DNA of 63,610 nucleotides, counting the filler, from Ionaspis alba (taxonomy: Eukaryota): assembly GCA_964255285.1 (NCBI GenBank). It is 15 parts of 15 records of this genome, joined end to end, with 100 filler letters (N's around TTAATTAATTAA, not from the genome) between each part and the next. Parts side by side here need not be neighbours in the genome. Positions count along the whole stretch, not along the records: positions 1 to 4,224 come from CAXUUL010001126.1; 14 more parts are not named here. The stretch is one strand, 5' to 3'. The translations under genes and the position numbers were made by a program. How positions within the stretch are numbered: position 1 is the stretch's first letter; the number at the start of each line of letters is the position of its first letter. Shown here piece after piece: positions 1 to 63,610 of this stretch. The notes under the pieces were generated by a model. It ran no database searches. It saw nothing but the letters and a program-made list of their open reading frames with translations, and had not been told where the DNA came from.

Positions 1-756
1 TTGTTTATTACTACGAGGAAGGTCTTTTCATCCCCTCCGGACTAAATTATTTCCGAGTCATTTCATGGGGCGTTCACGCCCGTTTTTCCTCCTCCACAAC
101 ACCCTCAAGATTGTCCATCATTGATAATAAATAGTATTGGATCTTATACCTCGGCATATTCATCAGTCTGAACATCAGCAGGTAACAGGATGGCTCTTCC
201 GTCCACATATTGCTCGTTGCTGGCGTTCTCAGATCAACCAACTTGATTCTTGTTCTACTGGCACAGAATACAAGATTGGGGGATACTGAGGTTGGTAGAA
301 GAGAGAATGCCAACTAAATACTAGCGGGGAGTCCACTAATACACTCAGCCCGTTATTTGGGACCTTCTTGAGAGTCCTAGCCTAGGTGGAAGTGACAGGC
401 GGATTGCTTCGCCCGGTCGGCATAATAGACGAGTACAATCCCTTGAATGCACATACTGCAAAGCCTCGATGGTAACAGTTAACCTTGCATCGTGTAGCTT
501 TCATGTTCAAGGCAGTGTAACATGCATATGCAAATGACCTACCATCCATATCTGTGGGTTTGTGCTGAGTTGTGTACGGTAATTGGCACCACTCTATGCT
601 CTTAAAGCGCGACCCGTATTGAATGACATTTTTCCAAACCATTCAATACAAGTTGTCAGATCTACATTCACCGATTCTTCCACTCCTTCAAGCTGGCTCA
701 CATCTAGGATTGTTCCCAAGTCAAGGTTCAATTTCTCTTCAGTCATCCCTTCAGTC

Positions 757-1538
757 ATGGCTTTCACTATCGACTTCTGCAAAGATGAGGATTTCCCTGC
801 AATGGTCCCCATGATGTTTGCATCCATGGCTGAGCAAAGCCAATTTGTCAACGCTGTTTACCCTCACAACATGACCAAGGAAGGTCAAGAGAAACATTGT
901 CAAACTCTGCTTTTTGTGAAGAGCATAGACCCTTCTCAGAGATGGCTCAAGGCAACTGACAACGCCACTGGCGATATTGTGGGCGTGGCTCAATGGAATG
1001 TCTACGATGGACCTAAGCCTCCAGAGATCGAGCTTGATGGTCCCGATGGCATTTGGGACACACAAGATGATAAGGAATGGGCACAAGCTCTGTTTCGAGC
1101 GTTCATGGAATATCGCCGCAAGGTCATCAGAGAGGCTACTGGACCTGTTATGTGTATGTAGAGGAGCTTGGAATAAGATCATGGAGCTGAGATCTAATTT
1201 CTCTCGCAGGCCTCACTATCATGACTGTCGCTCCTCATTACCAGTATCGCGGAGTCGGCACTGCTCTTACGAAATGGGGTACAGAGCTTGCGGACAAGAT
1301 GGGCGCAGAGGTATGCTCCGAACATACAAGAAGTAAACAGTCCAGATAGAATACGCAGGCTAATAGAAACCTCACTCTCTAGTGTGTGGTCGAGTCGTCG
1401 CTCGCCGGGCGGCTTCTGTATGAGCAGCAGGGCTTCATCATGAAGCATCATTATGCTCTGGCTGTACCTGAGAAGTTTGCTGATAGAAAGAAGGAGCGAC
1501 TGTTCTTCATGCACAGGCCAAGAAAGACTCAGACATAA
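757..1538 (+). CDS. GNAT-family N-acetyltransferase (3 exons: 757-1153, 1210-1310, 1383-1538)
   Basis: The spliced translation contains IVGVAQW, acetyl-CoA motif A (VAPHYQYRGVGTAL) and ESSLAGRLLYEQQGF. Donors are GTATGT/GTATGC, with CTAAT branch points and YAG acceptors. Confidence 0.9.
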
Positions 1539-2675
1539 GTGCGTATGTTATCGTGGTCCTGCCACTGGATCGTAACAGGCTCACAAGAATCGTGTAGGGC
1601 TTGTTCGCCCCCAACACCTTAGGTAGACCTAGTGAAGACCTTCGGGTTACTTGACAGAAATTACCTCAACTTTTAGATGTATCGCACAGATGTTTTCCGG
1701 TCCATTCAGATACGTGTAGTTGCAGATAAATCAGTAGTATTCCTCACTAATTTGGCTTGCCTGACTTGCCTGACTTGCCTGAATCGTACGTCTCTCGCTG
1801 ACGGTACACTGACTGTGATGGGGGCAGTTGGAGAAGGCAAAAAGGGCCGAGAGCGCCCCATGTAAGCCAACAAACGGCCACTCCCGAGCATGCCTGCAGG
1901 TATGCGCTATGCCATGCAGGAGTTCCAGAAATGCAACCTTCACGGTAGCTTCCAGCTACTTCCTTCCCAAAGTGTAGTTGTTAGACGACGACATGTATGC
2001 ATCTTCCACAGAACCAAACGACTATCAACGTACTTGATCCGCACCATTGTCGAGCTATCTATGGAGTTTTACGGACTTAGGCGATACTGCTGTTGCCGCT
2101 ATGCACATGCACATCATTCCCAGGATTGGTACCAGGATTGGTGGTTCTCGAACATTACGATGGACGCCGCAAAGCTGTTGAGATTATGTGTAGCGCAACT
2201 TTACTGCTGGATAGGTTGTCTGTCAATGCAATAGGCTCTCGTGTTGCCTTCGTATATCGCTATCCAGTGACACAGCACGGGAGCACGCCTCGAAATGTCG
2301 TCCAAACCATCGAGCCGTTGTTCGACATGGGTTTGTGTTGCGCATCTCTTTTTCATGCTTTCTCCATTCAAGGCCCTGTTTTATCATTGCGCTTGGTTTC
2401 TAGCGGTGAGCACAAATGTGAAAAGTGCCTGCCGTTATGGCGTACCGATTCATCAAATTCAAAATGCGTTGTATTGACATGTTGAATATGCAATTTGCTG
2501 TCTTTAACGTATGTGTTCTCCCTGAATTCCAAATTCCAGCAGCAAAAGGCACAATTATGTCTCCCTCATCTCAAATTTCGCTATCAAAAACAGGAGTCTA
2601 TGCCAAAATGTGCCAATGCCAGTCCTACACTCCAGCACCTCATGTATTGTCATCTCGTCGGGACTGGGTCGCATC

Positions 2676-2877
2676 CTAGAAACAGTCGGGCACGGGGCGA
2701 AGATGACCCGCTGCATCAGGCTTTGTACAAACTTCCCCTCCGGCTACACTTTATCAGTATCACGGTTGGGAAGTTGGCTTCGAGTATTCCTGTAGGCTTA
2801 CATGGGAGTATTGGAATACCTGACACATAAGCGCTTAGGAGCGCACAGGTGGATAGGATGACTGCGAGGAAACGCAT
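2676..2877 (-). CDS. Small secreted 47-aa peptide MRFLAVILSTCALLSAYVSG-IPILPSGGEVCTKPDAAGHLRPVPDCF (exons 2877-2802 and 2743-2676); candidate RiPP precursor
   Basis: The ATG has A at -3 (CACGATG) and starts a typical signal peptide. A 58-nt intron GTAAGC...TACTGAT...TAG joins the exons in frame to a TAG stop. A TATATAG lies about 130 bp upstream. Not in the ORF track because it is short and spliced. Confidence 0.7.
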
Positions 2878-3575
2878 CGTGAGGGGTACAACCGTTTTGG
2901 TAGAAGTATTGAATCGACGATCGTGATGCTTGTAAGGCTAAGGATCTGGGGAGCTGGAGCCTGGTGTCGATGCTGTTCGACGGAAGCATGGGAAATTGGA
3001 GGCCCTATATAGTGCTCTTGAATGCTAACGGCCATATCTATAGTTCATGTGTGACAGTTATTTCTCTACCATTACTTGGTAGCCTCTGTCCGGCACTGCG
3101 TGCATGCAGATGGTGGACGCACCGCAGGCTCTCCCGGTCGCTGCACCGTCAAGGTCGCAGCACAGGAACAGAAGCATACACGACCATCAAAGATGTACTC
3201 GTAGTACCTCAGAACCAATGCCGACCTTGCCGAGTCTTGGTGCTGACGCTTCGAGAATATGGGAAGTGGATACTATCCTGAATACCACCTTCTTCTCTGG
3301 CTCCCAAGGCCGAGCAAATGCTGGAGATCTCCGCAGTTATTGAACGGCTTACGTGAGTTGTGTTGCTGGCTCCCATTTCGAGTTTCATACAGCTCCTATG
3401 CCATTTGTACACGATACCGAACTCTGCATTACCTGCGGACATCCTCGATATACGGCTCGTGGTGAAGTACTGCTAGCATACTCTCGGCATATTTCCAACC
3501 TCCGCTCTGACTTCGTTCTTGAAAGGGGACTATCCCTTCATTGGAGCAGCACGAAGACTCAACACTCACGAAAAC

Positions 3576-4224
3576 ATGAATCATGACAAGCAACCTCTCC
3601 TCATAGATCAATCACATAGGGACGACGATGAAAATGGTCTATTCTACTATCCGATACTCTCCTCTCCAACTCCCATGAGAGATACAAAGATATCAGAGAA
3701 TTCACAGCCTTTGATACTCTCATGGCTGGTCGTTGTCGCAGTGGTTATCACAGCATTCTGCTCCGGCGTTGCCACAGCCATGGCGTTCAATAACTGGTCT
3801 GGCCATCAATCTACAACTCCACCTTACTGTATGCCAGTCTCTTGCTAAGTTCACTACGAGATCGTCTAACAGTTTGATAGCACCCGCAAATGCCATGATT
3901 GAATATGAAAGACACGCATCTCACCTCAAACCTAACAACAGCCATCACAGCCCTTTCACCGGTAAACCAACTCTCGAGCATGATGAGGCCTGGGCCCAGC
4001 TGACAGAACGTGAGGCCTCCTTTCCACATATAAGAAGATTGCAAGCTAACAAGTCTTTCCAGCGGTGATGATCAGTGCATCCGAAGAGGAATTGCTGCTC
4101 AGCCAAGCAAACCCCGACACAGCAGTCCAAGTCATTGCAGGAGGCTACCTGGCCGCACTCGGCGTCTTCCACGAATTACACTGTCTAGTGAGACCTCCAG
4201 CTCCACATTCATTAGGAGCAAAAG
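3576..4224 (+). CDS. UstYa-like / DUF3328 oxidase, 3'-truncated at the contig end
   Basis: An N-terminal TM helix is followed by spliced YSPANAMIEY, FTGKPTLEHDEAWAQL and GGYLAALGVFHELHCL (first HxxHC motif), then a GTGAG donor at 4188. Confidence 0.92.
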
Positions 4225-4324
4225 NNNNNNNNNNNNNNNNNNNNNNNNNNNNNNNNNNNNNNNNNNNNTTAATTAATTAANNNNNNNNNNNNNNNNNNNN
4301 NNNNNNNNNNNNNNNNNNNNNNNN
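4225..4324. other. Artificial contig spacer N44-TTAATTAATTAA-N44. It recurs at 8545, 12861, 17167, 21465, 25735, 29989, 34236, 38471, 42688, 46886, 51073, 55259 and 59438.
   Basis: Identical 100-bp block with stop codons in all six frames. The intervening segments shrink monotonically from 4224 to 4073 bp. Confidence 0.99.
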
Positions 4325-5032
4325 TCCGAGTCCCTATGAAGAAGAGATAGTAGTACTTCTCCCCTTTCAAACACTTTGCTTTAGCTGCCTCACAGATAGG
4401 ACCGAATTCACCCAGCATTCGCTATTGGTAAGTCTCGCAATCAGCTGCTAGATGTACTAGATGTGCAGGAGACTCCGAACAGCACGTAAGAGAGACATCA
4501 CCAGCGAAGTAGAGGTATCAGCTCATTTCCAACATATCTCTCTTCAAGGCAAGTAGAATGTAAGACGCGTTTTGTTTCTGGAAGCAGAAGAACTTATTGA
4601 CTAGCTACATGCAGCAACATGAGCGGGGAGAAGAGTCTCTGACATACCCAACAACCCGTCAGTCCCACATTCCACGACACTCTTATAATCCCTGCCGGTA
4701 GCATAGTCATCCAATTGTCTACCTTCTTCCCCGGTAAAATCCAAACTGCGCATGACGCCCAATCATCCGCCTCATCAAAGACAGCATCATTGAGAGCCGC
4801 GGCCGTGAGCAGCGCATCGAAAAAATATGGAAGATAAGCATTTTTCTTCTCAATGCTCAATACACCTAGCGTGTACGTGATCACAGGATCGGTATCGAAG
4901 ACGGTATGGAGAAGAGCCGTGGCTTGGGCAACACGCTCTAGTCATGGTTGAGCACGAGTTGGACGATACCGGACGATGGAGCAGGATCGGTGATCTACCT
5001 TTGCCGCCAGTAGTGATCTGATGATCGGACAT
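4325..5032 (-). CDS. GNAT-family acetyltransferase (puromycin N-acetyltransferase-like), 3'-truncated
   Basis: Spliced translation: ...VFDTDPVITY...SCAVWILPGKKVDN...GCW|RMLGEFGPICEAAKAKCLKGEKYYYLFFIGTR. It breaks off just before the expected motif A. Confidence 0.75.
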
Positions 5033-6507
5033 TTGAATGGACTGCACCATGGTACTGTGAAAATCACTCGTGTACTATGAGGTCTTAATCCATGTCGACT
5101 TGAGCAGTTCATGTCCGACATAACGTGCGCTTCTTCATGCCGCTGTTGCCTGGTGAACCTTTGCCCTGTGCCTCAATTGTTGGCTTGCCGCTAGGGCCTA
5201 AGATGCACGTTCCGCTTGGCGCTCTCTGCGCCTCATCTATCTGTTGCGCATCTTCTGCCTCTCTCTGCGAAAATCGGGTCATACTGTACCTAAATTCTCG
5301 AGAGGTGTGTCAGCTCCGGGTATGGATAGCCAATCTTAGATTCGCTGTCATTGTGAGGACCTCTCAAGTGCGCAAGAGCTACAGGGAATGTGCATAGGTT
5401 GAACGAGCTAGGAGATATGCATGGCTTCCCAAAGACCATGCGACTGTATTCCAACTGTTAGTACATGGAAGAGCAATCTCTTATTTGTCTTAACGAAGGT
5501 CTTGCAACCACTTCCATTTTCTCATTGCATTTCTCCTTTACTGAACCTATCGTTTTTGCCCACCGCGCCGCTGAATTGCATCCGCGATGTGTTGGCTCAG
5601 GACACCACCATTTCGCTTTTCAACCCCCTCAGAGCTTCTGACGTACCTCTCTCATGATTTTCCGACTCAATGTCTTTCTCGAAGATGCCAGCTGGACGTT
5701 CTGTTCATCCATAGCTTAGTCTATAACAGGAGTTTGACAGCTATGTGTTGCTTTCCTCAACTGAACAGCCTCTTCGTGGAGATGGATCACATCGTCCTGG
5801 AGTATCACGATAGCCTGCGAGGATTCGAATATTACGGAGTGTACTGAGCAACGAGGCAACGAGGCAACCTGCCAGAGCATTGCCGTTGGAGACAGGAATC
5901 TCCATTGGTCCTTGTAAGATATCTTTGACTCACCGCTTCTGCACCATAGCATTGCCAACGAACATTTCATCTGCACTGTTCACGCTGTACACGTCCCTTG
6001 ACGTCTGGTTGTGCTTGTGTTACACCGCTCTTCAAGCCAGGGTATCGCGTTATAGTCTGGACACGGAATCAGGTGACTCAACCCCTATTCATTGATATAC
6101 CAAGAGGGGCTTGAAGACACAAATATTGTTTGGTGGGTCGGAGAAGACTTTCAATAGGTTGTCTGATGAAGCATCCCTGACTCGGTATTTTCCTGCTGCA
6201 TCAGACTCGAGGATAAAATGCGATGCCTCGTTTGCAGGATTTTGCCTTATTCATGGAGGCTCGGTCGTGGAGGGAAAAACGTCGAGACTTCCAGCGATAT
6301 AAAGGACATACTGTTGTCCTGACGGTTACTACTTTCATACATGGTCAATCTATCCGATTCCAAAATCGGCAATGTTGTATTTTCTACAAGCATTCTTTTT
6401 GCCCATCTGAAAAAGTTTTCTGCCGTATACTACGTGCAAGTCTCATCATAAAGATCTTTACGTTTGAAGACTGTTATTCTGTCAATACCGCTTAACGATA
6501 GCCCATC

Positions 6508-7065
6508 ATGAGCAGTCAGTTCCTCTTTCTTCCTAGTTTGTCCCAAACTTATCTTCGCCCTTGAAGCGTCAGCCTACCGAAGTTGCTAACCCGAACAGAT
6601 AACACTCCCACCACACCTCCCAATCCCCCAAATAGAGCTGAACCCAGCTATGGAGCTCCCGCCAAAGTATGGTACCCGAAGCCCGACGAAGCCCCATCGA
6701 CCATTGAGACTCCAACACCAGCGGGGCCGACCAGAGCTGCCAGATCACATCCTACCTATATCATCCGCTTTGGAGACCCTAAGGACGAATTTAGCAGCAA
6801 CGAAAACCAAAGTCCAATTCAAGACGTCGAACTCAACGAACCCATTGATCAGAAGCTCAAAACACCAAATCATGTTGGTAGTGGTGGGGGAGGTAGTAGT
6901 GGTTGTGGCAACCCTTCGTCCAAGAACAAAGATCTGTGTAACAAGGAGGGCTCTGTTCAAGACACCAAGCGTGAAAAGACGGCGGAGCTGGTGACTCGCG
7001 GACGACAGCGTGGACAAGATATAGAACGTACTCAAAGTGCTCAACATGCTCAATGGGACAACTGA
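6508..7065 (+). CDS. Hypothetical Pro/Gly-rich, probably disordered protein with a 7-nt first coding exon
   Basis: ATGAGCA|GTCAGT...GCTAAC...CAG splices in frame into the 6583-7065 ORF. No recognisable domain. Confidence 0.5.
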
Positions 7066-7737
7066 TCCCTCTGTCGGCTACGTGAGGTGCGGGATTGGCT
7101 GCTGAAATCGCTCACGACTACTACTGCCTAGAGATCTGGGACGCTGCTACAGCCATGAGATCAAGTGTTCTCCAAGCAAGCTGATCTAATCCTGCTCCAA
7201 GACTGCTATTTCATTTCCATGTTTACGCCATTACACAAAAGTTTATTCCTCTCTGTCCTTTACATACGCTAAGAGCTATGCTTCGATGCTTTCGGGGGGG
7301 TTTTTTTTGGAAGATCACCCCTCAATACGTTTTTAGCTATATAGATAGTTTTCTAAACTATGCATTGAGTTTCTTGACACTGGGCCAACCATTCATCGTG
7401 ACCTTCTCGTCTTAACACATTACCAATCTCATTACCTGATTGCCTCTTTCTACCGTTGGTATCAAAGCGCAAGTTTCGACTCACAGTATTGCCACCCTCC
7501 TAACCCACAGCCATTGACGCATTTCTTGCGGTTCTAAACCGCGATACTGGGAACTTGACCCGGATACTCCCTTTCGCACCTCCTTCTGTCTCAAACTACC
7601 CGCATGCCAACAATGCGATTCTGATTCTTGACGCCTTAGTGGGAACCATCCTCTTTCCAGTGTCAAACTGAGATAATCCATCTTTCTCCCTCCACAAACA
7701 TAGTTGTCCCCAACCCTGCTTTGTGGTTCCAGCACCC

Positions 7738-8370
7738 TCAGGACCTCAAAACAGATCTGACGATCCGAGCCAGACTTCCAAACCCTGCTTGAAGACCCAT
7801 ATACCACAGAATAACTGCGGCAACCACAACGACCACACTCCACAGCCCCTCCTCCCACTGCTGAACATCGCGTATCTCCCTCCACAAAACATATTTCCAC
7901 CCCCCACCGACGCAAGTCTCCCCTGTGACAACTTCACAGCCTCCTTCTGTTGGGGCACACTCCCTGTGTCGTCGCCTGCGTACTAAGATTCTCTTCACCT
8001 CCCGGCTGCCACAGAATTCGCGATCCGTTTTAAAAATCGTCTTATGGCTTTGCGGGCACGGTAGGCCACGGTCTTTGCGATCCAGTAGCCATGACACTTT
8101 TATCAGGATGTTGCGGTCTGTGGCGAGCAAGGGCGTGTGATAGAAGTAGGGGTGTGTGTGCCGCAGGGACAATAGATCTGGGTAGGGCAGATGGGCGCGG
8201 AGGTGGGTGAGTAGCTCGGGAGGAAGACGTAAGAGAGGAGAAGAGATATTGGTGTCTGGGGTGAACAATGTGATTGCAGAGGAAGATGAGGAAAGGGTGC
8301 CCGGGGTGTCAGTCCCAGAATACGAGGAGTGTTCGGAGGTGATGGAAGGATGTGATGAAGGAACAATCAT
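7738..8370 (-). CDS. F-box domain protein with a C-terminal hydrophobic segment
   Basis: F-box motif LLRLPPELLTHLRAHLPYPDLLSLRHTHPYFY and TM-like WSVVVVVAAVILWYMGL. The start may be at 8370 or further upstream in the 8499 ORF. Confidence 0.75.
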   Translation of the reverse strand: MIVPSSHPSITSEHSSYSGTDTPGTLSSSSSAITLFTPDTNISSPLLRLPPELLTHLRAHLPYPDLLSLRHTHPYFYHTPLLATDRNILIKVSWLLDRKDRGLPCPQSHKTIFKTDREFCGSREVKRILVRRRRHRECAPTEGGCEVVTGETCVGGGWKYVLWREIRDVQQWEEGLWSVVVVVAAVILWYMGLQAGFGSLARIVRSVLRS

Positions 8371-8671
8371 GATTGACGTGTTTTGAGTACTGAAACACTT
8401 GATACGATGTGTCTTTGAGGAGGAGAATGCTCTTAGTGGGCAAAGACGGGACGCATTTGAAATGTACTTTGTTGCTGCCTGTCGCGAGTAAGATGCCACG
8501 TTACGAGATAGCTAGTCAATCACTGCAGGATGATTATGAGATAANNNNNNNNNNNNNNNNNNNNNNNNNNNNNNNNNNNNNNNNNNNNTTAATTAATTAA
8601 NNNNNNNNNNNNNNNNNNNNNNNNNNNNNNNNNNNNNNNNNNNNGCTTTTTAGCTTCATCAAGTGCCATCC

Positions 8672-10162
8672 CTAGTAGGTCCTTGCAAGATTCCTCAAAT
8701 ACCAATCGACCAACCTCCGTCCCACCTTCGCCTCACTCACGTGGATAAGATCACCAACCATGGCGTAGTCCAGCTCATTTCCGTTCACAACATCACCATC
8801 TAGTAAGCCACCCTCGCTCCATCTCACTTGCCTGCTCCTCTGCTTGTTCACCAACAGCCACCCTCTTAGCTTCTCCGGCTCAACTTCCAAGAAGCCGGCC
8901 AGCTTCTTGATATCCATGGTAGTGTAGAGTTTGAGATATGATTTGACGGTAGGTGAGAACATATTGGTCTTGACCTCAGACATGAAGATACCGAGGTGGT
9001 GCTCAACGGGGTCGATGTTAATGGATGGGTTGTCAAAGTCAGGTGGTGTGGGAGAGATGAACTTAGGGCAGGCACTGCGAAACAGTTCCTCAAAGATTGG
9101 TAGCGATTCCGGACCTCCTCGTTGCAGTTTGGTAAGTTGATCTCCGTACTTTTCTCTCAAGGCAGTGTGGATAGTGTCGTCGAGTTTGGTAGGATGGAAA
9201 GCGACGCAGACCGCTATCAGTGCGTGCATCTGGTCGTTCTTTTTCGTCACACTGTCGAATTGCGAGTTTTTCTGGAAGTTCTTCGTTCGAGAGACATAAA
9301 CCAGAATGTGGGAGAACATGCGAATGGCATCGGCATATCGGCGCATCATCATGTAGCTGAAGCCGACATAGTAGTATGTGGTGAAATGTGCAGCCATGAC
9401 CCGTGCGAACATAGCTTTCTTGTTCAGCTCGATATCGTCGAGCGTCTTTAGTGCCAGAGTAAAGTCTCCGAGGAGACAATGTACGCGAAGAAGACCAATG
9501 ATGGAGAAGTAGCCTAGCATGCGATAAAGACCTCTAGAGCCATATTCACCAGCCACGGTCATTGGCTCTTCGTTCCGTTTCATTGCTGCCAGTTGTTCGG
9601 TGATTTGGGACTTCTGTATGAGAGAGTAGAGGACGTTGAGTACGGAATAGCAGCCCCAAGTATTAGGATTATCTCGGAGTATTTGGGCATCTTCCTCGTT
9701 CGAATTCGTTCGAGCTACGCGATTGCGGTATCTGCAGAAGGATTCGAATTGGTAGATAAACTCGTCGATGACATCCCAAGCCCAGAAATACTGTCATATT
9801 TATTAGTGACTGCATAATAATAAGGGCGTTGCAAGCCTACTCACGGAGGGTGCTTCTGCATCCACTGGACCTTCGGAATTCAAAATGTAATGGAACAAGC
9901 TGCAGTAGTTGTCGTAGCTTGCGAGCTTTGTCTCAAGGGTTGCCCCGTATTCCAAAGGCGTCGCAGCAGCTAATAGCTGGCTCTGCATATCCTGCATTTG
10001 CCCTCCTATTGAGGTCACCCGGTCCAAGTCGCTCATTCCATCGTCAAATTGAACCTGCTCTCTGTAGTCGTTGACCATAGCCTCCTCCTCTTGATCTGAG
10101 GCATTATCCAGAACTTGCTGAGTGTCAGCCGTCTGGTACGGCGAGCGCTGATAAAGAGCCAT
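8672..10162 (-). CDS. EIF3L: Eukaryotic translation initiation factor 3 subunit L (intron 9844-9791)
   Basis: Signatures YFWAWDVIDEFIYQF, LYRMLGYFSIIGLLRVHCLLGDF, YYVGFSYMMMRRYADAIR, ACPKFISP and SYLKLYTTM. Confidence 0.96.
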
Positions 10163-10358
10163 GTTGGCGGTCTTGTCCGATTATTCTGCTGTCGACTACT
10201 TGAGGAGCAAAATAATGGAGTGGCTTTCGCTTCGGCAAATGCTTCAGCCCTAGGTCTTATCTTAGCGTCATCCGTGCTTTATCGGCAATCGGGATGTGGG
10301 GCAGTCTTCTCAAGAGCAGTCCCATATTTTGGGCATCAACGCGACTGTATTGCTCAAA

Positions 10359-11457
10359 ATGGCACCAATGTACCGCGTAGCTGTCATACAGCTCTATCCT
10401 AAGGTTAGAAGACATGCGGCTGTAATCTGTCCCTCCATCTGATTCATGTGCAGCCTATGCAAATCGAAGCAAACTACGCAAGGGCAGCCGAATACATTTC
10501 TGAAGCCGCCTCGAAAGGCGCGCAGCTTGCCGTCCTCCCAGAATATCACCTCACCAACTGGGTTCCAGATGATCCCAAGTTCGTGGATCTTTGCGGCCAA
10601 TGGAAAGTCTACTTGGATAAATACCGAGCCCTAGCCAGAAAGCACAACATCTGCATCGTGCCAGGAACCATTGTCGAGCGCCATCAAGACGCCGAGAGCG
10701 AGGATGACAAGCTCATCAATGTGGCATACTTCATAGGCAATGACGGAGAGATCCTTGGCAGCTATCAGAAGAAGAACCTTTGGTACTCTCGCATATTTCA
10801 TTGCCCGCCCGATATGCATTTGTGAGTTTTGCGATGCTGAGACTAGACTTGCTCCAAGTAAAGGCATCCTGAGCGGCCCCACCTGACTTCAAGCACACAC
10901 CAACCTCACGATGTCATACAAACACCCTTGGGCCCAATTGGTCTCCTGATCTGCTGGGACTTGGCTTTCCCCGAAGCCTTTCGAGAGCTGATTGCTCAAG
11001 GCGCCAAGATCATAATTGTCCCTACCTTTTGTAAGCCCTGGTTGTTATCTGTTTGATCTCCATAGCAGTCTTATTTAATCCTTCAGGGACTTTATCCGAT
11101 TGCTCGCCATACGGTCTTTCCCTCAATCCTCGAGCAGAAGCCCTCTTCCTGACCTCGACCCTGACATCTCGAACGTTCGAGAATACCTGTGCAGTGATCT
11201 TTGCCAACGCCGGTGGACCGCGTGACTCTAGCAAGCCTAACTCCTATGCTGGCCTGTCTCGGGTTACACTTCCGTTTATTGAGCCCTTGGGCGATGAAAC
11301 GAAGGACAGCGGCGTGGAGGGGATGAGTATTGTGGACATGGACATGCAAATTCTCGAAGAGGCGGAGAAAAACTACAAGGTGCGAGAAGACATGGCTCGG
11401 GAAGATTGGCATTACATATATAGGCACACTTCTGGAATCGAGAAGGGGAGACTTTAG
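10359..11457 (+). CDS. Carbon-nitrogen hydrolase (nitrilase superfamily), 4 exons
   Basis: Glu-Lys-Cys triad motifs AVLPEY, YQKKNLW and GLLICWDLAFPEAFR. Introns are canonical. Confidence 0.93.
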
Positions 11458-11879
11458 TGCTCGATCACAAGAGATGAACATTTACCAATATGCCACCACA
11501 ATAGAAACGTTTCTGTTGTCAAAGAGATACTGCTACCAGAGAGACACTTCCCAAGCACCAGCTACAAATCACTAAAAGCAATGCAAGCCATAGAAAAGCT
11601 ATGTCCAAGCCATGTGGGGTATCTGTACATACGCACAAGCTGAAGAGGCATCCGGTACACAGTACGCTCAAAAGTAGTCTGGACGCCAAGACAATCGCTA
11701 ATGCCAAAAAGGCACGCTGACAAAGAAAGTATGAAGTATGTAAAGAGACATCTTACCGCGTGTCTGTCGTAATTCGTGATTTGCATCGCTCACTGAACAT
11801 TGGAGTAGGAGGCTGTTAGAGAAGGAAAATCCAGAAACCGTGCATGCGAGCGAAAAGCCAAACGAAACTAGCGCAATCC

Positions 11880-12860
11880 TTACGCTGCAACTGTCGAAGC
11901 GGTCCAGTGTGATCCGGGACGCATGGCTGTAAAGCTGGTAAGTTCATCTTCCTCATCATTTTCAGATCCATCTTCAGTCCCATCCATATTGAGCATCTGA
12001 AATCGATTGATCATTGCGTTGGCCTTCTTCGGGGGCGGTAGAGCACTTTCTCTCTTAGGAATATACTGTGTTTTTGGCAGAGGCTGGGCACATTCGTCAG
12101 CAACCCACTCGATCCGTGCGCCTTTATACGCAGCCCTAGACATCATGCACGTGCGAGCGAAGAGCGAATTATGGACGGAGTTGAGCGATATAATTGCGTC
12201 GCCATGCTGAAAGATGACATCGATGACAACTAGGTTGTGGATGTGATCAAGGTCTTCACGAATGCGGTCGGCGGTGATGCTCGGATGTACATTGCGGATA
12301 ACCAGGTTGCGTGTGGCTCCGTTGTGGATCTTGCCCGCAACATGTCCAGGGAGAATGAATTGGCGGTCATTCCACACAAATTCAATCTGGAAAATATATA
12401 TCAGCTGCTGTATACGGGGATGAGATTCTTCCCACTTACACGTTTCCCGTGAATGTAGATATCATTCCTTTTGACGTAATTCATCCAAGCTTGCGCCGCA
12501 GATCCCTCAACGAATGAGACGCTGGCAGATTTGTCATTCGATCGGAGGTAGATGTCCAGCAACGCCCCTCCACGAATGACATCCACGATATCCTTGTGAC
12601 CTGTACGATCCGATAGGTTCTTGAGTGCAACCGTACGTTGCTCCTGTCGTGCGTAGTGCTGTTTTTCGTGAGTCGGTGTAACCAAGCACGGTTCGTCTTT
12701 CTCGGGATCCGAGGGAAATGAAGTATCATCGTGACTGAAACTATGCTGTCGACCATTAGAGACCCTGTCCTTGCCGCGGCCACCGCTCGAGTGAATTTTC
12801 GTCGAAGGAAACGGCATTGAAGAAGCCGGTGTATAGCTCGTAGGCGGCGTAGGCATTCCA
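11880..12860 (-). CDS. RRM-domain RNA-binding protein (Nrd1/negative regulator of differentiation-like), 5'-truncated
   Basis: Two degenerate RRMs (RTVALKNL...ASVSFVEG and GATRNLVIRN...SLNSVHNSLFARTCMMSR...DECAQP), separated by one intron. Confidence 0.8.
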
Positions 12861-12960
12861 NNNNNNNNNNNNNNNNNNNNNNNNNNNNNNNNNNNNNNNN
12901 NNNNTTAATTAATTAANNNNNNNNNNNNNNNNNNNNNNNNNNNNNNNNNNNNNNNNNNNN

Positions 12961-15830
12961 TCCCCACCCCCTCCACAACTCCCCCAAGACCCTTCACCAC
13001 CCTCGCAACCTCAAAAACAACAGGCGGCAACCCATTCAACCACTCCTTCCACTCCGCATGAGCCACCACACCCTTTCCCTCCTCCTCCGCCGCCACAAGC
13101 TTAGCCCTACACCCCGCCAGGGTCCTTACAACCGGACCCGCAGCATCGCGCAAGCGGGTGTCAGCAGGATTGGAAGCAGTGGTGCTGTCGATGGTCTGTT
13201 GCGACTGGCCGATGATGTGGGCGATGATAGCCAAGATGGTGGAGAGCCGGTCGCGGATGATGGGGGGGTCGTCGAGGGTGCGGATGCTGGTTACGAGGGC
13301 TTGGATGGTGGTCAGGAGGTCGTCGGTTTGGTCGTCGAGGAAGAACTGGGGCTTTGTTAGTTTTTTCTTGTTCCTGCTGTGATGCGTGGAGCCTGCGAGG
13401 GATGGGGGTATGAATGCTTACCTTCAAGTCCTCGATCTCATTGGTCCGGCCTGCTGCGCTGTAGCTCGGCAGTCGGACGTTGTCCAGTACTCTGCTGTGG
13501 GGAAGACTGCCGCTGGATATCGAGCGCCGCGCTGCGTAGTCCCTGGTCTGGCTACCCGGCAGCTGGGTGAAATTCTGGCCAGGCGGTAGCGAGGGGACGC
13601 GCTGAGCGGTGGAGGCGGGGCTGTAGATGGATTCTGTGAGGCTGGAGTGGGCGTTCGAAACGCTGAAGTATTCTGGGGAGCCTGTTGGCATATTGCCTGC
13701 ATCTTCGTTGTCGTCTTCGAGCTCGGAGGCGGGCGTGGGTCGGATCTTGACGGTCTTGACGAGCTCGATGACGGAGGAGGCGAGATGCGAGGCTGCGGCG
13801 TCGAGGAGGGATACGGGCGATAGGCCACCGGCTTGGGCGTAGTTCTTCGAGGCGGTGATGAAGTTGTTGGCTGTTGCGGAGACTTTGGTTCGGAGCTTGG
13901 CGCGGTGTTGGGCGAGGGCGTCGGACGGGGAGGCGGTCGAGGGAATGTCTTGACAGATTAGACGGATGGCGGCGACTACCAGCTTCATGTTGTCAAGAAT
14001 CGTCTGAGGATCTCCGATGCGGGCGATGCGGAGCACTTCGTCGATGGCGATTTGGAATTTGGTCACATGGATATCTTTGACCAAGCCATCCTTTTGGGTG
14101 AAGGCTCCGCTTTTGGTGTACTGTCCTGCATCTGGCTGCTGGATCGAAAGTCCCATAGAATTTGTTCGCATAGTTCTCAACTGGGTTTTGGTACGAGCAT
14201 ATCGACTTTTCCACTCTTTGACCTCCTCTTCCAGTCTGTGCACTTGCTGGACCAACTTCTCTTCACGCTCATAGTTCTTGCTACTTCGTTCCGAAATTGC
14301 TTTCATTTCATCCAGGAATGCAGATGCCTCCTGCCGTACTTCATTCGTAACCTGCTGTTGCTCTTGTAGATCTCTCTGCAGCTCCTGATGGTCTTGTTGC
14401 AAGTCCTCGTAGCGAGACCTCCACTCATTTTCGCCGCTTTCTTGCTTGGCCATTGGATCGATTTGGGAGCGAAGACTCTGCTCCTTTTCTGAGTGGTAGG
14501 ACTTCACTTTGTCGATCTCCGACTGCAGGTTGTTGTTCAGGCTCAAAGCATTGGCAAGTTTTCCTTCCAGATCAGTGCGTAATTTCGACCATTCGTTACT
14601 AGCCTGCTTTTCATGTCAACGACCTCTCCAATGTATCTGCCAGACTATACGTACGCTCTCATTCTCTCGTTGGCTACCCTCGAGTCTGTCAATCACCAAT
14701 TCCTTATCCCGTACCTGCGACTCTAGCGTCTCGACCTTGCCCTGTAGATCGCTGACCTGATTCTTATAATCCACAATCATCTTCTGATCCCGGTCATTGC
14801 TTCCGAAGCTCTTACTCGTCGTACTCGTGTCTCTACGTCTCATTCCATAAATCTCATCATTATCCTCAGGTCCCGTCTGGTCATCATCATCCTCCACAAG
14901 ATAACTCTTGTTCGGCACAATAGTATTACTCTGAGAAGACTTAGGGGTCGGCCGACTGTATTCGTCCTGGCTTCCCATTCCTGGTATCCCCAGTCCAGCA
15001 AAGACCTGCCCTCCTAATGATCCTTGCCTCGGAGGATAAGGTCTTCTGCTTCCCTGCTGGCTGCGCGAGTCAGGTCTCATCCCATTTGGTGTGCCAGCTC
15101 GACTTGGTGGCCCTCGCATGCTATTTGCTGGACTGTCCCTGCGCTCGATGTATGCTCCAGTGAATCTTGGAAACCTGCGCTCAAGCTCGAAGAAGACATC
15201 CGTGGCAAGAGCTTTGAATCGAGGATCGGGCAGCGTCGAAAGCTTTTGCCGTGCTTGATTGCGCTTGGGGTGGAAATTCGGCATGGGCTCTAGGAATCCC
15301 TCTACCCTTTTCCCCGGCGTATTGTTGGGCTCTCGCTGCCCATCTACCCGTTGCCGACGTAGAAGCTCATCGTAGACATCGGTGCTCAATTCTTGGAACT
15401 GCACAGGTGACAGTCGAAGCAGTTTGTCGCGCGCTCGATTTGGCTTTCCTTCTGCTTGATCTTGTCGTAAAGATTCCTTAAGAAACTCCTTCAGAACGTT
15501 GTAGTGTTGTATTAAATTGTCCTCCATCATCGACTGTTTCCTCCTCTGCGCTTCCATCGATAGAGTGGTGCCATTGCTCGATCTCGCGATCGAACTCGGT
15601 GGTGAGGGATTGCCTCGACTCGGTATGGGTCTGCCTCCGTTCATGCCGTTGGACAGGTTTCCATTCATGCCCATATGGGACCCGGAGACCGGAGGTGTGA
15701 TGAGATTGTTGCGACTGTTGGAAGCCACGCTCGGTGAATAAGACCGTTCAGGAGGTTGGTACCGGGTGGCTCCAGACCATTCACTACTCGCAATAGAAAC
15801 AGGCGACAGAGTGCCGGGATACCCGTTCAT
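12961..15830 (-). CDS. SPA2: Polarisome scaffold Spa2/SpaA, 3'-truncated, multi-exon
   Basis: Tandem Spa2-homology (GIT) repeats RARDKLLRLSPVQFQELSTDVYDELLRR and QARQKLSTLPDPRFKALATDVFFELERR, a coiled coil, and SATANNFITASKN...SPVSLLDAAASHL. Confidence 0.93.
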
Positions 15831-17024
15831 AGTAGTAGTATAGGAATATTGCAACGAGGTTATATGATCGCATGCGTGGAGCAAAAGAATGAGTGGCCGG
15901 TGAGGGGCGCGTACAACAAGATCCTGGGCTCAGCCCTGTTTGGAAGCGGCGTGGGGACGTGGAAGGCTCTGTGGCATTGGAGTAAGAGAGAAGATGAGAG
16001 GATTGTTAGTCCAACAGACAGAAACAAAAGAGCGACGACTGTATTATTATTATTACTACTACAAGAGAGTGAGTGTGGTGATGAGTGCGATGGACAAGAG
16101 AGAGGTCATGCACATTTAATTGACAGACTCATTCTGCCATCCCCGTCCCCTATTATTTACAGCGAGCATTACTAGTGGAAGCACCAGTCTTTAGGCGGGT
16201 GGTGCTCTCCCTGCTACCATACCAACCAATGCGCATGCAGCTTGCCCGTCCTGCAGGTCCGCTTGCCGGTAGAGCGTGGAATTCGGGAAGCGCCAGGCAA
16301 TAACCCTGTTTAGCAGCAATAAGATAATTCTTCCAGTTCTTCTCTCCTTCTGTGCAGAACTCCATCTTCAAGCGAGTGAACCATGGTTCCATATCCTTCT
16401 GGGGGATCACTCTCTGAATTCTATCGACTTGTATATCTCTTCTGGTTCTATGAGCTTAGAGATGGTCTACTTGGGTAGACAGTAATGCTGCGAAAATTAT
16501 TTCATGCTCCTATTGCACTTCAGATGAAGAACAAGGATCTGAACCGTCCAACGGTTTAGGGCAAATATTAGATGAGCCAATCATATAATGATATTGGACT
16601 ATCTATGCTAGTAGTCGGGTGGATCCTACCGTACTCTCTCGCATGACCGGTCAGCAGTAACATTCACGACATACTTTCAGAGATGTAACATGCACTGTGA
16701 GATGCATCGGCAGCTTAGCGAGTTGGTTACAGAATCGCATGATGGCGCTCTTGGAAAAACGACATACTGTCTACAAGATAGCCTTACATTGGTCTACATG
16801 TACACATGCAAGAATTGTTCAGAGTGTCTCGAGTGCTTGCGATCACTCCAATGGCTATAGATTGTTTTCCTCCATGCACATTAGCAATAGTGGTAATATC
16901 GTTGATGACGGACAGGCTAAAATCGCACTGGGTATCTCTTCCATAAATCCACACATCAGCACAATTGACCCACTTCGCAAAGATGCCACTAAATAACAAT
17001 CACTTCCCTCAAAACCCCGCATCC

Positions 17025-17166
17025 TCAAAACCACGCCAAAGTCCACAGCGCCGGTAACTGCGGCCACCTCTCCTGCCACTCCGCCAACACCTCCGGCACC
17101 CTCTGATCAAACTCCCTCCTGCCCTCTCCCACGCCATTTCCCCACCCCTCCTCCCCTCCCTTCTCC
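17025..17166 (-). CDS. Possible 3' end of an unidentified gene (...[31 protein letters not shown])
   Basis: An open, protein-like frame enters from the contig edge. It has the G-rich sense strand seen at other gene ends in this window. Confidence 0.35.
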
Positions 17167-17666
17167 NNNNNNNNNNNNNNNNNNNNNNNNNNNNNNNNNN
17201 NNNNNNNNNNTTAATTAATTAANNNNNNNNNNNNNNNNNNNNNNNNNNNNNNNNNNNNNNNNNNNNTTATATATTAATTGTTCCCTTCCGCTCCTATCTA
17301 TGCAGACCTACAGGATCAATAACGGAAGGCATGATCTCGTGGCGTCCATGCAATACCGCCCGATTCTTGGCCCGCGTCAAAGTCAAAGGAGCTAGCACAA
17401 GCGGGGTATGGAGAACAGACCGGGGAAAAACGGGGAACTCGCAAGCACATTATTCTACATCCCAGTGGGGGTGCGCATCCTCCGCATCAGTGGCTGGTCC
17501 GGGGTGGAGATGGGCCCCTAGAGAGAGTAGTGCTTAACCATCGACGGCATTTCATCCACCCCCAAAATGCCTTTGGTCCGGAATCATAAGAGCGACCCTG
17601 CTCGCCCCGTTCTACTCCTATTCTCGTCCCCGAACCGAAAACCACATAGTTCTTTGTTTGACAGAC

Positions 17667-19392
17667 ATGAAGCCGTCAACGGAGCGCGTGCTCGATAGCG
17701 ATAGCGGGCGAACGCCTTCGGATGAGGAGAAGAGAGTGGCTGTTGATCCGATTGCGTCGGAGAAATATCGTCATGGTGACCTGCCTGATGATCCGGATGT
17801 TGGTGTGAGCGATGAGGAGAGAGCGCGTATCGTGAGCCAACAACAAATAACACCGTAGATTGACATTTTGTGTGCGCAATGCTGACAATGTCGAACAGGA
17901 TCGCAGACTCTTATGGAAGCTTGATCTCAAGCTCATTCCCTGGCTCTGTCTGCTCTATCTGATCTCCTTCCTCGATCGTAAGTCCTTATCACTGCCAATA
18001 TTTGTCTTCGTCGTCGCATACTGAAATTCCTCGAAAAAGGAACCAATGTCGGAAATGCCAAAATCGCTGGTCTGGACAAAGACATCGGTATTCTCGACAA
18101 GCAAAATGAATACAATGCCGCCCTGTCCATTTTCTTCGTCTCCTACTCCCTTGCCGAACCCGTGACCAACGTCCTCCTCAAACGCCTACGTCCGAGTATC
18201 TTCATCCCCGCCATCATGCTTGCCTGGGGGATCGTCATGGTTTGCATGGGCCTCATTTCCAACTCTGCAGGTCTCATGACAACCCGCTTCTTCCTGGGCT
18301 TGGCCGAAGCGGGCCTCTTCCCGGGTGTCAATTACTATCTCTCCTGTTGGTATAAGCGCAGCGAGTTCGGTATCCGAGCGGCCATTTTCTTTTCGGCCGC
18401 CGCAGTCTCGGGGTCTTTTGGTGGTCTGCTGGCCGCTGCCATTGGCAAGATGGGCGGTATTGGCGGGAAAGGTGGGTGGGCCTGGATTTTTATCCTGGAA
18501 GGTCTGGCGACGGTCTTTGTTGGTATAGCCTCTTTCTGGATGGTCCACGACTTTCCGGATGACGCGACTTTCCTCTCCGACGCCGATCGGGCTCGAGTCA
18601 TCAGACGGCTCAAGGCCGACAAGCAATCGTCGGCCGAGCACGAGAATTTCAAGATGGCTTATGTTTGGGCTTCTCTCAAAGATTGGAAGACGTGGACTGG
18701 CGCGGTCATTTACATGGGTGCCGATGGCTCGCTCTATGCCTTCTCGCTTTTCTTGCCCTCGATCATTGCGGCGCTCGGTTACGCATCGACCACGGCACAA
18801 CTTCTTACTGTTCCGCCGTATGCGGCAGCTGCTTGTCTTACGATCTTCATCGGTTGGCTGGCAGATCGAACTCATCAGCGAGGTCTGTGCAATATTGGCG
18901 TTTCCTTCCTAGGTATCACCGGTTTCTGCATGCTCATCGCTACCGGTAACCCTCGTGTACAGTATGCTGGTACTTTCTTGGGCGCATTGGGCATCTATCC
19001 TTGCATTGCCAACACCATCTCTTGGACCAGTAATAATGTCGAGGGTGTCTACAAGCGAGGTGTCACTCTGGGCATAGTGATTGGATGGGGAAATCTGAAT
19101 GGTGTAGTCAGCAGCAACATCTATCGGGCCCAGGACAAGCCCAGATATCAGCTAGGTCACGGGGTGGTGATTGCTTACCTTGTACTGTTCTTGCTCGGTG
19201 GAAGCATTGTCCAATACACGTTACTGAGGGCTGAGAATGCTAAAAGGCTGGCTGGGAAACGGGATCATTGGGCCGCAGGCAAGACAGAGAATGAAATTGA
19301 GCTTCTCGGAGATAGAAGGTAAGACACAGTCCGTTCATTAGTCTCGATCATTGCTGACGAGAGATAGGCCTGACTTCATCTACACGCTGTAG
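17667..19392 (+). CDS. MFS transporter, anion:cation symporter (Dal5/Tna1 allantoate/nicotinate permease) family
   Basis: KLDLKLIPWLCLLYLISFLDRTNVGNA, RFFLGLAEAGLFPG, WYKRSE, GWAWIFILEG and the C-terminal PDFIYTL. About 12 TM segments. Confidence 0.94.
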
Positions 19393-20329
19393 ACTATTTA
19401 CATGTATGGTGGACGGTGCGGGAAACGTCTCTTCTTGTTGGACTCCTTTTTCAGTCAGCTTCCGTCGCGATGGACTGATGTGTCTTCCATTTGTTCCATA
19501 TTCTTACCTAGCGTTACAAATAGACGAGGGTATAATACAGATTACCTCTCCGTCGATCAACTCTAAAGGTCCGCTTTTGTACCTTACTTCAGCGTGTCAT
19601 CTCAGTCGAATCATCCTATACAATCAATCCTGAGATTTTGCATCGGATCAATGAAAATGAAACCTCTCTCGATCGTGGGTGGCTATTCGATCCCTGATGA
19701 CATGCCACGTTCGATTCTCTTTTCTGTCATCCCTCGTAGTCTACATATGTACAAGGTCTGGTAAAGCGTTGAGATATCGTTACCTATAAGTCCACATATG
19801 ACTAACAAATATGGGTCTACCAGTGGTAAACATACGTAAGAGAGCCCTTATACAATAATACAAGGCGGGGCGCGTAGAAGAACTCGTGTAAAAGAACTCG
19901 ATTGTCAGCCCTTGAACCAGGAGATGATAACAATTTAACATTTAATAAACCATATGATTTTCACTTCTTAATTGGTCGACTCAATCGATTTGTAAAGCCA
20001 CGCAGGCAAACTGATTCCCACAACCAAATATTAGCAATTAACACCGGCAGACGTTCGGCTCGTCGTGATAAATTACTGTAATATAGCTGCGTAGAGTGAA
20101 GGAACGTTAAGCCCATCATTCTCGTAGGCTCTGTGAAATGAATGAACATTGAGAAACAACTTCATGGACAGCGTAAGATGAGTATGCATTAGGCCTGAGG
20201 AGATTATGAGCGTCATAAAAGTCAATGAACCCTAAGCACAACAGCATTCTGCTCTCATATCTGAACGTCCTACACCATGAATACATCTCCCCGCAATATT
20301 CTCAATTCGGGCACGCCAACCACAGCTCC

Positions 20330-21464
20330 CTACACAGCCCTACTCGCCGTATCTGCCGCATTAACCACAGGCCCCTTGAACCTACTCGCGACCTGGCTCG
20401 GCGTGGAGCAAAAACTTGGAGGAACATCCAGAGCAGGATTCTTGAGAAAGAAATTCCTCGGACGCAGGAGCAAGGTCATTGGCTCAGCCGGCATGACAGG
20501 GAAGTCCTCCGGGGATGGGAAATGCGTAATGCCGAAGGTGTGCCACAGCACGACATCCGTGTTCTCGATGCTCTCATCACCGTGCGCTTCGATCCATTCG
20601 GGTAATCCACGTGACGGGTCGCCGGATGTTTGGGGAACGTGACGACCGGCGGGATAGAGCTGGTCGTCTGAGTCTGGGAGAGGATTAGCATATACACTCC
20701 ATCTTATAACTTTCATTACTCGTACACTTTGTGACGTGAACGGCGTGTCTTGCAAATCCAGCACGTTTCCAGACAAGGCTGCCTTTCTTCGGTAAGAGAG
20801 CCGGTACTTCCCTGCTGACAAGTTTGTAGCTCACGGGCTTATGGCTGTAAGGGTTGATCTTGTTAGTGTTCGACATCTCCCATGTTCTGCTGGAATTGCC
20901 ATCGTAATCTGCCATAGCTTCTCTCGGCGTCGTGTACTTTGTCTTCTTGGCATAGAAAGCGTTGCCGTACTTGTTCTCTGCACTGCCGACTTCTCCGGGA
21001 CCGGTCACAGCGTCGACTTGAAAAACGGTATTGAGCGGACCGTCGATATTTGGATCTACTCTTAGACAGAAGAGATGCTGGTGGTTGTGCGCGTTGACGC
21101 CAGGGTAGACCTCGGTGCCCCAACTTTTGGTGTCTTCGCCAGGGTTCATCGAGTAGGTGTTCAAAATCCCAGTCAGCTTGATCTCTAGCTGAACAGTCCC
21201 ATCCTGATGGAAGATCCAGTATACGCAGTATTCATAATTTGCGGCCGTGAAAACGTGGGAAATGAGCAGTTTCCGGCCTCGTGTCACTATGACAGAGTCG
21301 TCACGGAAATCGGTATGCTTGAAAAGAATCCCGGCGTCCTCCTCGTGTATACATATCGCGTTTTTGATCGTCTGACTCGCTCCGGCACGATTGACGAAGG
21401 CGGCATCCATGTAGTGAATAGCGCCCTTGCAGTCACAACCAAGGGCAAGACTATTGGTCATATA
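20330..21464 (-). CDS. Copper amine oxidase (TPQ-dependent), 5'-truncated
   Basis: TPQ consensus FTAANYEY, Cu ligands HNHQH and WHTFGITHFPSPEDFPVMP, and NSLALGCDCKG. Confidence 0.96.
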
Positions 21465-21710
21465 NNNNNNNNNNNNNNNNNNNNNNNNNNNNNNNNNNNN
21501 NNNNNNNNTTAATTAATTAANNNNNNNNNNNNNNNNNNNNNNNNNNNNNNNNNNNNNNNNNNNNTTAAGTGGGTTCTGCGGATCTTGCGGGGTGTGAGTG
21601 CAGCAACGATCGTTCATTTCAGTATTCCGGAGACTCAGCAATGCTGAAGCTGCAAGCTAGTGCATGATCAGTTGTAAAGCTCGCGAGGCTTCAATCCCGT
21701 CGGCATAAGC

Positions 21711-24700
21711 TCAACTCCCGATGTCACCCCTTTTACAACGGACCTCCGAAAGGAGCTTTTCACACTCTCCAATCTGTGTCAACAATGCAGGACTGGTCTG
21801 TTGAGCTCGCCATACCAGCAAAGCCTTGTCGACAGCGTCTTCTGCGTCCTTCCACCGCTGCGCAGCGTTGCAATCTCTGGCGATTGCCATGGCCAGATGA
21901 GCGAGGACGACCTGATGCTCACCGCCCTGGATGGTCTCGCCTTCAATCCAGGCTTCGCCAAAAATCTCAATCGCACGAGGAAGGTGACAGCGAGCCATAT
22001 AGACCGCGCTCAGAGAGGCAAGGGCGAGACAGCGCGTGGCGTCTCTGGCCGGAAATTGGGATCTCGTTGACAGCACTTGGTTGAGGACCTGTTGTGCTTC
22101 ATCCAAGTCGCCAGCTTTCCGACAGATGCGCGCCTTGATCCTTTGAGCTTCGAGGGTATCGGCATGGCTTGTTCCGAAGATTCTCGATCGGGCTTCTATC
22201 ACGTCATCTATGGACTGCCGCGCTTCAGTGTATCTTTGTGTGCTTTCGAAGCCATCCACTAAAGAGCGGAGTGCTATCAAGGCATTTTGACTGTCTGCGC
22301 CTTCGATCCGGCGCCACTCGTCCGCTTCGTCTTTGCGGAGATCTATCACGTTGTCCCATTTCTCGAGCTTTACGTACAGTGCGGCAATCTGTGAGGCTTG
22401 AGCAATGGTTTGCGGGCTATCCGGATCCATCTTTTTTCGAGCCAGGTAAAGTTCTCGGCGAGCCTCGATGGCCTTCGGCCAATCTGTGATTTCCTCATAG
22501 ATTTCAGCGAGATAAGACATATTTCCAAGCGTAGCCTCATTCTCTTTGCCTATGGTGGCTTTTCGAGCCTCTATTAGCTGGTTTTGCATCTCGACAGCCT
22601 CTTCAAAACGCTTCAATCGCCGCAGACAAACCACGAGAGACCCGATTTCATTCAAGGTGGTCGTGCTCTCCGGTCCGTCAAGCTGACTCCGCAATTTGAC
22701 TAGTTCCGTGCATGTCTTGTGCTCAGCCTCCAGCTGTGGTGGATTTTGAGCAGAATAGCTGTAGCGAAGCCGCTGCAAAAGATCGACGAAATCGTGGTCG
22801 TATTTTTCTTGCTTTCGCCATGCTTCAGCTACTTCTTCAAGTAACAATGTTGCCTGGTCGTGGGCGTCGCAGAGAGACAGGTTCCGCCCGAACCGGTATT
22901 TTGCATCCAGCACATCGAAGCTTCCCCGCTTTGCTGCTCCACTGGCCTCTGCCAAGGAGGTATGAAAGCGTGAGATGCAATTCTGTACTAATGACAAACC
23001 TTTCTCTTTAGCGCCCGTCTTTTCATAGCTGTCGTAGAGGTTTGACATTATCATGCACGAGAGATTATGCCAGATCTCGTAGCGTTCAATACACACTTCC
23101 AGAAGACTACTGAATAAGTCCTCTGCTTCCTCATGCTTGTTCATATTCTTCCAAAGACAAGCGAGGTTGTTCCGAGAGATGACTAGACTGCGGTCGGCTG
23201 GATCGCTCGTCCTGGTAAGATGGACGTGGATAGCCGACTCGAAGCATGATTCCGCTTTGGCAAGTTCTCCTTGAGAATGATATAAAGAGCCTAGGTTCGA
23301 AATAGCGGTGGAAATGTTGACATCCCCGGGTTCGAAAAGATCTTCAACCGTCTTCACATTTTGTTCGAGCAGTGCGGTCGCCTCAAGGAGTCGAGACTGC
23401 TGAGCAGTCTTCGCAAGAGTATTTGCCTGCCACTTTACGGAGTTTTGAAGGTGAAGGCCCAACGTGCCTAAAATATTGCTGAGAACCTTTGCATCTCCTA
23501 TTTCTGTGTAATTTTTCTGAAGTACGCGAAGTTCTTCGATCGACTCGTCGTATCTACGGAGATTTGCCAGAAGTTTGCTGCGAGCGAATCTCACAATCAA
23601 GGTTTCCTTATCATTTGCAGGGAGCAAACGTTCTCGCCCCTGGATCACCCGTAGATAGTGGTCTGCTGCCTCGGCCTCTCGTCCGAGATCTCGTAGAGTA
23701 TCGGCAACCCTGTCAACACAGGATAAAACATGCAACTCGTCTGATGGCTCATCAGACTCCGCCTTGGCAAGTTCTGCCCGCCTTGTCTCCAACTGGATTG
23801 CCAGGCTCTGGGCGAGATTAACCGGGTCACCTTTCGCGCGCCGGCTCTCTCTTGCGAATACCGACGAGATTCTATAAGGATCCTGCATCTGTGCAGCCTG
23901 CCCCGGCTCAAGCGTAGTCTTAAGATCCTCCCTTATCGTTCGGTGTTGCACGGCTATCGCCTTGTTTCCTAATGCATCATGTACGGAAGCCAGGTGCCCG
24001 TGGACTAGCATGCGTGTTAGGACACTATTGCTATTCTCAATCTCCTCCGAAAGTAGCGCTTCCAAGTCTCCTACTGCCCTTTGTAAGTCGACCACGTTTG
24101 CCTTTCCTTCCTCGAATCGAATTTTATGAACCACTGCATGGGCCCGATTCAAGATCAGATCCCCACCTCCAACTGACCTTAGTGTGTTCTCGAGGATTCG
24201 ATGAGAGATCTCCACCTGGGGTTCTGATGCGGCAGAAGCTTCCCTGAGGCCCAAGAATTGTGCAACATTGCTTCTGAGCTGGCCAGCCTCCGCCAGCAAT
24301 TCATTCACTGTTGTCACTTCAAGAGACGATCGACCACGCATTATTTCAAATCCCCGTGTGTTCAGGGCTATACTCCGAGAGACAAGATCGCGTAGATCTG
24401 GATCTGTATGTTTCCAAATTTGAAACATGGGGCGAGTTTTAACATAACTCCACTGAATCAAGTATTCTTTTATAGGCTTCTGTAACAGGTCGCTGCAGAA
24501 AATGGCACGCATAAGGGCGTTCACGGTAGCCACCTCCAGATCTGTTGCAATGCTCCAGGTTTTGTAATCGCAATCCTGAGATTCAGTATCATAACCGCCA
24601 GTGTCAGAGTTTGTGAATTTTTGGCGGGTCCAGGTGATAACCCGCAGTGCTTTCTGAATGAAGAGACTGAGCACGCGATCTGCAAGTCTCATCCGTCTTG

Positions 24701-25734
24701 GATCCGACAGAGCTGCTGTTGACATGAAATACTGCACTTGCCAGTGTTCTCCGACAGGCCATGAGTCCGTTCGCTGGTAGCTAATTATCAAAGACAGGTA
24801 ATTGAAGAAGTCAAAGTCGAGTTCAAACTTCATTGCCTCATGAACTGGAGATGAGGGATGATATGCACTACAACGCGCCCACTCAAATACCCGATATCTG
24901 TACTGGGCATCTCGAGCAATCTCAATATCTTCCACAACACTTTGTGGATAAAGAGCTCGCACAACTGTACTCTGAGACACCAGCGAGATAAGTGGGTTGA
25001 TGGAAGAACAAATGCTGCGCAATTGGTGTCCCGAGCTGCCAAAATTTCGCTCAACTGGACCCTGTACGAAATGCAACAGATGTTTGGTTCGAGCGTCGCA
25101 GAATTTGGCGAAAGATTTCGTTGCTGCGTACAAGCAATAATGGGCAATGGCTGGGGAAAGCCCGAAGGCTTCCTTGCTCGTCAACTTTTTGTAATTATAG
25201 CGTTGGTCGCGAACGCCTTCCTCCGAGAACTCGCAAAGATGATTACGAAATCTGATGAAAGCTTCATCTTTCAAATAGCGTCTCACTACGAGGAGAATGC
25301 CAAATGTGATAATGAAGGTTTCGAGATTATGGGGTAGATTATGCCAGAAGCCGAGGAAGACCGCAGCAGAGTAGAAGCCACAATTCGCAAGCTTACGGTT
25401 AGTTGCGGGTTCTCGAATCATCGGATTAAAGGTTCTGTGACCTTGCCGGAGCATCTGAATAGAATGATTCAGCGACTCAAGAGAATCATCCGAGACAGTG
25501 AATGGATAATCTTCTAAAGGTAAGACGTCATCATGGGACGCGTCGACACTGTAAAAACTTGAATCCGTATTGACATCATCTGCAATCCACTCAAGGATTT
25601 CAACCACCGCACGTGCTCCTCCATCGGAGGCAAGTCTCTCGTTGTCCAGGAACACTGGCCGTAGCTGGAGCAAAGACAATAGATGAGACAGTATTGTGGC
25701 AGAAGGATCCTCTGCAAAATGCTTCGCCAAATCG
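21711..25734 (-). CDS. Large (>1339 aa) TPR-repeat protein, 5'-truncated
   Basis: Uninterrupted 4-kb ORF. The C-terminal half has kinesin-light-chain-like TPR repeats (AISNLGSLYHSQGELAKAE, SRNNLACLW, GKENEATLGNMSYLA, GTSHADTL). Confidence 0.85.
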
Positions 25735-26361
25735 NNNNNNNNNNNNNNNNNNNNNNNNNNNNNNNNNNNNNNNNNNNNTTAATTAATTAANNNNNNNNNN
25801 NNNNNNNNNNNNNNNNNNNNNNNNNNNNNNNNNNTATGTTCAACTTCCAAGAGATGGCAGCTCTAGAGCATCTCCAATTCCTGGTTACGCATCGTCCTCG
25901 ACCTGCATAAGTTAGAGAAGCCATGCCTGCGCTCCTTCGTTGCGCTGCAGTAAGCGCTTTCAGGCGCTTCGTGTGGCAGGTTATTCCACGGATAGGAGAT
26001 CTATTCTAGGTTCCACAATGTGCTGAGCCTCACATTATCCTTCACAGTCATCACGGTCATCATACTGCATATTTTCTGAATCATATGAACCCCAAAGTCT
26101 TCCTGTCGTCTGACGGGGATCTCGTCATCACTGACTCCGGTTTTAGGGCGGATATGGAGCTCTCTACTTTGTGCTTCTTGGTAAGACGTTAAAAAGGTCA
26201 TGCAAGGACTACCTAGCGCAATCGAGAATTTGATTGGTTAGCAATTCTCTGTCCACAATGACTAATTCAAGAGCTCGATCATAGAAGATCTATCGGTATT
26301 GAAAGTTCCTCAAGTAACATACTTATAATCACAATCAAATTGTCTCACCAAAAACCTTGCA

Positions 26362-28288
26362 TTATACATCCATATCTGCATCCTCTGCAAGCACCGTCCC
26401 GTCGTTCCCGTCCTCATCCCTTTCGTTCCCTATCAACATCCCTTTCAAAAACGCCGTAACACCCCGACAATCATCCAAGTTACTGACCAAAGCCACAACC
26501 CCATCCGGTCTAACCAGGCACAGAGCCCCCAGCTTTGTACTCGCCCCAACCGCACCATGCGCCTTTCCACCCACATCCTCAAAGATATCCCATGCGTTCC
26601 TCGAAAACGGCACCGGGAGATCTTGTATCATCAAGAATAAATGCAGCTCCGAATGTACCAGCACAATCTTTACCAGCCCCTCCTCCCTGCCTTCAACCCC
26701 TGCACCAATCCTCAACGGCGAATCCACGGACTCCAGCACCATAGCCAACGAAGCAAACACAGCGGACGTCAACAACTCGCCTACGAAAATCACCAAAGTG
26801 AATCGTCCATCAGTCGGCACTTCATCCAGCAGCTGGACCTCATTCCCATCAATGTGCCTTGTCAGCTTCAGTGGCAGCAGCCTCTTTCCCGGCACCAACG
26901 GTTCAATCCCTTTCTTCACCAACGTCCTGACCTCCTCTTTCACTACCGAGCTCGGCTGATATTGAATCCCGCACCCCGTAATCCAGCCCGCCGCCTCTAG
27001 GAAATTCTGCTCCCCGAGCTGCGTATTTGCACCCGCTCCATTTTGCCTCACAGCAAATTCCTGGTCCATTGCAACTTCGAATTCTAGACAGGCTTTCGCA
27101 AAGGCATGGCGCTCGGTGTGGTATGTAGCGAGGAGATTGGGATTAGCGAGGCTCTTGTGTACGACTGCTAGTTTCCAGGTTAGGTTCCAGGCGTCCATGA
27201 GCCCGCTATTCAGAGACTGTTTTGTCAGTGGACTGTGCGTGTGGGCGGCGTCCCCGAGGAGGAAGATGTGGTGCGTGGGATCCGAGAAATGGGTTGCGAG
27301 GCGCTTCGTTGAGGAATAACGGCCGATATAGTCGATCGAGGAGATAGAGACCGGGTAGGGTGCTAGCACGGCGGTGAGGCGGGAGGACAAGGTCAGTAAT
27401 AGGGTCGTGGAGGAGGCTAGACGTCGGTTGACGGACTGTGGGAGCGATTTCGTATATTCTTTTGCGGTGAGAGTGCTGAGATCTGCGGCGGAGAGCATAG
27501 TGGTGAGGCGGAAGGAGTCACGGGTTTTGTTGGGGACTAACAGACATGAGCCGTGGATGGAGCGGATTCGGACTCGGCGCCTGATGTCCGGGAAGGTGGT
27601 CGAAGCGTGGAGGTCAGCGATGGCCCAGGTGGTCTCTGTGCCAAAGGGCTCTGTTGCGATCGAAGTCAAGCGTCGGACCTTACTATTGGAGCCGTCGGCA
27701 CCGAGGAGGTATGCAGCGTGCCAGACTTCCACTGCACCGGAGACGTGGTTTTTGATGAAAGCGGTTATAGGCCAGAGGCTGAAGTCGAGTGATTCATAGC
27801 TGTAGTCCAGAAGTTCCATCGAGTGGTTGATGGCATGTCCGCGCTTCTTGAGATCAACCTTCAGTGCGCTCTCGACAGCTTCTTGGTCTATGACCAGGGA
27901 ATACGGATAGGGTGTCGGATTAGGATTGTCTGTCCCAATGTTCTCGAGGATCAGCTTTCCCTTGGAGTCTCGTCCCCAGAAGGCGACTTCTCCTACGCGA
28001 TTACCTTTAGACTCCAGATCTTCTCGTAAACCTAGAGTCTGCAAAACTTCGAGAGTCCTGGGCTGTAGACCTATGCTTGGTGTCAGACCTGTAATGTTTC
28101 GTAGTAGATTTGCGGTAATGGTGCGAACAATTTGCATGTCCTATTTGGAGGCCGGAAGGTCGACGATCTATGATCCGAAAATCGACGCCATATCTTGATA
28201 GATTGGTAGCTGCCATCAGTCCAGCTGGTCCACCCCCAACAATCAAGACATCAGTGTAGACCTCTAAACCGTCATTGGAATACGCCAT
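26362..28288 (-). CDS. Phenol 2-monooxygenase-like FAD-dependent monooxygenase (divergent motifs)
   Basis: DVLIVGGGPAGL, LQPRTLEVL, YLLGADGSNSKVRR, FPDIR, FLLGDAAHTHSP, DAWNLTWKLA and a C-terminal dimerisation domain ending LVRPDGVV. One intron near 28130-28075. Confidence 0.9.
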
Positions 28289-28663
28289 GTCAGGCGATCA
28301 GTATATAAACATTGCCAGTGACTTCAAGCGCGGGGCATCCGTTGGGGAAATGGTGACAACGGTCCTCATGTAACTGAGTATTCCCATAGAGCAATGCAGA
28401 GAATGCTAGTCAATGCTAATTCGAGCAGGACAGAACCAGCATGAGAGCTTTATACAAAGTTGCATTCTTATCATCCATGCTTCACGCACAAATGCAAATA
28501 CGTAGGATCAAAGATTTGTCATTCTTCATAAGTGGCTTTGCGCATGTCAAGGAAGTTTGCAAGTCAATTAGCCTTTGCAAAGAGAGTCCAAAAGAGCACG
28601 ACGGCAAATATGTTAGTCATTATGATATGCCAGTGTTGCCATATTCCATGACAACAGGCCAAG

Positions 28664-28763
28664 NNNNNNNNNNNNNNNNNNNNNNNNNNNNNNNNNNNNN
28701 NNNNNNNNNNNNNNNNNNNNNNNNNNNNNNNNNNNNNNNNNNNNNNNNNNNNNNNNNNNNNNN
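28664..28763. other. Plain N100 scaffold gap inside a contig (a second one is at 37314-37413)
   Basis: 100 Ns without the TTAATTAATTAA core. Confidence 0.95.
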
Positions 28764-28853
28764 TTGCTGATCATGATCGACCATAAAATAAGCACGCTCT
28801 GGCAGCAAATGCAGAACACGAAAACAAGCGTGCACTCCCCAAAAGCCTCTCCC

Positions 28854-29564
28854 TCACGTGCAAGAAACGCACGACGTAAACCCAAAAGAACCCGGCCCAT
28901 TATCCGTCTTGTCAACCAACGAACAGAATGTATTCGGATCTCCCGCAGTCGTACACCGATATGGACACGCAACAACCTCCTGCTTCCCATACTGTGTTGA
29001 ACAACTCCCTGCACTGATCGAAAAATTCGACGGTAGAAACGGCGGCTGGAAAACGATGCGTGGACTCGAGCACTGAGGCAGGCAGCGCACGCATCGCGAG
29101 AACATGCTCGTAGTATTGGTTGCGCTGCACACGTCGAAAGGAACCTGTGCTTCGCCGCAGATCCAGGCACAATTGCGGAGACGGTGATTCTTGAAGCCGC
29201 ATGGAGAAGGTCTGGAGCCGAACTTGTCGGTGGTGTTGAAGTAGGTTGCGAGGGGCTGGCATTTGCCGGCTTGGTCCTCGGGTTGATCGGGGATTTCGCA
29301 CTTGACGCAGATGTTCTTGAGCGAGGTTATGGCGGTCGTCGCGGATTGCTGGGTGTAGCATTGAGGTTGGAGTTGTCCTGTTGCGGTGTAGCAGCGGTAG
29401 GGACAGGCGGCAACTTCGCTGGCTGTGGCTCCGCAGGGATAGAAAGGATTGGCGGTGCCGTTGGGGAAGGTTGGGCTTGGTGTTTGGGTTTGTGAGGGTG
29501 CTGCTGATGTGAGAGCTGCAGAGAGGAGGAGGGTAGAAAAGAGCTGCGGCAAAAGGAAGAACAT
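28854..29564 (-). CDS. Secreted cysteine-rich protein (236 aa, 20 Cys) with three 6-Cys repeats
   Basis: Signal peptide MFFLLPQLFSTLLLSAALTSA-AP. Repeated EVxACPYRC...CVxC units. Intronless ORF. Confidence 0.85.
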   Translation of the reverse strand: MFFLLPQLFSTLLLSAALTSAAPSQTQTPSPTFPNGTANPFYPCGATASEVAACPYRCYTATGQLQPQCYTQQSATTAITSLKNICVKCEIPDQPEDQAGKCQPLATYFNTTDKFGSRPSPCGFKNHRLRNCAWICGEAQVPFDVCSATNTTSMFSRCVRCLPQCSSPRIVFQPPFLPSNFSISAGSCSTQYGKQEVVACPYRCTTAGDPNTFCSLVDKTDNGPGSFGFTSCVSCT

Positions 29565-30103
29565 AGTGAATGGATTGACTGTTGAGCTTGTGTAGTGCTT
29601 TGAGGGACTCTCTCAACGAGATTGAAAATTCATGAATTCAGTTCTTCTGATCAATGTCAAGTATGCGTTGTTTGGAAGAGTTGCAAAGGTCCCCCACTTG
29701 GATGTGGCAGAGGATGTGCAGCGGCTTAAGTCTTGTGAAAAAGAAATCGAGGTGGTTAAGAAATACGAGGAAAACTAAAGTAGTCTTTCCGAATTGAGCC
29801 AAACGAGACTATTACCTGCATGTACGGGATGGCGGGTTACAGACAACCGTCATTCTCACACTGGCCTTCCAGTCATGATCCTACCGTATGGGCTCGGATT
29901 TATACGAGGCGGCGGGAATTTTAATCCTGTCACTGGATAGTCGTCTAGCGCTATCGTGTCACCTGTCACAGGGTCAACCAGTTAGTGTNNNNNNNNNNNN
30001 NNNNNNNNNNNNNNNNNNNNNNNNNNNNNNNNTTAATTAATTAANNNNNNNNNNNNNNNNNNNNNNNNNNNNNNNNNNNNNNNNNNNNATAGTAATGTAT
30101 CAA

Positions 30104-30772
30104 CTACAGCTTACTCCCCGTCTGAAATCTCCACGGCACCACCACTTCCACTATTCTATCCCTTCCTCCAACCCCAACTTCCTCACAGTCCTCTTCTGGC
30201 ACGCCATTGACAAACTGCGTCACCAAAAAGCTCACATTCCTCCTTCCCAGCGCAATCATGGGCGCATGCCACGTCCCCATCCCATACGTAACCGCCTGAT
30301 CCCCTCTCGCCAGAAAAGCCTTTGCATGCTGCATATCCGGACCTCCAATCCCGGAACCCAAGCTCGGGAGTGCAGGGGCTACTACGACCAAATATCCAGC
30401 TTTAGCGTCCCTGGCATTAAGACCAAGAGGCGAGAAAGTCTGCGTGGTGTAGGGATGCCGTTCCATGACCTTGAGAGCTAATAACCCGAGCACTGGCTCT
30501 GAAGCACTAGCAATTCCACTTTGATAAATCTGTAGCGGCCGCGGCGTGCAGACAAAGAGCGTCATAGCAGCCTGGCCTGGTTTCCCACTCGGAGCGGCAT
30601 GGTAGCCGTTGTGAAGGGGAGAGATGTTAGGGTACTTCAAGGCGGTGCCTTGGTTTGCGGTCTGGCCTGTGACGGTAGCGCCAGGGGTATTGGCGGGGTT
30701 GGATATCACATGGCCGAACGAGGAGAAGGATTGAGGAGTCAGAGGTGTGGGATGAAGGAGGAAAGGCTCCAT
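30104..30772 (-). CDS. DAL3: Ureidoglycolate lyase/hydrolase (Dal3/AllA family) with C-terminal PTS1 (SKL)
   Basis: PLTPQSFSSFGHVI, ANQGTALK, MERHPYTTQTFSPL, QAVTYGMGTWHAPMI and QFVNGVPEEDCEE. The protein ends -GSKL. Confidence 0.9.
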   Translation of the reverse strand: MEPFLLHPTPLTPQSFSSFGHVISNPANTPGATVTGQTANQGTALKYPNISPLHNGYHAAPSGKPGQAAMTLFVCTPRPLQIYQSGIASASEPVLGLLALKVMERHPYTTQTFSPLGLNARDAKAGYLVVVAPALPSLGSGIGGPDMQHAKAFLARGDQAVTYGMGTWHAPMIALGRRNVSFLVTQFVNGVPEEDCEEVGVGGRDRIVEVVVPWRFQTGSKL

Positions 30773-31392
30773 GCTCTTCCTTGTACTTCTCAATAACGAC
30801 TAGTCGAAGAGGAACGCTGAAGATAGACCTCGGGTGTAGCGGCTAATTGCGCGCTTACTCGCACTTAGGTTGGTGGAGGATTTGGAGCTGGAGCACGCTT
30901 CCCTGATACATGAGATGGCAAACCAGGCCAGCTGCGACAAAATCTTAGTGCATGGAGTGTCAGCTTCTGATGCGAGAATATCTCTGTCTTACGATGTAAT
31001 GGCGAGCAACTGCTGATTTGCTTGACGAAGATCCCGAACTGGAAGGTACAACCGTGCAATTATTTATCTTAGATTATAGGCATTTTGCTATACTGACAAC
31101 AAGCCTAGTGCGTGATCTCTTTTGTTGGGGGAACCCAGAGATCTTGGAATCCTCCCAAGATGGAAGGCAGCAATCCTCAAGTTTTATCCTTCGAGCTGGC
31201 GCACCATATCAGGTCCAAATTCGATGATAGATGGCTAGATGCCGCAAAACATGCCTTGACATCGCCCTACGATGTCTAGCTCGAAAAGAGACAGGTGGCC
31301 GTCAGCTTACCTACCTCTTCACCGGCGATTGAACCTCTATAGCGCCAAGCCCCATAACTTCCGTTTCCTCAGACACCGACCACGCCGACCCT

Positions 31393-32872
31393 TCAGAAGA
31401 ACCCAAACTCCGCACCCGCATCCCCGGTCGACCTCGCAGCCGCCTTCGCCATGTCAAGCCTCAGTCGCTGGCTCCTCCCTCGGCCCACTGACCCATTGTC
31501 GATAACCGTCAACACGCTTCTAGCCTCACTCGGAGGACGGGGACTATCGGCCGATACTCTTCCTAGTGGTTCGGCGTCATCACCGGGATTGAATGAGAAG
31601 CCACGACGGTGGCGATCAGTGCTGCGTGTTTGGGGCCGGGTGCGAACGTTCTCCTCGCATTTGGAGGGACGAGTTAAGGTGGGCTTGGTGCCTGTCAACT
31701 CGTTCTCAGGGTGTTTCCAGATTGAGGGGATGGGTATTTGCTCTCCTGGTATCTCTAGTCGGGATGACCAGCTTGCTGTTGTGGCGGCGTGGCTGGCGAG
31801 AATGGTGGCGATGTCGAGAAAGATAGTTTCGGAATCCGTCCCTACGCCGTGGACTCTCACGTACTCTGTCAAGTGCACGGCAAGCTTCTCGTTTTGTGGA
31901 TTGCGGAGATAGTGGTCTCTTTCCTCTTCTTCGTCGGGTAGTAAGTCGCCGTGGATGCTTGAGCTATCGCTACCGTCTAGGCTCAGAGATTCTCTGGGCT
32001 GTTTGTGGTATAATGGCGTGAGTGGCTCGAGAGTGTCATCCGGCGGGCTCTGATCTTCCAGGTGTGGCGAAGGAGTCTGGAGTATCGTGGTGCCTGATTT
32101 CGATGAAGCTTTCAGGAATTTGCGACTCAGCTTTGCCATGCTACGAGAGGGTGAGGAAGACCATTGTTTGCTGAATGCTGCTAACAGTTAGTATCTGCAA
32201 ACACTCCTGGACATGAGTCGGCACACCTCTGCTCTTGTTGGGGTTCATGCGGCCTTCTCCATCAGCTGCTTCCTCACTGCTCCTTGCATTACCCCAATAT
32301 TCATTGTTCTCGTTGTCCAGGCTAGATTCTAGCCCTTCAAGCTCATCTTCTTGCGCGCTAATGCTGGCTGCCTGCGAGATCCTAAGCTCTTCGAGCTCGG
32401 TTCGATGGCGTTCTTCCTCGGTCTTCAGCTTCTTCACCAACTCATGCTTGTCCTTTGACAGATGCCAGTGTTCTTCGAGGAGCTTGGAAAGCAAGCTACC
32501 ATAACGTGTTGGTAGATCCTCAAACGGATGAGCTTGGAGTCTTCTCATCAAGCAATCACACATTTCTCTGCTGATGGGCTCGAGGACTTGTTCTTGCTCA
32601 GCTGGCATCAACCAATCTGGCTCGTGAGATGCAGCCTCTACTTTTTGAGCGAGATTGTGACCGTGACCGCGATGAGTATGGGTGGTGAGGTAGGTTGCAA
32701 GACGGCTCTTCGGACGAGGTCGTTCAGCTTCCTCTGGCGGACTCTGAGATGACTTTGTCTTCTTGATTGGCTTGTTCTCTTCTGTGATGGCTTCTTGACT
32801 TGGGAAGCTTGCTGGAGTTTTAGGGCGATTGCCTGTTACTTTGCGGCGCCATTCTTTCGTGAGCTCGCTCAT
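31393..32872 (-). CDS. Hypothetical fungal protein (2 exons; coiled coil plus an HRRGFSFNPGDD segment)
   Basis: Two long ORFs are joined by an intron with a CTAAC branch point near 32190. No assignable function. Confidence 0.6.
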
Positions 32873-33476
32873 CTTCGAAGTTAGCTCTACGCATTGATGG
32901 TTGAATATTCACCCAGAGCAAATATAGGCGGCTAAGAAGCGCAACATAATTTTGAGTTATTCGCAGATAGAATGAGCTTGATGAGCTCTTCTTTTATGTT
33001 TGTGGTTTTACTGAAGCGCGTGTTGATGAAGGTTGTAGACATTAAGCGAACTTTCGACCTCGTTCTCCAAACTCTAAAACAATTGACTGCCTCGTGTATT
33101 CACTAAGATAGTGAATTTCGCCACCACATTCAAACCTGCGCGAACTCCACTCATCTCTGATGATGCTGAGATCCTTGAAAGGCTTAATTCCTTAGGCAAT
33201 AGTCGACGATGACCGGCGTGCAAAGCAGGGAAAGCTAACCCGTGGGTGAACCTGGAGGCTATAGTGAAATCACCATTGTGGAGAATCTGAAATATGACAC
33301 TACGTGGCAGCAAAGACGATGAAATGTGGTTGGTCTTAAATATGGCTAGCCTGCTCAAAGCAATACAGGTTTGCCGCGGATCAGTTCCGAGACTATTGGT
33401 GCTCATTCATAAAATATACGTGGCTGTCTCTAGTAGCCAGATCTATTCCACCGACGAGTCCATCGAGACCCTTCGC

Positions 33477-34235
33477 TTATAGGTAGAGTGGGTCGACCTC
33501 CAGGACTTCATCAAGATTCTCCGGGTTGCAAGGCAGGACAACATCCCTGATATGCCAGACCTGCTGATTCCTTTCTCTGACAAGGTCGCTATCAATGTTG
33601 TAGCAACCACGCAATGACAGTATCTAGAAATCGTTAGCACACTTTCAGAGATCTGCTTAGACATCGGCTCGCGAGCGTACTCACCTCCAGACTTGTCAGA
33701 TCATCAATACACACCAAAATCCGTCCATCGATCTCAACAGTCGTATTCTGCGTAAAGCACAAAACCTTCAGCCTCCTCCCGTTCTCGCTCCCCGCCAGAA
33801 ACTCAAAGAATTCCCTCGTCAACATCAAACACTTCCGCAACCTCAAATCTGTAATCTTCGGATTCTCCTCGCAAATCCTCTGCAACTGATAATCCGTGAT
33901 ACCCGCCCGCTCCAAATTCAGACTCTCCAGCCTACCTAGAAACTTCCCCCCTTTCTTGCCCGGGTACAGCGCATTCCAGACCGTCGACCCAGGCGCCGTC
34001 CTCCAAAACAGGCGATCCACATCCGCTGGACGCGTATGCGGGTGATCGAGTCGGATGGACAGATGGCGTAGATTGCGCATCTGACCAATGGACCCCGCAA
34101 GCTGGTGGTGCAAGTCCCAGAGCGCGATTTCGAGCGTGCGTAGCGGGTGCTGATATTTGCTTACGGCTTGGAAGAGGATGAGGTTCTGGGCGCGGATGAC
34201 CATTTCTTTGGTGCAACTGGCTGACTTGGGCAGGA
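33477..34235 (-). CDS. Leucine-rich-repeat (RNI/F-box-LRR-like) protein, 5'-truncated
   Basis: LRHLSIRL, LESLNLERAGITD, ITDLRLRKC, then a GTGAGT intron and ILSLRGCYNID...EVDPLYL*. Confidence 0.7.
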
Positions 34236-34335
34236 NNNNNNNNNNNNNNNNNNNNNNNNNNNNNNNNNNNNNNNNNNNNTTAATTAATTAANNNNNNNNN
34301 NNNNNNNNNNNNNNNNNNNNNNNNNNNNNNNNNNN

Positions 34336-37128
34336 CCCATCCACCCACCTTCCCCGCTACCATCAACCCGACCCCTACAACCGCAAATAGCAAACTCGCC
34401 ACCACCCCCACCACACCCCCAATATCAGCTGTCACCGCATACCGTCTCCTGCGCGTGAGCTCAAGCACCCATGCCAGAACAAGTAGCGCGAAAGACGCGA
34501 CAAAAGCGCCGATGCAGCAGCGGAAGAGCAGCGCTTCGCGGACTGCGAGCGCTTGTCGGGTGGCGGGCGAGTAATTGTTGGCGGTGGTGGTGCCGATGGG
34601 ATGAGGAAACGTGTTGTACTGTCGAGGGCGTGTAGGCGAGCTTGAAGAGTCGGAGTCGAGATCGGAGTCTAGGGCTGGGTCTTCGGTGGCGGGACGGTGG
34701 GCGAAGTAATCCGTCAGTAAAGGTTGGCAATCTTGGTGACTAGGCTCGAAGGCAGGGTGGAACCAGGCGCGGAGCTTTTCGGCAGTTTCGTGCATGGACT
34801 CCCTGATGGCATTGAAGACTTTGGACATGGTGGCGGCTCCGGGGAAGGTACTCGGAGCGTTGGGGTCGATGAAAATGGTGTAGGCTTCATTGGGAGGCGC
34901 TTCATCGCCATCGTCGAACTCGTTCCAGTAGCGTTGCTGAGGGTCGTGTGCAGTTGCGATTTGGCAGCGGATTGGGTATTCTTTTCTCGTTCGGCGTTTT
35001 TTCTTAAAGGACTTGAGGGGTGGGATTTCGAGTTGGTCTGGGACGGATGTAGCGGGTGATTCGGGAGGGGCTGCCGAAAAGCCACTGCTGTTCGGATCGT
35101 CGCCGATGGATGTGGCGGAGGTGGAGGCTGGACGGATGGAAGCTGATTCGGGGGAGCGTTGAGTGCTTGATTGGCGACGGGAGAGGGAGATTGGCGGAGG
35201 GATTTTGCGGATGTCGCGGTGGAGAGCTGGGAGCTGAGAAGAAATTAGTGAACGCCTGCAGGATTCGATGGGGAGAAAAGCTTACCCAGAACGGAGCGGG
35301 CATGCCCGAGGGCTTGCAGAGTGTGGCTACGGCGTGTGTCTCCAACGAAAACCCTCGCACTCTCTCTGTCTGCGCCATGGGTTAGATGCCGAGTTTTGGA
35401 TATGAGGGTCGCACTTACGAGATGGCACCCATCCAATGCCTGGACAAGATCCGGCCTGCTTTCGCCTTCCCACCTTACCTCCAGCACAGCGAAAGGGAAG
35501 AGATCAGGTGTTGCTTCATTAGTAGTTGTATGTGATGTTGTAAATTCGTTCAAGTCATCAAAGGAAGATCTCTTCATTGACACGTCTTGGTCCAGCACGG
35601 CCCACGTTCCGTGAGCTTTGTTATTGCCCAGACCCACGAAGCGCGATCGTCTGCAGCGAAGATGGACCAGGGGTCGGATATCGTGGTGTTCGTGAAGCCA
35701 TTGTCGTACGGTGAAGAAGTCTTGGTCAAAGGATCTCGACTCCTTCAGACCGCTATTAGCGCGTGTTTTTGATGCGGTTGGGGAATCTTGGTCGAATAGT
35801 TGTGATAGTGCCTTGCGCTTCAGCTTTGCCTTCTTCATTGAAGTGATAGTCCGAAAGCTGGAGATCTCCGAGGTATTTGAAGGTGTTCCTACAGCCACAA
35901 TCGCTTCTCCGGTCGAAGAGTATCTGATGCTGGTGGCGGCTCCCTCAACGACGTTCCCCGGTAGCGTCTCAATTTCACTAACGGTTGCGTTGTTACGGCG
36001 TCTTGCAAAGCTGTTGAGGTCATCGCAAACAATGGTCCCTGCTTCGTCCTCCATGTCAGCTATACGCCCATCGATTGAGCCACGAACGGAGCCTCTCCGC
36101 GATGAGCTAACACTTGCTGGAGAGGTAGGTGAAGGAGCATCGGCATTTCTTCTTCGAAGTCTAGTATGTTGTAGCAGGAGAACGTAGAGTTGAACGATGT
36201 TATCGGGATGAACCCAGTAAGCAGCTTTGCCTGCTGTCCTTCCTAGAGGAATGGTTGCGAGTGCGGTGTCGACATCGACATCAGAACCAGTCTTGTTGAT
36301 GGCATACAACTGAGCTGCACTCGTCAATTCCGTTTCATTGACGTTGCTGTCCTTGCGGTAATCATGAGAAGTCTCTAGTCCACTACCATCTGGTCTCGTT
36401 TTTGTACCTCCAGCAACTGACTCTGTATCTCTGCTATCGCCAGCATTCAGCTTCCACGACAAGCCAGCCTCAAACGGCGCCCTCACTGCGGCTAGTACGT
36501 CCGTCCATTGAGCTAACAATTGGGAAAAGTCCGTTTGAGAGAAGCTTTTAGGTCGACCAAGAACTTCGTTCTGGAAGCGCACACCTAGAGTCGACGAACT
36601 GGTCCATTTCTTGTATTTCTTCAGCAGCTTGGCAAACGCTGTGCGTTGTGCTCCAACAAATCTGGCAAGAGACTGGATGTCTTCTCCAGCTTTCAGAACG
36701 TCTCCTTCAACTCTGGAATATTTCTCCAGTCGCCTCACGGATATCCTCTTCCTGCCAACGAATTGATCTTGTTGTTCCAATTGAACGATTTGCCTGTTCA
36801 GATGATCCAGACGTCTCTTGATCTCACCCGACTTGCTCCGTACGAAGAGGTCAATTCGTTGATGTTGTTCCAGCAATTCTGCGTAGAGCTCCTTCTCAAA
36901 ATCTTCTGATCTCCTGCTGTCGTCATTCTTCCCTGGGATTGAGATGGCTTTCGCTTGGGTGTTGGATGTTCGTAGCTTGATAAGACGTTTGATTTCGTTG
37001 TAGTCGAGATTGTCTAGATCGCAAAGCCTAAGTCAGATATGTACCATGGCTCAATTGAAAGGGAAACATGTCTCACAAATGCCCCACTCGGGAATGGACC
37101 GCTGCTGAAGCGTGTCCCCGTATTTCAT
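34336..37128 (-). CDS. SPX-domain protein with a divergent VTC (polyphosphate polymerase-like) domain and C-terminal TM helices; 3' end at the contig edge
   Basis: SPX: MKYGDTL...IPEW..NLDYNEIKRLIK and AFAKLLKKYKK. VTC-like: YWVHPDN and FPFAVLEVRW. Two hydrophobic helices near 34350-34520. Confidence 0.85.
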
Positions 37129-37413
37129 ATCCCGTCACGTCGTCCGAAAGTGACCATATGGAGAGACTTGGAAATTGCACAACTTGCTGCAAGGAGAGGG
37201 TGGGAAGAATGCGCAGTGGCAATCGCCACTTCTGTGGGGTGGTTAAAAGAAATATGTATGTGATGAAGCCGTTACAAATATTAATTATCTTGGTCACACA
37301 CCCTGGAGCTGCANNNNNNNNNNNNNNNNNNNNNNNNNNNNNNNNNNNNNNNNNNNNNNNNNNNNNNNNNNNNNNNNNNNNNNNNNNNNNNNNNNNNNNN
37401 NNNNNNNNNNNNN

Positions 37414-38470
37414 CAGTTTTCACAGCCTTCCCATCCACATCCCGCACCTCCCCGTTCTTCCCAATAACCTTGACCCCGCCCCTTTTCAATTCCGTAACCA
37501 CCTCCTTCTTTTTCTTCGCTTTCTCCGCCCCCTTTCCACCCTCCTTAGGCCCCTCTCTACCACCACCGCCACTCTTTCTAATTCTCTCCTTCTCCCTCCG
37601 CCTCCTTCTCAACTTCTGCTCCCTCGTCATCTCCTCCCTAGCAACCATCCCCTGCCCTCCAACAACCTCCTCCTTCGTCCTCTCCTCCCCAACCCTAAAC
37701 ACTTCCTGCGGCGCCAATCTAGTCTCGCCACCGCCCACATCCCCAACGCCTCTAACCCCGCTTGGTCTTGCATCCTCCATTCTTACTGCCGGCACATCGC
37801 TCACAACACCTATCTTGATCTCCGCTGGCTTCGGCCGGTAATGCCAGCTGCTCAACGCGTCCAATTTCCCTGCCACCTCCTTCCACAAGCGCTCGATCTC
37901 TGCATGCTCCTTTTTCAATATCGCATCCCGCTTGTCGACATGACCTGAGGGATCCACATTCTTAAGATGCTCCTCTTCGTAGATATCTGCCAGACCCCTC
38001 GTATCCTTCGTATCCTCTAGCTCGAAGCGACCCCGACGAGCCTCAGCGCCACCGAGTGGAATACTATCCGGCCGGCGTTTGATTACTTCGTCAAATTCGC
38101 GAGCCAGAATCCGTCGCTTTATTAGCGCTTCGATGTCTTCGCTGACTTCGGCTGTGATCACCGGGACGGGTTTGCCGGCTCGCTCGAAGTCGAGGTCTTC
38201 TTCAAGGAGGGAGTTGATGGGTCGTTCGGCTGCGCGGGCTTCGCCTGAGAGCGTCCAGTCCCGTTGGGCGATAGATGCGGCTTCCAGAGCACGAATTTGA
38301 GCTGCCAGAGCTCGTTGCCGCTTCTCGTGGGAAGAAAGACGCGAGACGGGATCTGCAGCATCGGCTTCTTCCCCAGAGTTCTGCGAAAGGTCGTCCTCGA
38401 AGATGTCTCGCCGGACGGCAGAGATCGTGCGCTGGATGTCGTCTTCTGTTGGTGCAGAAGGAGGAGGTTG
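37414..38470 (-). CDS. MPP10: U3 snoRNP protein Mpp10 (C-terminal part, truncated)
   Basis: SSHEKRQ, WTLSGEARAAERPINSLLEEDLDFER, IEALIKRRI...FDEV, LDALSSWHYRPKP and LAPQEV. Confidence 0.93.
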
Positions 38471-38570
38471 NNNNNNNNNNNNNNNNNNNNNNNNNNNNNN
38501 NNNNNNNNNNNNNNTTAATTAATTAANNNNNNNNNNNNNNNNNNNNNNNNNNNNNNNNNNNNNNNNNNNN

Positions 38571-38991
38571 GGACAGTAGCATTGGATAGCGCTCGAGCCG
38601 GAGATCTGTATCAAACGTCAATCAGCAGCTTATCAGCCCCAAAGTCTACGCCCAATGGCAAGATCTGTGTCCAAAAACTCATGCTGGGGCCTTTGCTCGA
38701 GGCGCATATCGGTCCTTGTGCTTCAATGGCTCGCCATACCTTCAACCCCTTCCCTTCCCATACCTCGCCCGTGCCCTTCACCCACCGTCCTCCATTCTTG
38801 GCTTGTTCTGGTACTGGTACGTCGATATCTATAGGAGACTCATCCTCGCCTCTCAGAATAGTAGATCGGAGTGTAAGATACACTGCCAGCAGTGTGCCAA
38901 TGGCGGATAGAATTATTTGCCATGGCAGTTGATCGGTCATCGACGGATCGCCGAAACTTTCTCGGAGAAAGGCCGGTAGCTGGAGGGCCAT
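38571..38991 (-). CDS. MSC7: Msc7-like aldehyde dehydrogenase, N-terminal part only
   Basis: An N-terminal TM anchor, VPVPEQ, and after an intron ISGSSAIQCYCP, which matches the start of Msc7/ALDH15-type proteins. Confidence 0.7.
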
Positions 38992-39470
38992 GTTCAGGCC
39001 AATAGAGAAAGGGGCCGCGAGTTATAGGGTTAATGGCCACGAATATTGGGAGATTACCGTCTGGGCATTTTCAGATGATGCTAAACCGGACGGGAACTCC
39101 AGGGTTTGAAGATTCTTGCCGAAATGTTGAAACTACAGCTTTCTAGGTGAGAGAATAAGGCTCAGGGAACATTTAAGGCTCTCAAGAAATGATTTAATTT
39201 CCGTTTGTCTGTTGCTGGCAAGGAAGTTGTAGAGAAGTAGTTGTCCTGCCCCTCAGCAATTATTCTTTCCTGTTTGGTAGCATGTTACGGCACGACATAC
39301 ACATTTTCAGGCTTAGGCTTTAGTAGAACGCCGTCACTTTCCCTGTAAAACACTCGTGGATTTGTAGTACTATTGTACCGTAACGAACGACTACAGAAAC
39401 AACATATTACGACAAAGATGTATGTACAAGAAGGAAATCAACGATACAGACAGCGTTACCAGATACCAAA

Positions 39471-40691
39471 TCAAGCGAACGCAGGAGAGACCTGGGTTCT
39501 GTCAGCAAATTCATCTAGGTCAATGTACCAGAGACATCGAGACATACCTCAACAGTAGCTGGTCCCGCCAAAATAGTATCCTCATCCACAGTCACATTTC
39601 CCGCAACAAGGACAACATAGCTCAAGCCCTCCACACCCTCAGGTACCTGAACGGTATAGCCACTATCGACCACCACCACAGCCACGAATATCACTCCCGT
39701 ACGCGAAATGAAAGCGCCTGACATCTCCCCATCCGACCCTACAGTCATAGATGTAGAGTTCGAAGTCTCCAAGGTGATACTGCCACCAACCTCGATGGAG
39801 CCCTTGGTCCCGAGTGCTAAGTGAGGGTATTCTTTGATTGGTAGCTTAGGATTGCTTTCGGGGCATGCGACGATGTATTGGGCAGCCATGGCGTAGATAA
39901 TATCGACAGGAAGCGGAAGATCGAAGTCAGGAGACAATGGTGATGGAGTCGGTGGTGTGTCTTGATTCATAGCGGAACGGACAAAGGTTGAGAGCTTGTT
40001 TGAGGAGGCTCTTTTTGATTTCTTGGACGTGGTGGGCTCGGACTCGATCAATACTGATGTTGCAGCAATGTAGGCTGCATCACAGAGATCTAGATGTCCA
40101 TTAGCAGAGCAAGGGTTTTGACAAGTGGTAGAGGTAATAACAGTGTCATGTCGAATGTATACGTTGATGACATTGGAATGCCGTGACAAGCGTTGGGTAG
40201 GAAGGCTTTATGAAGAAAACGCCGAGTGTACGTACCCTCCATTGCCACTGCAACCTCAACGAACGCCTTGACATCTGTGGATGGAAACAGATACGTGCAC
40301 TCCTCCACTGGTTTCGCACCTTCCTCTTTAATCTCCTCTGCCATGGACTTGACAAGCTCAATCTTATCTTCAGAAGCTAATTTGAGCTGCGCGTGCATAG
40401 TGTCGGGAAGGCCAGAATTGTCGAAAATCTTATCGGTATAGTTCGCGAGACCTTCACGGTAGAGCTTGTCAAGAATATGCTCCAACGTCAACTCATAGTT
40501 CAAGACGTCGGCTACAGACCAGTCAGCAGCTGCTCCAGTAACATCGGCAGTGTGGAGCCAATCGAAAAGCTAGAAGGAAGAGAGAACTTGCCTTGCGTGA
40601 ACTTGGCCGTGTGCTTTGGAGCCGGGGGAGCCGTGGGTGCTGTTGAGCCGGCGATAATAAATGCAGCTAGAAGGGCAACGGAGTACTTCAT
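39471..40691 (-). CDS. Secreted Rds1-like ferritin-fold (Ferritin_2) protein, degenerate metal site
   Basis: Signal peptide, then DVLNYELTLEH..DKLYREGLANYT, PVEECTYLFPSTDVKAFV, FDLPL...AAQYIVACPESNP.LPIK.YP and SYVVL...DEDTILAGPATVEV. Three introns inferred. Confidence 0.82.
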
Positions 40692-41509
40692 AGTGGGCCA
40701 AGCAGAAGAGTATTACGTACGAGCTGTACGAAGTGGAATACAGCAATAAGATCTAAGAATTTGGAAGTAAAGCAAATGTATGAATGCGTTGCAATGAGTG
40801 GATGATGAACAGATGAGAACGGATCAAAGAAATGGAAAGTGAGAAGACCAGAGTACATGTTTTTATGTGGTCGTCCTTGCTCTAGGAAGTCACAGAAGAA
40901 AACACAAGATAAGCAGGTACGGCTCTGAAGATGCCATACACGAAGCATGAAAAGAGCAACGTCGCATGGATTGATATTAAGAGCTGGCAAGCACGAGAAA
41001 CATTCGATTGAGTTATCGTCCAAAGCCACTATTCGAGGGCTGCCATCATTGAATCTCAGAGCAAATCCTAACAGTAGTATCTAACTGGCGAAAACAAGAG
41101 AATAGATCTCTCATCGCCCTCCGATGAATTAACGGCCTCTTGGTTCAAGGCCCTAGACGAGTTCGGGAATAGCGCAGGATTGAGCTACCTCCTTCCGTCA
41201 ACTCTCTGTAGAGGCCATTACCAACCATTTCAATCATTTTAAAGGAGATCCCCTCACCACTCCTTCTCCGGAGGCTGTACTTTCTGCATTATGTGTCTAA
41301 CGCCTGCCATAGCCATAATCTGAATACCATCATCGAACCTACAACAGCATTATAATCAGCAGATGATGCCCATCTGATCATGAGCAGTGTGCTCGAAGCT
41401 GGTAGTCACTCATGCATTCTACAAAGCATTCAATCGCCTTGGACACAGTTGACTGCCATTGAACCCGACAGCGCAAGCGAGAGAAAGAGAGCCTCGATTG
41501 ATTTCCTAA

Positions 41510-42687
41510 TACCTCTCCATCGAGCTCCGGCAGATAATACTTTGCTCTCTGCAGAGCTGCAGTGCTCTGTCGCTCGTCCTTCTATCATGCTTTCCTTACT
41601 GCGGAGAACATGATCATGGTCAGCGTCTTAGGGAACCAAGTTCCTGTAGATCTATTGTTTGATGCCTTTTTCGTTTTGGACTCATCCCTGATTTAACCCT
41701 ACACTGGAGAAGAAATATATCAGCTTTTACTTAGTGATACCGGACACGAAGAGCTAGCTCTGCTGCCGTGGAATCTATCAGACGCTCTGCTCGCGAGTAT
41801 CTTCCACGGACATGTCATGGTCTTGGTCGCGAATTTTGCGGCCGAGGCATTGTCCGTACATCCCGTCAATGGCAGACCTTGTACTTCACCAGAGCCATTA
41901 TCATCGAACGAGAACTGCCGCATTGCCGCGGCTTTCATCGTTTCGAGCTCTACTGCAATTTGCTCCATGTCTATGATGGGGACGATGGTCTGCAATTCAT
42001 TATAGACAAGCAGTGCAGGCTTTTCTTTGATGCCTTCACTTATTGGGAAAATGAGCAGTTAGCATGTATCCATGATTACCTGCACAGGTGTATCGCAACG
42101 GGTACATGGTACTAACAGACAGGGTGGCTTCAATTACTAATGGTCAAAGTGTTCAAAAGCATCGCTGCACATGATGTTGTTTTGGGTAAAAAAACTACGG
42201 AGTATTCAACATGGGAAGATGTTACAAAGCCAGCGGGTTGTGTGCAATATGTTGTGCGTCTAACAACATCATCGCACCCGTCTCCGGTAGCTAAATGACT
42301 TCATGTCTCCTGCAGCTCTCTTTGGGATTAGCTTTTCTTCACGATTTGATGAAGGCTACGACATACCAAGAACGAAACTATTTACTAGAGCATAATCTGG
42401 ACTCGATTGATCACTTCCTATATGCTGGACTTCTCGTTTGCAATTGGCAAGGTCGTGAAAATACACGACTGCGAGAAATTTCTTGCCTGAACCTGCAGTT
42501 GACTGAAGACCAAGATCCGGGGCCGGAAAGCGCCTGGCGTTGGGCCCATCAGGAGTCAATCCGCTCTTGTTTTGTTATGTCATATGTGGACCACAAGGCA
42601 CGGGAAAGAGGCTATGTCATGTGGGACCTTCAACGACTCCAGGACTGGAACTTATTCAACGAACCTTGACGTGAGCCTCGATACCCC
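41510..42687 (+). pseudogene. Disrupted member of a fungal F-box-like hypothetical family
   Basis: Family-like blocks (ELRQIILCSL; AVL...FYHAF; RI.AAF/HRFELYCNL; FFDAFTYWENEQLACIHDYL; AHDV; DPGPESAWRWAH; RGYVMWD.RL) are split over frames. In-frame TAA at 41694, frameshifts near 41552 and 41935. Confidence 0.65.
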
Positions 42688-42787
42688 NNNNNNNNNNNNN
42701 NNNNNNNNNNNNNNNNNNNNNNNNNNNNNNNTTAATTAATTAANNNNNNNNNNNNNNNNNNNNNNNNNNNNNNNNNNNNNNNNNNNN

Positions 42788-44527
42788 AGGTCTTCTTGGA
42801 AGCTGTAAGGGAGCTTAGCCAGAATCTCAAGGCGCGTATATCCAATTATTGTCCGGATGCTGTGCTGACTTGATTTTATATAGACGCAAAGGCGGGGTGG
42901 TTCGTAACAACTCCTGTAACGGTCTGTTGGCTGTATTTTATATTGACATTTACAACAGGATCTGCCACTTCCCCAGTGCCTATCTCTGCTTCAAAGTGCG
43001 TGTATTCTTTATATGATGTTTTGCAGTCATAGGCGAATATTCCTGACGCATATACAGGCCCAAGACTGCCGAAAGTGAATTAAGCCCACTCTTTCCCCGC
43101 AATCCGCCGAATAAATCCACAACACCGTCCTTGAATAAGCAGAATCCTATAGACCTTACACTCTCCGATGACGAAGACGAGCAACCAGTGGTACGGAAAC
43201 GAAGTAAACTCCGTCATGATAGTGAGGCTTCATCAGGGACGGGTAAGCCTACTCGGCTCGACATCCTGCCTTACTGCCAATTCTTTCGCGGATTTCTCCA
43301 GACGTCACATGACCATATTCATTACTTTTATGGCCCTGCTCACATAATATGCTTGAACATTAGATCGAGAGCATCGAAGGCCTGGTATTCAGATCATTCT
43401 GCCACGTAGGCAGCAAATCCTCCAGCCTACCACCACTACCGATCGTCCTTCGCTGAAGAAGGTCGGCAATGATCCTTCTAGTACGCCCCGTGTCGTAAGG
43501 CTCATGTTGGCAGTTGACTGACATAAGATGAAGACAAAGTTCGTACTGAATTTCTCGAACGGATTTCGCATATCAAAGGACCCCCTGTCACTCTCTCCAA
43601 CGACATCGATGACTCCTCACCACCGTCGGACTTCCGCTTCATAGACGAGTACGTTTACGGACCAGGCACGAACAAGCTAGACGAAGGATTTCACTCTGGC
43701 TGCAAGTGCAAACCCGAGAATGGCAGACATATGGGTTGTGAGCATCGAGACAGATGTGAATGTCTAGAGGACCTCGCAAGGAACGAAAATGGGAAACCCA
43801 TGGGATTCCCGTACTCTGCTGTTGGAGAAAAGAAGGGTTGTTTGAGGTTTATGTTCTTGGAGACACGGTACGCGATCTACGAGTGTAATTACAAGTGCAA
43901 TTGTGGCCCGACATGTAAGAACAAGGTAGTTCAACATGGACGGCAAATACCACTGGAGATATTCAAGACTGCTGATCGTGGATGGGGTACTTCAACCAAT
44001 ACGTCACCCTCACAGTCGACGATCGCTAACACATTGCAGGTCTCCGCTCTCCCGTCTTCATCCGCAAAGGCCAATTCATCGACACATACCGAGGCGAAGT
44101 AATCACTGATGCAGAAGCCACCAAGCGCGAGGAACGAGCCGACAAGGGTAAAGAATCATACCTCTACGCCCTCGACAAGTTCCGCGGCGAGGAAGGCAGC
44201 CCAGACTTCATCGAGGACCAGGACCTCTATGTTGTCGACGGCGAGTTCATGGGTGGCCCCACCCGATTCATCAATCACAGCTGCGAGCCCAACTGTGCAA
44301 CTTTTGCCGTGTCGATCTTCCGAGGCTATGGCAAGGTGTACGAGCTGGCATTCTTTGCACTGAGAAATATCGAAGCTGGGGAGGAACTGACTTTCAGCTA
44401 TGTGGATGATGATAGAGATCGGCCAATTTCTGATCAGGAAGCTAGGGAGATTATGAAAGAGAAGAAGCAGGAGCCTACGAAGTGTCTTTGTGGTGCGGAG
44501 AATTGTCGACGCTATTTGTTTTTGTGA
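42788..44527 (+). CDS. dim-5: Histone H3K9 methyltransferase DIM-5/Clr4-like (pre-SET, SET, post-SET); 5' micro-exons run to the contig edge
   Basis: GCKC...CECL, IYECNYKCNCGPTCKNKVVQHGR.IPLEIFKT..RGWGLR, GGPTRFINHSCEPN, GEELTFSY and CLCGAENCRRYL. Confidence 0.9.
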
Positions 44528-44932
44528 GGGAGACTTGATCACCATGCTCAATTTGGCGAGCTGATAGGTGTCATCTTGCTTGGAAGTGCGGCATGGTGGT
44601 GTGCATGTATTGGGCAAGGTTGAACGAACAATTCAGTTAGCGTACGAGCACTTGCTAGGCTGCACACCTATAATTTCTGCAGGGGTGAACCACAGAGATG
44701 ATATTCGCTGGTGAAATGCTTTCATAGTGGTACATTAGCAATCTCCCAAATCAAGACTCCATTAGATTCCTGAATTGCTCATGATATAGCGCCTCGCAAG
44801 CAATTCCATAAAGCTTGTTTGCCCCCGAAATACTCCGTGAGAAACCGATCCAATCCTGATAGAAGACTCCAATACAATTAAGAGATTCCCCCCTCTCCTT
44901 CCAAAACCTCACCCAAGCCCGCTCCATACCCT

Positions 44933-45415
44933 CTACGACAGACTTCCCCTCCGACTCCCTTCCTCCTCCTCCAGCACCTCGGTAACACCCCACCAGCCCT
45001 GTCCTGGTCTGGGCTCCAGCACGCCCACACAACTCTCACCAAATTCCTCACGTTCGTTCTGCATCTCCAGGATACTGTAGCAGCTCGGTCGACGGGTAGA
45101 TTCGAGACTCTTGTTTCGAGATGCGGGATAGCTAAGAGCGAGGATGTCGGCGAGTGAAGAGATGGACGGATTGCGGCTTTGGGAGGAGAAGAAGGAGTTC
45201 GAAGAGATGGAAGAGGAAGGTGAGCGGGTTGTGCGGGCGAAGGCGGAGGTTGATAGGGCGGGGCTGGAGGATGGGGATCTGGATGTGGTCGTGGAGGTGG
45301 AAGTGGTGTTTGTTGATGAGAAAGGGTTGTGAAAGAAGCTGCGTGTGAGGCGGTTGGTGCGGTGATGCACGGAGGTAGGAAGGACGGAGCGGTCGTGGGC
45401 GGAAGGGGGATGCAT
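44933..45415 (-). CDS. Small Ser/Thr-rich hypothetical protein
   Basis: Good ATG context (ACAATG), Ser-rich body and a C-terminal GVLEPRP...GVTEVL segment. Confidence 0.55.
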   Translation of the reverse strand: MHPPSAHDRSVLPTSVHHRTNRLTRSFFHNPFSSTNTTSTSTTTSRSPSSSPALSTSAFARTTRSPSSSISSNSFFSSQSRNPSISSLADILALSYPASRNKSLESTRRPSCYSILEMQNEREEFGESCVGVLEPRPGQGWWGVTEVLEEEEGSRRGSLS

Positions 45416-48400
45416 TGTTGCTGTAGAGGTGATGGTCGTGGTGAGTATTGTTGGTAGAGGCAGATTGCTTGCCGGTTGACAGCAGTGATGTGAGTTTAGG
45501 AGTAGACAAGCTCTGTTGCAGAGGATAAGAGCGAGATAGGACTGTTTAGAGGGAGGTGGTGTGTTTATCCGTAGGATTCTTGTAAATTGTTCAGGACCTG
45601 CCTGGGTGATCAATGCTCAAGTCTGGGCTGACAGAGCGAAGGAGGGAATAAGTGATGCCAAGCAGCAAAAGAGGTTATTATGGGTGTAATGGTGTCTTGC
45701 CAGAGACAATCAAGTGAATGCAAAGTATCGAATGTGGCGTCCGCCTGTGGTATCCGCGAGACACACCAGACAAAGGAAGTAAAACCCGCACTATAAGAGC
45801 GAGTGGATAGAAAATCAACAGCTCAATGCGATGTGTACGTCAGTAAAGGTTGAGTTTGCAGCCTCACGGTTTCAAGTCTCGATGGATTTGAAACTCAAGC
45901 AGGTAGTCTTGGGGGCAGGCAAGGCATTGATTATATGATGGATCTTCTAGAAGAACTTGATGCAACAGGGGAAGTCGACGTTTGTATGTAACCCAACCCT
46001 CCCCAACATCCTTACCAACAGCCTTTCATAGGCTTTAGGCGATCAAACGTACCAACGCAAGGAAAGGGAGACCTAAAAATCGCAATGAAGGATCTTCATC
46101 TGGTTCTGCGGGGCGGAGATTGGAGGTAGCGGAAGGGAATGGTTGGCGCGGCGAGAGGCGCATCATACTGACTCTTCCCACAGAGGAGAGGTTTCGGCTC
46201 ATAAGAGGCCGGCATTACTCGTGGAAGCGAACGTTTTCTTTATTCACTCGCTCTGCTAGAGTAGCTTTCCTGGTCAAGTAGAGGCTTGGACTCTCTGCAT
46301 GATGTTAATCCTGTAGGATGGTGATTCTGGAAATGGTAGTGTAGTATCGAGGAAGGAGAGGCGGCGTGCAAGAGAAGTTCAATGCGAGCTGGGGTCTCGA
46401 GATAGGTCTGCATTGGCGTTGCGGCAGAGGTGAAGTGATCGTCAGGCACCATTTACCCGGTTGACCCTCCTTCACCTACAATCTATCTGACATGCATGAA
46501 ATACGGCATTCAATGCTTGGATGAGATTCGTGAGGCATGAAGGTATTCCGCTGGACCAGCTATGGAATACGGCAACGATTGAAGCGCGAGGGCGGGCTTT
46601 GCTCTCTGCCAAAACGAAATTGAGATCAGACATCGCAGATCAAACATTCTTCGGACAAAGTACCAGTACAGTCCATATTACCTGACAACTTTTGCTATGC
46701 AGTGGGTTTTGTCTCTCCACCGTTGTCTATCGCATGTATTCGTCCCAACTCAGCTACTTGAGCGTGCAACTCAGACTGCGCCACTCCTCCACACGACTTC
46801 CTCACGTTGGGACCCATGCCGGTGCCAGAGTGAATGATACACCTGACAAGATATTCAGCACGCCCACCTCTTAGTCCCCTGAATTNNNNNNNNNNNNNNN
46901 NNNNNNNNNNNNNNNNNNNNNNNNNNNNNTTAATTAATTAANNNNNNNNNNNNNNNNNNNNNNNNNNNNNNNNNNNNNNNNNNNNATAAGCCACGACGAG
47001 CAGCACATATTCGAAAAGCACAACAGCACTAGCCATCAATCAGACCGCAACCATGTCTCCTTTGAGTAGCAAGGGTCATCATGCCGGCCGACGTTTCCGC
47101 ACTCGCAGCTTGAAAGAGCTATCCCCACGATGTCCGGTCTGCCACGTAGAGCCAGTGGAGACTTCGCTGCACACAACTTATTTCTCCTCCACCACGTGTC
47201 AGGTCTTAGTCGGGCCACGCCAAGGCCGAATTCTTCCAGCTATGTATGTCCCAATCGAAGGAATAGTGGCTGAAAACACATATCGAGAATGATCCTTATC
47301 ATAAGCGACATCCTACAAATAATGTTCTTGAAACGGATCATCAAGAGGCACAGAAGACGCGCACGAGATGTTTTCCAAATCCAAATGCGCGGTCGAGCTT
47401 GCCAAGCCATCGGCAGGATAAGAGCCGAGCTGAAAATAGAAGGTAATATCCCCCGATGGGGAAAGAGCCGAGAAAGAAACGACTGCTAATTTTGGCAATT
47501 GGGATTGGCGAAGTGTGTGGAAACACCCCAGAACATCTATGCCGCTCCACCACGGACCTGCAGCGGGGTCTAGCCGTTCCGTTGTCGAGTGATATTAGTA
47601 TGACTGGGAGGGATCATGAGGAGGAAAACCCAACAACGAGCATTCCCACAGGAGTGCATCCCCGTACAGTCGAGTACCTGAATAAGTTCTTGACAAGGGC
47701 ACCGATAATGGTGCTCGCTCGGAGGAACAGGCACGTTCTTAGCATCTGCCAATTGAATTGCGACGACAATACAAGACCTGAACACCGTGGCTCGATGATC
47801 ACCATATTGCATGACAATGCTAATTCTACCATCCAGTCCCCAGATGTAGCACATTGTGACGAGCAATAGGAATAATCATGATATTACTCTCAATCTTGAC
47901 CATCTTGTCACAATAACCATCTTCTGCAAGCGCTGTGTTTCCAGACTTCGTCCCGCCAACGGCAACCACGATGATGATTGGCGAGCCTGGGACGTTTTAG
48001 CGCCCACGGAGCTGAGCAAGCTCTATGTCGTGCAACCACTTAAACCTCTTCGGAGCTGCAGATAGCCCTGCTCCAAGTGTGACGCCCCACAAGACCTCGG
48101 TCCAATCAGTGGGCTTGCCGCCCACCACTGCGGGATGGTACTCACCATCCCTCCTCCCCTCCCTCATGGCGAAGCGCCCGCCGCGAGGATGTTCGGTAGC
48201 ACTGTGGCTTCGAGGCCCGTCTGCTCTGTGAGCGCCTTTAAGCTTCATTCTCCCTCTGTTCCTCCTGTTCTGAAGTCGCATCGGTACTTTTGTTTGTTGT
48301 CAAGAGGAACGTTGATTGCACTGGAGCTCTCACGGAGCGAGACTATCAATTCCAGGTACGAGCATACATACCCCATAAGCCGCAAGTAGTTCGTTACCAG

Positions 48401-48920
48401 CAGACTACAGTTGTTGCAGGATGCATGTGCTAACCCGTTCTCCTTCGACTCGCAGTCTAACATTATCCTCGAAGAATCCTTGGGCGTCTATTCCTGGCTC
48501 ACACTCGCTCCAACCCGTACCCTATCAATACCCACCACTACGACGATCCACTTAACCTTCGCGCCGAGTGACAGTTATTGAAACCGTCCCCATTCCCCAC
48601 GTCCCTCATTCTGCCCAATTCACATCGTCGCGCCATCTCCAGTTCTAGCGACTGAAGCATCCAGTCTTGCTCCACATCCCTGTCCCCACCTAGGCGCCGG
48701 GTCAAAAGTCTCTCGACCTGCCTGACTTTCTCGACCTTCTCTTGTGACTTCAGTTCACTCATTCACCTCCATCAACTTACGGAACGACGTACCTCTTCGA
48801 CAGTCGTCTAGGAAACCACGGAGCATAGACTCCTACGAGTCGTTGACGATACCTTCGTTTCTCCCGCCGGCGAGGTAGATCCTAGCCTCGTGGAGTCCTC
48901 ACGTCTGCTGAGCTAGAACA

Positions 48921-50599
48921 ATGACGGACTCGGTCGTTGATGAGAAGAACCCAAGAGTCGCGCCGCAAGCAACCTCAGAAGAGAAGAAGGGCGCCGAGAT
49001 ATTGGTTCGGCCACGTACTTCGAGCTCCTCCTCCAGCTTGTCCATCAAAACCCCACGGACGGCACGCTTCGCTGAAGCAACATCAGTCAACTCTCCAATT
49101 GGACCTACAGCCAAAGGTCGAGCGCCGTTTGCTGGAGCTCCGATCATGACTACACATCTCAGCCCGCAACCACAACCGTCCGACGTTGGCTTTGGATACA
49201 TGTCGCAGAGCGATATGACCAAACATACCAGCATCGAGGTTCCCCTCACTCCCCGCTCGCCGATGAAGAGTGCTCTCAAGCCACCAGGGACGCCAGGTAG
49301 ATTTCTCGATCCCAGAAGTCCGACTTTCAAAGAAGAGCAAGTTCTAGAGAAGGAGGAAGAGAAGACCGAGAAGCAAAATGCGAAAGACTTGGTGAGTACG
49401 GAAGACAAGGAGACGAAGATCCAATTGCTAATAGGCCTCACAGAAAGTCAAGACTCGAGTCCGGGTAGCAAAATTCTTCCTCCGAGGCGTCAACTTCAGC
49501 TGCAGTCTCATCGTCCTCGCCATGATCGGCACCACCTTCTCAATCTTCAACGCAACCCGAGCACTCCCACCCCGAAGCGGTCTTCCAGCCTGGGCACCCG
49601 CTCAATCAACCTGGCCACAAATCGTCATCCTCTGCGTCTCCTGTGTATCCCTCGTCATGTGCCTCCTCATATTCTGGAACTACTTCCGAGGCGGGCATAA
49701 CAAAGCTCAAAAAGTCGCCTTCTACTACGGCGCCTTCGCTCTCTGTCTCTTCATCTTCACCACCATCATGTGGATCATCGCAGCCGTCATCCTCCACAAC
49801 AGCAAAGCCAACGGCAACAAACAAGACATGTGGGGCTGGTCCTGCAACGACAACAAGCGTCGCGCCCTCTTCGAAGACGTCGTCCAATACGACCTCATCT
49901 GCCGTCTTCAGGTAAGCCCCATCATCCCTCTATATCCACAACTCCTCCGTAGCTAACCGATCCATCCAGAACTGGACCCTCGTCTGCGCCATCATCGAAA
50001 TCGTCGTCGAAGTCCTCACAATAACCATCTACGCCATCGTCTTCTACAGATACTGGTCCAAACGCCGCCTCCACAAATCCATGAACGTCCGCGACAAAGC
50101 CCGCTCCGACCTCTACCTCGCCCAACTGCGCTCGCAATCCGCCCCCAACACTCCAGGCTTCGCCAAAACCCCCATGGGCACCACCTTCGGCGCTTCCATC
50201 CACGACACCAACGACGACCTCGACGCCGCCGAAAAGGGCGAACACTCTTCCCCCTCCGAAGACGACGCCCAGTACGCCCGTAAGCACCACTCGTTTTCCC
50301 AGCCGAAGCCGTTCGCGCTCCAGCCGCCGCCGGTGAGAGTCCAGCATGCGACGCCGACGGTGCCGCAGGAGGGGTTCGAGCCCGCCCCCAAGCTGCAGGA
50401 ACATGTGCCTGCGGCTCCGGGGGAGCAGACGTATGAGGCGGTGCCCATTCCGGGGGCTTATGCTAGTCCTGTGGCTAGTCCTAGCTTTCAGCACCAGAGT
50501 TTGCAGTTTCCCGCCGGTCAGGGGTTTTCGAGTACGGTGGAGGAGAGGGTGGGGACGCCGGTTAGTTCGAGGTTTGGGAGGGGGTCCGTGGGGAGGTGA
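48921..50599 (+). CDS. ham-8: HAM-8-like 4-TM (MARVEL-like) hyphal anastomosis protein, 3 exons
   Basis: KTPRTARFAEATSV.SPI, KSALKPPGTPG, RGVNFSCSLIVL, DMWGWSC and RDKARSDLYLAQLRSQSAPNTPGF. Family assignment is from memory of the motifs. Confidence 0.7.
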
Positions 50600-51172
50600 T
50601 GAGGGAGGGAGAAGGGGATGGATGGGGAGATCTGTGTATATTGAATCAAATGGCATGGGAGAGTGGTTGGGAAGGGACTGGATGGCCCTGGGTTGAGCTC
50701 GCGCTCTTGTTTCTTTTCTTTTCTGTGTGTCGTTCGCTTATACCACTATTTTTTTTTGGCTCTGTCGGCTTGCTTGTTTGGGGGTGTTGGGTGGAATGGG
50801 TTGCATAATTAGCTGGTTGTGTCAATTCAAAATTGTTAAATTGTCAGGAGGTTTCGATGGCTGGATTGTGCTGAGTATTGAATGCTGAGCGATGATCGTA
50901 AAGGGTAAACCCTTCTTCGTCGCGCTTGCGTTGATTGATGACTACGATTCATCCCATCCAGGTCACATCAAGCCTCCTAGACTATCAGATCGCTATCTGC
51001 GCCTTTAGCAACGGACATGTGCTAAGAGTACTTGGATTCGGTCCCTGAAAGGATGGTCCATTTAGCGGCCTCNNNNNNNNNNNNNNNNNNNNNNNNNNNN
51101 NNNNNNNNNNNNNNNNTTAATTAATTAANNNNNNNNNNNNNNNNNNNNNNNNNNNNNNNNNNNNNNNNNNNN

Positions 51173-54100
51173 TCCACATTCCTGCCCCTTCCCAAGCTTA
51201 AGCAAATTGCTGCGGAGCTCCGTATTGCCGAAGCATATCCTTTCATTGCGATGTCCGAACTACTTCGAGATGAGGAAAGAATAGAATGGGCATTTGTGGA
51301 GGACTTAGAAGTTGAAATCGAGGACAACCTGTACTTTTACCTCTCTGCCCTGACGACGTTCAAAGAAATCAAACTTGCGCTCGACAATGCTTCTGGTGGA
51401 GACGAACTGGCAAGGATATATCAGAGTATTCAGTCGAAATGCAGTGAAAATCTTGACTATGTTCGGTATGCCTTTCTAGATTCTTGGCCCGTTCTCGACT
51501 AACCAACACCTAGCGGTATATTCGAGGATCCTGTCATCTGGATACAGCCATCAAACAGGATTGATTCTGCCTGGGTCTCGACCGCGGAGTGCGTTTGGGA
51601 TGGTCCGCAATGGCTCAAATCAAAGCAGCGTCTGAAGCTCGACGGCTACCTGGAGCTTGAGTCCCTTTTCAAGGTGTATCTAAATATTCCCAATGCTTCT
51701 CAAGCAAGTGTTCTTGATGATCTGCTCATGTTAAAGGCCCACACGGAAGGCAAGAATGCCTCAAGAAGCCGAGTGACAGCCAATACTTCCCCAACCGTTT
51801 TGAGGACCGCTGGCGCACCACATCAAGACATTCCAATCAACCGGCACGACGGCACCACTGAGAACCTCCAGAGCATTAATTCCATGCAGGAATATGAAAA
51901 GCGATCGTTTAAGGTAAGAGAACATCACAGTTGACAAGCTTGACGGTCCTAATTACAGTCTTAAGGAGTCGACGTTCGCTGGACTCGAAACCGACCACAT
52001 CATCGAGGAAGCTGAGAAGCGATACGAATATTTATGGCATAAGCATGCGCTCTCGGTGAAAGAAGAAAATGTAGAGACCCGGGAAGTCTTGCGGTCTACC
52101 TTCGAAGATTCCGCCTTAGTGTACATCCCAAAAGATAACGCTTGGTTCCCTCCGTCGAAATGTGTGTGGGTGGAGCCGAACGTGGAGATCCCGGGGAAAG
52201 CTTCCATTGCTGGTGCGTATCGGTTGAAGAAGACGTTCTTTACAGAAGTCCTCAAGGTCTCGGAGCCAACCGTCGAGATGTACATTGAGTCATTGAAAGC
52301 TGAAGCGAAAGGAAACGCATCAGCAGCCAAAATCAAGGAGACGATGGTACTGATTTGCGGTCTTGGTTTGAAAGAAGCTGATCTCTCGAGCCTTGTCGAG
52401 GCCAGAGTCTTGCCCGTCAAGCTTGCAAATGGTGGAGGCAGCTTAGCCTCAGCGTCGTCCAAGAATGAGCCCGTAGACTTTGCGATCTTGGAAAACAAAG
52501 CTCACCGGGATGCCTTTAAGGGTAAAATCGCGGCTTTGGACTTTTCCCTTGAAGAAATCAGGGATACTCGACCCCTTCTCCTAGCCATGGGCTTGAAACC
52601 CCGATTTTCCTTGGGACTTGTCAAAGAAGTCACGGATGTAAGTGGAGGCTCCCAGGATCATGAGATGACCAGAAACCTCCGCATCAAAAGCCAAGCTATC
52701 GTCCGGTATGCCATCCGTCACCCGACCTTCTTGATAAGAAAGTAAAACTGCAATGAAGCTTGAATTAGCTGACTTTAATGAAGATGTGCTCGTCATTTTG
52801 CTAGCCCAAACAAGAGACAAGCCCCGACCTTGCTATATCAAAAGTTCAAGCGCGCAACGGTCTACGTGAGTGATGGCATCGGACGCTCGCTGCAGATCAT
52901 GCAGAAAGGATACAGCATTGAAGGCGCATCGAGCCGAGCGAACTTCCATTTCGAAGAAGCAGACGGCGCCCTGCGACTCTACTTGCCGAAGGACGATGTT
53001 GAACGCGATGTTTGTTTCGAGTCCGACCTTCCCCACAGATTGTGTGTGCTCTTAGATATCATTGATCCAGGAGCAGCATGCGTCATTGGAGGTGTTTTTC
53101 GAAAGGACAACCCGGTTGTGATCGACAAAATCCTCGAGAACGCAGGGGTGGGTCAAGTTGAATGTGATTTTGCTGCTTTGGACGAAGAGCTTGAAGCACT
53201 AGCTGATGAGTCGGACGTCGAAACCCTTGTTGAAGAGACCAGTAATGTCAGACTTTCTACTCCGAGTCCCGGTCCACGTCTGTACACACCCTCTGGTCGG
53301 GCGGGACGGGGAGAGAGCCAATCTAGGAGTGCAAATGCGGAGGACGTACGCAACATGAGCACGCCGAGTCCCTCATATCAGGAGCGGCAGAGAGAGGCTG
53401 AGACAGCTTACAAGAGCATTCTCGAACATATCGTCAGTGTTGCAAGGCAACGCGTACACTCTAGCGTTTTTGAAACCACGGGAGCTTCTATCCCGAGTCC
53501 AATGGCCATTCAAGCTTTGCCTCAAGAAACTATTCGAAATGCTTTCGCAGCTCGTACGCAGGAGCGTGATTTCAAACTTGGAGCTGCAGGGGAACTTTAC
53601 ATGTTCGAATACTTGAAAGGCCTTGTTCTACCAGGATTCGGGTTGGAGAATTGGAAGAGCGGGATTAGAGACCGAGTCAAAACACACCCGGACTATCATG
53701 ATCTTGAGAAAGACAATGATCGAAGTGCCATTGCTGACATCGAGTATCTGGACTGTTCGGGAAAACTTACCAAATTCCTGACCCAGAAAGGATATCTAGC
53801 ACAAGCGTTATGGGACAGCGAGAGACCTCTTTATCACGTCGAGGTAAAGACAACAACGAGTTCGAATTGGCAAGAGCCTTTCTTTATGAGTAAATATCAG
53901 GAACGACATGTAAGAGCCTTGATCCTTTAAGCTTGAGATCGCTAACAAGATATTAGGTTCAAGACAATCGTATCGAGAATGGCAAAAGCCGTTCGAGCAT
54001 TTACCTCATCTGCCGTATCTTCAATCTGGGTAAAGGCGATGAGACCGGCGTACATATCTATCTCGACCCCGAGACGAAGAGGAGGAATGGAGAGCTAGAG

Positions 54101-54715
54101 TTCAGCACACACACATGGGCTGTGAAGCCCTTGTCGCGTCCATATATATTGGCATGGAACAGTTCCACCAGCGCATCTGCGGCTCGGACAACAGGGACAA
54201 CAGCAACAATTGCTGTGGCAAGTGGCGAGACTGGGACTAACAGTGCCCAAAAAGAGTCCACGGCCCCAAGCTTTACCGGTCTCGATGTCTTTGGCTCTTC
54301 CGCGAGTCGTGGTTCTCTTTTTGGGATGTCCAAGCCATTGTCTTCGGGTGACGATCTGTCTAATGCGATCTCTGCATCTTCCGGCCATAACACACCCATT
54401 CAACCCTTTTCAGTAAACAGTTCACTCGGAACAACAAAACCTTTATTTTCAGCAGGTAGCCTTTTCAGTTCCAACGACGTATCTTTCAACAGCGACACAT
54501 CCACAAACCGGTCCTCAGGCCTCTCTGGCTCGAATATGACGTCGGTACTTAGTTCCGACAGACTTTTTTCGCCGGAGCCGCTGCAAGGTAAACTATTTCA
54601 GAGCAGCGACTTGCCTGATTGGAATACGCCTTCACACCTCTGTCTCCGTCGTTCTCACCCGCACCGACGCCGGAGTCGGGCAAACCGTAAGCGGAGCGGT
54701 AAAGGTTACCCATGA
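51173..54715 (+). CDS. Large multi-exon protein (5'-truncated) with sacsin-like repeats and a C-terminal PD-(D/E)XK / DUF3883 (NO VEIN C-terminal)-like nuclease domain
   Basis: Repeated W....CVW blocks (WVSTAECVW, WFPPSKCVW). Nuclease motifs KLGAAGELYMFE, ADIEY, YHVEVKTT, FFMSKYQ, YLICRIFNL and IYLDP. Four canonical introns. Confidence 0.8.
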
Positions 54716-55358
54716 CCCGTGGCGGCTGAAACGCAGTCAGCTACTATCAGGAATGGCGTGAGTGGCGAAACGTAGACTAGAGGTTCGTACACAATAACCG
54801 GACACGAACTAGTAGCCGGACGAATCCGGCTAACTCCACTAAGGTGTCCCACCTATTCTCAGATTAGATGGCGGCCTTTGAGCAACTTTAGGGGGACTGT
54901 CCGGGTACCAGGGCGTATCCGGGTGCTACGTGCTGTAGCAGGTCGCGGGTTTGAGGTGCAACGGGTATCTAACATCGGTGTCTCCTAAATACTGAACGTG
55001 GAAGCCCAATGGAATCTGAATATAGAAACCTGGACTTTGGCTAAGTTGGATAGCATGTACGCGCGATGTTCTAGGCGCCTGGCGGCTGTGTAAATGACCC
55101 AGCAAACACGAGACCAAGATATTGACGTTTTTATCATTGCCCTAAGGCCTAATATGTAAACAACGACCACACCATTCAGCACGAATATTAGTTGATTAGG
55201 TATATAATAAATCGTTAACATATTAGGCATATCGTAGGCTCGGGTCGAGTCCCGCCCTNNNNNNNNNNNNNNNNNNNNNNNNNNNNNNNNNNNNNNNNNN
55301 NNTTAATTAATTAANNNNNNNNNNNNNNNNNNNNNNNNNNNNNNNNNNNNNNNNNNNN

Positions 55359-56702
55359 TGCGAGCAGCCATAGGAGGACTGATATCCAAACCCACCATGA
55401 CCATAATTATGCACAGTCCAGACCCCATCAATCTTCTCCTTCTCCAGTCTCACACCACTAGTCCTCACAGGCCTCAACCCAACACCATGGCGAATGATGC
55501 TCAAATGCTCAATCCCCTTCCCACCAGTAAGCTCAGGACACAACTTCACAGCCCTTTGCATAATCCGATTGGCCAGATTGGGATCGAACTGCGAGTCCCA
55601 ATTCCCTTTCTGGTAGCAACCACCAAGAATGGTTCCACCACCTGCCACTCCGTCAACTATGACACACAAATCCCAACTCCAGAAAAGACCTTACCAGCCG
55701 CCCTCTGCATAATATAACAAGCCTCATCCTCTCCATCATCCGTCCCGGAACTCGACGCCATAATCCCCGGCTCGTTCCTCACCAGCACGATCTGCGCTCT
55801 CGCAGGCATCATATCTTTATCCTCGACTCCCCCGAGCTTTCCCGAAGCAAGTCCCGTACAATTCACTATCAGATCCGCTTCAGCACCCGAGTGGTGGAGC
55901 GCCGCGGCTTCGGCGATGTGAGTGAGGACGGCCCGCTTGAAGACGACGCCGGCTGCGAGGCATTGCGAGACGAGCCAGGGTAGGTAGATCGAGGTGTTGA
56001 TGCAGACGCTTGTGAAGGCGATGCCGTAGTCGTGGCCGCGGAGTTCGGACGGGGGGAGGGGGCGGAACTGGAATGGTAAGTATGCTATGGATCTGAAGGG
56101 ATGATGTGGACTAGATGCTTGGTTCATTGGCATACGTTGGGTAGGATGTCTTTGAACCAGGGATCGGTTTTCATGAGCTCGGCGAACCAGGCGCCGGTTA
56201 CGCCTGCGGCGTCTTTTTTGCGGTTGTAGATTATGGTGTCTGGATTTGTTCATTTTAATGAGAAAATCTTTTAGCTGACAAGCAATTTTGTTGTGAAAGT
56301 GGTACCTTGGAAATGTACTCCAGCTTCAGGATGGTCCTTGGCAAGCTTTTCTAGGGGCGGCCAAGTATTGCGGTCCCATTCTGCAGCTTCTGTGCCTGAA
56401 CGAGATACCCTGAAATGAGACACAAGAATGAGTTTATGAATATGAATGAAATCACGATAATCTGAAATTCACGAGACTGACGGCAGATAGTTTGCACCGG
56501 CCCATGGTGAAGCATATTCTATATCATAATCACCAGGCATGTGCTTAGCCGCAACAGTGATCTTGTACGCAGCATTTTTCGACAATTCCAAAGCAGTCGT
56601 CAGACCACTGACACCAGCCCTAGTGATTGTCAGCTTATGGTCTGTATTCAAGGAGGTCAGGCCGTCAATTTACCCCACGATCACGATATTCGATTGTGGC
56701 AT
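55359..56702 (-). CDS. DAO1: D-amino acid oxidase, 3'-truncated, multi-exon
   Basis: IVIVG|AGVSGLTTA, YASPWAGAN, SVCINTSIYLPWL, IVNCTGL, GGTILGG, RHGVGLRPVR and HNYGHGGFGYQSSYG. Confidence 0.94.
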
Positions 56703-57412
56703 CTTGGCTGTCAGCTGTCGAAGTCCTCGAGTTAGTAGAGGCAGAGAAGGCCAAGTCATTCGGTACCAAGGTACTGTCAGGTGCGAGCTGCTCTAGTAAA
56801 TGATCGCTCAACACCAGACTCTATTAGCTGAAGACCTCCACTTGGCTCACAGTTGGAATTCGGATGAGTTATTACCGCATGAGCCATCGCAGCTTTTGTG
56901 TTTGTTCCTTATCGTATTTATAGCTGAACCTGCAGCTTCAGCCTCTCCGCTTTCTGCATCTTTGTCGCACAGCATAATCAGTTGTAAACACGCGGTGAGC
57001 TTTGATTGAAGGGTTTTAGTGATTGGCTCAAAGAGTAGGAACTCCCCTAAAGCTTAGGTACTGTCCCGCTGGCGGTCGTCGCTGATTTGGTGAGGACAGA
57101 CACCGCCCGGGACCCCCCGGAACCTTGTAAAGCGCCGCAAAACCCCTCCCTCTCCCCTCCCCTAAGCACAGACCTGGCCTTTGGCGATTTGTCGGGCTGG
57201 GCAGTCTCACGAGTAAGTGGCATTATTTCTTTGGCAGATCTCCCAGTGACGATGTGGATGTTCGACTTTCAAGGCTTCCACCTTGGGTCAACCGGTGGTG
57301 CCTTTTACACAGCACGGCATCAGCAATAGCTTGCTCACCCATAATTCTTGATGCAGGGCTACGAAAGAGCATCGTCTCTTTTTCGTCTTGCTCTTCGCAA
57401 TCCGACGACAGC

Positions 57413-58829
57413 ATGGGAGCCTCAAAGAAGGAGGTCGAGTTCCCATTGCTTGCGGCTCAAGGTCTTTACGTAGCGAACACGACCGGGAATGGTACGTTTG
57501 AGCTCCCCTTATTCCCCCTCCAATCTGAGGTTGCCCCACGGATTGTAGTGTAACCCAACACTTAAGAATAGTACTGATTTGTTCATCTGGTTATAGGCAA
57601 TTGCCTCTTTAATGCTCTTTCCGATCAAATTCACGGCAATGAATCCCTGCATTCCATCCTTCGGTCTCGTGTCATCGAGTACATGCGAGAACACGACAGT
57701 TACTACAAACAATTCGTCGAAGTTCACCCCGGTGGCGGTACTCGACGAAATCCAAAGAGGAAGACGGCAGCTCTTGACAGTAATACGCGTACTGCTGAAG
57801 ACATCAACAAAGGCTTTCAGAATTACTTGAATGAGATGGGCAAGAAGGGTACTTACGGAGATAACCTGGAAATCTCCGCGTTTGCCAGGGCATACAAGAT
57901 CGACGTACGAGTCCACCGGAAAGAAGGTTCCAACAATGTTTTGGGAGGCCCTGTTGGTGTGGAGAGGCCTCTAGCCCACATAGCATACCACGTAAGACAC
58001 CCTCGCTGTCCACTTAGGGCTGCAGAGTCCTAGATGTTACCGTCTGACTTCACAACAGGACTACGAGCACTACTCCTCCGTTCGATCATTCACTGGACCA
58101 AGCAAAGGTCTACCGAACATAACACCACCAATTACCCTCTCACCCGCCCTACTCACCGACCTCCCCTCTCGACCCCGCAAAATACCCTCTCCCTCACCCC
58201 GCCAAGAGCCCGTTAAACCCTCGTTCGATCCACCGCCAATCGAGCCCTGGATTGTCGACAATAACGGTCATGCTCACATGAACCCACTGCTCACTCCCTC
58301 TCCGTCGCCAACACCAAATCCACCACCACCATCGGATCCGCACCTAGTGGAACTAATCATGAACTCCCTCCCCTACCTCGCCGACCGTGCCACCATCCAC
58401 AAAACCCTCTCCAAATACAACAATGACGTCAACAGTGCCGTCAGCTGTCTCCTCGACCTCGAAGAAGCCGGCGACCTCCCACCCTGCGACCTGGATGGCG
58501 ACGTCGCGTCTCAGTCCTCCACCCCCGGTAGCTCGAGCATCGAGCGGGATGTCGACACCGAGGACGACGATGTGAGGGGTCCACGGAAGAAGTTAGATCG
58601 GAGAATGAGTCGGGCGACAAAGGCAGCATTGCTCGCCAAAAAAGAAGAGGAGGAGGAGGAAGACCGGGAGGAGGGCGGAGTGCTACTACGTCCCAGAGTC
58701 GGTATCAGTCCGGCAAGGAAGCTAGGCAGCCAGAGAAGGAGGAAGAAAGAAGAGAGGCGAAAGGTAGTAGGGGAAGTAGGGAAAGAAAACTCGCCCAGCG
58801 TGCCGGATTTGCATGTGCTGAGTATTTGA
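57413..58829 (+). CDS. OTU-domain deubiquitinase (OTUD3-like) with a CUE/UBA-like C-terminal domain
   Basis: Spliced GNGNCLFNALSDQ, YGDNLEISAFARAY and HIAYH|DYEHYSSVR. CUE/UBA-like IMNSLPYLADRATI.KTL..YNNDVNSAVSCLLD. Confidence 0.88.
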
Positions 58830-59973
58830 GGGGCGAGGATGGGAAGCGTTCGATGGGGGTTGCATCAGTTACTGCGTGCATTGAGCGAAGCATCCTTCGG
58901 CGTTGTGGCGAACCTTTTGGTTAGGCAGGGTTAGGGGCATAGCGGCATTAGAATGGTGCTCGGGCGTAGAGCCCGTTTGCTATTTGGCATTGGGGGGGCT
59001 TTGGGTGTATATAGATTCTTATGTGAATGGCTAGGATTGTGAGATTGAGTCTGCGAGGCTTTCGTAGGGCGAATAGATCCGTGAGGGTTTAGCGAGACGT
59101 TGTTGTCGTGAAAGAAAATAGCACACCAATGTCGAATAGCGGCTCGGGTTTAGTTGGGCTGTCCCCTATGCTCGCTAAGCTTAGGTGGTCGCCTTGCTAA
59201 ACTTTCCGCTGCTTTTGTGTTTGATTGCTTTTGGTGCGGAGGGGGAAGGGGATTTTTTTTGTTTTGGCAAACCGCCTCGCGTGGGTCTCAGGCAACACTC
59301 TGTACCCGGGCGAGCTGAACTGGCGTTGCGATCTTTCCGTAGGATCAACCACGCCGCATGTGGATGCCCCATTACTGGCCAATGAATGCTGCAGATCCAT
59401 CTACCGATTTCTGCTGAAGGGTGTTTGCCTTGTGTTANNNNNNNNNNNNNNNNNNNNNNNNNNNNNNNNNNNNNNNNNNNNTTAATTAATTAANNNNNNN
59501 NNNNNNNNNNNNNNNNNNNNNNNNNNNNNNNNNNNNNGAGGCCGAGAGGGGAGGGGGTGGGTGAGGGTGAACTAAGGGAGGGAGCCATGGGGGTTAGGGT
59601 TGGAATATTGGTTGATGGTTTTGGTGTTGATTGCTGGAGCAGGGAATGGCTCGGCTGATTCGATAGTATGGGCCGGCGGTTTCTCCGAGCCATGTGATTT
59701 GCTGGATTTCTGCTTATGATCTCGGGCTCTAGTATCAAAATTATTCAGAAGTCTAGGGCGTGCGCATTTTGATGATATTGATACATCCATAGATCTCACT
59801 CCTCATATAGTAGCCCTATCTGAACATGGAAGGAGTCGACGATAAAATACTACATCGAATGTGAGGGAGAATTATTATCATCATTATCTTACGTTGTTTC
59901 ATCAAATCGTCAGTACAAACCACAATAGGCCATCTTCGACAACAACAGCATTAGCACTCAACTCCAGCTCCAT

Positions 59974-62036
59974 CTATATCCTCGAAAATCTCCATCCACA
60001 ATATTCAGTCTCGGCGACACCAACCCTACTCGTCAATCCCCTTCCTTCTCTCTCAACGAAGAACCGTTCTGCCTTGACAGTCCCACCTCGAGCACCTCCA
60101 CTCTCTTCAAAACATTCGGCCACGACTCCCGGGATGGTCAGTCGTTCCCTTACATCAGCGCTTCCATCACCCAACCGTGAGCCAAATATGGCAAATAGCG
60201 CCAGGGCAATGCCCACAGCCGCATAGAACAAGTTGAGTACGACAAGAGTGAACAGCGGAGTTTTGGGAACACGGGCTACCAGAGTTTCCGTGCGTATTTG
60301 CTCTTCTATATTGACTCGCGAAGAGAAGACACCTGAAGCTAACCCAAGCGCAATCTGCGAGTACGAATTGGCCCACTTATCAGCAAGTTCTTGGGCAGAG
60401 CCGCTAAAAGATGCAGTATTGGTGGCGATCTCCAGATTGGAAAGCCCGAATACCTCAGTCGTAGGTGCCATGATCAGTCTACCCATAGTGTCGTTGGAGT
60501 AGCCGATGCTAGGATCACTCACTGATCCATTGATCCAGTTGTAGATAATTTCGTTAACGGTCGTGTTGCAGCTCAGGACCCAAGCCATGCCTCCATGGAC
60601 CGGAGTGACGATCTCCGGGTCCTTCTGGAGGACGGAGGATGTGGCGCTGTTGGGTGCGCTTGGAAGGCGAGCTTGCGTATCGGCCCTTGCCCAGGTGCCA
60701 AAGTAGTATGGATTCATGTCCTTGGACCTGAGCGTGAGATTCTTGGCCTGGTTGTAATCTTCGAAGAAGACCAATCCTATCGGACTCGAGGCTCTGCGAT
60801 AACCAAGAGTCCTGAAATCTCCTATGGCCGTGACATCTCCTTGAAAAGCTGATGAGCAATTGAACGGAGTTGACGCTCCGTATGCAGCTCTGAGGTTGCA
60901 AGCCCTGCTGACAGGTTTACATTGTGTGGTGACTCCGAAAGTCGAGGCCTGGTAATTGATGTTGAGAGGGATGTTCGCTTGGGTAAGATAGGCGTAGGTT
61001 TGATTAGACACCTGGAAAGTAGCGACCTGATTGACGGAAGAATGATTATTGAGGGTCTGGTACGCTTCCGCTGCGTTCGTGAGGAATCGCGAGCTGGCTG
61101 AGTTGTCAACAGAACAAGGATTTGGGTCATCGTTCGTTCTGGTGCCGCAGTCGCTCGAGTATAAACCACGGCCATATTGCTTGACCTCTGCTGCCGGTAC
61201 AGCGGTTATACTTGAGTATACAACCGTTGATGTCGTTACATGGAGCCATGTGTCAGCGGCGAGGATGGCGTACCTAAGAGCATTCTAGTCTCCTATCGAA
61301 TGTTGAGAATGAAGAGAATGTAGAGAGAGGCTGATAGACTCGAAGTTTACGAGCGGTATGATGTATATAAATAAAGCGGAAAACAGGCGACATCCGGAAA
61401 TTGTCACATGGCCCGTGGGATGATGAAATGGATGAGAGTATTCGCCAACCAGCGACCATAATATGTTGAGATTGAACACGTATAGTTGAAGGATGCTCCT
61501 CCTACTTACCCAATTAATGTAGCAAAAATCAGACCCAGTACTAATCTAACAATTATTGGCACTTGCTTCTCCCTTTTCCTCCAGAACAAATATTTCATCC
61601 ATTGCCACAAAGCCCCAACGCCACCGGACAGTAACTGCAGATATAGATTCAGCTGATACGGAGTCGGAAGCGAAGCACTCCGCTCCCATTCCGAGCTCTT
61701 CTGCAAATGCCTAGCAGCTGGGAAAGACAAGAGGGTCATGACGAAGCCCGGCAGGAACGGAGCGACGCTGCTCGACCAAGATGCGATGGTGATCAACCTG
61801 GTGGCGCTGAAATCTACCAGATATGCTCCTGGATCGCTGTTTGGAGCTACCTGATAAGCGAAGATGAGTCCGAGAAGGACACCAGATAGAGCAATCATTG
61901 GAAGGCTAATAGCAGCGCATGCGAGAGCGATGTCACTGTAAGGGCTAGATGTATGTTCCGAAAGTGATCCATGGGAAGGTCGTCCTTGACTTCTGTACGA
62001 TGGGGCTTCTACCATTGATGGTCTTTTCGAATCCAT
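59974..62036 (-). CDS. Uncharacterised fungal membrane protein (2 exons, intron of about 220 nt)
   Basis: TM segments plus YLVDFSATRLITIASWSSSVAP, LPTPYQL, DTWLH, ASTFGVTTQCKPVS..CNL and LVARVPKTPLFTLV. Confidence 0.8.
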
Positions 62037-63610
62037 GACGAAGATATTAGTTCAAAGAACAGTCACAGCAACAGAGGAGTAGACAAAGCGGTCAACTAGA
62101 CAACCAAATCTTGCGAACACGTTAAGATGAAATGAATACAAATGGACTCAAATTCGAAATGGGCCAGGTGTGGAGGGTCGGTCGTCGATCATTGTGTCTT
62201 CCACGGAGGGGCCGTCCTCTATATACATGAGATGAAAGCCCAGCCTTGTGAGAAGGCATACTTCGGTGATTTTGCAGCTGCGTGCACCAATTGGAAAACA
62301 AGATAGTCGAAAAAGGGTGTGATAGTAGGTAGCCTTGTGAAAGATACTGAGTAGTGCAGCAGCTGAAATACAATTGGCACTAGCCTCTAACCCTTTTAGG
62401 ACTCTGCCAATGCCGCTAAACCACCTTTTGTGCTTCACTAGTTTACCTTCGGAGCTTGACCAATTGAAGGGACCTCTGCCATGAGCCTAGAATGGTCCGG
62501 ACGATGCCAGGCGATATTCAAGGTCAACGGCTACAACCATTGCGGGAAAAGGCTGTGACTATCGAGAATTTGTATATACTAGTGGCATCCTCCGCGGACA
62601 GCTGACAAAGTTAAGATGAACAATCTATCCTGTACGGCTTTATGGCGAGCGTGAACATCGACACGCAATCCAGGTGCCTTTGAATGAGTCCCCGCAGTAC
62701 AGCAAGTCTCCGCAGATATTGCGCCTGACATTATAGCTGTCACCGAGTAAATCCAGCTATGCTCATCAGGGTTCCTAAGCTGGGTTTGCTGCCATGGAGC
62801 TTCTGACCGATACAAGGGAAGCCGATGGTTGCACAACAGTTCTGCACAACTGTCAGCAGCGTGAGTACTAAGCGTAGCTGAATCGAGACGCAGAACTGGC
62901 AAGAGGCCGCTCCACATATGGTCGTTTATACCCGCCCATCGAACACGAACAAGCATTCAATCCAGATCGAGAGTTAAATCGTTCGGATAAACATCTGGAT
63001 CATCTCTGCATTTTTTCTGAATATCTTTAAACAGATCGTCAAGAAACGGTGAAGCTAGAGTATCGTAAACCTAGTCGAGAAATGATTAATACTAATTTCG
63101 CAGGCGGAATAACTCAATGATCAGAAATATTGGACAGCATTACTTTATAACTTTTGGAGTGTACCAGCTTTGAGAAGAACGAGCGATCTGAATCCACCTC
63201 AAAGACGTCGGAGACAACCAAGAAAAATCAGGACGAGTCCGGCATTTAAGACTCGACCGCAGACGCAAGGAAACACGCACTCAAGCAGTAGCTAGTCTGG
63301 TAAAGGTTTGAATCATAACATTCACTTTTGACAGCCACTCGAGCTCGTCGCGTGCACATATCATAAATGCCCTTGATGTTTGGACTGTCGTCTCAATCAA
63401 CTGCCAGCCAAGGCGAACTTTGAAGCTTAGAAAGTTGATCAAGCACGGTCCATAGATTTGTAAACGCCGTTCAGAACAGAAATCCTAAATTGTGGCTGCC
63501 TTTACGATGGACCAAATAGAAACGGCTCAAGGACGTTTATTGTTTTGGCACGAATTGCCTCTTATAGGTGGAGACCGGAGCGATGGCCGGAAATGTGGTC
63601 CAAGCTCGCT

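Follow-up and report, generated by a model that had tools for sequence, protein, structure and literature searches.

A small secreted-peptide gene divergent from a UstYa/DUF3328 oxidase gene in Ionaspis alba is a candidate non-repeat precursor

Introduction

What does a UstYa/DUF3328 oxidase act on when its nearest neighbour encodes a small peptide with none of the features that mark known UstYa substrates in sequence, namely repeats, Kex2 sites and Tyr? The dikaritin RiPPs pair Kex2-processed repeat precursors with UstYa/DUF3328 oxidases, as in ustiloxin (UstA/UstYa/UstYb), phomopsin (PhomA/PhomY), asperipin-2a (AprA/AprY) and victorin (VicA/VicYb). The UstYa family is described as dicopper and O2-dependent, its other reported reactions include hydroxylation, desaturation and halogenation, and current fungal RiPP mining seeks Kex2-flanked tandem repeats beside UstYa genes. 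As given in the available text of one survey, 31.8% of 9,399 DUF3328 genes lie near a repeat precursor and about two thirds do not, and UstYa genes peak at the position adjoining precursor genes (PMC7329392). A literature search covering paper listings and available text passages found no published description of single-core or Cys-pair UstYa precursors; Table S2 of PMC7329392 could hold stand-alone precursors. Here we analyse a locus of Ionaspis alba for which an initial reading of the DNA (hereafter the original prediction) had proposed such a pair.

Results

A predicted two-exon peptide gene lies head-to-head with a UstYa/DUF3328 gene

The window, the whole 63.6-kb stretch of DNA that we analysed, concatenates 15 small contigs of 4,224 down to 4,073 bp. 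Only positions 1–4224 bear on the finding, and the known genomic context of the peptide/UstYa pair is these 4.2 kb, with the following features.

757–1538 (757–1153, 1210–1310, 1383–1538), plus strand: GNAT-type acetyltransferase gene, three exons, weak Pfam GNAT matches on exon 2
2676–2743, minus strand: peptide gene exon 2, 68 nt including the stop TAG at 2678–2676; single core, C-x14-C-F-stop
2744–2801, minus strand: peptide gene intron, 58 nt, phase 1, donor GTAAGC, acceptor TAG; predicted from sequence
2802–2877, minus strand: peptide gene exon 1, 76 nt, ATG at 2877, 25 codons plus 1 nt; signal-peptide-like N-terminus and first five mature residues
2878–3575, no strand: divergent intergenic region, 698 bp, presumed shared promoter
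3576–3828, plus strand: UstYa exon 1, ATG at 3576; charged N-terminal tail, then a single hydrophobic segment of membrane-anchor type
3881–4009, plus strand: UstYa exon 2, Pfam PF11807 (E 5.7e-4, 20.2 bits, profile positions 52–90); custom HMM positions 50–115
4063–4187, plus strand: UstYa exon 3, Pfam PF11807 (E 1.2e-3, 19.2 bits); custom HMM 65.5 bits, E 3e-18
4188–4224, plus strand: start of UstYa intron 3, donor GTGAGA, cut by the contig end
4225–4324, no strand: artificial linker N44-TTAATTAATTAA-N44, joining unrelated contigs

The minus-strand gene with a signal-peptide-like start is present exactly where the original prediction had drawn its two exons. Its predicted spliced product has 47 aa, of which residues 1–20 are signal-peptide-like (MR, a hydrophobic core, then V-S-G) and pass a home-made heuristic filter (not SignalP). 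The predicted 27-residue mature peptide is as described at the outset: one core without tandem repeats, no dibasic site (KR, RR or KK; its Lys and Arg each precede Pro), no Tyr after the signal peptide, and two Cys with 14 residues between them (C-x14-C). It also lacks Trp, has one His and ends in Cys-Phe, the Phe being C-terminal. Only 1 of 37 enumerated GT-AG models, the 58-nt intron, has a consensus-like donor; this intron starts at nt 76 after the ATG in phase 1, its size falls inside the 52–72 nt range of four neighbouring introns on the contig, and a CTGAT branch-like site lies 12 nt ahead of its acceptor. The unspliced reading is open as well (53 aa, with signal peptide and two Cys), so sequence alone cannot prove splicing.

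The divergent ATGs of the peptide and UstYa genes, on the same contig, are 699 bp apart, against 700 bp in the original prediction, and an ORF at 2913–3278 in the intergenic region had no Pfam family in a Pfam scan. Compared with a second assembly, run X1, the window showed 0 differences over 2595–3335, which holds the peptide gene and promoter region, and 8 substitutions plus 1 deletion clustered at 2496–2594, just downstream of the peptide gene. An X1 contig extends 377 nt beyond window position 4224. Mapping three sequencing runs of one study, none recorded as RNA, showed DNA contigs only. At the left, read-run mapping shows the contig end entering repeated DNA (depth 637 versus ~104, with many loose ends at 1–100).

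By its sequence, the neighbouring gene belongs to the UstYa/DUF3328 family (PF11807), in agreement with the original assignment from its HELHC motif. Two exons match PF11807, each scoring under the 25-bit whole-protein cut-off, and exon 3 reaches 65.5 bits against a custom HMM of 7 relatives, each of which scores 80–166 bits on PF11807. A database search with exon 3 returned 42 relatives. Exon 1 encodes a hydrophobic stretch of ~25 residues after a charged tail (judged by eye), fitting an N-terminal membrane anchor; for this exon no homologue was found either in the protein database (123 candidates, none with E ≤ 1) or in 46 metagenome loci. The first HxxHC motif, HELHC at 4173–4187, closes exon 3 (HELHC-L), and an intron position after the HxxHC exon is common to the window gene and its relatives. 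The gene's end at 4224 is the edge of a joined contig and not a natural terminus: the remainder, including the place of the second HxxHC motif, lies past the contig end, and no further UstYa piece occurs anywhere in the window. Since the gene is incomplete on the contig, an intact active site is putative; two HxxHC motifs have been proposed as the mark of RiPP-related UstY members, according to the available text of PMC12048977.

The GNAT gene and the peptide gene converge, and the GNAT gene may form a third part of the module. At two related loci, L035 and L036, a homologue with 37% identity (E 2e-29) stands in matching order and orientation, so that the series GNAT, peptide, UstYa is found again. 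No Pfam family was found in four long ORFs scanned between the window's GNAT and UstYa genes.

Divergent small secreted-peptide genes recur beside related UstYa genes

To pass our mini-gene filter, an ORF had to open with an ATG and a signal-peptide-like sequence, carry splice signals of the form GTRNGY (donor), CTRAY (branch) and YAG (acceptor), and yield 35–80 aa. When the whole 63.6 kb was scanned on both strands, the candidate alone passed. Of 60 Markov-simulated windows, none contained a passing mini-gene under the strict setting and one did under the loose setting, figures that are optimistic because the filter was designed with the candidate in view.

A metagenome scan yielded 46 loci, in which there are 30 unique related genes of the UstYa family. 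For 24 of these, at least 1,000 nt of upstream sequence could be examined. Many of the loci stem from a small number of metagenome series and could represent paralogues from only a few organisms. A strict signal-peptide-like ATG, as judged by the same home-made heuristic, lay on the divergent strand at 12 of the 24 genes (12 hits in 54 kb), whereas the remaining parts of these loci, with 17 hits over 554 kb of strand, predict 1.66 (Poisson P 2e-7). Hand-built, unverified gene models raise the count of small secreted-peptide genes divergent from UstYa to 17 of 24. Most of the divergent neighbours share one design, a signal-peptide exon, a phase-1 intron and a core exon, and the intron starts at nt 64–79 in phase 1 in ten of the loci (L001, L003, L007, L013, L022, L023, L027, L028, L030 and L046). 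The models at L015 and L035 rely on weak donors (GTCACC and GTTCGA), and the best donor at L015 yields another frame. A possible second intron at GTAAG in L001 and L003 was rejected, as the site falls in a K-G-K conserved between both peptides.

The neighbours fall into recognizable kinds. Seven of the 24 carry tandem [IV]-[VA]-Y-P-D (VYPD-type) cores, with or without KR sites, and are plainly precursors; ten are single-core and non-repeat. Among neighbour peptides, L042 is homologous with L046 (p 0.001) and L001 with L003 (p 0.001). The window gene fits the provisional single-core class, which is defined in the present analysis from unverified gene models: signal-peptide exon, phase-1 intron at nt 64–79, one core exon, and a UstYa enzyme outside the repeat clade. 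Some related loci hold 2–3 UstYa genes per precursor. The original prediction had named a KR-repeat precursor or an NRPS/PKS as evidence against the pairing. No repeat precursor was seen on the window contig or near eight related loci; nor did the contig show an NRPS or PKS, and 87 ORFs of the eight loci, within up to 10 kb, contained no NRPS/PKS domain.

The window enzyme lies outside the repeat-associated clade

In a UstYa tree built on 86 columns, the repeat-associated enzymes form one clade (support 95/92; 10 rows, 7 with repeat neighbours). The window enzyme is not part of it but belongs to a group of 11 rows that is poorly resolved (support 53/77). Of its 10 companions there, the 7 with upstream data all have a single-core peptide gene next door, several of these peptides with two Cys; by path, L015 is the closest row. 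The tree compares the window enzyme with its metagenome relatives.

Similarity of the peptide to its counterparts

Searching with the spliced, mature and unspliced forms of the peptide by tblastn gave nothing significant in the 46 loci (446 kb), the best match (E 0.31) being at an unrelated place. The 53-aa unspliced ORF had no candidate in the protein database; as no more than 25 of its residues occur in the spliced product too, this null search is weak evidence. Protein-database and locus searches found no orthologue of the peptide or of the UstYa gene. In nine pairwise comparisons with neighbour peptides, the window peptide resembled L015 (p 0.004, a shared P-V-x-D-C-F-stop tail) and L042 (p 0.005, around the first Cys), uncorrected values that barely survive correction for nine comparisons; the other seven gave p 0.32–0.69.

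A C-x12-18-C-x0-3-stop tail, a pattern defined after the data were seen, follows 7 of 16 divergent signal-peptide ATGs compared with 658 of 9,787 control ATGs. One of the seven positives, L027, is out of frame with its locus's evident product, and L003, the homologue of L001, has no second Cys. The narrower C-x12-17-CF-stop occurs at 7 unique places against ~3.3 in simulation and is not rare on its own. A C-x-CF-stop match upstream of the L026 UstYa gene was dropped as chance, having no signal-peptide exon.

The original prediction held in part. The search it proposed for small secreted ORFs divergent from DUF3328 genes succeeded at the level of gene arrangement (12 of 24 strict versus 1.7 expected, and the shared gene order with GNAT), but not by tblastn. 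Likewise, a non-repeat precursor class beside UstYa genes is favoured by the divergent small secreted genes (12/24 strict to 17/24 manual, 10/24 single-core) and by an enzyme outside the repeat clade, but the window peptide itself brings neither significant similarity nor an orthologue.

Discussion

The peptide gene sits where relatives keep the gene for the UstYa substrate, which makes it probably a non-repeat precursor of a kind missed by repeat-based mining. Judging from sequence and arrangement, we put at roughly 55% the probability that the mini-gene is real and encodes the non-repeat precursor of the adjacent UstYa oxidase, in a minimal RiPP-type module that perhaps includes the GNAT gene. 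In the scheme that we infer, both genes would be transcribed from the shared 698-bp intergenic region, and the peptide transcript would be spliced. The 47-aa pre-peptide would enter the ER and shed a signal peptide of ~20 residues. A Cys–Cys disulfide may hold the 27-residue single core as a 16-residue loop, the lumenal domain of the membrane-anchored UstYa enzyme would oxidise the peptide, and the product would be secreted without Kex2 cutting. Without a Tyr in the core, a classical Tyr-O ether crosslink is impossible; a crosslink via Cys, His or the C-terminal Phe could be formed instead.

It is conceivable, if unlikely, that the mini-gene is real and secreted but not, or no longer, a UstYa substrate, being either a decayed precursor relic without Kex2 site and Tyr or an independent disulfide peptide (an effector, antimicrobial or signal) that keeps the ancestral position. 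A core without Tyr, KR or repeat suits both versions. Decay is suggested by the most similar counterpart, L042, which has K-R and Y-Y whereas the window has K-P and no Tyr, so that functional residues appear to have been lost; independence is suggested by acalitide, a fungal disulfide peptide that matures without UstYa and whose disulfides are attributed to ER protein disulfide isomerase in the available text of PMC10840396. This reading, however, sits poorly with an ORF, splice signals and stop that are all intact and, as weak evidence, with the identity of gene and promoter between assemblies next to the changes clustered downstream. Both versions must also accommodate further Tyr-free, KR-free single-core neighbours at L001, L007 and L015, as well as the 34% of UstYa-linked repeat cores that lack Tyr in the available text of PMC7329392.

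Two further readings would remove the peptide from the pathway altogether. One takes the mini-gene for an ORF that arose by chance in the intergenic DNA 5′ of the UstYa gene and gives no peptide. In favour of this, it has only 47 codons and no significant homologue, its branch site is CTGAT and not CTAAC, and it was picked out by eye, the rarity filters being built afterwards. We nevertheless hold this distinctly unlikely, given how seldom simulated windows contained such a mini-gene, and because agreement with demonstrable precursor genes of relatives in place, strand, intron position and phase would not be expected of an ORF that arose by chance. Alternatively, the small peptide could be a bystander and the enzyme's target be encoded beyond the 4.2-kb contig, either as a precursor with Kex2 repeats or by an NRPS, the case of cyclochlorotine. 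The tiny contig with its left end in repeated DNA and the related loci with several UstYa genes per precursor are compatible with this, as is the tailoring of NRPS products by UstYa enzymes, described in the available text of PMC12048977. It is very improbable, however, in view of relatives in which the precursor is the immediate divergent neighbour and of the eight related loci in which no NRPS/PKS domain was seen within up to 10 kb.

Read as a precursor–oxidase pair, the locus resembles the dikaritin systems in having a PF11807 gene with an N-terminal membrane anchor and HxxHC, adjoined by a secretory-pathway precursor gene, and the asperipin-2a cluster is equally minimal. Unlike dikaritin precursors, the window peptide is one core without KR/RR or Tyr and with two Cys. 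It shares with the VYPD-type repeat precursors of related loci the order of signal-peptide exon, phase-1 intron and core exon, but its enzyme lies outside their clade in a comparison of metagenome relatives. Closer likenesses are the peptides at L042/L043, L046/L045 and L023, which are 44–57 aa long with a signal peptide and one core, diverge from UstYa, and have one Cys ahead of the core and another at the C-terminus; they differ in keeping K-R and, in the core, an aromatic [FY]-Y pair, whereas the window peptide reads K-P at that site and is free of Tyr after the signal peptide. L042 further differs in having a methyltransferase nearby, and a FAD_binding_4 oxidase lies near L042 and L046.

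Outside our set, lichen UstY clusters of clans R1/R2 likewise have UstY homologues with HxxHC and no repeat precursor in the cluster; no precursor was detectable there, and the authors suggest one elsewhere or a single core peptide (available text of PMC12048977). No candidate peptide is named in that text, whereas the window offers a concrete one together with related examples. Acalitide (AcaA/AcaB) is, like the window peptide, fungal, single-core, Cys-containing and ribosomal, with maturation in the secretory pathway, but a protease closes it head to tail, it carries four Cys, and UstYa enzymes play no part (available text of PMC10840396).

More tentatively, and with doubt outweighing confidence, UstYa oxidases may have a second, hitherto undescribed substrate class: unannotated, single-core, Kex2-independent mini-precursors of 40–60 aa, in many cases with a Cys pair and with Cys or Cys-Phe at the C-terminus, divergent from a distinct enzyme clade. 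Its Tyr-free members would receive a crosslink or oxidation new to the family, for example via Cys, His or the C-terminal Phe. If the missing substrates are small single-core genes of this type, sense could be made of many 'orphan' UstYa genes, and a simple search would look 0.5–3 kb upstream of UstYa, on the divergent strand, for a signal-peptide exon with a phase-1 intron after it. This would open to discovery a set of short, probably disulfide-constrained modified peptides, and a Tyr-free substrate would probe further chemistry of the copper-dependent UstYa fold.

Composition of the window and the peptide mini-gene

The 63,610-base window does not represent a single locus: 15 small contigs, ordered by decreasing size (4,224 down to 4,073 bp), were artificially joined by N44-TTAATTAATTAA-N44 linkers, and two more plain N100 gaps occur (28664-28763 and 37314-37413). 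Adjacency across a linker is therefore meaningless, and only positions 1-4224 are physically linked to the genes considered here. The left end of this contig (1-290) is repeated DNA, where summed contig depth reaches 637, compared with ~104 farther along the contig; positions 6-99 are a meeting point for many loose ends and several divergent contig versions, and insertions occur near 257-259.

Within this contig, the exons and intron of the predicted two-exon minus-strand mini-gene were re-read exactly, and the divergent DUF3328 gene with its HELHC motif was recovered at an ATG-to-ATG distance of 699 bp.

Features of the first contig
757-1538, three exons, convergent with the mini-gene: GNAT gene, on the mini-gene's side away from the UstYa gene
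2877 (ATG), minus strand, 76 nt: mini-gene exon 1, signal-peptide-like start
2801-2744, minus strand, 58 nt: mini-gene intron, donor GTAAGC, CTGAT branch-like site 12 nt before the TAG acceptor
68 nt to the TAG stop at 2676, minus strand: mini-gene exon 2, the core exon
3576, plus strand: start of the UstYa gene, divergent from the mini-gene ATG

The mini-gene product is 47 aa long, and its 27-residue mature part has the features originally predicted, with neither a dibasic site nor Tyr and with two Cys 14 residues apart (C-x14-C), ending in Cys-Phe. Among the 37 GT-AG models possible for the ATG at 2877, only the 58-nt intron model has a consensus-like donor, and its length lies inside the 52-72 nt span of the contig's four other introns.

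The neighbouring enzyme

UstYa exon 1 codes for a charged tail and membrane anchor, and exons 2 and 3 match Pfam PF11807 at E values of 5.7e-4 and 1.2e-3, scores that fall below the whole-protein cut-off because these are single exons. Exon 3, which terminates in HELHC, scored 65.5 bits against an HMM built from seven relatives, each a clear PF11807 member. Judged by its sequence, the window's enzyme is thus a member of PF11807. Database queries used single-exon references for the window's proteins: exon 3 had 42 relatives among 1.8 billion representatives, the best match being the identical sequence read through the intron and the following ones 62-65% identical, so that no UstYa orthologue is in reach, and exon 1 had no relative in the protein database.

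Recurrence of the gene pair

We scanned metagenomes with exon 3 aligned to its relatives as the query, yielding 46 loci (L001-L046; 446 kb) whose 49 HxxHC exons reduce, at a 90% nucleotide identity threshold, to 30 unique UstYa genes. These are distant relatives (39-54% identity to the window across the full exon), and no match to the window's exon 1 occurred in the 46 loci. Twenty-four unique UstYa genes had an upstream window of at least 1,000 nt. On the divergent strand, 12 of the 24 carried a strict signal-peptide-like ATG 570-3,120 nt upstream of the HxxHC anchor, a density of 12 in 54,105 nt versus 17 in 554,469 strand-nt in the remainder of these loci (1.66 expected, Poisson P 2e-7). 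A looser filter with manual modelling raised this to 17 of 24 genes with a small secreted-peptide neighbour, excluding the second L026 gene, a strict match without evident product; in L018 the neighbour lies on the UstYa gene's own strand. No neighbour was found for the other seven (L016, L019, L024, both L026 genes, the second L022 gene and L037). In relatives, the predicted linkage of peptide and DUF3328 genes is borne out at the level of arrangement. For the peptide sequence itself, tblastn against the 446 kb gave nothing significant (best E 0.31, in an unrelated place). We regard the evidence for peptide-UstYa pairing as solid.

Most neighbours of both kinds described below share one gene design: the signal-peptide exon spans 21-26 codons, a phase-1 intron begins at nt 64-79 after the ATG and measures 46-69 nt (nt 76 and 58 nt in the window), and a core exon follows. 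The window's order and orientation (GNAT, small gene, UstYa) recur in L035/L036, whose GNAT gene is a homologue at 37% identity (E 2e-29) and whose small gene has a weak splice model. L022, L026, L027, L034 and L042 each contain two or three UstYa genes within 10 kb, as phomopsin and ustiloxin clusters likewise contain multiple UstYa genes.

Repeat and single-core neighbours

Seven neighbours (L009, L013, L017, L018, L027, L028 and L034) are evident repeat precursors with two to four [IV]-[VA]-Y-P-D cores, some K-R flanked, which shows that the family keeps its substrate gene at this position. Two-exon genes for such precursors lie at L009 1714(-), L013 514(-), L017 7657(-), L018 244(+), L027 9012(-), L028 1077(-) and L030 3111(-); K-R sites and a longer repeat characterise the L027/L028/L030 type, and in the L009/L013/L017/L018 type the spacers are acidic and K-R is absent. 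This precursor family, with its 2-4 tandem cores, adjoins a well-supported UstYa clade.

The other ten neighbours (L001, L003, L006, L007, L015, L022, L023, L035, L042 and L046) encode single-core peptides of 43-58 aa. Shuffle tests (L042-L046, p 0.001; L046-L023, p 0.002; L001-L003, p 0.001) support homology within this set. The window peptide resembled those of L015 (p 0.004; common P-V-x-D-C-F-stop tail) and L042 (p 0.005; similar around the first Cys), values uncorrected for nine window comparisons, and gave p 0.32-0.69 against the other seven. A C-x12-18-C-x0-3-stop tail followed 7 of 16 divergent signal-peptide ATGs versus 658 of 9,787 control ATGs (6.7%), a pattern picked after the data were seen and including a spurious positive in L027; the L003 peptide has no second Cys. 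The class-level single-core pattern is suggestive.

The peptides of L042 5978-5844(-), L046 5309-5090(-) and L023 8586-8371(-), homologous and 44-57 aa long, combine a Cys and a K-R site with a core that is acidic and aromatic, and those of L042 and L046 have a C-terminal T-G-C-stop. UstYa genes flank them, two in the case of L042, and Pfam places a methyltransferase (L042) and FAD_binding_4 oxidases (L042, L046) beside the pairs; these loci appear to represent an undescribed type of small RiPP cluster. In L001 (6904-8188(-)) and L003 (7410-8284(-)), the peptide gene has a Fung_rhodopsin-type (PF20684) membrane-protein gene beside it.

In an enzyme tree over the 86 columns covered by the window's fragment (25 of 31 rows; L001, L019, L022, L026, L032 and L037 dropped at <55 residues), repeat-associated enzymes formed a supported clade (95/92) of ten rows: seven with repeats, two with no neighbour found and one without upstream data. 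The window enzyme fell outside it, in a poorly resolved 11-row group (53/77) with L015 nearest by tree path, and all seven of its ten companions with upstream data have single-core neighbours. Relatedness alone can cluster such labels, so this is an association rather than proof of co-evolution.

Alternative explanations

The unspliced reading of the mini-gene is also open (a 53-aa ORF, for which a database search found no relative), so splicing is not proven by sequence. Our home-made filter (signal-peptide-like ATG ORF, GTRNGY donor, CTRAY branch, YAG acceptor, product of 35-80 aa) matched only the candidate on both strands of the real window and matched in 0 of 60 (strict) or 1 of 60 (loose) Markov-simulated windows, a result that is supportive, not decisive, since the filter was written with the candidate already seen; we consider a chance ORF distinctly unlikely. 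The window's only other signal-peptide-like small ORF, 59 aa at 40691(-), lies just upstream of an ORF with a Ferritin_2 domain (40093-40569, also minus strand) and probably supplies exon 1 of a secreted ferritin-like protein.

It is unlikely, if less so, that the peptide is real and unmodified or decayed. Among three DNA runs of one study compared with the window, a contig of run X1 covers 1395-4224, differs there by 15 substitutions and one deletion, and extends 377 nt beyond. Eight substitutions and the 1-nt deletion crowd into 2496-2594, just downstream of the mini-gene stop, beside zero differences over 2595-3335 (a span that takes in the peptide gene and the larger part of the intergenic region), which is only weakly suggestive of constraint. 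That the enzyme's true substrate is encoded off the contig seems very unlikely to us. The contig end cuts the intron after exon 3, and the second HxxHC motif of the UstYa gene is consequently missing. A Pfam scan covering 40 of the window's 111 stop-to-stop ORFs with a length of 110 aa or more found no second UstYa gene, NRPS or PKS in the window, the other contigs carrying ordinary fungal genes (Paf67, CN hydrolase, MFS transporter, copper amine oxidase, phenol-hydroxylase-type monooxygenase, ureidoglycolate lyase, VTC and SET); eight related loci, scanned through 87 ORFs with a length of 130 aa or more, yielded no NRPS or PKS.

Relation to known systems

In the literature consulted, chiefly freely readable main texts, UstYa enzymes cyclise or oxidise secretory-pathway precursors, reportedly with a dicopper site and O2 (PMC12186524, citing Chiang et al. 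2025), and further reactions include hydroxylation, chlorination and transacylation (PMC12048977). UstYa genes are most frequent at the gene position beside the precursor, and Tyr is missing from 34% of UstYa-linked repeat cores (PMC7329392). These texts describe no single-core or Cys-pair UstYa partner, which may be in print elsewhere; the sole mention found is 'a single core peptide' suggested for precursor-less lichen clusters (PMC12048977).

The window peptide differs from Kex2-repeat precursors in three of five defining features (repeats, dibasic sites and Tyr) and so should not be filed among them, although it probably works like one. We suggest that the signal peptide would be removed from the 47-aa product, that a disulfide may form, and that the peptide would be oxidised by the lumenal UstYa enzyme and secreted without Kex2. 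On the simplest reading, the mini-gene corresponds in position, and probably also by descent, to dikaritin-type precursor genes, and its peptide is the likely substrate of the neighbouring UstYa enzyme.

Follow-up and report, generated by a model that had tools for sequence, protein, structure and literature searches.

Nucleoporin-type modules in a fungal family of Tiamat-like ATPase-nucleases, and their erosion in a copy from a lichen-forming fungus

Why should a predicted nuclease of a fungus carry pieces that resemble parts of a nuclear pore protein? The question is raised by a gene found in the stretch of DNA analysed here (the window; 63,610 nucleotides from Ionaspis alba assembly GCA_964255285.1). 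A preliminary description had proposed a nuclease that mimics or is fused with a nucleoporin, and this fusion idea is supported, by sequence comparison, at the level of the gene's family. In the window copy itself both of the nucleoporin-type modules are eroded, that is, the core of its GLEBS motif is deleted, its FG motifs are down to two, and its stop codon is premature.

The gene lies on the plus strand of the contig at 51173-55258, which supplies the 3' two-thirds of it, i.e., 1105 codons distributed over five exons with four canonical introns. It belongs to a fungus that forms lichens and is placed within or close to Teloschistaceae, proteins of which match the window at 68-72% identity across 376 aa. 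The window is without the ATPase and the rest of the approximately 690 N-terminal residues, with the gene cut at the contig start (51173); a linker, N44-TTAATTAATTAA-N44, terminates at 51172, directly 5' of exon 1. By tblastn, residues 694-919 of orthologue P0001 map to 51185-51913, the window's exons 1-4 align overall to P0001 residues 694-1570, and the N-terminal part of the gene has no tblastn match anywhere in the window. A biological 5' truncation was considered and dismissed, as the window joins contigs of about 4 kb end to end and the gene is cut because of this. The X1 contigs agree with 51848-54924 without indels, and X2 differs from the gene at four listed positions and does not span the GLEBS site.

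Exon 1, as visible, occupies 51173-51465, having been placed by tblastn against P0001, with its 5' end being the contig start. Intron 1 (51466-51513; 48 nt, GTATGC..CTAAC..TAG) has an in-frame stop, and its splicing gives LDYVRGIFEDPVIW, resembling LDRVRDTFRHPVIW of P0001. Exon 2 (51514-51913) is followed by intron 2 (51914-51965; 52 nt, GTAAGA..CTAAT..AAG), which was placed by DNA alignments with loci L002, L005, L006, L012, and L014, and the orthologue of which interrupts GLEBS (SFE|ELRL) in relatives. The intron 2 acceptor that preserves frame is the second AG, at 51965, with an earlier AG, at 51958, leading instead to a stop. Exon 3 (51966-52705) precedes intron 3 (52706-52783; 78 nt, GTATGC..GCTGAC..AAG), the splicing of which gives SQAIVRCARHFASPNK, similar to SQAIARCAFHFASPSK of P0001. 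Exon 4 (52784-53909) consists of a variable linker and then, from approximately 53563, the N-terminal part of a PD-(D/E)XK (NOV_C) domain. Within that domain is intron 4 (53910-53956; 47 nt, GTAAGA..GCTAAC..TAG), past which P0002 aligns, from its residue 772 on, starting at 53957. The first 58 codons of exon 5 (53957-54130) complete the nuclease domain with its C-terminal strands, which end in TWAVKP. The reading frame had been described as continuing from the nuclease domain into the tail that follows (54131-54712), and it is indeed open and in frame, but it is a single frame only after removal of the 47-nt intron by which the nuclease is split.

By homology, the gene is a member of the Tiamat (TmtA)/NO VEIN/sacsin-like family of predicted ATPase-nucleases. 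The family's layout, as deduced from sequence, is an N-terminal GHKL-type ATPase (seen in orthologues), an extended helical central region, and, at the C-terminus, a PD-(D/E)XK domain. An ATPase of GHKL or sacsin type had been expected 5' of what is visible, and orthologues possess it. PADLOC TmtA profiles thus match P0001, P0155, P0003, P0013, and P0068 with E values of 5e-59 to 7e-85 (2.7e-74 for P0155 and 5.3e-59 for P0001, both orthologues), with coverage of the orthologues confined to their first 400-730 residues, and Pfam SACS scores 38.1 bits in orthologue P0155 (cut-off 32.8). Scanned with Pfam, neither the tail nor the exon pieces of the window itself gave a meaningful match. Nor did context supply a clue, as no ORF of at least 90 aa is present in the 3 kb 3' of the gene in L006.

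The nuclease motifs are where they had been placed (53580-54130), i.e., GAAGELY at 53580-53600, ADIEY with its D at 53736-53738, EVKTT with its E-V-K at 53841-53849, FFMS next, and TWAVKP ending at 54130. Across 22 diverse domains no variation is seen in G-A-A-G-E-L, E20, D63, D68, E98, or K100, which also are kept by 80% or more of 84 domains; the window has every one of them. A failure of the catalytic residues to align, named beforehand as a concern, is therefore not what is seen. The orthologous nuclease domain is modelled by AF2 with a pLDDT of 92 and a pTM of 0.88. In VIA, the structures that match it best are those of Hjc (Z 6.6 and 6.4), I-Ssp6803I, D212, NhoI, RecU, and SwaI. All 16 of the chains with Z of at least 5 are ones which, by their titles, we take to be of PD-(D/E)XK type (Hjc, RecU, restriction enzymes, tRNA-splicing endonuclease), with these fold-search scores being middling (Z 5-6.6). 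Foldseek against the PDB returned no match for the domain at E of 0.001 or less, the weak list consisting of PD-(D/E)XK enzymes, and a nuclease-domain profile had 0 matches among PDB sequences. Pfam NOV_C is above its cut-off in homologue P0068 only (23.6 versus 22.1 bits). The original DUF3883/NOV-C assignment nonetheless fares well in light of the AF2 model and of the Z>=5 chains: The window's domain is of the NOV_C/DUF3883 type with a predicted PD-(D/E)XK fold, its E..D..ExK is intact, and it is a predicted nuclease.

Teloschistaceae relatives carry a Nup98-type GLEBS in mid-protein. With Pfam PF21240 (GLEBS), P0013 scores 28.1 bits (cut-off 27), P0155 26.8, P0001 24.2, and P0021 21.8, and solved Nup98 GLEBS peptides are matched by P0013 (3mmy_B, E 2.8e-4) and by P0155 (7vpg_B, E 0.0033). 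Approximately 50 residues of the relatives' motifs align with Nup98 GLEBS, at 41-53% identity to Dothideomycete Nup98s. The di-glutamate is kept in these motifs, the two GLEBS glutamates being key salt bridges to Rae1/Gle2 (PMC3783196). The informative query was the P0013 region, with a word-indexed search using the P0001 GLEBS region returning two proteins only, and a local HMM of GLEBS segments found no member beyond its seven seeds among 155 proteins.

The full hairpin (approximately 50-57 residues, with a ..ITxMxxYxxxSxEELRLxDY core and the di-glutamate) is found in relatives and not in the window. The GLEBS-like insert of the preliminary description consequently stands for orthologues, but in the window it is a half-motif, that is, the N-terminal half, ENLQSINSMQEYEKRSFK, as encoded by the final 18 codons of exon 2 (51860-51913). 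The GLEBS core, LRLxDYDxGRKPLSTETSVxKxK, was taken out by a 66-nt (22-codon) in-frame deletion in exon 3, found after the first five bases of that exon and seen in the GLEBS alignment as a single gap of 66 columns confined to the window row. That the break at 51905-51965 reflects a frameshift or a faulty assembly was dismissed, given the orthologous intron in relatives and the in-frame nature of the deletion. GLEBS is absent as well in L013 while present in near-identical L012, so some copies dispense with it.

The tail had been described as Ser/Thr/Gly-rich and of about 195 aa, and it is real, with the given composition and a length of 194 aa. Its likeness to FG nucleoporins is another matter. 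Nine Phe and two FG (VFGSS and LFGMS) are present in the window tail, versus 0.72 FG expected (p=0.155, 5000 shuffles), which is not significant, and ‘FG-like’ therefore is not demonstrable from the window alone. Orthologous tails, by contrast, are significantly enriched in FG beyond their composition: 12 versus 2.6 expected from shuffles in P0002, 9 versus 1.8 in P0030, 8 versus 1.4 in P0094, and 9 versus 2.2 in P0021, with the observed count reached by at most 1 of 5000 shuffles in each case. Teloschistaceae FG-repeat tails are of 204-696 aa and are found 3' of the nuclease domain. The window tail aligns with them position by position and, on this alignment, is a homologue of theirs, eroded and shortened. 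The stop codon (54713-54715) is premature relative to relatives, as the 19 in-frame codons 3' of it (to 54775; PVAAETQSATIRNGVSGET) are still like the relatives' true C-terminus (..AAETQPTATRNGVSDKTQTGD in L006).

In 17 of 18 metagenome loci (approximately seven sequence types) the tail frame is open for 307-696 codons, with 10-28 FG, and remains so despite many indels; the chance of a 194-codon open frame in random sequence, by hand arithmetic, is about (61/64)^194 = 9e-5. This openness speaks against the tail being unconserved read-through, a worry voiced at the outset, though at the level of residues the tail is near-neutral. Among those 89 family proteins that reach the end of the domain, as drawn from the best 150 of 1186 family matches, FG-rich tails longer than 200 aa are found in 5, and 80 run on for at most 20 aa. 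Pfam Nucleoporin_FG scores the relatives' tails at 20.8 and 18.6 bits, under its cut-off of 32.2. The window tail itself has no match, the P0002 tail has no usable match in the ESM Atlas, and Tandem Repeats Finder detects no repeat array in the window tail. Tandem expansions that are lineage-specific are seen in other tails, with SGFG arrays plus acidic GVSEDNS arrays in L012/L013 and expanded GGLFSK../SAFGTATT units in L017/L018. Tail spacers are moderately charged (approximately 15%); Nup98 GLFG domains are nearly uncharged.

Homologues had been proposed for survey as to the co-occurrence of GLEBS and FG tails, and in the best 150 of 1186 family matches both features were found. Other Pezizomycotina lineages among those 150 carry GLEBS and/or FG segments at other protein positions, and FG/GLFG plus GLEBS are present in one protein in at least four of the lineages so covered: Teloschistaceae, Tothia, Pleosporales-like P0129, and Pestalotiopsis. 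P0129 has 13 FG, mostly of GLFG type, and then GLEBS. Fusion with a nucleoporin is literal in at least one relative, Tothia fuscella, in which residues 1331-1449 of P0013 are identical at 96 of 119 positions (81%) to residues 149-267 of the same fungus's own Nup98-Nup96; judging from that identity, the direct source of at least one family segment was the Nup98 gene of its host. In a quick tree the module-bearers are apart, with well-supported branches requiring at least four gains or losses. By these comparisons, several fungal lineages have independently joined the Nup98 Gle2/Rae1-binding motif and FG repeats to what is a predicted ATPase-nuclease. Pfam scans of P0001, P0002, P0021, P0129, and P0155 show no nucleoporin anchoring domain; these proteins are not nucleoporins.

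The best overall explanation, which on balance is probable, is that of a Tiamat-like ATPase-nuclease bearing a nucleoporin-type pore tether, with this tether being lost in the window. By way of the GLEBS and FG modules the enzyme would be held at Gle2/Rae1 and in the FG phase of the pore or, alternatively, at Nup98-type condensates. A nucleic-acid-cutting enzyme, one whose bacterial relatives are antiphage, would by this means be put at a gate for nucleic acids. In the window the tether would be on its way out, the deletion having taken the EELRL segment with its two Rae1-contacting glutamates. With the GLEBS core deleted and FG mostly lost, the window copy is thus a poor candidate for pore targeting, and most likely it would be a functional ATPase-nuclease whose pore-targeting appendage has become vestigial. 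The proposed localisation at the pore, involvement in mRNA export, and function in defence or as a selfish system are conjectural. Counted against this explanation are the near-neutral evolution of the tail, Phe sites which are not favoured, Nucleoporin_FG matches falling below cut-off, spacers more charged than the GLFG domains of Nup98, the dispensability of GLEBS in some copies, and the middling fold-search scores. With GLEBS and tail approximately 900 aa apart in Teloschistaceae, an origin of the tail in Nup98 together with GLEBS is a possibility only.

Might the whole of the window copy instead be a decaying pseudogene, with its open tail a remnant so far without stops? The GLEBS deletion, the shortened tail with its premature stop and lost FG motifs, and the stop which would result from using the first AG past the intron 2 branch point all are as decay would have them, and signs of breakage are seen in some relatives, with L011 stopping 42 aa into its tail and L002 having a stop codon within the part matched to exon 4. 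Such decay nevertheless is very improbable, as the 1105 spliced codons are without frameshift or in-frame stop, 4 of 4 introns are canonical, with intron 2 orthologous to the relatives' intron, the deletion's length is an exact multiple of three, and the catalytic residues are intact. Furthermore, dN/dS is 0.08-0.16 in the exon-4 part of the nuclease, 0.13-0.18 in the exon-5 nuclease codons, and 0.19-0.36 elsewhere (exon 3, versus seven loci). That is, the enzyme core of the window copy, at 0.08-0.36 overall versus 0.65-0.77 for its tail, is under purifying selection.

A reading which concerns the tail only is that it is a fast-evolving, disordered appendage without pore function, with GLEBS a separate matter. 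Slippage in S/G/F-rich DNA would make and also destroy FG dipeptides, and the frame would be kept open because the C-terminus is harmless, or else is a generic solubility or linker element. Tail dN/dS between relatives of 0.43-0.99, i.e., nearly neutral, with repeat alignments being unreliable, is consistent with this, as are the large tandem expansions of L012/L013 and L017/L018, the sub-threshold Nucleoporin_FG matches, and the loss of most FG from the window copy while its enzyme core is constrained. Phe positions, too, are no better conserved than others (0.46 versus 0.52, 36 pairs), so any selection would be on composition and open frame rather than on sites. Mere appendage status is difficult to reconcile, however, with FG counts that exceed those of shuffles 4- to 6-fold in every one of the intact orthologous tails, with the pairing of FG/GLFG and GLEBS in single proteins of at least four lineages and the tail-lessness of 80 of 89 family members (both among the best 150 of 1186 matches), and with frames which, many indels notwithstanding, stay open in 17 of 18 loci; it is considered unlikely, though to a lesser degree than the other alternatives. 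By analogy, the modules could serve as an integrated decoy or guard, with Nup98 GLEBS/FG being bait for viral or parasitic effectors which hit Gle2/Rae1-Nup98, and with an effector on the bait switching on the ATPase-nuclease. In its favour, an antiphage protein is a homologue of the family; capture has happened repeatedly, in particular lineages, once very recently, and on this reading always from the host's own Nup98; and the modules both decay rapidly and vary as to presence or absence. In addition, viruses are known to target the Rae1-Nup98 complex (PMC3460625, PMC8790125, PMC8092196), and fusions of het-6 to fungal Tiamat-like proteins provide a link to non-self recognition (10.64898/2026.09.30.754977). 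Identical data fit simple pore tethering as well, however, with bait and anchor indistinguishable here, and a decoy role is judged improbable. Also doubtful, if slightly less so, is the broader idea that fungal Tiamat homologues are an immune or genome-defence family which repeatedly steals Nup98 pieces, as pore guards or decoys, such that module birth, expansion, and decay would be the footprint of an arms race.

The molecular roles of eukaryotic Tiamat homologues (NO VEIN, sacsin) are obscure, and for these the pore-tether explanation, given the fusions, provides a testable hypothesis of both site and substrate, i.e., that the eukaryotic enzymes act on nucleic acids which are at, or are crossing, the nuclear pore. 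Natural experiments are available in the form of intact versus eroded modules in close relatives, the recent capture in Tothia fuscella, and the Pleosporales-like GLFG plus GLEBS. To pore biology they would offer a case of FG and GLEBS modules at work outside of nucleoporins, and to the evolution of immunity a prokaryotic defence protein that eukaryotes may have elaborated. No paper was found in the literature that describes a Tiamat-like ATPase-nuclease with a GLEBS/FG architecture.

Among known systems, Tiamat (TmtA) is a newly characterised bacterial antiphage protein consisting of a GHL-ATPase, DUF3684, and a DUF3883/NOV_C nuclease, with that of B. cereus hydrolysing ATP, nicking dsDNA, and cutting ssDNA, and with eukaryotic homologues that include fungi (10.64898/2026.09.30.754977). 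Orthologues of the window gene share its overall architecture, including a C-terminal PD-(D/E)XK domain with conserved acidic and lysine residues. The C-terminal extensions of the eukaryotic clade, as given in the Tiamat preprint, are short, with a median of 29 aa, in contrast with the long tails of Teloschistaceae. The fusions which that preprint describes are to LOTUS, zinc-finger, and het-6, and it puts just one protein at the nuclear pore, by means of a language-model predictor (10.64898/2026.09.30.754977). GLEBS, Nup98, Rae1, ‘FG repeat’, and lichen are absent from its main text; its supplements may list more.

NO VEIN and sacsin have NOV_C and SACS/HATPase-like domains in common with the window's family, several homologues are titled ‘Protein NO VEIN C-terminal domain-containing protein’ in UniRef, and P0013 weakly matches a sacsin ATPase repeat (PDB 5v47). 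Sacsin differs in being without a nuclease. We know of no FG tail or GLEBS in either Arabidopsis NO VEIN (NOV) or human sacsin, and no paper was found in the literature joining GLEBS with sacsin or with NO VEIN. Nup98, Nup116, and Nup145N (fungal SonB), in turn, have GLFG repeats flanking GLEBS, and the order of GLFG and then GLEBS in P0129 is that of the Nup98 N-terminus. Unlike Nup98, the relatives scanned with Pfam are without an autoproteolytic or pore-anchoring domain (no PF04096 or PF12110 match), the modules are attached to an enzyme, with GLEBS and FG tail far apart in Teloschistaceae, and the window copy is without the GLEBS core and most FG motifs. Plant NLR immune receptors carry integrated decoy domains. 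These are a different protein family, but, as an analogy only, they share with the fungal proteins the recurrent, lineage-specific capture of a piece of a host protein by what here would be a putative immune ATPase.

The gene, as modelled from tblastn with orthologues along with inspection of the DNA, consists of five exons on the plus strand (51173-51465, 51514-51913, 51966-52705, 52784-53909 and 53957-54712) and a stop codon at 54713-54715. Its four GT..AG introns, of 48, 52, 78 and 47 nt, each possess a CTRAY-like branch site, and once spliced (intron 3 removed) the portion in the window comprises 1105 codons with zero stops. The closest proteins are those of metagenome-assembled Teloschistaceae lichen fungi, i.e., Fulgogasparrea (72% identity) and Pyrenodesmia (68%), over 376 aa. 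As this portion begins at approximately residue 694 of P0001, a 1575-aa orthologue, the missing ATPase end is accounted for by the contig edge. Contigs of one sequencing run, X1, span 51848-54924 as a single version, with one substitution and 0 indels relative to the window. That run also supplies two contig versions of 51720-51877, 54895-55090 and 55092-55219, with 8-10 differences per 128-196 bases (5-6%), suggesting that the sample contains two haplotypes or two strains.

The window itself consists of some 15 contigs, each of ~4.2 kb, arranged by falling length with six-frame-stop linkers between them, as N44-TTAATTAATTAA-N44 recurs every ~4.2 kb (4225-4324, 8545-8644 and so on to 59438-59537) and the intervening pieces become progressively shorter. 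Adjacency across a linker thus says nothing about genome order, and flanking genes are not neighbours. The piece carrying the ATPase-nuclease gene is 51173-55258 (plus strand). On different contigs are an FAD-dependent oxidoreductase (Pfam DAO; 55359-56651, minus strand) of at least two exons and a membrane protein (48912-50600, plus strand) that matches the MARVEL domain weakly (23.2 bits, under the cut-off) and ends in a long region rich in Pro and Ser. At 43527-44527 (plus strand), a Pre-SET domain (63.5 bits) and a SET domain (81.4 bits) mark a gene resembling those of histone-lysine methyltransferases, its two open frames separated by an intron or frame change. Two 100-N gaps are present, at 28664 and 37314.

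The preliminary description had proposed nuclease motifs followed by an in-frame tail, and both are present, though the domain is not uninterrupted as then read, being split by the intron at 53910-53956. Among 84 homologous domains, GAAGEL.VFE..L, ..E..D..Y.D, P.Y..EVK.T, F..S..Q and Y...RV are kept in at least 80%. Residues E15, E20, D63, D68, E98 and K100, invariant among 22 diverse domains, are all found in the window gene, where the predicted active-site pattern is intact. The orthologous Pyrenodesmia domain (P0002, 652-829), as modelled by AlphaFold2 using an alignment of those 22 domains (pLDDT 92, pTM 0.88), displays the helix/strand order H-H-E-H-E-H-E-E-H-E. Foldseek returned no match to this model at E <= 0.001, its weak matches being Hjc, EcoRV, BglI and HincII, and no PDB sequence relatives of the domain were found. 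A second, Foldseek-independent fold search gave Hjc (Z 6.6 and 6.4) and I-Ssp6803I (6.2), and also D212, NhoI, RecU, SwaI and others; all 16 of the 16 chains at Z >= 5 we take, from their titles, to be PD-(D/E)XK-type enzymes. Assignment to PD-(D/E)XK rests on consistency of that list together with the motif, the fold scores themselves being middling.

PADLOC Tiamat (TmtA) profiles match five of the related proteins (P0001, P0155, P0003, P0013 and P0068) with E values of 5e-59 to 7e-85. Pfam SACS is above cut-off in P0155, P0003, P0006, P0008, P0013 and P0068, as is NOV_C in P0068. By these profiles, the window's gene family is homologous to Tiamat.

The tail (54131-54712), previously put at about 195 aa, is 194 aa in length. 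Its spaced Phe residues, nine in number, also stand, but an FG-like character cannot be read from the window alone, with two of nine found as FG and no excess over shuffles (p=0.155). It is alignable position by position to P0002, which runs on 366 aa past TWAVKP with 12 FG. An exhaustive family search gave 1186 matches at E <= 0.001, and of the best 150 of these, 89 reach the domain end. Five of those 89 possess FG-rich tails, of 204-374 aa (P0129, P0002, P0030, P0094 and P0137), and 80 stop within 20 aa of the nuclease domain; the P0141 tail is 39 aa with 2 FG, that of P0068 is 97 aa, and P0065 and P0083 have extensions without FG. Metagenome contigs, when scanned, yielded 18 loci, many near-identical, of about seven sequence types, with 307-696 open codons and 10-28 FG past the domain in 17. 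The eighteenth, L011, has a tail frame (4001-4300) ending after 42 aa along with a truncated exon-4 match, and the exon-4 match of L002 is interrupted by a stop; these two loci may be pseudogenised. The tails vary by numerous in-frame indels and tandem expansions, e.g., SGFG and acidic GVSEDNS arrays (the near-identical tails of L012 and L013, from 4001 onwards) or GGLFSK/SAFGTATT units (L017 and L018), and in each intact tail FG exceeds shuffle expectation. At the level of sequence, the window tail is both real and inherited, as are FG-rich tails within the family. Two sequence types of the gene occur in each of four assemblies, by contig-name prefix (L003 with L014, L011 with L016, L006 with L015, and L013 with L017), representing either paralogous copies or a mixture of fungi within the sample.

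GLEBS motifs were sought by pattern search, a local HMM and the reading of one tail by eye, and are found in 7 of 155 proteins at three different positions. In four Teloschistaceae proteins the motif is mid-protein (Pfam Nup98_GLEBS: P0155, 26.8 bits; P0001, 24.2; P0021, 21.8; P0002, 14.6; cut-off 27), in Tothia fuscella P0013 it is in the linker ahead of the nuclease (28.1 bits, above that cut-off), and in P0129 and Pestalotiopsis fici P0068 it is at the extreme C-terminus. Co-occurrence of GLEBS with FG tails among homologues, for which a survey had been suggested, is seen, e.g., in P0129 (aa 455-829), where 13 FG, mostly of GLFG type plus GLFA variants, follow the nuclease and precede GLEBS. 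Fusion with a nucleoporin piece, also proposed, has occurred in P0013, residues 1331-1449 of which, i.e., GLEBS plus the next FG stretch, match residues 149-267 of Tothia's own Nup98-Nup96 (P0156) at 96 of 119 positions (81%, blastp), with GLEBS preserved and several FG already decayed. With the P0013 segment as query, P0156 is 87% identical versus 60-67% for other Dothideomycete Nup98s. P0013 and P0155 match solved Nup98 GLEBS peptides (3mmy_B, 4owr_B, 7byf_B and 7vpg_B), and the Teloschistaceae, P0129 and P0068 motifs are 41-53% identical to Nup98 GLEBS over ~50 residues. These similarities mark the GLEBS segments as Nup98-derived. In a quick tree built from 85 nuclease domains, module-bearers lie apart and well-supported branches force at least four changes (the raw count of six is inflated, P0030 being unlabelled); module-less neighbours are Pleosporales near P0129, Xylariales-type fungi near P0068, and Fusarium beside Neonectria P0141. 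In L013 an in-frame gap of ~70 codons takes out the entire GLEBS region (at about 1700-2150), which is retained in L012. In P0021 (cf. Caloplaca sp.), at aa ~880-910, ..PPSQCVW of mid-gene joins directly to the PLTHPSP.. tail start, skipping ~530 aa including the nuclease, which is either a true deletion or an artefact of the gene model.

GLEBS of the relatives is divided by a 52-nt intron (SFE|ELRLKDYD), and the window possesses the orthologous intron. Directly 3' of it, the window row alone displays a single 66-nt gap, so that LRLxDYDxGRKPLSTETSVxKxK is absent. Two GLEBS glutamates make key salt bridges to Rae1/Gle2 (PMC3783196), and the window has lost one of these along with the remaining core. 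Of ~8 FG positions common to the closest tails, two are still FG, several others retain Phe alone (LFSS, LFQS, PFSV) and others are without Phe (GLSGS); 3' of the stop, the same frame still encodes a recognisable version of the relatives' C-terminus. Near the tail end (54640-54712), the window and L014 share an Arg-rich frame (RRSHPHRRRSR / RRRPRRSRA), the same DNA being read one base over as SPSPAPTPKSRSP in L006 and other loci, with L014 afterwards rejoining the common frame; this looks like a compensated frameshift. Elsewhere in the window gene dN/dS is 0.19-0.36 (exon 3), 0.20-0.33 (pre-nuclease) and 0.08-0.16 (nuclease), values indicative of constraint outside of the modules. Both modules are thus eroding side by side, with the enzyme kept, which hints, if faintly, that GLEBS and FG serve one function.

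That function would be one of localization. GLEBS would bind Gle2/Rae1, the FG tail would partition into the FG phase of the pore, and the ATPase-nuclease would then be located at the nuclear pore. Alternatively, the tail may be disordered and functionless. Tail dN/dS is 0.65-0.77 for the window and 0.43-0.99 between relatives (last 58 domain codons: 0.13-0.18 and 0 to 0.38, respectively), and conservation of Phe columns does not exceed that of the remaining columns (0.46 vs 0.52), so selection seems to act on open frame and composition rather than on positions. FG domains generally keep composition and open frame but not positions, yet the same is also expected of a generic disordered tail. 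The captured modules might instead be an integrated decoy, or the window copy a dying gene, as its losses from GLEBS and FG could imply, with the constrained remainder of the gene standing opposite. We view the window copy as a degenerate example of a GLEBS/FG-bearing, Tiamat-type architecture.

A literature search on GLEBS or nucleoporin modules with sacsin, NO VEIN, Tiamat or fungal nuclease fusions found no description of such an architecture, nor does the main text of the 2026 preprint defining the Tiamat family (10.64898/2026.09.30.754977) mention GLEBS, Nup98, Rae1, FG repeats or lichens. That preprint shows B. cereus Tiamat to hydrolyse ATP, nick dsDNA and cleave ssDNA, and it counts NO VEIN among the homologues, with sacsin as a distant one (10.64898/2026.09.30.754977). 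The FG-then-GLEBS order of P0129, in turn, is that of the Nup98 N-terminus.
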